From Candidatus Hadarchaeales archaeon (GTDB taxonomy: Archaea; Hadarchaeota; Hadarchaeia; Hadarchaeales; Hadarchaeaceae), in assembly GCA_038851565.1 (NCBI GenBank), contig JAWCKV010000012.1, positions 1-23,773 of the forward strand: a DNA stretch of 23,773 nucleotides, in the 5' to 3' direction. The position numbers and the translations under genes were made by a program. The notes under the pieces were generated by a model, which worked only from the letters and a program-made list of their open reading frames with translations, was not told the origin of the DNA and did no database searches. Below are positions 1 through 23,773 of this stretch, piece after piece (position 1 is the stretch's first letter; the number at the start of each line of letters is the position of its first letter).

Positions 1-2
1 TC

Positions 3-599
3 GAGACCTACTCGGGCGGGATGAGGCGCAGGCTGGAGCTGGCCTGCGGGCTCGCGAACAGGCCTAGGGTCCTCTTCCTCGACGAGCCGACCCTTGGGCT
101 TGACGTCCAGACCCGCGCCGCAACATGGGACTACATCAGGCGCCTGAAGGAGGAGTATGGCATGACGCTATTCATGACCACCCACTACCTGGAGGAGGCG
201 GACGCCCTCTGCGACAGGATAGCCATAATAGACTACGGGAAGATCATCGTGAGCGGGAGGCCCGGGGACCTGAAGAAGGATCTGGGGGGCGACGTGATAA
301 CGCTCGCTGTGAAGGAGCCCGGGGACGCCACCGAGATCATAAGGGGCGTGGAGCACGTCAAGGAGGTCAGAAAGGAAAACGGATCCTACAGGGTAAAGGC
401 CGAGCTCGGAAGGGTGACCGCCCCGGCCATCATAGAGGCCCTGAGGAGCAGGGGTTTCACCGTGACAAAGCTCTCCCTCGCTGAACCCACCCTGAACGAC
501 GTTTACCTGGAGTACACGGGAAGGTCGATGAGGGACGCGGAGGAGTCCCCTGAGGCGATAAGGGCACAGAGGTGGCTGATGAGGAGGATACGAAGATGA
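3..599 (+). CDS. ABC-2 (DrrA-like) exporter ATP-binding subunit, 5'-partial
   Basis: Frame is open from the window start. Signature YSGGMRRR, Walker B VLFLDEPT, H-loop TTHY, C-terminal EPTLNDVYL motif. Confidence 0.95.
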   Translation, partial: ETYSGGMRRRLELACGLANRPRVLFLDEPTLGLDVQTRAATWDYIRRLKEEYGMTLFMTTHYLEEADALCDRIAIIDYGKIIVSGRPGDLKKDLGGDVITLAVKEPGDATEIIRGVEHVKEVRKENGSYRVKAELGRVTAPAIIEALRSRGFTVTKLSLAEPTLNDVYLEYTGRSMRDAEESPEAIRAQRWLMRRIRR

Positions 600-1432
600 A
601 CGAGTTCAGGCCGAGCAGGCTGCACGGAACCTGGGCGCTCACGGTGAGGGAGCTCAAGAAGTGGCTGAAGGACCCCATCATACTCTTCATGACCATCATC
701 CAGCCGGTGCTCTGGATGGGGCTGCTGGGGAAGGCGATGAACATAGGCGCCATATTCTCCACACAGAACCTCCCGCCAGGCCTTGCAGAGCAGATCATGA
801 GAGGAACCTTTGGCACTGCAGACTACTTCTCGTTCATGGCCATAGGCATGATCTCATTCACCGTGATGTTCACGACCATGTTCAGCGGCATGTCAATAGT
901 GTGGGACAGGAGGCTGGGTTTCCTGAACAAGGTACTCAGCACGCCGGTTTCCAGAGGCGCCATAATATTCTCCAAGGTCCTCAATTCCTCCTTCAGGGCG
1001 ATGTTTCAGGCGACCCTCATACTGATCATCGCGTTCCTGCTCGGACTGCAGCTGGGTCCGACGTTCGGTCCCCTCAACATCCTGGGGCTGTACGCTGCGG
1101 TCTTCCTCCTCAGCGTTGGTCTCTCCTCGCTGTTCATCGCGCTGGCCCTGAGGTCCACCAGGCAGGAGACCCAGATGGCGGTCGTGAACCTGATCAACCT
1201 TCCCCTGATGTTCGCAAGCAACGTCTTCTTCCCTGCCTCCATGATGCCGGGCTGGCTACAGGCGATCGCAAACGTCAACCCGGTCAGCTACCTGACAGAC
1301 GCCCTCAGGCAGCTCACGGTGTGGGAGATGAACCTCTCCTCCCTTATGTTCGACTTCCTCTACCTGGGAGCATTCGCAGCCGTGCTGGCCACCGTCGGCA
1401 TAGTGCTGTCCTGGAGGTACCTCACGAAGTGA
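596..1432 (+). CDS. ABC-2 type permease (DrrB-like)
   Basis: ATG at 596 overlaps the upstream TGA (ATGA coupling). About 6 hydrophobic segments, WDRRLGFLNKVLSTPVSR, MPGWLQAIANVNPVSY. Confidence 0.93.
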   Translation: MNEFRPSRLHGTWALTVRELKKWLKDPIILFMTIIQPVLWMGLLGKAMNIGAIFSTQNLPPGLAEQIMRGTFGTADYFSFMAIGMISFTVMFTTMFSGMSIVWDRRLGFLNKVLSTPVSRGAIIFSKVLNSSFRAMFQATLILIIAFLLGLQLGPTFGPLNILGLYAAVFLLSVGLSSLFIALALRSTRQETQMAVVNLINLPLMFASNVFFPASMMPGWLQAIANVNPVSYLTDALRQLTVWEMNLSSLMFDFLYLGAFAAVLATVGIVLSWRYLTK

Positions 1433-1436
1433 TGAT

Positions 1437-2099
1437 ATGTGGCTGAGGATTGAAGCGGGACTCAGGGATGAGTTTCCTGAGCTGAGGGCGCTGGCAGGAA
1501 GGATTGAGGGGGTGAGGGTTGAGGGGTCCAGCGACGAGCTGGAGAGGCTGAAGGCAGAGGTCATGGAGGAGGTGAGGAGGACCTACAGGCTCGAGACCGT
1601 GAAGGACCACCCGGTGTTCAGGTCCTACAGGGACTTCTTCTGGAGGATAGGGATCGACCCCACCAAGGTGAGGCCGGCGGCTGAGGCCCTGATCAGGAGG
1701 ATCCTGGGGGGAAAGCCGCTGCCCAGGATAAACACCCTTGTGGACGCATACAACCTCGCATCGATAAGGTCGTGCATATCGATAGGGGCGTTCGACGAGG
1801 AGCACATAAGGGGGGAGCTGCTGATGAGGAAGGCGAGGGCGGGGGAGGAGTTCCTGGGCATAGGGATGGGGGCCCCTGTCTCGCTGGACGGGAACGAGAT
1901 AGTGGTGTCCGACGAGGAAAAGATCATCGCCATATACCCCTACAGAGACTCTGAAGCCACAAAGGTCACGGAGGAAACTAAAAACGTGCTGTTCCTCTCG
2001 TGCGGGGTTCCGGGAATATCAGCGGAAGCTCTGGAGGGAGCGCTGAAGCTCACGCTGGAATACGTGAAGAGGTTCTGCGGAGGGAGGGAAGAGCCGTAG
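1437..2099 (+). CDS. Stand-alone B3/4 domain protein (PheRS beta editing-domain family)
   Basis: YRDFFWRIGIDPTKVRPAAEALIRR, INTLVDAYNLAS and YPYRDSEATKV are typical of free-standing B3/4 proteins. Confidence 0.9.
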   Translation: MWLRIEAGLRDEFPELRALAGRIEGVRVEGSSDELERLKAEVMEEVRRTYRLETVKDHPVFRSYRDFFWRIGIDPTKVRPAAEALIRRILGGKPLPRINTLVDAYNLASIRSCISIGAFDEEHIRGELLMRKARAGEEFLGIGMGAPVSLDGNEIVVSDEEKIIAIYPYRDSEATKVTEETKNVLFLSCGVPGISAEALEGALKLTLEYVKRFCGGREEP

Positions 2100-3251
2100 A
2101 CCCCGCGCCTTTTTCCCATGGTCTCGTTTCCTGCCGAAGACCCTGTAAAAAGCTGTCAGAAGGCTCGCGCAGACAGCCGCCGTCACCGCGGCTATCACAA
2201 GGAGACGGAGCACATCGGGAGCCGGGGTCCACCTGAACGTGTGCCAGTGCTCCGGTGCGTTTCCCTCCCCAGTCATCGTGTTGTAGTAGTAAACGTCGTT
2301 GAAGTACGCCCAAACCTCCAGCGCCGGGTACTCATACATCCCAAAGTAATCGTAGGAAATGCCCTGGCGCTCCACCAGGCAAAGGTTTTCATCGTCCCAG
2401 TATGGGCCAGAGGTGGCCTCAAGCTGCAGCCACCTGCCGTACACGTATATCTCCGCCCAGGCATGCCCGCCCACCCGATCCCCGAACTGAACCTTCCCGA
2501 CCGCCACCCTCACGTTCTCGGGCGGCATTCCCATTGACCTGATGACCGAGACCAGGGTGTAGGCCTGGGACTCGCAGTCGCTGGCCTGCATGCCTCTCAC
2601 AGGGTTGGTGGGATAGAGGGGTGAGTCAGCAAGAAACTCCTGGGGATAGAGCCACCTCTCCTCGACTCCGTGAAGCGTCCTGTCGGAAACCCACACCCAC
2701 CTCAGCGCTGCCTGGTACGCCTCCTCTACCGACTTCAGCCTCCAGGCCAGCTCCCTGACAGCCGGAGCCCAGGGGGTGACGTAGCTCTGCCAGGGGGACA
2801 AATTCTCAAAGTTCTCCTTCGGAACGATGAGGTCGGGAGGGCGCACGTTCTCAACCGGTATGGCCTTTCTCTCGCTCGCCTGCGGGAGGGGCGATGGCAT
2901 CACGGGCACGTTTTCCCACTCCACGGTGACGTTCTTGGGCCTCACCACGTTGTCCCCCCAGACCACCGGACCGACCGTGATCTCCCCCCGCGGGCCGCGA
3001 AGGTTTTCAACGTCTATCCCTCCGGCCGCCCTGGGGTCCTCCCACTCAACTATGACGCGGGGTCTGATGATGAATCCCTCGCGCTGCACAGGGGAGATTA
3101 TTACCTCCGTTCCCTCCTGCCAGCGGACCATGTTTTCCTCAGGAGTGACCACTATGCTCGACTGTGGCTCCTGCGCCCTCGCGATCGCCGAGGAGAAGAG
3201 GGCCAGAAGAATCGCCAGAACTGCCGGTGCACGCCTAAGATTTTTCCACAT
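2019..3251 (-). CDS. Secreted, C-terminally anchored transglutaminase-like domain protein
   Basis: Start set at ATG 3251 (MWKNLRR...AIARA signal peptide). SDCESQA (Cys), GHAWAEI (His), WLQLEAT, then a C-terminal TM helix and basic tail. Confidence 0.82.
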   Translation of the reverse strand: MWKNLRRAPAVLAILLALFSSAIARAQEPQSSIVVTPEENMVRWQEGTEVIISPVQREGFIIRPRVIVEWEDPRAAGGIDVENLRGPRGEITVGPVVWGDNVVRPKNVTVEWENVPVMPSPLPQASERKAIPVENVRPPDLIVPKENFENLSPWQSYVTPWAPAVRELAWRLKSVEEAYQAALRWVWVSDRTLHGVEERWLYPQEFLADSPLYPTNPVRGMQASDCESQAYTLVSVIRSMGMPPENVRVAVGKVQFGDRVGGHAWAEIYVYGRWLQLEATSGPYWDDENLCLVERQGISYDYFGMYEYPALEVWAYFNDVYYYNTMTGEGNAPEHWHTFRWTPAPDVLRLLVIAAVTAAVCASLLTAFYRVFGRKRDHGKKARGLRLFPPSAEPLHVFQRELQRSLQSFR

Positions 3252-4026
3252 CCGTCCTGCCCCCCGTATAAACGTACACGGTGCTCGGCTTTCCCCTTCC
3301 GCCGAGGCCCCCCGATGCAAGCCTTGTCCTGTCAGTCTGGCGCACGAGCCCCTTTTCCATGAGCTTCTGAACCGTCCGCCAGATGGTTATCTTAGAGGCC
3401 CTCGTCAGCTTCATCAGCTCGGGTATCGTGAACTCCTTCAGCTGCATCATGTGTCCGACTACCTCGACGTCCCTGATGGTCATGTCGTGGAACCCGTGCT
3501 CCATCAGCTCGGCGGCGGCCTCCCCCCATCCTCTCTGGTACCAGGCGGCGAACACGGCGGCCAGCGCCCCGACGAGCACCCCTATGCCGGCCGCCACAGG
3601 CGCGAAGTCCACTGGCCTGGTCTCCGTGAGCGTGGATCCAGAAACGGTGACCGAACCCCCTGTGGAGACCGCTGTCTCGTACGCTTCAGAAGGCACGAGC
3701 AGATCCATGACCTCAGGTGCAGGAGACCACTTCACCCCGTAATCGCCTCCGGGCTCCCTGGCCCCCTCGAGTCCCCCCCTTGCGATCTCAAGCCTGTAGT
3801 AATCATAACCGTTTTCTCCGGGAACGTGCTCCGATCCGATGATGTCATACTCCTCGTTGTCGATCATCACGCGCTGTCCTCCCCCCTGGATCGTGGCAAG
3901 ATAGGTGGTCGTGACGACGGTCCCGGAGGGATACGCTGCTGACAGGACCAGATACGACAGGATACCTGAGGCCAGGCAGGCGGCGATGAATATCAGGGCA
4001 ACCTTAACCCCCCGCACCTCCCTCAC
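3235..4026 (-). CDS. Membrane-anchored transcription regulator with C-terminal winged HTH (COG2512-like architecture)
   Basis: N-terminal TM, ~110-aa soluble segment, second TM (VAAGIGVLVGALAAVFAAWY), then TIPELMKLTRASKITIWRTVQKLMEKGLV HTH and GRGKP wing. Confidence 0.75.
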   Translation of the reverse strand: MREVRGVKVALIFIAACLASGILSYLVLSAAYPSGTVVTTTYLATIQGGGQRVMIDNEEYDIIGSEHVPGENGYDYYRLEIARGGLEGAREPGGDYGVKWSPAPEVMDLLVPSEAYETAVSTGGSVTVSGSTLTETRPVDFAPVAAGIGVLVGALAAVFAAWYQRGWGEAAAELMEHGFHDMTIRDVEVVGHMMQLKEFTIPELMKLTRASKITIWRTVQKLMEKGLVRQTDRTRLASGGLGGRGKPSTVYVYTGGRTDVEKS

Positions 4027-4040
4027 CGATATAAGTATCT

Positions 4041-4072
4041 TTTTTGAAACTTAATATAATTTGTTTCAAAAA
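4041..4072. promoter_or_regulatory. Perfect 10-bp inverted repeat flanking a TATA-like spacer (candidate operator in a divergent promoter)
   Basis: TTTTTGAAAC (4041-4050), TTAATATAATTT, GTTTCAAAAA (4063-4072), inside an AT-rich intergenic region. Confidence 0.7.
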
Positions 4073-4125
4073 TGTAACTTAATTTAAATACAGGTGGCAC
4101 GGATTAAATTTAATTGGTGAAACTA

Positions 4126-6054
4126 ATGAGGGAATGGCTCCTGAGCCTCCTCTTCGCGGTTTCCATCATCGCTGGGATGATTGCGGCGGCATCCGGCGCA
4201 GAGCTCCTGGGGATAATGATAGCTTTCTGCCTCCCTGTGGCTGGATGGCTTGTCCTAGAGAGGAAAAGGACCACGCCCACGCTGGCCCTGGCCTTCATCC
4301 TCGTGTCCTCAATTGCCGTAGCAGCCAGCCTGCCGCTGGTCAGGTTTGAAGGCGGTGAAAGCGGCACGCCCACATTCATCGGGCTCAAGAGCTTTTCCTC
4401 CTATCAGGAGATCCAGGAGTACATTGAGAGCAGATGGGGGTCCACAGGATGGAACGGCCCCTACAAGATATTTTCTGAGATCGGCGCGCCCATGAATCTT
4501 GAATCGGCATCTGAGAGGGGCTATGAGTTCGTGATAGGGGGAGAGGGCTCCGGGGCTGGAACCGGCGGGAGGGACTTTTCCACCACGAACATACAGGTGC
4601 TGGGGGTTGACGAGGCAGACATAGTGAAGTGCGACGGAACATACATCTACGTCGTCTCGGGGGAGAACATATTCATTATATCCGCCTACCCGCCCGAGGA
4701 CGCAGAGCTCCTGAGCAACATTGAGGCGGAATATCCGGTCGAGATATATGTGAACGGAGACATGCTCGCTGTAATAGGCTGGGACTATCTCAGGGTGTAC
4801 GACATCTCTGACAGGAGAAGCCCGAGGCTGGAGAGGGATGTCAAGTTTGAGAACGGATACTACTACAACTCCAGGATGGTAGGCGACTACGTGTACCTCA
4901 TAATAAACTCGCCGATATACGTGATCTACCCGGTCGAGGGCGGGGAGCCCGGGGAGTGGATAAAGCTGCCGGTAATATCGTGCAACTGGAGCCCGAGGGA
5001 GATCCGGCCCGAGGAGATATACTACTTCGAGGACGAGAAGGGCTTCCCCTCCGAGTTCGTCACGATAATGGCCGTTAACCTGAAGAACCGCTGGGAGGAC
5101 GTGAGGACGAAGACATTCCTGATGAGCTCTGCCCAGAACATCTTCGTCTCCCTGACCAACCTCTACATAACGTACACGGTCTATGAAAACGAGGAGAAGA
5201 CGGCTGTCCACAGGATCTCCATAGGGGGCGGCAAAATAGAGTACGCGGCAGGCGGAGAGGTCCCCGGCACAGTCCTGAACCAGTTCTCGATGGACGAACA
5301 CGAGGGGTACTTCAGGGTGGCCACTACGAAGGGAGACGTGTGGAGCGGGACCTCCGTGAACAACGTGTACGTCCTTGACGGCATGATGAACGTTGTTGGC
5401 AGGCTGGAGAACCTCGCTCCGGGCGAGAGGATATACTCCGTCAGGTTCATGGGGGACCGCGCCTACATGGTCACATACGTCAGAGTTGATCCGCTCTTCG
5501 TCCTTGACCTCTCAAACCCATCATCGCCAGGTGTTCTCGGCGAGCTCAAGATACCCGGCTACTCCGACTACCTACATCCCTACGATGAAGCGCACATAAT
5601 AGGGGTCGGGAAGGAGACCACGACAAACGAGCAGGGGTTCGAGATATCGCTCGGCGTGAAGATCGCGCTCTTCGACGTGAGCGATCCCGAAAACCCGCTG
5701 GAGATATCAAAGTACGTGATAGGGGAGAGGGGCACGGACTCTCTCGCCCTCTATGACCACAGGGCATTCCTCTTCAGGAGGCACAGGAACCTTCTGTCGA
5801 TCCCTATCGGAGACTGGTGGGGCAGGCAGGAGGCATACATATTCCACATATCGCTTGAGAACGGCATCGTGCTGAGGGGGACGATAGGGCACGGGGAATA
5901 TCAGGTGAAGAGGATACTATACATAGAGGATGTGCTCTACACGGTATCCGACGCCATCTTGAAGATGAATGAGATGGATGACCTCGATGAGATCGGTGAG
6001 GTGAAGCTACCCACCTCAGCCGAGCCCCTGCCACTGTACAAATGGGTGGAGTGA
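4126..6054 (+). CDS. Membrane-tethered secreted protein with beta-propeller domain (Beta_propel/COG4880-like)
   Basis: GGTGA RBS before ATG 4126. N-terminal TM helices, then FSTTNIQVLGVDEADIVK, LNQFSMDE, GERIYSVRFMG, VDPLFVLDL, GELKIPGYSDYLHPY. Confidence 0.9.
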   Translation: MREWLLSLLFAVSIIAGMIAAASGAELLGIMIAFCLPVAGWLVLERKRTTPTLALAFILVSSIAVAASLPLVRFEGGESGTPTFIGLKSFSSYQEIQEYIESRWGSTGWNGPYKIFSEIGAPMNLESASERGYEFVIGGEGSGAGTGGRDFSTTNIQVLGVDEADIVKCDGTYIYVVSGENIFIISAYPPEDAELLSNIEAEYPVEIYVNGDMLAVIGWDYLRVYDISDRRSPRLERDVKFENGYYYNSRMVGDYVYLIINSPIYVIYPVEGGEPGEWIKLPVISCNWSPREIRPEEIYYFEDEKGFPSEFVTIMAVNLKNRWEDVRTKTFLMSSAQNIFVSLTNLYITYTVYENEEKTAVHRISIGGGKIEYAAGGEVPGTVLNQFSMDEHEGYFRVATTKGDVWSGTSVNNVYVLDGMMNVVGRLENLAPGERIYSVRFMGDRAYMVTYVRVDPLFVLDLSNPSSPGVLGELKIPGYSDYLHPYDEAHIIGVGKETTTNEQGFEISLGVKIALFDVSDPENPLEISKYVIGERGTDSLALYDHRAFLFRRHRNLLSIPIGDWWGRQEAYIFHISLENGIVLRGTIGHGEYQVKRILYIEDVLYTVSDAILKMNEMDDLDEIGEVKLPTSAEPLPLYKWVE

Positions 6055-6065
6055 GCCCAGCCATA

Positions 6066-6073
6066 CTTATATT
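6066..6073 (+). promoter_or_regulatory. Candidate TATA box for the HAD/kinase pair
   Basis: CTTATATT about 30 nt upstream of ATG 6104. Confidence 0.45.
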
Positions 6074-6103
6074 GTCTCCTGCTCTCTCTTCTCTGGCGGG
6101 AGC

Positions 6104-6808
6104 ATGAGGAAAGGCATACGGGGAGTGCTTTTTGATGTGGACGACACGCTGGTGAACTCAAGGCCCGCAATGGAGCACGCGTTAAGGATCATCGCCGGGA
6201 GAATGGCAGAATTCGCGGGAAGCCAGGGCCCTGAGCAGGGGGTTCAGCGGATACATGCGATGCTCAGGGAGCTCGACGACAGCATGCACGCTGCATTCAG
6301 GTACAACAGGGACGAATGGTGGCAGGAAGCGGCCAGGAGACTTGGGAAAGAGATGCCAGCGGATCTTGCCAGCAGGCTGACGCGTGACTACTGGAACATC
6401 GTCCTGGAGAGATCGGAGCTCTACCCCGACGCGCTCCCAACCCTCGAATACCTGATGAGGGGGGGATACCTCATTGGAGCGGTTACCGACACCGACGGAA
6501 CGAAGGGCATCAAGCTTGAGAGGCTGAGGAGGATGGGCCTGATGAGGTTCTTCAGGGTCGTGGTGGTGGGGGGAGAGGATACGAAGGGCGTGAAGCCAGA
6601 CCCGGAGCCATTTCTTCTCGCCGCAGCCAGGCTCGGTTTAAAACCGGATGAATGCGTGATGGTCGGGGACAGGCCCCACACAGACGTAAGGGGGGCGAGA
6701 ACGGCTGGCATGCGCGCCATCTGGCTCAGGCGCAGGGAGTGGAATGCCATGGAGCCATGTGATGCCATCATCGATTCTCTGAACCAGCTGCCGGAACACT
6801 TGGGGTGA
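6104..6808 (+). CDS. HAD-superfamily hydrolase (subfamily IA, C1 cap)
   Basis: Motif I FDVDDTL, motif II AVTD, motif III KPDPEPF, motif IV VGDRPHTDV. Confidence 0.93.
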   Translation: MRKGIRGVLFDVDDTLVNSRPAMEHALRIIAGRMAEFAGSQGPEQGVQRIHAMLRELDDSMHAAFRYNRDEWWQEAARRLGKEMPADLASRLTRDYWNIVLERSELYPDALPTLEYLMRGGYLIGAVTDTDGTKGIKLERLRRMGLMRFFRVVVVGGEDTKGVKPDPEPFLLAAARLGLKPDECVMVGDRPHTDVRGARTAGMRAIWLRRREWNAMEPCDAIIDSLNQLPEHLG

Positions 6809-7296
6809 AAAAGATGATCATAGTGATATACGGTCCTCCGGCTTCCGGAAAGTCGACTGTAGCCACGGAGATGGCAAAAAGGCTGGAGGGCGCAAAGGTG
6901 CTGACATCGGACGAGTTCAGGAGAAAAACATACAGCAGGTTCCTGAGGGAGGCCTCGCTGCTGGCGGGTAAAGGAAAGCATCTCGTGCTCTCAGGCACCT
7001 TCTACAGAAAAGCATGGAGAGACGAAGCCCGCAGAATTGCCAGTGAGAGCGGGGAACGCGTGATATTCGTTCGCCTTAGGTGTTCTCTGGAAACCTGCCT
7101 GAGGAGGAACAGGGAGAGGGCAAGCCCAGTTGAGGAGAAGGCCGTGAGGATAATTCACGCGGAGTTCGAGGAAGGCGATGAGGACCTCTCCATAAACACC
7201 GAGGTCACAGAAGCGGGGGAGGCTGCCGAGATGATCATAAAACTTCTGTCAGGCGCTGAAGGCTCCCGAGGGGCCTGCCCGCGGAAGAGTTTTTAA
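6805..7296 (+). CDS. P-loop kinase of the AAA_33 / nucleoside-monophosphate-kinase fold
   Basis: GTG start overlaps the HAD stop (GTGA). Walker A GPPASGKST, SDEFRR, lid motif CLRRNRER. Confidence 0.85.
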   Translation: MKKMIIVIYGPPASGKSTVATEMAKRLEGAKVLTSDEFRRKTYSRFLREASLLAGKGKHLVLSGTFYRKAWRDEARRIASESGERVIFVRLRCSLETCLRRNRERASPVEEKAVRIIHAEFEEGDEDLSINTEVTEAGEAAEMIIKLLSGAEGSRGACPRKSF

Positions 7297-7330
7297 CCGG
7301 AGAGAATCACCTGTTAGGGAGGTGTGGCGA

Positions 7331-7570
7331 ATGCCGATGGCAATAGTTCTGATAGACGCGCATGCCGGAACCGTGAGGGACATCATGGAGGGACTGAAGA
7401 AGATCAACGGGGTCGTGGAGGCCTACGGTGTAACGGGCCCGCACGACATCGTGGTCAAGATCGAACTGGGCAGGTTCGAGGATATCGCGGAGACCGTCAG
7501 CCAGGTCATACACAAGCTACCGGGCGTGAAGAACACCCTCACGATGTTCGCCTTCGAGCGGATAAAGTAG
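7331..7570 (+). CDS. Stand-alone Lrp/AsnC ligand-binding (RAM) domain protein
   Basis: GGAGGTG RBS before ATG 7331. GVVEAYGVTGPHDIVVKI and LPGVKNTLT; no HTH. TTTTTAAC TATA-like element near 7290. Confidence 0.88.
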   Translation: MPMAIVLIDAHAGTVRDIMEGLKKINGVVEAYGVTGPHDIVVKIELGRFEDIAETVSQVIHKLPGVKNTLTMFAFERIK

Positions 7571-7576
7571 GGATGC

Positions 7577-7644
7577 GGCACGTCAGTCCGCCCATCATTC
7601 ATATCATCGACAAGCTCAGACGATGTCGTGACATCATCCGTGCC
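7577..7644 (-). ncRNA. Box C/D 2'-O-methylation guide sRNA
   Basis: Minus strand reads GGCACG-G-ATGATGT(C)-CACGACATCGT-CTGA(D')-GCTTGTCG-ATGATAT(C')-GAATGATGGGCGGA-CTGA(D)-CGTGCC. 6-bp terminal stem; both guides are complementary to conserved rRNA segments. Confidence 0.85.
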
Positions 7645-7667
7645 ATAGTGAATCTCTGTGACCTCAG

Positions 7668-7675
7668 GATAAATT
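7668..7675 (-). promoter_or_regulatory. Candidate TATA box of the C/D sRNA
   Basis: AATTTATC on the minus strand, 24-31 nt upstream of the predicted 5' end at 7644. Confidence 0.5.
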
Positions 7676-7716
7676 CATATGCCCGGCGCTGTCTTTCCAT
7701 TGCGCAGGCAGAGGGG

Positions 7717-9249
7717 CTACCCCAGATCAAGCCTCTCCCCGTTCCGGAGTATCCGGACCTCCGGGCCCCTCACGCGCTCACGGAAGAAATCTGGATTTTC
7801 CGTGTGGACTGGCACAACGACCTTTGGGGAGATCTCCTCTATCATTTCTACCAGCTCCATCGGCGGCGCGTGCCCTGAAGCGTGAAAACCTCCAGTGAAA
7901 ACCGGCTTTCCATCGTTACCTATCCTGAACCCGACCACCCTTATCCCGAACATGCTGAGCCAGTTCCACAGCCTGCTGAAATCGAAGACGTCCTCCTCGT
8001 TGAAGGCCTCGCTGCTCGAGTAGATGTAGAGCCCCCCATCTGGCCTTATGTCGAGGAGGTTGTTGACGTCCCAGAAGCTGAAGCTGACGATGTAGCTTCC
8101 CTGGTTTTTTGAAATCTCCTCTGGGCCCAACAGCTTATCCTCATGTGCGCGCGCCACCTGCTCCTCCCACTTCTCCCGCTCCTTTATCGGCTGAAAAATG
8201 CGCAGCCTCTCAGTTCTTTCAACCCCGTCCACCGAGCCAACGGCGTCCAGGAGGTAGGCGTCCCTCATTGTGATCACCAGCTGCCGCCCTACCTTTTCCG
8301 CTACCCTAATGAAGGTCTCCAGCCTCTCGAGGTTTTTGGGAGAAAAGTCAGCGATGATCAGCCCACTCTCCCCCTCTGCGGCTTTGAGGCAGTTCTCATA
8401 CACCCTCTCCTCCGAGTCTCCCCCCTCCCCGGACCTGCTGCACCTGGTGCCCTCTATGACCAGCACACTCGGGCTCAGCTCCGCTGCCTTCCTCAGGAAG
8501 CGCCTGGTATCCCCTCCCCTGGCACCGTGTGTCCTCATGTCCCCGGTGTAAACCACCCAGCCTGCTCCTGTCTCCACTGCATAGGCGGAGGCCCCGAACA
8601 CCGAGTGGTCGACCGGGAAGTGTATGAAACCGGGAGCCTCATCGCCAGCCGGGGCCAGCCTCCCAGGGTCCAACCTCCTGCCGCCCGGGCTCCTCCTCCA
8701 GAACTCGGCAAACTTCTCAGGTAACCTGTCCACTATGAAAAAATCCCTCCCCGCGCTGGGCACCTTTTTCCAATCGCTTGCCACGACCATCCTATCTTCC
8801 GCATCGCACCTCACCCTGGGGGGAGAGTAAACCGCCTGTGAGTGGAGGTCAGATCTCCCTGAGTCCTGCACCGCCTTAAGGATGGCAGCGGTCATCGCGG
8901 TACAGTAAACCGGAACATCAGCCCTGAGGAGGCCTATGCAGCCAGAATGATCAAGGTGGGCATGGGTGAGGAGCACCCCGTCCACGCGAAGCGGGCTGAG
9001 CTGGCTCTGATCGAAATCTCCGGGGAAGATGTCTTCGCGATAAATCCTGAAGCGGGGAGCCAGGCCCATAGCGATGTAGTCGTGGATGCCCCTCCTGGAC
9101 CTGGGCTTAAGGTACTCCTCGTAGTACATTCCCATCCTGTGAAAGTTTATGCCAAAATCGAGGAGGAGCCCTCTCCCCCTGTCCTCCAGGTATATCTTTG
9201 AGCCGCCTATCGTGTCAGCACCGTCGAGCACGGTCAGAGAACCTGACAG
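7717..9249 (-). CDS. Metallo-beta-lactamase / beta-CASP (RNase J-like) nuclease family protein
   Basis: IGGSKIYL, LLLDFG, THAHLDH, VDHS, YTGD, FHASGHA, VVPVHTE. Start uncertain (CTG 9249 or GTG 9231). Confidence 0.88.
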   Translation of the reverse strand: MSGSLTVLDGADTIGGSKIYLEDRGRGLLLDFGINFHRMGMYYEEYLKPRSRRGIHDYIAMGLAPRFRIYREDIFPGDFDQSQLSPLRVDGVLLTHAHLDHSGCIGLLRADVPVYCTAMTAAILKAVQDSGRSDLHSQAVYSPPRVRCDAEDRMVVASDWKKVPSAGRDFFIVDRLPEKFAEFWRRSPGGRRLDPGRLAPAGDEAPGFIHFPVDHSVFGASAYAVETGAGWVVYTGDMRTHGARGGDTRRFLRKAAELSPSVLVIEGTRCSRSGEGGDSEERVYENCLKAAEGESGLIIADFSPKNLERLETFIRVAEKVGRQLVITMRDAYLLDAVGSVDGVERTERLRIFQPIKEREKWEEQVARAHEDKLLGPEEISKNQGSYIVSFSFWDVNNLLDIRPDGGLYIYSSSEAFNEEDVFDFSRLWNWLSMFGIRVVGFRIGNDGKPVFTGGFHASGHAPPMELVEMIEEISPKVVVPVHTENPDFFRERVRGPEVRILRNGERLDLG

Positions 9250-9273
9250 GATAACACCGGAATGTCCTTTGAG

Positions 9274-9384
9274 CTATGCAGTTAAAACCGGTGCGGTCCA
9301 AAAATCGTCTCCCCAGCATCTCCCCTCGCTCTCCTCTCCCTTGTCTGGATCTGGTCCCCCCGTAGTTTTAACCGTTTCAACCAT
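9274..9384 (-). CDS. Putative 36-aa small protein MVETVKTTGGPDPDKGEESEGRCWGDDFWTAPVLTA
   Basis: ATG 9384 to TAG 9274 fills the gap between an AT-rich promoter region and the nuclease gene. Purine-rich codons resemble neighbouring genes. No recognisable family. Confidence 0.4.
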   Translation of the reverse strand: MVETVKTTGGPDPDKGEESEGRCWGDDFWTAPVLTA

Positions 9385-9461
9385 AATGATATTTAAATCA
9401 TTTGGTAAAAACCGAAATTTATATAAATAACTCATGGCAATATATAAAGGTGGGGCTGGAG

Positions 9462-10037
9462 GTGGACCGGGGTCTGCTTCCTGTAGTACTGGCAATTGCT
9501 GTAGCTGCGATACTCGTTTTTGCCTGCGGCGGGTCCGGGATATGCCTCAACGGCCTAGGTGAGCAGTGGACAGGCGTTTTCCTCTATCCATTCTCCCACA
9601 CCGGGACTGATCACCTCCTAACAAACCTCCTCGCCCTGGCGCTGGTTGGTGCGATAGCCGCGGAGCTCGGCATGTCGTGGAAACGTTTTCTTTTGGTTTT
9701 CCTTGCGGTCGGGTGGCTCAGCGCAATACCGTTCGTCCTAGCCTTTCCGAGCGTTACCTTCATGGGGCTTTCCGGGGGGATCTACGGGGTCTTCGGAATC
9801 GAGCTGCTGGAGATGAGGAAGTACAGGCTTCCGAGCGCACAGATACTCATCGTGTTTCTCCTTGCAACCGGGCTCAGCGCGGGCATAGAGTCCGCCTATG
9901 CCTCCCAGCTCAGCACGGGACTGCAGCTCGGGGTCCACCTCCTCGCCCTCTCCCTCGGGGCAGGCATGGGCAAACACATCGTCCCGGTTAACCTGCCAAA
10001 GGAAACCGCAAAAATGAACGCCTGGATGAAAAAATAA
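9462..10037 (+). CDS. Divergent rhomboid-family intramembrane serine protease
   Basis: YPFSHTGTDHLLTN (H-x4-H-x3-N), catalytic GLSGG, TM6 GVHL. Start set at GTG 9462 after GGTGGGG (uncertain). Confidence 0.75.
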   Translation: MDRGLLPVVLAIAVAAILVFACGGSGICLNGLGEQWTGVFLYPFSHTGTDHLLTNLLALALVGAIAAELGMSWKRFLLVFLAVGWLSAIPFVLAFPSVTFMGLSGGIYGVFGIELLEMRKYRLPSAQILIVFLLATGLSAGIESAYASQLSTGLQLGVHLLALSLGAGMGKHIVPVNLPKETAKMNAWMKK

Positions 10038-10044
10038 CTCTGCC

Positions 10045-11163
10045 TCAGTCGCCAAAGAGGGCGTCGAGAATTATCCTGGGGTTGAACTCCAGCAGATCAT
10101 CATAGCCCTGTCCCGTGCCTATGAAGAGGATGGGCTTCCTTGTCACATGAGATATTGAGAGAGCCGCCCCTCCCCTCGCATCAGCGTCCATCTTGCACAG
10201 GATCGAGCCAGTTATCCCGACCGCCTCATCGAACGCCTTTGCCTGCTCCACCGCATCGTTTCCCGTGAGGGCGTCACCGACGAATATCACGGCATCAGGC
10301 CTGGTGACCCTGACTATCTTGCGCATCTCGTCCATCAGGTTGGCCTCTGTCTGCATGCGCCCCGCTGTGTCGATCAGCACGACATCCATCTGCTTAGCCT
10401 TGGCGTGGGATATCGCGTCGAAGGCCACGGCCGCTGCATCCGCGCCCCTCCTCTGCTTTATCAGGGGCACGCCGAGCCGCTGGGCGTGTATCTCAAGCTG
10501 CTCTATCCCGGCTGCCCTGAAGGTATCTGCAGCCGCCACCACCACCCTGTAGCCTCTATCCATCAGGTACTTTGCGAGCTTCGCGATTGTGGTGGTCTTG
10601 CCGGTGCCGTTGATCCCCACAAAGACGATGACGGCCGGCTCACCCCTCTCCCTCTTCTCCCTTATAACGCCGTCGAGGTCAAACCTCTCTCCCGGCGTCA
10701 GGACCTTCATCAGGGCCCCCCTGAGCACCTCATCCGCCAGCTTCTTCGGGTCCTCCCTCAGGCCTATCCTCCTGCCCACCAGAGAATCCCTAACGCTGGA
10801 GATTATCTCATCGGCGACCGGAACTGCCACATCGCTCTCAAGGAGGGCAACCTGCAGATCCCACAGGACATCGTCCAGGTCCTGCGCAGAGAGCTCCCTG
10901 CCGGTGATTCGCTTCACGGCCCTCCGCAGTCCGCGCTTGGGCCTCTCAGCAGGGAGAGCCGGAATCCTGTGCTTCTCCTTCTCGGGCTCCTCAACGCGCT
11001 GCGGGAGGGCCCTCTCAACCTCCGTCCTGGGCTCCTCAGCCTGCGGGGGGGCAGCTTTTTCAGCCTCCGCCCTGGGCTCCTCCACAGCCTCCTCAGCCGT
11101 CTCGGCCTTCCTTCTTATCTTCTCCTTGATCTCCCTCAGCTTCTTCTTGAGTCCCTCGAACAT
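10045..11163 (-). CDS. ftsY: SRP receptor FtsY
   Basis: MFEGLKKKL start, acidic region, LLESDVA, GINGTGKTTT, DTFRAAG, DTAGR, GTGQ. Confidence 0.98.
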   Translation of the reverse strand: MFEGLKKKLREIKEKIRRKAETAEEAVEEPRAEAEKAAPPQAEEPRTEVERALPQRVEEPEKEKHRIPALPAERPKRGLRRAVKRITGRELSAQDLDDVLWDLQVALLESDVAVPVADEIISSVRDSLVGRRIGLREDPKKLADEVLRGALMKVLTPGERFDLDGVIREKRERGEPAVIVFVGINGTGKTTTIAKLAKYLMDRGYRVVVAAADTFRAAGIEQLEIHAQRLGVPLIKQRRGADAAAVAFDAISHAKAKQMDVVLIDTAGRMQTEANLMDEMRKIVRVTRPDAVIFVGDALTGNDAVEQAKAFDEAVGITGSILCKMDADARGGAALSISHVTRKPILFIGTGQGYDDLLEFNPRIILDALFGD

Positions 11164-11202
11164 CAGCTTCCTTCCAAAACTCGGCTTCAACCGATTTAGG
11201 AG

Positions 11203-11661
11203 CTACGCCCCGCTACCGCCCTCTGATTCCTTCATGGCCTTGCCGAGCAGCGCATCCCTCTCCGGAATGAGCTTCTCAAGCTGTTCCTCCACCTTCATGG
11301 CCTCCGCCCCTATGCTGGTCATGGCCCTCTGTAGCTCATCGGAGCGCTCCTCCAGGAACTTTATCGCATCGTCTATGGGCTTCTCAACCACCACGTCGGC
11401 CCCGACCCCAACGAGGACCTTATCCTGTTTTTCGGACCTTGCTGGAACGAAAGTCTCTGGGCCAACCGGAACCAGTATCTCGGTGCCAGGCTGCACCTCC
11501 TTCATCCTCCTCAGCGCCTCAACCGTGGCACCTATCGAGCCAACAGCGTCACCAAGGGCCGAGATCTGCCTCCTCAGGAACTCCGCGATCGCGCGGCGCT
11601 CCTCTATCTGGGCAGATATCTCCTCCAGCCTCTTCCCCTCTTCCTCAGTCAGGCCATTCAT
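11203..11661 (-). CDS. pfdA: Prefoldin alpha subunit
   Basis: Coiled coils around ILVPVG...VLVGVGADVVVEK; conserved position upstream of ftsY. Confidence 0.95.
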   Translation of the reverse strand: MNGLTEEEGKRLEEISAQIEERRAIAEFLRRQISALGDAVGSIGATVEALRRMKEVQPGTEILVPVGPETFVPARSEKQDKVLVGVGADVVVEKPIDDAIKFLEERSDELQRAMTSIGAEAMKVEEQLEKLIPERDALLGKAMKESEGGSGA

Positions 11662-11882
11662 CCGCCTATCACCTCCAGTATCCTCCTATCCTTTACCTCG
11701 CCAGGACCTATTTCAACTATCTCCTCTATGTTTATCTGGTTTCGCTTCACCTTGTGCCTGCTTCCGATGAGGGAGTACGTTCTCTCCAGGGCCTGGGACT
11801 CGGAAAGAGCGGGCACCTCCTTGGTGAACCTCTGCAGGTCCAGGCCCTGTCTGAACCACCCCCTGATCCTGTAGACCTTCAT
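11658..11882 (-). CDS. rpl18a: 50S ribosomal protein L18Ae/LX (eL20)
   Basis: KVYRIRG, FTKEV, YSLIGSRHKVKRNQINI; synteny. Confidence 0.95.
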   Translation of the reverse strand: MKVYRIRGWFRQGLDLQRFTKEVPALSESQALERTYSLIGSRHKVKRNQINIEEIVEIGPGEVKDRRILEVIGG

Positions 11883-11891
11883 CTGACCACC

Positions 11892-12548
11892 TCACACGAA
11901 GCCCAGCGCGCTCTCTATTCTGCCGAGCTCGGGCCCCGTTGTGCTGAGCCCGACGAGCGCGCCGTTGGAGTTTGCGACCATGCACAGGCCAACCAGCTTC
12001 ACGCCCCCGCAGGCCGTCCCAACGTCCACAGGGACCCCCAGCACCCTCTCGGCACGCCGTATCTCGTCCTCCGTCGCATCCGGGCTCACGAGCGCCCCCT
12101 TCCCTGTTGCCACGCCCGCAGCGCCGACGTTCTTCAGTCCACCGAGGGTGCCCCTTTCGACCTTGACCCCCAGAGCCTTTTCTATCTCGGCCACCACCTC
12201 GGCAGGAAGGTCCGGGCTCACCAGCGCTCCCCTGTCGTTCGCGAGGACCATGTTCCCGAATGCCGTGTGCTTTCCGGGCAGGTACTTCACCTCGGGAGGT
12301 GATCCCTCACCTCGCACGGCCATATCAAACACCTCGGAGCATATGAGCGAGGATGAGTTCCCGGCCGTGAGGATGCCGACTAGAGGGCTCCTGCTCAGGT
12401 TCCCCCTGAAGGCTGGCACTCCCAGTGCCTCGACCACCCTGTCCCTCTTCCATGACATCGTGTCAGGAAGAACTGCGAATGAATCCGTGCAAACCGAGAA
12501 CGCGCCTATGAAGGGCACCCTGCCGAAGCTCATCCTTACCATGCGCAA
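11892..12548 (-). CDS. eif6: Translation initiation factor 6 (aIF6)
   Basis: FGNMVLANDRGALVSP, ANSNGALVG, TTGPELGRIE. Confidence 0.96.
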   Translation of the reverse strand: MRMVRMSFGRVPFIGAFSVCTDSFAVLPDTMSWKRDRVVEALGVPAFRGNLSRSPLVGILTAGNSSSLICSEVFDMAVRGEGSPPEVKYLPGKHTAFGNMVLANDRGALVSPDLPAEVVAEIEKALGVKVERGTLGGLKNVGAAGVATGKGALVSPDATEDEIRRAERVLGVPVDVGTACGGVKLVGLCMVANSNGALVGLSTTGPELGRIESALGFV

Positions 12549-12558
12549 GATGCTCCAC

Positions 12559-12810
12559 CTACTCAGCCAGGAAGGCGTTCACAGTCCCGTCGTCCTCCTT
12601 CACCGCCCGCACCCTGACCCTGGATCCCGGCTTCTGTATGCTCCTCCCCCACAGCCTCTCGTTCAGCTTTCCATCCAGCCTCACGACCTCTGCCTTCATG
12701 TGCCTGCGGAGAAAGTCCCTGACGAGCACGGCTGCCCGCTTTGCCCTCACGTTCCTGGGGGCATCTTTGACATCTCTGAGCGGTATGACGTAGATCCTCT
12801 CCTCAGGCAA
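12559..12810 (-). CDS. rpl31e: 50S ribosomal protein L31e
   Basis: ERIYVIPLR, RAKRA, LNERLWGRSI; TTG start after a GAGGTGG RBS. Confidence 0.96.
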   Translation of the reverse strand: MPEERIYVIPLRDVKDAPRNVRAKRAAVLVRDFLRRHMKAEVVRLDGKLNERLWGRSIQKPGSRVRVRAVKEDDGTVNAFLAE

Positions 12811-12819
12811 CGCACCACC

Positions 12820-12975
12820 TCACGGCTTTATGCTTCCCCTTCTCCACTGTCTTCTCTTTGCGCTCGACCTTATCCTTCCCCTGGTCTTAACCATCACCCA
12901 GACCGGAGCCCTCTTCGAGAGCCTCGCGGCCCTTCCGAGCCTCCTCTTGAGCGGATACGGCCTGTTCCTGGCCAT
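12820..12975 (-). CDS. rpl39e: 50S ribosomal protein L39e (51 aa; missing from the ORF track)
   Basis: Manual translation MARNRPYPLKRRLGRAARLSKRAPVWVMVKTRGRIRSSAKRRQWRRGSIKP; expected position before L31e. Confidence 0.95.
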   Translation of the reverse strand: MARNRPYPLKRRLGRAARLSKRAPVWVMVKTRGRIRSSAKRRQWRRGSIKP

Positions 12976-12976
12976 C

Positions 12977-13318
12977 TCATATCCTCCTTATCCTGAACTC
13001 CCTCCTCTTTGACTGGAGCCTGTCGAGTATGGTCTTCAGCTGCTCATCGGTGATCTTTGATGTTATCCTGCCGGACTGCGCCAGCTGAATTAGCTGGAGC
13101 TCCAGCTGCTCGGCGAACTCCGGCTTCACCATCCTTATGTTCGCCAGCCTGTTGCGCGCCTCGGGGGTGAGGATCTCCTGAAGGATCGCCCTCTTCTGTA
13201 TCTCGTACTGCCTCCTGAGCTCGGCCTGGCGCCTCTGCTCCTCGAGCCTCGCCTGGTACTCAAGCATCTTCCTCCTCTTTATCTCCTCAAGCTCTGCCTC
13301 ATCAGGCTCAGGTTCCAC
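12977..13318 (-). CDS. PDCD5-family dsDNA-binding protein
   Basis: [42 protein letters not shown] 13318 follows GAGGTGA. Confidence 0.93.
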
Positions 13319-13736
13319 CCGCCTCACCTCTAAGCTTCTCCGCCAGGCCCTCCAGAAGCGAGGAGCCCTTGGACGTGAGCTTTCTGCCGCTCCTCTCTGC
13401 CTTGGTCACGAGCCCGGCCCTCTCAAGCTGCTGCAATACTGTCCTCACTATCTTCCCACCTCCCCTCCTTGAGTGCTCCGGGGCCTGTCCCCTGTTCTGC
13501 CTCCCTCCGTAATACGTCCTGAGCCTCGAGACGCCCACCGGTCCGTCCAGGTATATCCTCCTGAGGATCGAGGCGGCGCGAACGTACCACCAGTCGGGCT
13601 GCTCCGGCGGCCTCTCCCTGCTCGCGCCGGTCTTCACGTACCTGCTCCACTCCGGGGGCCTCACCTCACCGAGCTTCTTCAGCTCCTCCTTAAGTGCGCC
13701 TATCAGCCTGTCCGCCCTAACCTCCCGCACAGACAT
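13308..13736 (-). CDS. rps19e: 30S ribosomal protein S19e
   Basis: [36 protein letters not shown]. Confidence 0.98.
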
Positions 13737-13853
13737 GCCATCACTCCACAGTCTCCTAACCTTCTCGGTTTATCGATATTAATTCTTTCGTGAACCGTTG
13801 AGCATCTCAATATATATACCATATCGGACGAATGGGCATGGAGGTATTAAAAA

Positions 13854-14393
13854 ATGAGCCAGAGAGGAATGGCTACGCTTGTGATCGTAGGAATCGTCGT
13901 TGCTGTGGTTGTGGTTGCAGGTGTTGCTGTGGCGGCCGCAATAGTGCTGTCGGGTGGTGGCATAGGCGGTGGCGGAGCAGGCGGAGGCGGCGGCATAAAT
14001 ATCGCACAGGCCACGAGCCTGCAGTTCGACGTTGAAGCGAGAGACGCCTCCGGCAACATGGTGACATCGGGAACGTGCTACATGAAAAACATTGGACAAT
14101 CTAACGCAAAGATCAGGATGGACATGACCGCTCAGGGGACGCAGGTCAAGATCATCATAGATGCCGCCTCACAGAAGTTTTGGCTTTGGAGCGGGGAAAC
14201 CGGCTGGATGGATATGTCGGGGTATATGAACCCTGACGTCTACGAGTCCATGGCCCAAGGCTATCGATCGAGTCTGTCCAACTGGGGTGGGACGGGAGAG
14301 TACACATATACCTCTTCAGAAGGACACTCCGTGAGAATCTACAACATCCACGTCAACCCGGCGCTCAGCGATTCCCTGTTCACGCCAAGCTGA
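13854..14393 (+). CDS. Surface protein with class III (pilin-like) signal peptide, Gly-rich linker and possible LolA/DUF4412-like domain
   Basis: GGAGGT RBS. MSQRG|MATLVIVG... followed by a long hydrophobic helix, SGGGIGGGGAGGGGG linker and C-terminal VNPALSDSLFTP. Confidence 0.7.
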   Translation: MSQRGMATLVIVGIVVAVVVVAGVAVAAAIVLSGGGIGGGGAGGGGGINIAQATSLQFDVEARDASGNMVTSGTCYMKNIGQSNAKIRMDMTAQGTQVKIIIDAASQKFWLWSGETGWMDMSGYMNPDVYESMAQGYRSSLSNWGGTGEYTYTSSEGHSVRIYNIHVNPALSDSLFTPS

Positions 14394-14409
14394 GCCAAAC
14401 TATGAGACT

Positions 14410-14733
14410 TCAATAAATGGAGGGCCTTTGGCCCTCTTTATTTTTGTCGTAGGGCAAACGAATCACCCTGCCGCACCTGAGGCAGGTTATGGTCAACCTT
14501 CCCTTTTTTATACGGACCCTGCACGTCAGACCCGGGACCCACACCGTAAGGCACTTCCTGCAGAACCTTCTCCTGAGGTCCGCAGGCAGCCCGAGCCTCC
14601 GCCTCGTTTTTATCCTCCACGCGAGCCTGACATACCTCTCCGACAGCTCCGGCCTGCGCCCTATCTCCTCCTCCGCCATCCGGAGAAGGGACCTCACGCG
14701 CTCGAGCAAGGCCTCCCTTTCCTCAATTGCCAT
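14410..14733 (-). CDS. rnp4: RNase P protein component 4 (Rpp21)
   Basis: ERYVRLAWRI, RRFCRKC, RVRI, TCLRCG zinc ribbon. ATG 14733 overlaps the nep1 end. Confidence 0.93.
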   Translation of the reverse strand: MAIEEREALLERVRSLLRMAEEEIGRRPELSERYVRLAWRIKTRRRLGLPADLRRRFCRKCLTVWVPGLTCRVRIKKGRLTITCLRCGRVIRLPYDKNKEGQRPSIY

Positions 14734-15418
14734 GGAGCCTCTCACCCTGAAGTCCCAGTCTGTCCTCATATGCATGTATCGCCCTCGCGACGACGGTGGG
14801 CGCGGTCAGAAGGTCCGGGTCCACACAGACGAGTTCATCTGCCAGCTCGTCGACCGGGGACAAAAAATCTCCATGCGGAAAGCCGCCCACTATCGCGCAC
14901 GCATCTTCATCCCTGCCCAAGTCCCTGAAGATGGATCCCCACTCCCTTTTTTTCCCCTTATCGGTGAACACCACGGTCCTCCTCGGAGAAATCCCCCTCA
15001 CCGCATCGCTCAGGGTGGCACGTTCAAGCGTCAGCAGGGGGCTCTCCGAGGGAGCCTTCCCGTTCATGAAAAGATGCTCGAGCAGTCCCTCGAACCTGTT
15101 CTGGGAGACCGGGAGCCTCGTCGATGGGTCCACCCTGATGAGCAGGTTGTGCCTCGTGTGAACGTAAACCCTCAGCAGTCCGGACCTGTTCAGGGGGGAG
15201 TCCAAAGCCAGGAGGAGGGAGAAGTGAGCTATGTCTGGCCTTCCCCTGCGCTCCCGGTCCGGAAGCCCGCGCATCGCCGGATAGTGAAGGCTGGAGTTCA
15301 GTATTAGCTCTGTTGGCCTTCTGCCCCTCTTCATCGCATGGTGCCTTATCACCCTGTGCGTCGATATCTCCGGGGGAACTGTCTCGACCTCCGAATCCGC
15401 GAGGATCAGGTGCAGCAT
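14723..15418 (-). CDS. nep1: 16S rRNA pseudouridine N1-methyltransferase Nep1/Emg1 (SPOUT)
   Basis: RRGRPDIAHFSLL, SPLNRSG, YVHT, RFEGLLEHLF, VGGFPHGDF. Confidence 0.96.
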   Translation of the reverse strand: MLHLILADSEVETVPPEISTHRVIRHHAMKRGRRPTELILNSSLHYPAMRGLPDRERRGRPDIAHFSLLLALDSPLNRSGLLRVYVHTRHNLLIRVDPSTRLPVSQNRFEGLLEHLFMNGKAPSESPLLTLERATLSDAVRGISPRRTVVFTDKGKKREWGSIFRDLGRDEDACAIVGGFPHGDFLSPVDELADELVCVDPDLLTAPTVVARAIHAYEDRLGLQGERLHGN

Positions 15419-15494
15419 GCTCTCAATTTAAAATCCACGCCGCTGAATATTAACCGAATGGAAACTCAATCAAAACCTGCCATGGAGGACAACC

Positions 15495-16157
15495 GTGTTT
15501 CCGATAAAGGATGAGAATCCCGCCAGGAGCAGGCCGATCCTCACATATGCGCTGATCGCTGCCAACGTGGGTATATTCCTCCTGATGATCGCGAGCGGAT
15601 CCTTCGATGAGTACATCTACAAATTTGGGATGCGCCCCGCGGAAATACTGAAAGGAATAAATCTCCACACGGTGCTCACATCCATTTTCCTACACGGCGG
15701 GATACTGCACATAGTCTTCAACATGTGGTACCTGTGGATATTTGGGGACAACGTCGAGGACCGGATGGGGAGGGGGAAGTTCATCGCATTCTACCTGGCA
15801 GCCGGCGTCGCTGGAGGGATATCCCACGCCCTCTCCGATCCATCCTCCTCCATACCAACGATCGGAGCCTCGGGTGCCATCTCTGGAGTACTGGGGGCGT
15901 ACGTGGTGTTCTACCCGTGGGCAAACGTCTACACGGCCGTGGTATTCCTATATCTCCTGAGGATAGTTGCAATTCCCGCCCTGATAGTCATAGGAGCATG
16001 GTTCGCCCTGCAGCTCCTCTCCGGGTCCATAACCTGGCTGTCCGGCATCTCCACAGGGACGGCATACTGGGCCCACATAGGAGGCTTCATCTTTGGACTC
16101 GTTGTCGCTCTCATCATGAGGGAACTGAAGAGGGGGAGAGAGGACAGCTCAAGCTGA
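15495..16157 (+). CDS. Rhomboid-family intramembrane serine protease (canonical)
   Basis: FPIKDENP N-terminus, TSIFLHGGILHIVFNMWYL, GASGAISG, AYWAHIGGF; GGAGG RBS. Confidence 0.95.
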   Translation: MFPIKDENPARSRPILTYALIAANVGIFLLMIASGSFDEYIYKFGMRPAEILKGINLHTVLTSIFLHGGILHIVFNMWYLWIFGDNVEDRMGRGKFIAFYLAAGVAGGISHALSDPSSSIPTIGASGAISGVLGAYVVFYPWANVYTAVVFLYLLRIVAIPALIVIGAWFALQLLSGSITWLSGISTGTAYWAHIGGFIFGLVVALIMRELKRGREDSSS

Positions 16158-17033
16158 AAGACAGGAACCGAGCAGAAAGCCCAGAAGCCCGATGAGCATC
16201 CCGATCAGGGTCATCCTCCGGTAGGGGGCCACGCTCTGACCTGGCCTTGTGACCATCGAAAACGCCACGAAGATGAAGATTATCGCGGCGATGGCGACAG
16301 GCACAAGGTAAAACGGATTCATGAGGTATGGCTCGGGACCGAAAACGAACGGGATGGGGCTCAACAGGGCGGCAGCAAGAAACGTGACGGACGAGAGCAC
16401 CCGCGATCTCCCCTCGCCCAGCATGGAGGGGAACGACCTCACGCCCGCCTCCCTGTCCCCGGGCAGGTCGATTATGTCCTTCATCACCTCCCTGCCCAGA
16501 CCTGACAGGTAGGCCATGATTGAGAGGATCACCGTGCTTGGGGGAACTGAGGAGACCGCAACCCCGCCGAAGACAAACGGGATGGCCATCATGTACGCTA
16601 TGTAGAAGTTGCCGATGAGCTTGAGCTTCTTAACCCAGACATCGTAGAATACCGCAAATGCCGCGGTTATCAGGGCTATGAAGAAGCAGATGAAGTTAAC
16701 CAGGAGGGAGCAGGCGAGCCCAGCCGGCACAAGCACGAGGAAGGCGCCCAGAGCAGTCCTGGGGGACAGGTCACCCCTCACGAGGGGTCTGTCCATCCTT
16801 CTGTTTCTCCGGTCTATTTCGATGTCCATATAGTCGTTGAGCGCAAATGCACCGGCGCCAACGAAAAACGCGGTGAGGGAGGCCAGCGTCAGGTGCCAAA
16901 CGTTCTGGAGCAAAAGCCCGCCCGAGATGGCATACCCTATGACAACGCCCGCCGCCAGCATCACGTCGTGATCCAGCCTCAGCAGCTGCCACAGGGCCGC
17001 CAATCTCTTCATCAGGGAAGAATTGGAAACCAT
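16149..17033 (-). CDS. UbiA prenyltransferase, probable digeranylgeranylglyceryl phosphate (DGGGP) synthase
   Basis: NDYMDIEIDRRNRRMDRPL and REVMKDIIDLPGD aspartate-rich motifs; multiple TM helices. Confidence 0.85.
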   Translation of the reverse strand: MVSNSSLMKRLAALWQLLRLDHDVMLAAGVVIGYAISGGLLLQNVWHLTLASLTAFFVGAGAFALNDYMDIEIDRRNRRMDRPLVRGDLSPRTALGAFLVLVPAGLACSLLVNFICFFIALITAAFAVFYDVWVKKLKLIGNFYIAYMMAIPFVFGGVAVSSVPPSTVILSIMAYLSGLGREVMKDIIDLPGDREAGVRSFPSMLGEGRSRVLSSVTFLAAALLSPIPFVFGPEPYLMNPFYLVPVAIAAIIFIFVAFSMVTRPGQSVAPYRRMTLIGMLIGLLGFLLGSCLSA

Positions 17034-17102
17034 GTGTTATAAACTACAGCGGAATTGCTTTATACATGAAAATTTCAGTTCAAGGATATGAAGGGGGAAA
17101 AT

Positions 17103-17777
17103 ATGGGGGGGAAGGCGCTGAGGCTGCTGATCTTCGGGCCTCCGGGCTCGGGGAAGGGAACCCACGCCGCAAGGCTTGAGCCGTTTCTTGGAACCAGGGT
17201 GATATCCACCGGGGACCTCTTCAGGAAATCAGTTGAGGACGGATCAGAACTCGGGAGGAGGGTCAAGGAGTACCTCGACAGCGGGAGGCTTGTGCCGGAT
17301 GATCTCGTCATAGAGGTCGTGAGGAAGGAGATGAACTCCCTAGGCGAAAGGGGAGTGATACTCGACGGCTTCCCGAGAACGGTCCAGCAGGCGAAGGCGC
17401 TCGACGGGATAATGAGGGTGGACGGGATCATCCACATGGACATACCAAAGGAGACCATCGTGCAGAGGATGGCTGCCAGGAGGACATGTGAGGGGTGCGG
17501 CAGGGTGTACAACCTCATGGTCCTAAAGCCGAAGGTTGATGACATCTGTGATGAATGCGGCGGAAGGCTGACACAGAGGAAGGACGACCTCCCCGAGGTG
17601 ATCGAGCGGAGGTTCAGGGTATTTCAGGAACAGACAGCACCCCTCCTCGAATACTACAAAAACCGTGTGCCCGTGATCAGGGTCACGTACACGGACCCGG
17701 GCATAGCCCCCGAGCGTGTTACCTCCATGATACTGGAGGGACTCAAGAGGGCGGGGCTTTACTCGGAAAAATCCTGA
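17103..17777 (+). CDS. adk: Adenylate kinase, bacterial-type with Zn-lid
   Basis: GPPGSGKGT, STGDLFR, LVPD, LDGFPRT, CxxC...CxxC lid, QRKDD. Start is ATG 17103 or 17088. Confidence 0.95.
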   Translation: MGGKALRLLIFGPPGSGKGTHAARLEPFLGTRVISTGDLFRKSVEDGSELGRRVKEYLDSGRLVPDDLVIEVVRKEMNSLGERGVILDGFPRTVQQAKALDGIMRVDGIIHMDIPKETIVQRMAARRTCEGCGRVYNLMVLKPKVDDICDECGGRLTQRKDDLPEVIERRFRVFQEQTAPLLEYYKNRVPVIRVTYTDPGIAPERVTSMILEGLKRAGLYSEKS

Positions 17778-17789
17778 TTTTCCCGGGCT

Positions 17790-18209
17790 CTAACGCGGAC
17801 AGCATTCTCCCCTCGGGATCTTATCGCCGTGAGGGCAGACCTCCGGGTGATTCAGGAACGTGCATATGAAATCGGCTGATCTCTCGGAGAGGTAATGCTC
17901 CGCGCCGCAGACGGCATGCTCGATGTCATCCGGGTCCATCCCGACCACCCTGACCAGAAGGACCTCCATCAGCCTGTGATTTCTCACCACTGCCCTAGCC
18001 CTTCTCTCCCCCCTCTTCGTAAGGCTCACGCCCCTCCTCCTGTCGTGCCTCACGAGGCCGTTATTTCTCATCTTGTCTATCATCTGAACAACGCTTGGGG
18101 GTGCCACCTTCATGCTTCTCGATATGTCCCTCACCCTTACAGACCTGCCCCGCTCCGATGTTAGAGCCCAAAGCGCCTCAAGGTACTCGTCTACGCTAAC
18201 GGACTCCAT
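17790..18209 (-). CDS. DtxR/MntR-family metal-dependent repressor (139 aa, no SH3/FeoA tail)
   Basis: Last 139 aa of the 17790..18983 ORF: DEYLEALW, VAPPSVVQM, HRLMEVLL, CGAEH, CPHGDKIP. Confidence 0.93.
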   Translation of the reverse strand: MESVSVDEYLEALWALTSERGRSVRVRDISRSMKVAPPSVVQMIDKMRNNGLVRHDRRRGVSLTKRGERRARAVVRNHRLMEVLLVRVVGMDPDDIEHAVCGAEHYLSERSADFICTFLNHPEVCPHGDKIPRGECCPR

Positions 18210-19993
18210 CTGGTCTTCCTCTCCTTTCCGCCCATGCCGATGTACACCGCAACAACTGCCAGGATCACCACCACAAGTACCTCTAGAAGTCCCTGCAGCA
18301 GGAGCCTGAGGATTGTGCCCACAGATATCGCGGTGGCCATCATCACCAGAGATGCCTTCACCGTGTCCTTTATCCCGATCTCCTTGAGAAACACCGCAAA
18401 CGTGGCAACGCACGGGAAGAACATCACCAGGACCGCAGACGCCACTATCAGCTGTCCCGCGCTGAGACCGAGGGGGATGAGCATTCCCACCGCCACATCC
18501 TTTCTGAGAAATCCTACCACAAGCGCCGCAGCTGCTTCGGGCGGGAGGCCGAGGAGCCCCACAACGACTGGCGATAAAACCTCTCCGATCACGCCTATTA
18601 TGCCCAGCGAGTAAAGCAGGTTGGCTATCAGGACGCCCAGCAGCACGAAAGGCACCCCTTCGAACAAGAAGCTCTTCGTCCTCATCCAGAGCTTCTTCAA
18701 GAAAATGCCCATGTGCGGCCTTCTGTAGGGCGGAATCTCGGTGAACATCTCCGGACTCTGCCCTTTCATCATCCTGTTGAGCAGGAGTCCCAGCGTTATC
18801 CACACGAGGAAGAGCGTGGCGAACAGGATTATCAGAGGAGCAACCCCGTAGGGCCCCAGGAGTCCGAAGATCATGGCGAGCTGAGCGGTGCATGGAATTG
18901 CAACCCCCAGAAGGGTGAGGGCTATGAACCTCTGCCTCCTCGTCTCCAGAATCCTGGTGGAGAGCGCACCGGGCACGTTGCACCCCATGCCCAGCAGCAT
19001 CGGCACCATGCCCAGTCCATGCATTCCGATCCTGTGCATCCCAGTGTCCACGAGCACCCCGAGGCGCGAGAGATAGCCGCTGTCCTCCAGCAAACCGAGG
19101 AGGATGTAAAAGGCAAACACGTATGGAAGGACAACAGCAAATGGGACGAACAGACCGGTGGTGATAAGACCCATGGACTGTATGAAGTCTATATCCCCGC
19201 CAACCAGCCTTCCGATGAGAATGTCGTGGATCAGGTTGCCTTGACCCAGCATGCCGCTCAGTCCTTTGACAAGGACACCGTAGGAGTTGAAGAGCGGACT
19301 CATCACTAGGGTGCTCAGTCCCTCGCCGATTAGCCGCACGAAAAGGAACATGCCTACCATGATCAGGATGGCGATCGGTATTCCCGTCTCCGGCCTTATC
19401 GTTATATCCGATATCCTCTCAGACAACGTGTGGTGCCTGTGCGAAACCCTCTGCACCTGCTTCACTATGCTCCCGATCTTCCTCCACCTTCCTGGCTCAG
19501 TGAGCTTCAGGGGTTGTGTCCTTGCCCTTGGGATCTCCGCCACAAGCCTGTCTATACCCTCGCCGGTGAGCGCCACGGTAGGCACCACGGGCACGCCCAG
19601 CAGCCTCTCGAGCTTTTTCACATCTATGCGGATTCCCTTGTGCTTGGCCTCGTCCCACATGTTCAGCGCGACCACGACCGGCACATTCTTCTCGAGAAGC
19701 TGGAGCGTGAGGTACAGGTTCCTCTCGAGGTTGGTCGCGTTGATGACGTTTATCACCACATCGCCCTCCTTCAGCATCCTCGCCGCGACCATCTCGGCAT
19801 CGCTTATGGGCTCAAGAGTATACGTTCCCGGAACGTCGATGAGCTCGGCCTCCTCAGCTCCGACCCTGATCCTCCCACGGGTGAACTCCACGGTTGTTCC
19901 CGGGTAGTTGGATACCATGACATCCGTGCCGGTGAGCCTCGAGAATACGACGCTCTTTCCAACGTTTGGATTGCCCATCAGAAGTACTCTCAA
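18191..19993 (-). CDS. feoB: Ferrous iron transporter FeoB
   Basis: TTG start overlaps the feoA TGA. GNPNVGKS, NYPGTT, DVPG, NMWD, LEDSGY, GCNVPG, PPYRRP. Confidence 0.96.
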   Translation of the reverse strand: MRVLLMGNPNVGKSVVFSRLTGTDVMVSNYPGTTVEFTRGRIRVGAEEAELIDVPGTYTLEPISDAEMVAARMLKEGDVVINVINATNLERNLYLTLQLLEKNVPVVVALNMWDEAKHKGIRIDVKKLERLLGVPVVPTVALTGEGIDRLVAEIPRARTQPLKLTEPGRWRKIGSIVKQVQRVSHRHHTLSERISDITIRPETGIPIAILIMVGMFLFVRLIGEGLSTLVMSPLFNSYGVLVKGLSGMLGQGNLIHDILIGRLVGGDIDFIQSMGLITTGLFVPFAVVLPYVFAFYILLGLLEDSGYLSRLGVLVDTGMHRIGMHGLGMVPMLLGMGCNVPGALSTRILETRRQRFIALTLLGVAIPCTAQLAMIFGLLGPYGVAPLIILFATLFLVWITLGLLLNRMMKGQSPEMFTEIPPYRRPHMGIFLKKLWMRTKSFLFEGVPFVLLGVLIANLLYSLGIIGVIGEVLSPVVVGLLGLPPEAAAALVVGFLRKDVAVGMLIPLGLSAGQLIVASAVLVMFFPCVATFAVFLKEIGIKDTVKASLVMMATAISVGTILRLLLQGLLEVLVVVILAVVAVYIGMGGKERKTRWSPLA

Positions 19994-20235
19994 TCCTCCA
20001 CCTCCACCAGGATCTTCCATGCCATGCCATGACCTATCGCGAGCTGGGAGCCCTCCACCTCGAGCACCATGGGGCCCCTGAAGGGCTGGGAGGTCACCAC
20101 CTTCACCTTCTTTCCGGCCCTTATCCCAAGCACTGCGAGCCTCCTCTGGAGCCCTGCCCCTCCGTATACCTGAACGACCTTTCCGCTCTCTCCCTCCCTG
20201 AGCTCCGTTAGAAGCCTGCGCAAGACTATCACCAC
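19990..20235 (-). CDS. feoA: Ferrous iron transport protein FeoA
   Basis: RRLAVLGIRAG, PFRGPMVLEV, LAIGHGMA. Start is GTG 20235 or TTG 20223. Confidence 0.94.
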   Translation of the reverse strand: MVIVLRRLLTELREGESGKVVQVYGGAGLQRRLAVLGIRAGKKVKVVTSQPFRGPMVLEVEGSQLAIGHGMAWKILVEVED

Positions 20236-20239
20236 CCAA

Positions 20240-20255
20240 ATTAGGCGTGCCTAAT
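20240..20255. promoter_or_regulatory. DtxR-family operator-like palindrome
   Basis: ATTAGGC-GT-GCCTAAT lies between the minus-strand TATA (TTTATAAG, 20273-20280) and feoA. Confidence 0.8.
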
Positions 20256-20298
20256 ACTCTACACAAACGCTGCTTATAAAGTTGCAGGGGGAGTTTAG

Positions 20299-21345
20299 AT
20301 GGTGGTATCTGTGTTTCTGAAGACCAGGATAATTTTTGGAAATGCCGTGGCTGCCCTGCGGGCGATTGGCCTCCAGGGCAGGGGACTGCTGTGCTCGCGG
20401 CGTCACCTGAACCTGTATCTGCCTGATGACCTCGAGCTCGAAAGGCTGAGCATGGGGCCCGAGCCCGTGATAGACGACGTGCGGGAGCACTGGAGGAGGG
20501 TGGAGGGGAAGAGCTTCAGCTACGTTCTCGCCATAGGGGGCGGAAGCGTGATGGACGCCGCAAAGGTGCTTGCCGCCCTCATGACGAACGGAGGGGATCC
20601 GGCCGAGTTCCTTGGCGAGGAGAGGATAAAAAAGGACCCGGTGAGGCTCATAGCCGTTCCGACCACGCACGGGTCCGGAAGTGAGGTGACCAAGTACGCT
20701 GTTCTCAGGACGGGCGATGTGAAGCGCTCCATAGTATCCGAGAGGATATGTCCCGAGACCGCGGTGGTGGACGTGGATCTGACGATGGGGCTTCCGAGGG
20801 ACCTCACCATCCACACGTCAATAGATGCGCTGTGTCACAACATCGAGGCGTATCTCACGAGGTTCTCGGATCCCGTGGTAGACGTGATTTGCGAGGCAGG
20901 GATAAGGAACTTCATTGATGGGATAGACGGGGCTGTTGCGGACGAGAGGCCCATGAGGGAGAAGATGGTGCTGTGCTCCGTGCTCGGCGGCATGGCGATA
21001 AACGCGGCGCAGGCCTATCTGGTCCACGCCCTGAGCCATGTGCTCGGCGCAAGGCTTGACGTTCCCCACGGCCTCGCTAATGCCGTGTTTCTCCCCGGAT
21101 TCCTCAAGTTCCACGCCGGGCACAGGAAGATGAAGTCGCTGGAAAGGAACATCGGAAGAAACGTCGCCTCAGAAATTGAGCGCGTCTATGAGAGGTATGG
21201 TGTGAAGAGGTTGTCCGAGATCGTGGACAGAGCTGAGGCCGAGGAAATAGTGAAAAAAGCGTACGAGAACAGGAGGCTGATGAGGGCAGGGGAGAGGGAG
21301 ATCACGCTGGACGACCTGAGGGAAATTGTCTCCCTCTGTCAATAA
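20299..21345 (+). CDS. Iron-containing (group III) alcohol dehydrogenase family protein
   Basis: GGGSVMDAAK, PTTHGSGSEVT, metal ligands DALCH, HALSH, PHG. Confidence 0.93.
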   Translation: MVVSVFLKTRIIFGNAVAALRAIGLQGRGLLCSRRHLNLYLPDDLELERLSMGPEPVIDDVREHWRRVEGKSFSYVLAIGGGSVMDAAKVLAALMTNGGDPAEFLGEERIKKDPVRLIAVPTTHGSGSEVTKYAVLRTGDVKRSIVSERICPETAVVDVDLTMGLPRDLTIHTSIDALCHNIEAYLTRFSDPVVDVICEAGIRNFIDGIDGAVADERPMREKMVLCSVLGGMAINAAQAYLVHALSHVLGARLDVPHGLANAVFLPGFLKFHAGHRKMKSLERNIGRNVASEIERVYERYGVKRLSEIVDRAEAEEIVKKAYENRRLMRAGEREITLDDLREIVSLCQ

Positions 21346-21374
21346 GAACCGGAAAACCGCCGGTAACCCGGTTC
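21346..21374. terminator. Possible hairpin between convergent genes
   Basis: GAACCGG...CCGGTTC 7-bp stem; no clear U tract. Confidence 0.25.
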
Positions 21375-22161
21375 ACATGATGTCCCTTCTTCTCATGACC
21401 AGGATGTTCAACCCGAAAAGGAATACGAAGTAGACCGCTATCACCAGCGTGCTTATAATTAGGTCCACATTCCCCATCGCCCTTCCGAACAACGTGGCAG
21501 GCCCCGGCATCGATGCCCCTCCGAAGGCGTTCACCGCGCCTGCCGCGTACGTCAGGATGAACCATGGAGAGTGGCCCATGTCGATCAGGAATATCTGAAG
21601 TAGCGGCATGCAGAGGAAGAGGACCGCGAAGAGCAGGGCTCCAGCGACCACGCCGCTGCGGAAAATAAAGCCGAAGAGGAACATCAAGGCCAGGACGGCG
21701 CACCCGTAGAGAAGGGCGGGGACCAGGGAGAGGAGAAGCCCGGCGGGCACCGTGCCGTAGACGTAAAACGTGGCGACAGAGCATCCCAGATAGAATATCA
21801 GCACGGCGCAACACACGTATAGCAGCGAGGCCATGAATTTTCCCGCCATCAGCACGGAGCGCCTTACTGGGTTGGAAAACAGGAGATATCCTGTCTTGCT
21901 CTCAAACTCGGAGGTCACGTTGTTCGCGCCGAAGATGATCGCGGCCAGGGGGATGAGGAGAAAAACGGGAAACAGGAAGGAGGCTGCAAAGGTCTCGGCG
22001 GTCTCCGGCCTGATCGGCGCAAGCACGAGCATCATCATGACTATCACCGATGCCACGGCGACCAGGGATATGTTTCCCAGGACCGACTTCCAGTTCTCGA
22101 AGCCCGCCTCGAACTTCGCGACGATCAACATTTGCTCGAAATCGCTGGGTAGCGCCGGCAT
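21373..22161 (-). CDS. ABC-2 type permease
   Basis: SEFESKTGYLLFSNPVRRSVLMAGKF, 6 TM segments, C-terminal RRDI. Confidence 0.9.
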   Translation of the reverse strand: MPALPSDFEQMLIVAKFEAGFENWKSVLGNISLVAVASVIVMMMLVLAPIRPETAETFAASFLFPVFLLIPLAAIIFGANNVTSEFESKTGYLLFSNPVRRSVLMAGKFMASLLYVCCAVLIFYLGCSVATFYVYGTVPAGLLLSLVPALLYGCAVLALMFLFGFIFRSGVVAGALLFAVLFLCMPLLQIFLIDMGHSPWFILTYAAGAVNAFGGASMPGPATLFGRAMGNVDLIISTLVIAVYFVFLFGLNILVMRRRDIM

Positions 22162-22166
22162 GTGAA

Positions 22167-23102
22167 CTACTCCTTCACAAGCTGTAGATAGACCTCCTCA
22201 AGGGCCCCGGCCGAGGGCCTGAAGGAGACCACCCGGGCCCCTATCTCCCTCACGAGCTCCGCGTGCAGCTCCGCGCACCTCTCCCTATCCCCCTCAAAGT
22301 TTATCCTCAAGAGGTGCCCGCCGTCTCCGTCCGCAGACACGGATCTCACCCATCTGATGTTCCTTATCTTTTCCAGCTGCTGCTCCGAAATGGGCCTCAG
22401 GGTTTCCACCTCAACCACCTGAATGTTGAAGATCCTCTCGAGGTTCTCTATCCTGTCGTACGCGAGCAGCTTCCCCCTGTTTATCAGGGCAACCGTGTCG
22501 CAGACCTCCTGAGTTTCATAAAGCATGTGCGAGGAGAAGAGCATCGTCTTTCCGCCCCTCACCAGCTTTTTTATCAGATCCCTCACCTGCCTTATGCCGC
22601 GGGGATCCAGCCCCAACGCGGGCTCGTCCAGGATCAGCACGGAGGGGTCGTGCAGGATGGCCTGCGCCAGCCCCAGCCTCTGAACCATCCCAAGCGAGAA
22701 CTTCTTTATCTTGGTCTTTGACCACTCGGCCAGCTTCACCAGCTCGAGGCACTCCCTGACCCTCCTGTCGAGCTCAGGAGGCCTGATCCCGCGGAGTTTC
22801 CCAAAATAGCGCAGGATCTGTACGGGCGTGTGATTCGGGTAGAAGGCCGGCACCTCTATCAGACATCCCACATCCCTCAGGGCGTTTTTCGTGTCCCTGA
22901 AGGAATTGAAACCGTTTATGTAGGCGCTGCCGCCTGTGGGGCGGATGAGCCCGCAGAGGAGCTTTATCGTTGTTGACTTTCCGGCGCCGTTTGGCCCCAG
23001 CAGCCCCACGCACCTTCCCCTGGGAACCCGGATGCTGAGGGAGTCCAGCGCCAGCAGGGATCCGTATTTTTTCGTCAGATTCTTCGTCACAATTGCCTCC
23101 AC
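22167..23102 (-). CDS. ABC-2 exporter ATP-binding subunit
   Basis: GTG 23102 start. GPNGAGKST, FSLGMVQR, ILDEP, SSH, LEEVYL. Confidence 0.95.
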   Translation of the reverse strand: MEAIVTKNLTKKYGSLLALDSLSIRVPRGRCVGLLGPNGAGKSTTIKLLCGLIRPTGGSAYINGFNSFRDTKNALRDVGCLIEVPAFYPNHTPVQILRYFGKLRGIRPPELDRRVRECLELVKLAEWSKTKIKKFSLGMVQRLGLAQAILHDPSVLILDEPALGLDPRGIRQVRDLIKKLVRGGKTMLFSSHMLYETQEVCDTVALINRGKLLAYDRIENLERIFNIQVVEVETLRPISEQQLEKIRNIRWVRSVSADGDGGHLLRINFEGDRERCAELHAELVREIGARVVSFRPSAGALEEVYLQLVKE

Positions 23103-23309
23103 GCTGTTTCCCCCTTCACGTTTGGAGTTCAAACGTGGCCTTGGATGACCCCACAACAGAAAGCCGCATGCTCCGGCTGGCCCCTTGCGTCAACTTACTC
23201 TCCTCCGTGTTTTTCACTCCCAACTCCGGTCCAGCCAGCCCCCACATCTACACGACTTCAAATCATTTAAGCTTAATTATTGAGGTAGCGGGTTACCACG
23301 AACGAGAGG

Positions 23310-23400
23310 TGCGGCAGGCGGGATTCGAACCCGCGCCGCAGGCTTGGCAAGCCTGTGTCCTTTTTGGGGGATGTCCCTAACCAAGCTAGACTACTGCCGC
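23310..23400 (-). tRNA. tRNA-Gly(GCC) with a 17-nt intron in the D-loop; full CCA not encoded
   Basis: Acceptor GCGGCAG/CTGCCGC-A, D stem GTCT/GGAC, anticodon arm CAGGC-TTGCCAA-GCCTG, T arm GCGGG-TTCGAAT-CCCGC. Removing 23362-23378 gives a 74-nt cloverleaf. Confidence 0.95.
23362..23378 (-). other. Non-canonical tRNA intron (position 20a/21) with bulge-helix-bulge
   Basis: UUGG/CCAA 4-bp central helix, 3-nt bulges UUA and AAA, inner helix GGG/CCC closing an ACAU loop. Confidence 0.88.
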
Positions 23401-23451
23401 ACCTTTTGAGAGTATTGTGGGAGGAGAAATAAGCGTTATCCCGCCGCACGG

Positions 23452-23772
23452 TCATCTGACCAGCATTCCCACGAACTGGGACCCCATGGAAAAAGAGACG
23501 GTAAAGATCAGAACCGCTAGGGGCACGCTTGATCCGACCGCCATCAGCTTTGGCGAGGGCTGGCCCCCGAACTCTATCTCCACAGCAAGCCAGTTGAGGA
23601 TCGCACACAGCATCAGGGCGTAGAGGCCCATCGCAAACGCGAAGACATCAGAAGGCAATGATGCCCACCCGAAGAGCCTGAGGCCATGTATCCTCGAAAG
23701 CGATGAAAATATGCTCGCGGTTACCCCGGCTATCAAGGGCGCAAAGATCGTGGCCACGGACCTCATCGAGCT
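23452..23772 (-). CDS. C-terminal part of a polytopic membrane protein, possibly TadC/GspF-like pilus platform protein (5'-partial)
   Basis: Frame is open to the window end; three TM segments. The SVATIFAPLIAGV segment recalls archaeal T2SS-F family C-termini (from memory only). Confidence 0.45.
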   Translation of the reverse strand, partial: SSMRSVATIFAPLIAGVTASIFSSLSRIHGLRLFGWASLPSDVFAFAMGLYALMLCAILNWLAVEIEFGGQPSPKLMAVGSSVPLAVLIFTVSFSMGSQFVGMLVR

Positions 23773-23773
23773 T

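Follow-up and report, generated by a model that had tools for sequence, protein, structure and literature searches.

We are presenting an analysis of a 23,773-nucleotide stretch of DNA (the window; contig JAWCKV010000012.1 of assembly GCA_038851565.1) from Candidatus Hadarchaeales archaeon, in which the gap between two protein genes holds, on the minus strand, a 68-nt sequence organized as an archaeal box C/D small RNA (sRNA). Its parts and neighbours, listed in the direction of the putative transcript, are the following:

7717-9231, minus: neighbouring gene, upstream and on the same strand, for an MBL-fold/beta-CASP-like nuclease
7673-7668, minus: TATA-like element TTTATC with A-rich bases immediately upstream, 23 nt before the stem
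7644-7639, minus: 5' arm of the terminal stem, GGCACG, with compensatory changes at 5/6 pairs
7637-7631, minus: box C, AUGAUGU (U replaces the last A of the consensus)
7630-7620, minus: D' guide, 11 nt, with A7624 at the +5 position; predicted target 23S U2504
7619-7616, minus: box D', CUGA
7615-7608, minus: short stem-loop closing the C'/D' K-turn; its first pair is G-C in 27/27 copies
7607-7601, minus: box C', AUGAUAU
7600-7587, minus: D guide, 14 nt, with G7591 at the +5 position; predicted target 16S C1402, look-alike site 23S C2558
7586-7583, minus: box D, CUGA
7582-7577, minus: 3' arm of the terminal stem, CGUGCC
7337-7570, plus: neighbouring gene, convergent, for a stand-alone Lrp/AsnC ligand-binding domain (PF01037, E 3.7e-14)

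The stop codon of the Lrp/AsnC-domain gene lies 6 nt from the 3' end of the sRNA. An earlier annotation made from the letters alone (the sequence-only reading) had named both neighbours, which our analysis confirmed, and had found the four boxes, the stem and the TATA-like element at these same places.

The sRNA gene in its genome

Boxes C, D', C' and D follow one another in this order within the 50-70 nt by which archaeal box C/D sRNAs are recognized, and the terminal stem completes the K-turn geometry of the class. Boxes C and C' each deviate by 1-2 bases from RUGAUGA, with intact UGA cores. A strict four-box pattern occurred once in the 823 kb genome, at this site, and once in ten shuffled genomes. 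The Rfam comparison, which the sequence-only reading had proposed as a check, returned only sub-threshold C/D matches, the best being sR2 (RF01139), which at 20.8 bits stays below the cut-off of 42; at E<=5 the same scan gave no match of the window RNA to sR1 (RF01152). In two heuristic scans of the 87% complete source genome this sRNA was the only stem-closed canonical C/D RNA; the C/D set of the organism may be very small, or its remaining members may be degenerate.

The source genome encodes fibrillarin and Nop5, adjacent on contig C1, as well as L7Ae. RsmI (TIGR00096) was found in 0/5 genomes searched, of which four have a completeness of 90% or more, with 10/10 bacterial controls positive. 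Elsewhere in the window, positions 10045-15418 hold a translation cluster including Nep1/EMG1 (Pfam E 3e-48), in which we also take the translations to represent FtsY, prefoldin, ribosomal proteins, an eIF6-like protein and an RNase P subunit-like protein. At 23308-23400, on the minus strand, ARAGORN called a tRNA without a name, the anticodon arm of which reads GCC (Gly) by eye; a short insert between its D arm and anticodon arm is likely a non-canonically placed intron.

Conservation and the upstream motif

A BLAST search with 161 nt gave matches at E<1e-5 in 32/40 relatives, centred on the sRNA. The guide pattern matched 61/66 Hadarchaeota genomes, in 58 of which all four boxes could be parsed, the other three having a degenerate D'; as the reversed control pattern matched 16/66 genomes, every guide-pattern match was examined individually. 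No pattern match was obtained in the remaining five genomes (67-83% complete), where a pattern allowing two mismatches gave noise only. Records titled Hadarchaeota (L129, L172, L182) have the same sRNA type. In the 27 BLAST-found copies the pairs of the terminal stem and C'/D' K-turn were 87.5% paired, with 39 double changes, a level reached by 0/500 shuffles and compared with 26-45% in slid controls. The box C/D interpretation of the sequence-only reading survives both box parsing in relatives and stem covariation. The rRNA match taken by itself is only modestly significant; the case for an sRNA is built on this conservation. In one relative (L014, G007:C96 4425-4682) the sRNA is present in two tandem copies about 190 nt apart, one of which has a decayed, AU-rich D' guide.

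The sequence-only reading had also suggested a synteny search in related genomes. The sRNA is kept there, whereas its flanking genes are not: neither of the neighbours picked in the window clusters with those of the other 46 loci, and the beta-CASP-like gene is the picked neighbour in 0/46 of them. A 184-codon plus-strand open reading frame (7324-7878) does span the site and, together with the low Rfam score, could speak for a coding segment or a chance arrangement of spacer sequence; however, conservation is limited to the sRNA, the stem covaries, and spanning frames are found in just 10/47 loci, with unrelated lengths, so that this explanation is effectively refuted and can be dismissed for practical purposes.

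A TATA-like motif falls within one 12-nt window, 29-40 nt before box C, in 35/47 homologous loci, as opposed to 0-4/47 in 17 control windows (loci with long flanks). By heuristic ORF picking the nearest upstream frame is divergent in 14/47 loci, which makes read-through impossible there. A conserved upstream motif beside changing neighbours indicates that the sRNA moves with its promoter and supports independent transcription; judged by these patterns the gene likely has its own promoter, in agreement with the sequence-only reading. A scan for sigma-70 promoters, the models of which do not represent archaeal ones, gave nothing at the locus. Four hot-spring RNA runs contained zero reads on the locus, the organism itself not being evident in those runs.

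Pairing of the two guides with rRNA

In the source assembly the organism's own 16S (Rfam scan) and own 23S are absent, and pairing was done on the rRNA of relatives; E. coli numbering was taken via the alignments in PMC4644070. The duplex of the D guide with 16S joins guide positions 2-11 (7588-7597) to 1399-1408, includes a single U-G (at 1405), and sets G7591, at position 5, opposite C1402. The 10-nt pairing put forward by the sequence-only reading thus holds on relatives' 16S. In the wider archaeal survey described below, the 16S site is intact everywhere it was located (28/50 genomes searched). Judged by about 10 nt of pairing and a Watson-Crick pair at N+5, both segments read as guides, with 10 nt for D and 8 nt for D' on relatives' rRNA. 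A score equal to that of the D guide was obtained somewhere in 16S+23S by 4.6% of shuffled guides. Targets in tRNA were rejected, the best scores among 33 own tRNAs being 7.5 (D) and 8 (D'), none of which beats rRNA. No second C1402-type guide was found in the source genome.

The same D guide also pairs with 23S 2554-2564 in helix 92 over 11 unbroken nt, two of them G-U, with C2558 at +5, a match that the sequence-only reading had overlooked. For the window D guide we obtained -20.3 kcal/mol with 16S versus -16.4 with 23S, and the 16S duplex is the more stable one in 14/14 genomes having both sites. Five Bathyarchaeia combine C at guide position 11 with G1408 in the 16S; by eye, the same combination is seen in Sac sR122 and Iho sR11 in the available supplements of PMC4644070. 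Some variants go against 16S: A at position 10, in 2/58 phylum members and 4/94 other archaeal matches, disrupts pairing with C1407, and A at position 2, in 13/58 and 77/94, respectively, is mismatched to C1399. Also, the 16S duplex with its G-U fails the rule of nine contiguous Watson-Crick pairs of Dennis 2015 (PMC4644070). In two genomes (G094:C6:5659-5682 and G104:C18:7996-8019) 16S has A1405 instead of G, and guide U8 is Watson-Crick there.

A wider survey of the guide core, covering 9/64 parts of the GTDB collection, gave 120 loci: 94 archaeal-titled, 22 bacterial-titled chance matches, three probable misbins and one left out. A 4-bp stem was present in 82/94 archaeal-titled versus 0/22 bacterial-titled loci. 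The guide core spans Methanobacteria, Thermoplasmata, Poseidoniales, Methanomassiliicoccales, Bathyarchaeia, Iainarchaeota, Altiarchaeota, Aenigmarchaeota, Thermococci and Hadarchaeota, with lineage-specific D' partner guides. Within the class of G096 the guide matches 112/121 genomes, and a more stringent pattern matches 44/301 genomes in the phylum of G080; the counts of the wide searches include non-independent kin, and variants outside the patterns, which fixed most guide letters, are invisible in them. The 23S was searched by BLAST for 49/94 loci and the region was present in 25; interruptions of the 23S duplex fall within guide positions 3-10 in 14/23 genomes and at positions 3-4 in a further two, and in G120, of Thermococcales type, the duplex is interrupted at position 4. 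Three loci in records titled as gut bacteria (L086, L100, L170) are complete archaeal-type sRNAs resembling those of Methanomethylophilaceae or Methanobrevibacter, and are probably misbinned archaeal contigs. After the nearest-neighbour energies and this survey, 23S C2558 was dropped as the main D target. On these comparisons 16S C1402 is the better supported candidate, as the sequence-only reading had proposed, and the D guide probably aims at C1402 as its core target and would direct Cm1402.

The 23S site could nevertheless have a role beside C1402. A bifunctional D guide would act on 16S C1402 and on 23S C2558 beside the A-loop and, with the D' guide, the RNA would serve three sites in both subunits, an arrangement that we consider possible though doubtful. 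Where the two sites differ, the majority letters G2, U8 and G10 pair with both, one pair being Watson-Crick and the other G-U, and the 23S duplex is unbroken over 11 nt at -16.4 kcal/mol. In the phylum C8 was seen only with 23S G2561 (2/8 such genomes, one genus) and never with A2561; A10 variants in two lineages make the 23S pair with U2563 perfect, and in family f2 the 23S has C2563, with which G10 is Watson-Crick. The distance of C2558 from the D' target, 54 nt, is usual for double guides in the available parts of PMC4644070. Pulling the other way, U8 is kept where the 23S offers no explanation, namely in Thermococcales-type genomes with A2557 and, with 23S G2561, in S. acidocaldarius and 6/8 phylum members; the C8 lineages (Methanomassiliicoccales, Aciduliprofundum, Bathyarchaeia) gave up the 23S match. 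A measured archaeal Cm2558 was not found in the literature covered. Dual action supplements, and does not replace, the explanation centred on C1402; C2558 may be an extra D target in lineages such as this one. Much less probable is a plain 23S double guide for U2504 and C2558 with an incidental match to 16S. Both 23S sites lie within 100 nt, simple pair counting gives 10.0 for 23S versus 9.5 for 16S, and the A2 and A10 variants favour 23S. Yet the 16S duplex is the stabler one wherever both can be compared, G10 is retained in 56/58 though A would be Watson-Crick with 23S, the guide tracks 16S family-wide, the source genome yielded no other guide of the C1402 type, and partner guides vary by lineage, which makes the distance to the partner site weak evidence. 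The double-guide definition of Dennis 2015, by which both targets lie within 100 nt of one rRNA, would apply only if D acts on C2558, and does not apply to C1402 with U2504.

The sequence-only reading, which had read the D guide correctly, missed the D' guide. This segment pairs with 23S 2501-2508 or 2509, with U2504 at its +5 position, and among rRNA sites this one ranks first for the 50 main-type D' copies; the 8-bp D' match of the window alone is at chance level (P 0.46). The +5 pair is Watson-Crick in 13/13 main-type genomes with 23S, in duplexes of 6-10 bp, and D' positions 8-10 vary. In a second clade, which lies in the class of G096 and likely represents Methanofastidiosales, the same D core is combined with G at D' position 4 in 24/25 loci fetched, and the 23S has C2503 opposite this G4 in 4/4 paired cases, with duplexes of 10-11 bp. 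This joint change is the stronger support for U2504 as the predicted target; one genome (G010) has 23S C2503 without a compensating D' change. Unrelated D' guides are found in eight genomes of two other families (f2, f5). A pairing of D' with the 3' strand of 16S helix 44 was rejected, having a +5 mismatch and not being top-ranked.

A different role for the D' segment, that of an internal hairpin arm pairing with box C and not of a methylation guide, appears improbable to us. Its positions 1-8 each complement the RNA's own box C in 42-50/50 main-type copies, position 1 agrees with box C (43/50) and not with 23S (0/50 Watson-Crick), and the MFE fold of the window RNA forms the hairpin. Such self-complementarity is to be expected from the resemblance of box C to the 23S target. 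Against the hairpin, position 2 is G in 44/50, Watson-Crick with C2501 and a mere G-U with box C, and the second clade combines a canonical box C with a D' guide that follows C2503. On balance we favour the view that the sRNA would direct Um2504, with less assurance than for C1402.

Two side observations concern the same region. Family f2 (L027, L028, L029, L277-L279) has the same D guide and a different D' guide, the best match of which in 3/3 tested is 16S around 1020 (own numbering; 8-9 bp), which suggests retargeting. In six relatives (L060, L062, L063, L064, L065, L067) C2501 of the 23S is preceded by foreign sequence, apparently an intron inserted after U2500, at the edge of the D' duplex.

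Proposed function and relation to known guides

We explain the locus, with considerable confidence, as a 68-nt box C/D guide sRNA, likely with its own promoter, aimed at C1402 through the D guide and less surely at U2504 through the D' guide. In RNAs of this class L7Ae binds both K-turns, and methylation by Nop5-fibrillarin falls on the nucleotide paired with the fifth base before D or D' (PMC4644070, parts available). From sequence we infer transcription, RNP assembly and, by the N+5 rule, both methylations: the sRNA would be transcribed from its own promoter and bind L7Ae, Nop5 and fibrillarin, its D guide would direct 2'-O-methylation at 16S C1402 and its D' guide, less surely, at 23S U2504. 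RNA guidance would then achieve at C1402 what RsmI does in bacteria.

Cm at the C1402 position was measured in P. abyssi (Cm1376 in PMC7005279, Cm1369 in a table of PMC11542601) and in N. equitans (PMC5389701), and I. hospitalis sR11 was proposed as a Cm1402 guide, with methylation at 1402 below 50% (Seistrup et al., PMC5389701). The same guide core, with U8, stands beside D or D' in Iho sR11, M. kandleri sR114, S. acidocaldarius sR122 and M. maripaludis sR106 (PMC4644070). All four are RNA-seq-verified, and in the available parts of PMC4644070 this guide has no listed target in any of them, which is consistent with the nine-Watson-Crick rule of that paper. The guide stands at D' in sR11, sR114 and sR122 and at D in the window sRNA, and the partner guides are unrelated. 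P. furiosus sR26 has nine identical guide bases (positions 3-11) and the same U8 (PMC4836650, PMC7089733); its guide is at D' and its partner complements the 16S 3' end, whereas the window sRNA has the guide at D with a different partner, and so shares the guide module and not the whole RNA. In reconstituted RNPs sR26 was active on perfect-complement substrates, the available passages naming no rRNA position (PMC4836650, PMC7089733). Thermococcales-type copies pass the Rfam cut-off of sR1 (RF01152), while the window sRNA reaches no Rfam cut-off. In L287 (G120) an sR60 copy follows immediately downstream of the sR26-type RNA, forming a two-sRNA cluster.

Separate RNAs with other partners are predicted for the same 23S positions, namely Iho sR204 for U2778 (E. 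coli U2504) and M. kandleri sR64 for C2832 (C2558), as numbered by offset from U2552 and C2556 in the available parts of PMC4644070. Pyrobaculum sR25 aims at the C1402 equivalent with a conserved +5 mismatch (PMC4644070 supplement 1; PMC6009581) and may bind without methylating. A cross-subunit guide is known, Neq sR20 (PMC5389701), and single guides with two predicted sites are known already. The eukaryotic equivalents of Cm1402 are Cm1703, guided by U43/SNORD43, and Cm1639 in yeast (PMC11542601, PMC7005279). In the Rfam scan the window sRNA had no match to any eukaryotic family. U43/SNORD43, snR70 (which we take to be the yeast guide for the C1402-equivalent Cm1639) and RsmI, a protein-only enzyme, modify the same nucleotide as is predicted here. 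No Hadarchaeota C/D RNA was found in the literature covered; the Pyrococcus catalogues of 2000, the RiboMeth-seq tables for P. furiosus and Figure S3 of PMC5389701, which lie outside it, might assign sR26 to C1402 or report C2558. The passages available from PMC11698992, PMC11551388, PMC13037946, PMC7758197, PMC9014305, PMC5558902 and bioRxiv 2024.11.12.623245 do not settle the rRNA sites.

The window sRNA is an ordinary member of a known guide class, the same core being known in other archaea. Ribose methylation in archaea is normally RNA-guided, and Cm1402 is established for all three domains. For U2504, a pseudouridine in E. coli, our analysis predicts a ribose methylation. The C1402 guide appears as one module in many archaeal lineages, with partner guides changing. 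Published screens requiring nine contiguous Watson-Crick pairs left it targetless owing to a single wobble, and the substrate used in work on the model RNA sR26 matches neither natural site. More tentatively, and in our estimate unlikely, a wobble-tolerant D guide would read both C1402 and C2558 and D' would mark U2504, the module, shared over much of the archaeal tree, being possibly ancestral to eukaryotic U43/snR70; if true, a single RNA would serve three functional-core methylations from the decoding centre to the peptidyl-transferase centre. The finding, routine as a single gene, has comparative value, and it also bears on whether one wobble-tolerant guide can serve both ribosomal subunits.

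Follow-up and report, generated by a model that had tools for sequence, protein, structure and literature searches.

Which ribosomal sites does a short element wedged between two genes of an archaeon of the order Hadarchaeales address, and do these sites lie on one ribosomal subunit or on both? The question arises from a 23,773-nt stretch of contig JAWCKV010000012.1 (assembly GCA_038851565.1; hereafter the window), in which an initial annotation had read a box C/D sRNA whose two guides would reach the functional centers of both subunits, in departure from the nearby sites on one RNA that archaeal dual guides commonly address. Our comparison with related genomes suggests that the sRNA is probably an ordinary linked dual guide on domain V of 23S rRNA, probably with a 16S target in addition, in which the ancestral guide to U2504 is well supported.

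A conserved box C/D sRNA family in Hadarchaeota

As read from its sequence layout, the sRNA gene occupies positions 7577-7644 of the minus strand and is 68 nt long with its 6-bp terminal stem (7644-7639 paired to 7582-7577). On the same strand follow the C box AUGAUGU (7631-7637), with its last A changed to U, the D' guide CACGACAUCGU (7620-7630), the D' box CUGA (7616-7619), the C' box AUGAUAU (7601-7607), the D guide GAAUGAUGGGCGGA (7587-7600) and the D box CUGA (7583-7586), so that the C, D', C' and D boxes stand in the order and within the span of about 50-70 nt that characterize archaeal box C/D sRNAs. The C and D' boxes are the same in all 43 aligned copies. The C' box had been called degenerate, and it is so beyond its conserved AUGA; nonetheless, its UGA and the closing G-C pair are invariant (43/43). 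The genome also encodes the box C/D proteins fibrillarin, Nop5 and L7Ae, the last represented by two L7Ae-family hits that are not distinguished from eL30.

A D-guide pattern matched 42 of the 65 genomes of the order and none in the reversed control, and a search model built from the 43 copies (R1) recovered the sRNA in 58 of the 66 genomes of the phylum Hadarchaeota; titled records with the same sRNA belong to Hadarchaeota/Hadarchaeales. Two-sided changes occur at five of the six terminal-stem pairs and number 67 over the tested structure, mostly in this stem, a count that counts kin as independent and that none of 500 shuffles reached. Both the terminal stem and the kink-turn-forming GA/GA elements appear to be under selection, as expected of an archaeal box C/D sRNA. 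The D' box varies in genomes G026 and G059 and is absent or altered in family f4. Judged by this conservation and covariation, we consider 7577-7644 to be a real, conserved and previously uncatalogued family of archaeal box C/D sRNAs of the ordinary kind. No Rfam family covers it, and at gathering score Rfam yields no match in the window: the box layout of sR2 (RF01139) gives a weak match, 20.8 bits (E 0.014) against a gathering score of 42, which leaves the sRNA outside that family, and the box layout of snoPyro_CD (RF00095) likewise matches below threshold, with different guides in both cases. Tandem duplicate copies of the sRNA were seen in G010 (C96 4421-4680) and G040 (C44 36287-36472).

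The gene sits in a 146-nt gap. On one side lies a convergent gene for a small Lrp/AsnC ligand-binding domain (7322-7570, plus strand; Pfam PF01037), which is not part of the sRNA and which has a relative at 17 of the 77 sRNA loci tested, its own locus counted, all 17 in Hadarchaeales. On the other side, a gene for a metallo-beta-lactamase-fold protein (7717-9231, minus strand) ends 73 nt before the sRNA; this neighbor recurs at none of the 76 other loci and no relatives of the protein were confirmed, and its transcript is a possible host of the sRNA. A bacterial-type promoter scan found nothing, and one RNA sequencing run, which need not contain the organism, gave 0 reads. Within the Lrp/AsnC gene, the 11-mer of the D' guide recurs at 7443-7453 as H-D-I-V codons, in inverted repeat with the sRNA gene, which we read as chance. 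An ARAGORN call of undetermined type at 23308-23400 (minus strand) is probably spurious. Across the whole genome, a motif scan, which degenerate guides escape, returned ten loose C/D candidates, and among these the 7577-7644 sRNA alone combines a stem of more than 3 bp with two guides that match rRNA; a possible second C/D sRNA lies at C29:+4247.

The D' guide and U2504 of 23S rRNA

The initial annotation had matched the D' guide to 23S positions 2501-2508 and, by the +5 rule, to U2504 in the peptidyl transferase center (PTC). This organism's assembly (823 kb, 87% complete) yielded no 16S or 23S gene when searched for rRNA genes, and we used the 23S genes of relatives in place of the missing cognate gene, with positions numbered by the E. 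coli row of a published alignment (PMC4644070) and with at least nine contiguous Watson-Crick pairs around the +5 position as the mark of a U2504 guide. Genes for 23S rRNA were not recovered from G003, G005, G039, G040, G052, G065, G067, G069, G070, G097 and G100. In most of 32 Hadarchaeal genomes the target reads CGAUGUCG(G/U)(U/C). Against the 23S rRNA of same-genus G045, which has G2509, the guide of the window forms the predicted 8 bp, with the fifth base upstream of the D' box opposite U2504. Pairing had been asked to run beyond 2508, and it does so by one pair, to 9 bp, with the U2509 genes of G001 and G006, which carry an identical guide, and of G023 and G041, but not with G045.

U2504 was the top site for this guide in 16S and 23S rRNA of all four relatives tried, and a better target, of at least 10 bp, was found neither in the 16S and 23S genes of these four relatives nor in 33 tRNA calls of the own genome. 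Anywhere in the two rRNAs, however, the 8-bp score was reached by 87 of 300 shuffles and the 9-bp score by 20 of 300, so the match of the window alone does not go beyond chance, and it is the comparative evidence that does so.

This evidence comes mainly from a second order, that of G065 and, to judge by taxonomy, probably Methanofastidiosales. Here 29 of 34 genomes hold the D-guide pattern, and the D' core CGACAGCGU is present at 28 of these 29 loci. All 16 recovered 23S genes of the order have C2503, and all 16 pair over 10-11 bp with their own D' guide; for one of them (G081), none of 200 shuffles reached the score. Guide position 4 and 23S position 2503 form U4:A2503 in Hadarchaeales and G4:C2503 in the second order, in 16 of the 16 genomes with both genes, and an uncultured Thermococci record from this second order shares both guides, apart from one change at position 4 of the D' guide. 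We read this exchange as amounting to a single compensatory change between the two lineages. Within Hadarchaeales, the D' duplex extends to 10 bp in four of five genomes of family f3, and guide positions N3-N7 are compatible with the target in 50 of the 52 copies of f1, the family of the window, and f3. A 23S tree placed f3 closest to the outgroup with weak support and with two rows spoiled by intron sequence, and we do not rely on it. In the rest of the phylum of G065 (99 genomes), a U2504-type pattern occurs in seven, none of the eight matches in an sRNA context, which is chance level.

Could the D' guide be aimed elsewhere, whether at a tRNA or an mRNA, at a second site on 23S rRNA some 100 nt upstream, or on 16S rRNA at helix 44 or the 3' flank? 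An 8-bp match in the own tRNA-Ile(GAU) gene, a 7-bp match at the second 23S site and four further perfect 11-nt complements in the own genome would speak for such a role, but the tRNA-Ile match, the outcome for 33 tRNA calls from a genome that is 87% complete, falls within an insertion behind the anticodon, read here as an intron; the second 23S site is shorter and not among the top sites of G041; helix 44 would place an A-A mismatch at +5; and the 11-mers, the copy in the Lrp/AsnC gene among them, lie in coding DNA in both orientations. We consider this reading highly improbable. Among 16S sites, helix 24/25, helix 34, helix 44 and the 3' flank were rejected as D' targets for lack of a full +5 match or of covariation. 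The insertion itself, about 14 nt long, lies in the tRNA gene at G000:C25:132-223, is likely an intron and contains the 8-nt complement. Altogether, the comparative sequence record supports U2504 as the best rRNA or tRNA target of this D' guide family, and we hold it very probable that the guide of the window descends from a U2504 guide.

The D guide fits sites on both subunits

The D guide of the window forms 10 bp with positions 1399-1408 of 16S rRNA, which puts C1402 at +5. It also forms 10 bp with the A-loop of 23S rRNA (2555-2564), with C2558 at +5, a site that lies 54 nt after U2504 in every 23S examined. The two target stretches differ by transitions only, and the majority form of the guide (N2=G, N8=U, N10=G) is the sole sequence that pairs with both, which means that both sites may be used. 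The claim that the sRNA addresses both subunits therefore stands in part: C1402 is a plausible target, but C2558 fits about equally well.

The initial annotation implied a strictly cross-subunit design, in which the D guide serves C1402 only, the D' guide serves U2504, and the A-loop match would be a side effect of the resemblance between the two rRNA stretches. In its favor, the 16S duplex is more stable than the A-loop duplex (-19.2 versus -15.6 kcal/mol), its score was reached by only 11 of 500 shuffles, and G stands at N2 in all 29 second-order copies, for which the search pattern fixes N10, and in 46 of 61 copies in Hadarchaeales. Of the 31 Hadarchaeales, 17 score higher on 16S, nine on 23S and five equally on both, and all 13 second-order genomes score higher on 16S. 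Moreover, Cm1402 has been measured in Nanoarchaeum equitans (PMC5389701), and other archaea combine this D guide with unrelated partner guides, as in records from Iainarchaeota, Asgard, Bathyarchaeia and Thermoplasmatota, one of which (L123) has a D' guide that resembles Rfam sR60.

Against this design stands the way in which the guide varies. All departures from the majority form preserve the 23S duplex: the A-loop duplex keeps at least 10 pairs in all 31 Hadarchaeales homologues with a cognate 23S gene, whereas 17 of the 61 copies lose a 16S pair, 15 with N2=A and two with N10=A, each of which turns a G-U into an A-U pair on 23S and breaks the pair on 16S. Drift would likewise be expected to yield a G-to-A bias. 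At N8, U is kept in 59 of 61 copies and in 29 of 29 of the second order, though C would suit the invariant G1405 better, and the two genomes with N8=C both have G at the facing 23S base. With 31 of 31 genomes keeping the A-loop duplex and 17 of 61 copies losing the 16S pair, the likeliest core job of the sRNA is a nearby pair on one rRNA. The D guide thus has a credible 10-bp target on the same rRNA as the D' guide, and the supposed departure from the nearby-sites rule is not supported as stated: with C2558 only 54 nt downstream, U2504 and C2558 make up the usual nearby arrangement, as in 237 of 260 rRNA dual guides of Pyrobaculum, whose sites lie within 100 nt (PMC6009581). An unlinked 8-bp D' match would also fail the usual 9-bp rule of the same study (PMC6009581). 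We regard the strictly cross-subunit design as improbable. For the individual sites, methylation of C1402 by the D guide appears fairly probable, and that of C2558 somewhat probable.

The relaxed rule for linked guides, which allows sites up to 100 nt apart, at most one mismatch and a combined score of at least 32 (PMC6009581), accommodates the pair, with a distance of 54 nt and scores of 16 and 18 (34 in sum), the stronger of the two duplexes containing two G-U pairs. Linkage within 100 nt arose in 81 of 2000 shuffles for the 8-bp duplex and in 12 of 2000 for the 9-bp duplex. Linkage is not obligatory, because in G100 of the second order each guide sits on an sRNA of its own, beside a new partner (L305, L397), which we interpret as guide shuffling within that order.

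Erosion of the D' guide in family f1

The conservation of the D' guide, which had been named as a check on the U2504 assignment, proved uneven. Positions N3-N7 are kept and the second order retains 10-11 bp, but in family f1 positions N8-N11 vary in sequence and length beside a kept N1-N7, and two further families have no such guide. Among the 19 f1 genomes with both genes, the duplex reaches 9 bp in five, 8 bp in three and 7 bp or less in 11, and G042 and G044 combine C2503 with a retained U4, which leaves a mismatch beside the target. In all six genomes of family f5, guides of the CACGGUA type stand in place of the D' guide; they match 16S rRNA best (7 bp in G061 and G063) just 3' of helix 34, in a register that shifts, an apparent retargeting from 23S to 16S rRNA. 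In family f4, no D' guide is recognizable in three of three genomes. By this pattern, the guide is eroding and partly drifting in f1, where it may no longer methylate.

One reading takes the f1 guide for a relic: the D guide alone would work, on C1402, C2558 or both, and the ACAUCGU core would be kept by pairing with the C box or as a weak folding contact. The D' core is complementary to the own C box and forms an 8-bp hairpin (-7.6 kcal/mol) that is present in the minimum free energy structure, and N8-N11 vary like its loop while the C-box-complementary N1-N7 are kept. N2=A in G025, G036 and G044 strengthens the hairpin and breaks the 23S pair, and the short duplexes of most f1 genomes and the uncompensated mismatch of G042 and G044 point the same way. 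The hairpin, however, shows two-sided change at none of its seven pairs, comes automatically because the D' target CGAUGU resembles a C box, and is absent from f5 and from the second order, both of which retain the sRNA; such a hairpin would also block the C/D kink-turn, which counts against the relic. Besides, the guide found in the window is the most frequent one in f1, and duplexes of its 8-9 bp are reported to suffice in vitro (PMC7089733). The hairpin keeps the relic reading alive in f1, but we hold it to be rather unlikely. Whether the D' guide still methylates in the organism of the window we judge to be evenly balanced.

Comparison with known guide RNAs

Several characterized or predicted archaeal sRNAs resemble parts of the present one. 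Closest for the D' guide is sR204 of Ignicoccus hospitalis, whose D' guide has the same PTC-loop complement and a predicted target, U2778, that corresponds to E. coli U2504 by column count, with a nearby 23S site, G2744, as the target of its partner guide (PMC4644070); it differs in its unrelated other guide, is a prediction only, and shows no sign of homology beyond the shared target. For the D guide, sR64 of Methanopyrus kandleri has a D guide in the same register, predicted for C2832, equivalent to E. coli C2558 (counted from C2830 = C2556), and again a nearby 23S partner, here C2807 rather than U2504 (PMC4644070). The D' guide of Pyrococcus furiosus sR26, GUGAUGGGCGAA, is nearly identical to the D guide of the window and methylates in vitro a substrate that matches the 23S A-loop of the loci studied here, an identity that we infer (PMC4836650; PMC7089733). 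It differs in lying at D' rather than D, in an A at N2 and in lacking a U2504 guide as partner. A second substrate corresponds to the 3' end of 16S rRNA, so that sR26 too looks cross-subunit, although the passages that describe it name no rRNA.

A firmer precedent for a cross-subunit dual guide is sR20 of N. equitans, one sRNA assigned to 16S Gm1530 and 23S Cm1920, both measured modifications, although its sites are others and its helices meet at the subunit interface (PMC5389701). With such a precedent, and with the A-loop match, the unusual two-subunit design is partly supported and weaker than first proposed. The same GAUGGGCG(G/A) guide is found in I. hospitalis sR11, M. kandleri sR114, S. 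acidocaldarius sR122 and M. maripaludis sR106, each with a different partner guide; sR11 has been proposed for Cm1402, and the guide is listed as 'NP' for all four in the table of that compilation (PMC4644070). Passages of PMC12124282, PMC12123411, bioRxiv 2022.07.15.499945, PMC7758197, PMC11077068 and PMC7994747 offered nothing on the sites considered here.

The 23S target region

Position 2503, next to the predicted target, is naturally C in all 16 second-order 23S genes and in four of 32 Hadarchaeales (G042, G044, G056 and G057); A2503C is a chloramphenicol-resistance change in Rhodothermus (PMC8614978), and the position is absent from the main text of a preprint on divergent PTCs (bioRxiv 2024.11.12.623245). 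Besides C2503, G056 (C14 near 23520) has three more changes just before 2500, GCAGUCUC for GCUACCUC, which may reflect either a divergent PTC or a mistake in the assembly. Nine of the 32 Hadarchaeales carry a 23S intron at 2500-2502, the edge of the D' target, of about 780-800 nt (222 in G028). Since this intron ends in C, the D' guide could pair before or after splicing. In G045, this intron contains a gene for a LAGLIDADG endonuclease, and another intron lies after the A-loop region. G008 and G047 hold extra rRNA fragments unlike their native ones, which are probably misbinned.

The initial annotation had described U2504 as a pseudouridine in E. coli and as relevant to antibiotics, in agreement with the literature: resistance mutations are known at 2503 and 2504, and mutation of U2504 confers resistance to chloramphenicol or linezolid (bioRxiv 2024.11.12.623245; PMC8614978). 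In the literature searched, largely outside subscription journals, we found neither a measured Um2504 nor a paper on Hadarchaeota sRNAs, and U2504 appears only as a prediction in one archaeon.

A linked guide on domain V and its implications

Taken together, the sequence comparisons point to an sRNA whose D' guide would direct Um at 23S U2504 and whose D guide would direct Cm at C2558 of the A-loop, with C1402 of 16S rRNA as a probable extra target, an account to which we give about an even chance. Following established box C/D biochemistry, L7Ae would bind both kink-turns, after which Nop5 and fibrillarin would assemble; on domain V in its unfolded state, the D guide would then settle on the A-loop strand and the D' guide on the PTC loop, and the assembled RNP would methylate the ribose of C2558 and U2504 by the +5 rule. 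In a separate cycle, the D guide would pair with pre-16S rRNA at C1402. Through the D guide, the RNP would stay tethered to this part of domain V, which would keep the short D' duplex of 8-9 bp active; duplexes of 8-10 bp have given high methylation in vitro (PMC7089733). Expression of the sRNA, assembly of the RNP and the +5 rule are steps that we infer for this account.

More tentatively still, and rather doubtfully at present, the sRNA may be a three-target guide, for U2504 and, through a single D guide that compromises by G-U pairing, for both C2558 and C1402, possibly the principal guide for rRNA methylation to remain in a streamlined genome, in an arrangement common to Hadarchaeota and the Thermococci order. 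The widespread GAUGGGCG(G/A) guide is usually assigned to C1402 but also fits the 23S A-loop, an ambiguity that bears on the annotation of sRNAs that carry it. If active, the sRNA would add a ribose methylation to the PTC at U2504, where E. coli has pseudouridine, and if the three-target reading is true, maturation of the catalytic and the decoding center would be tied to one RNP.
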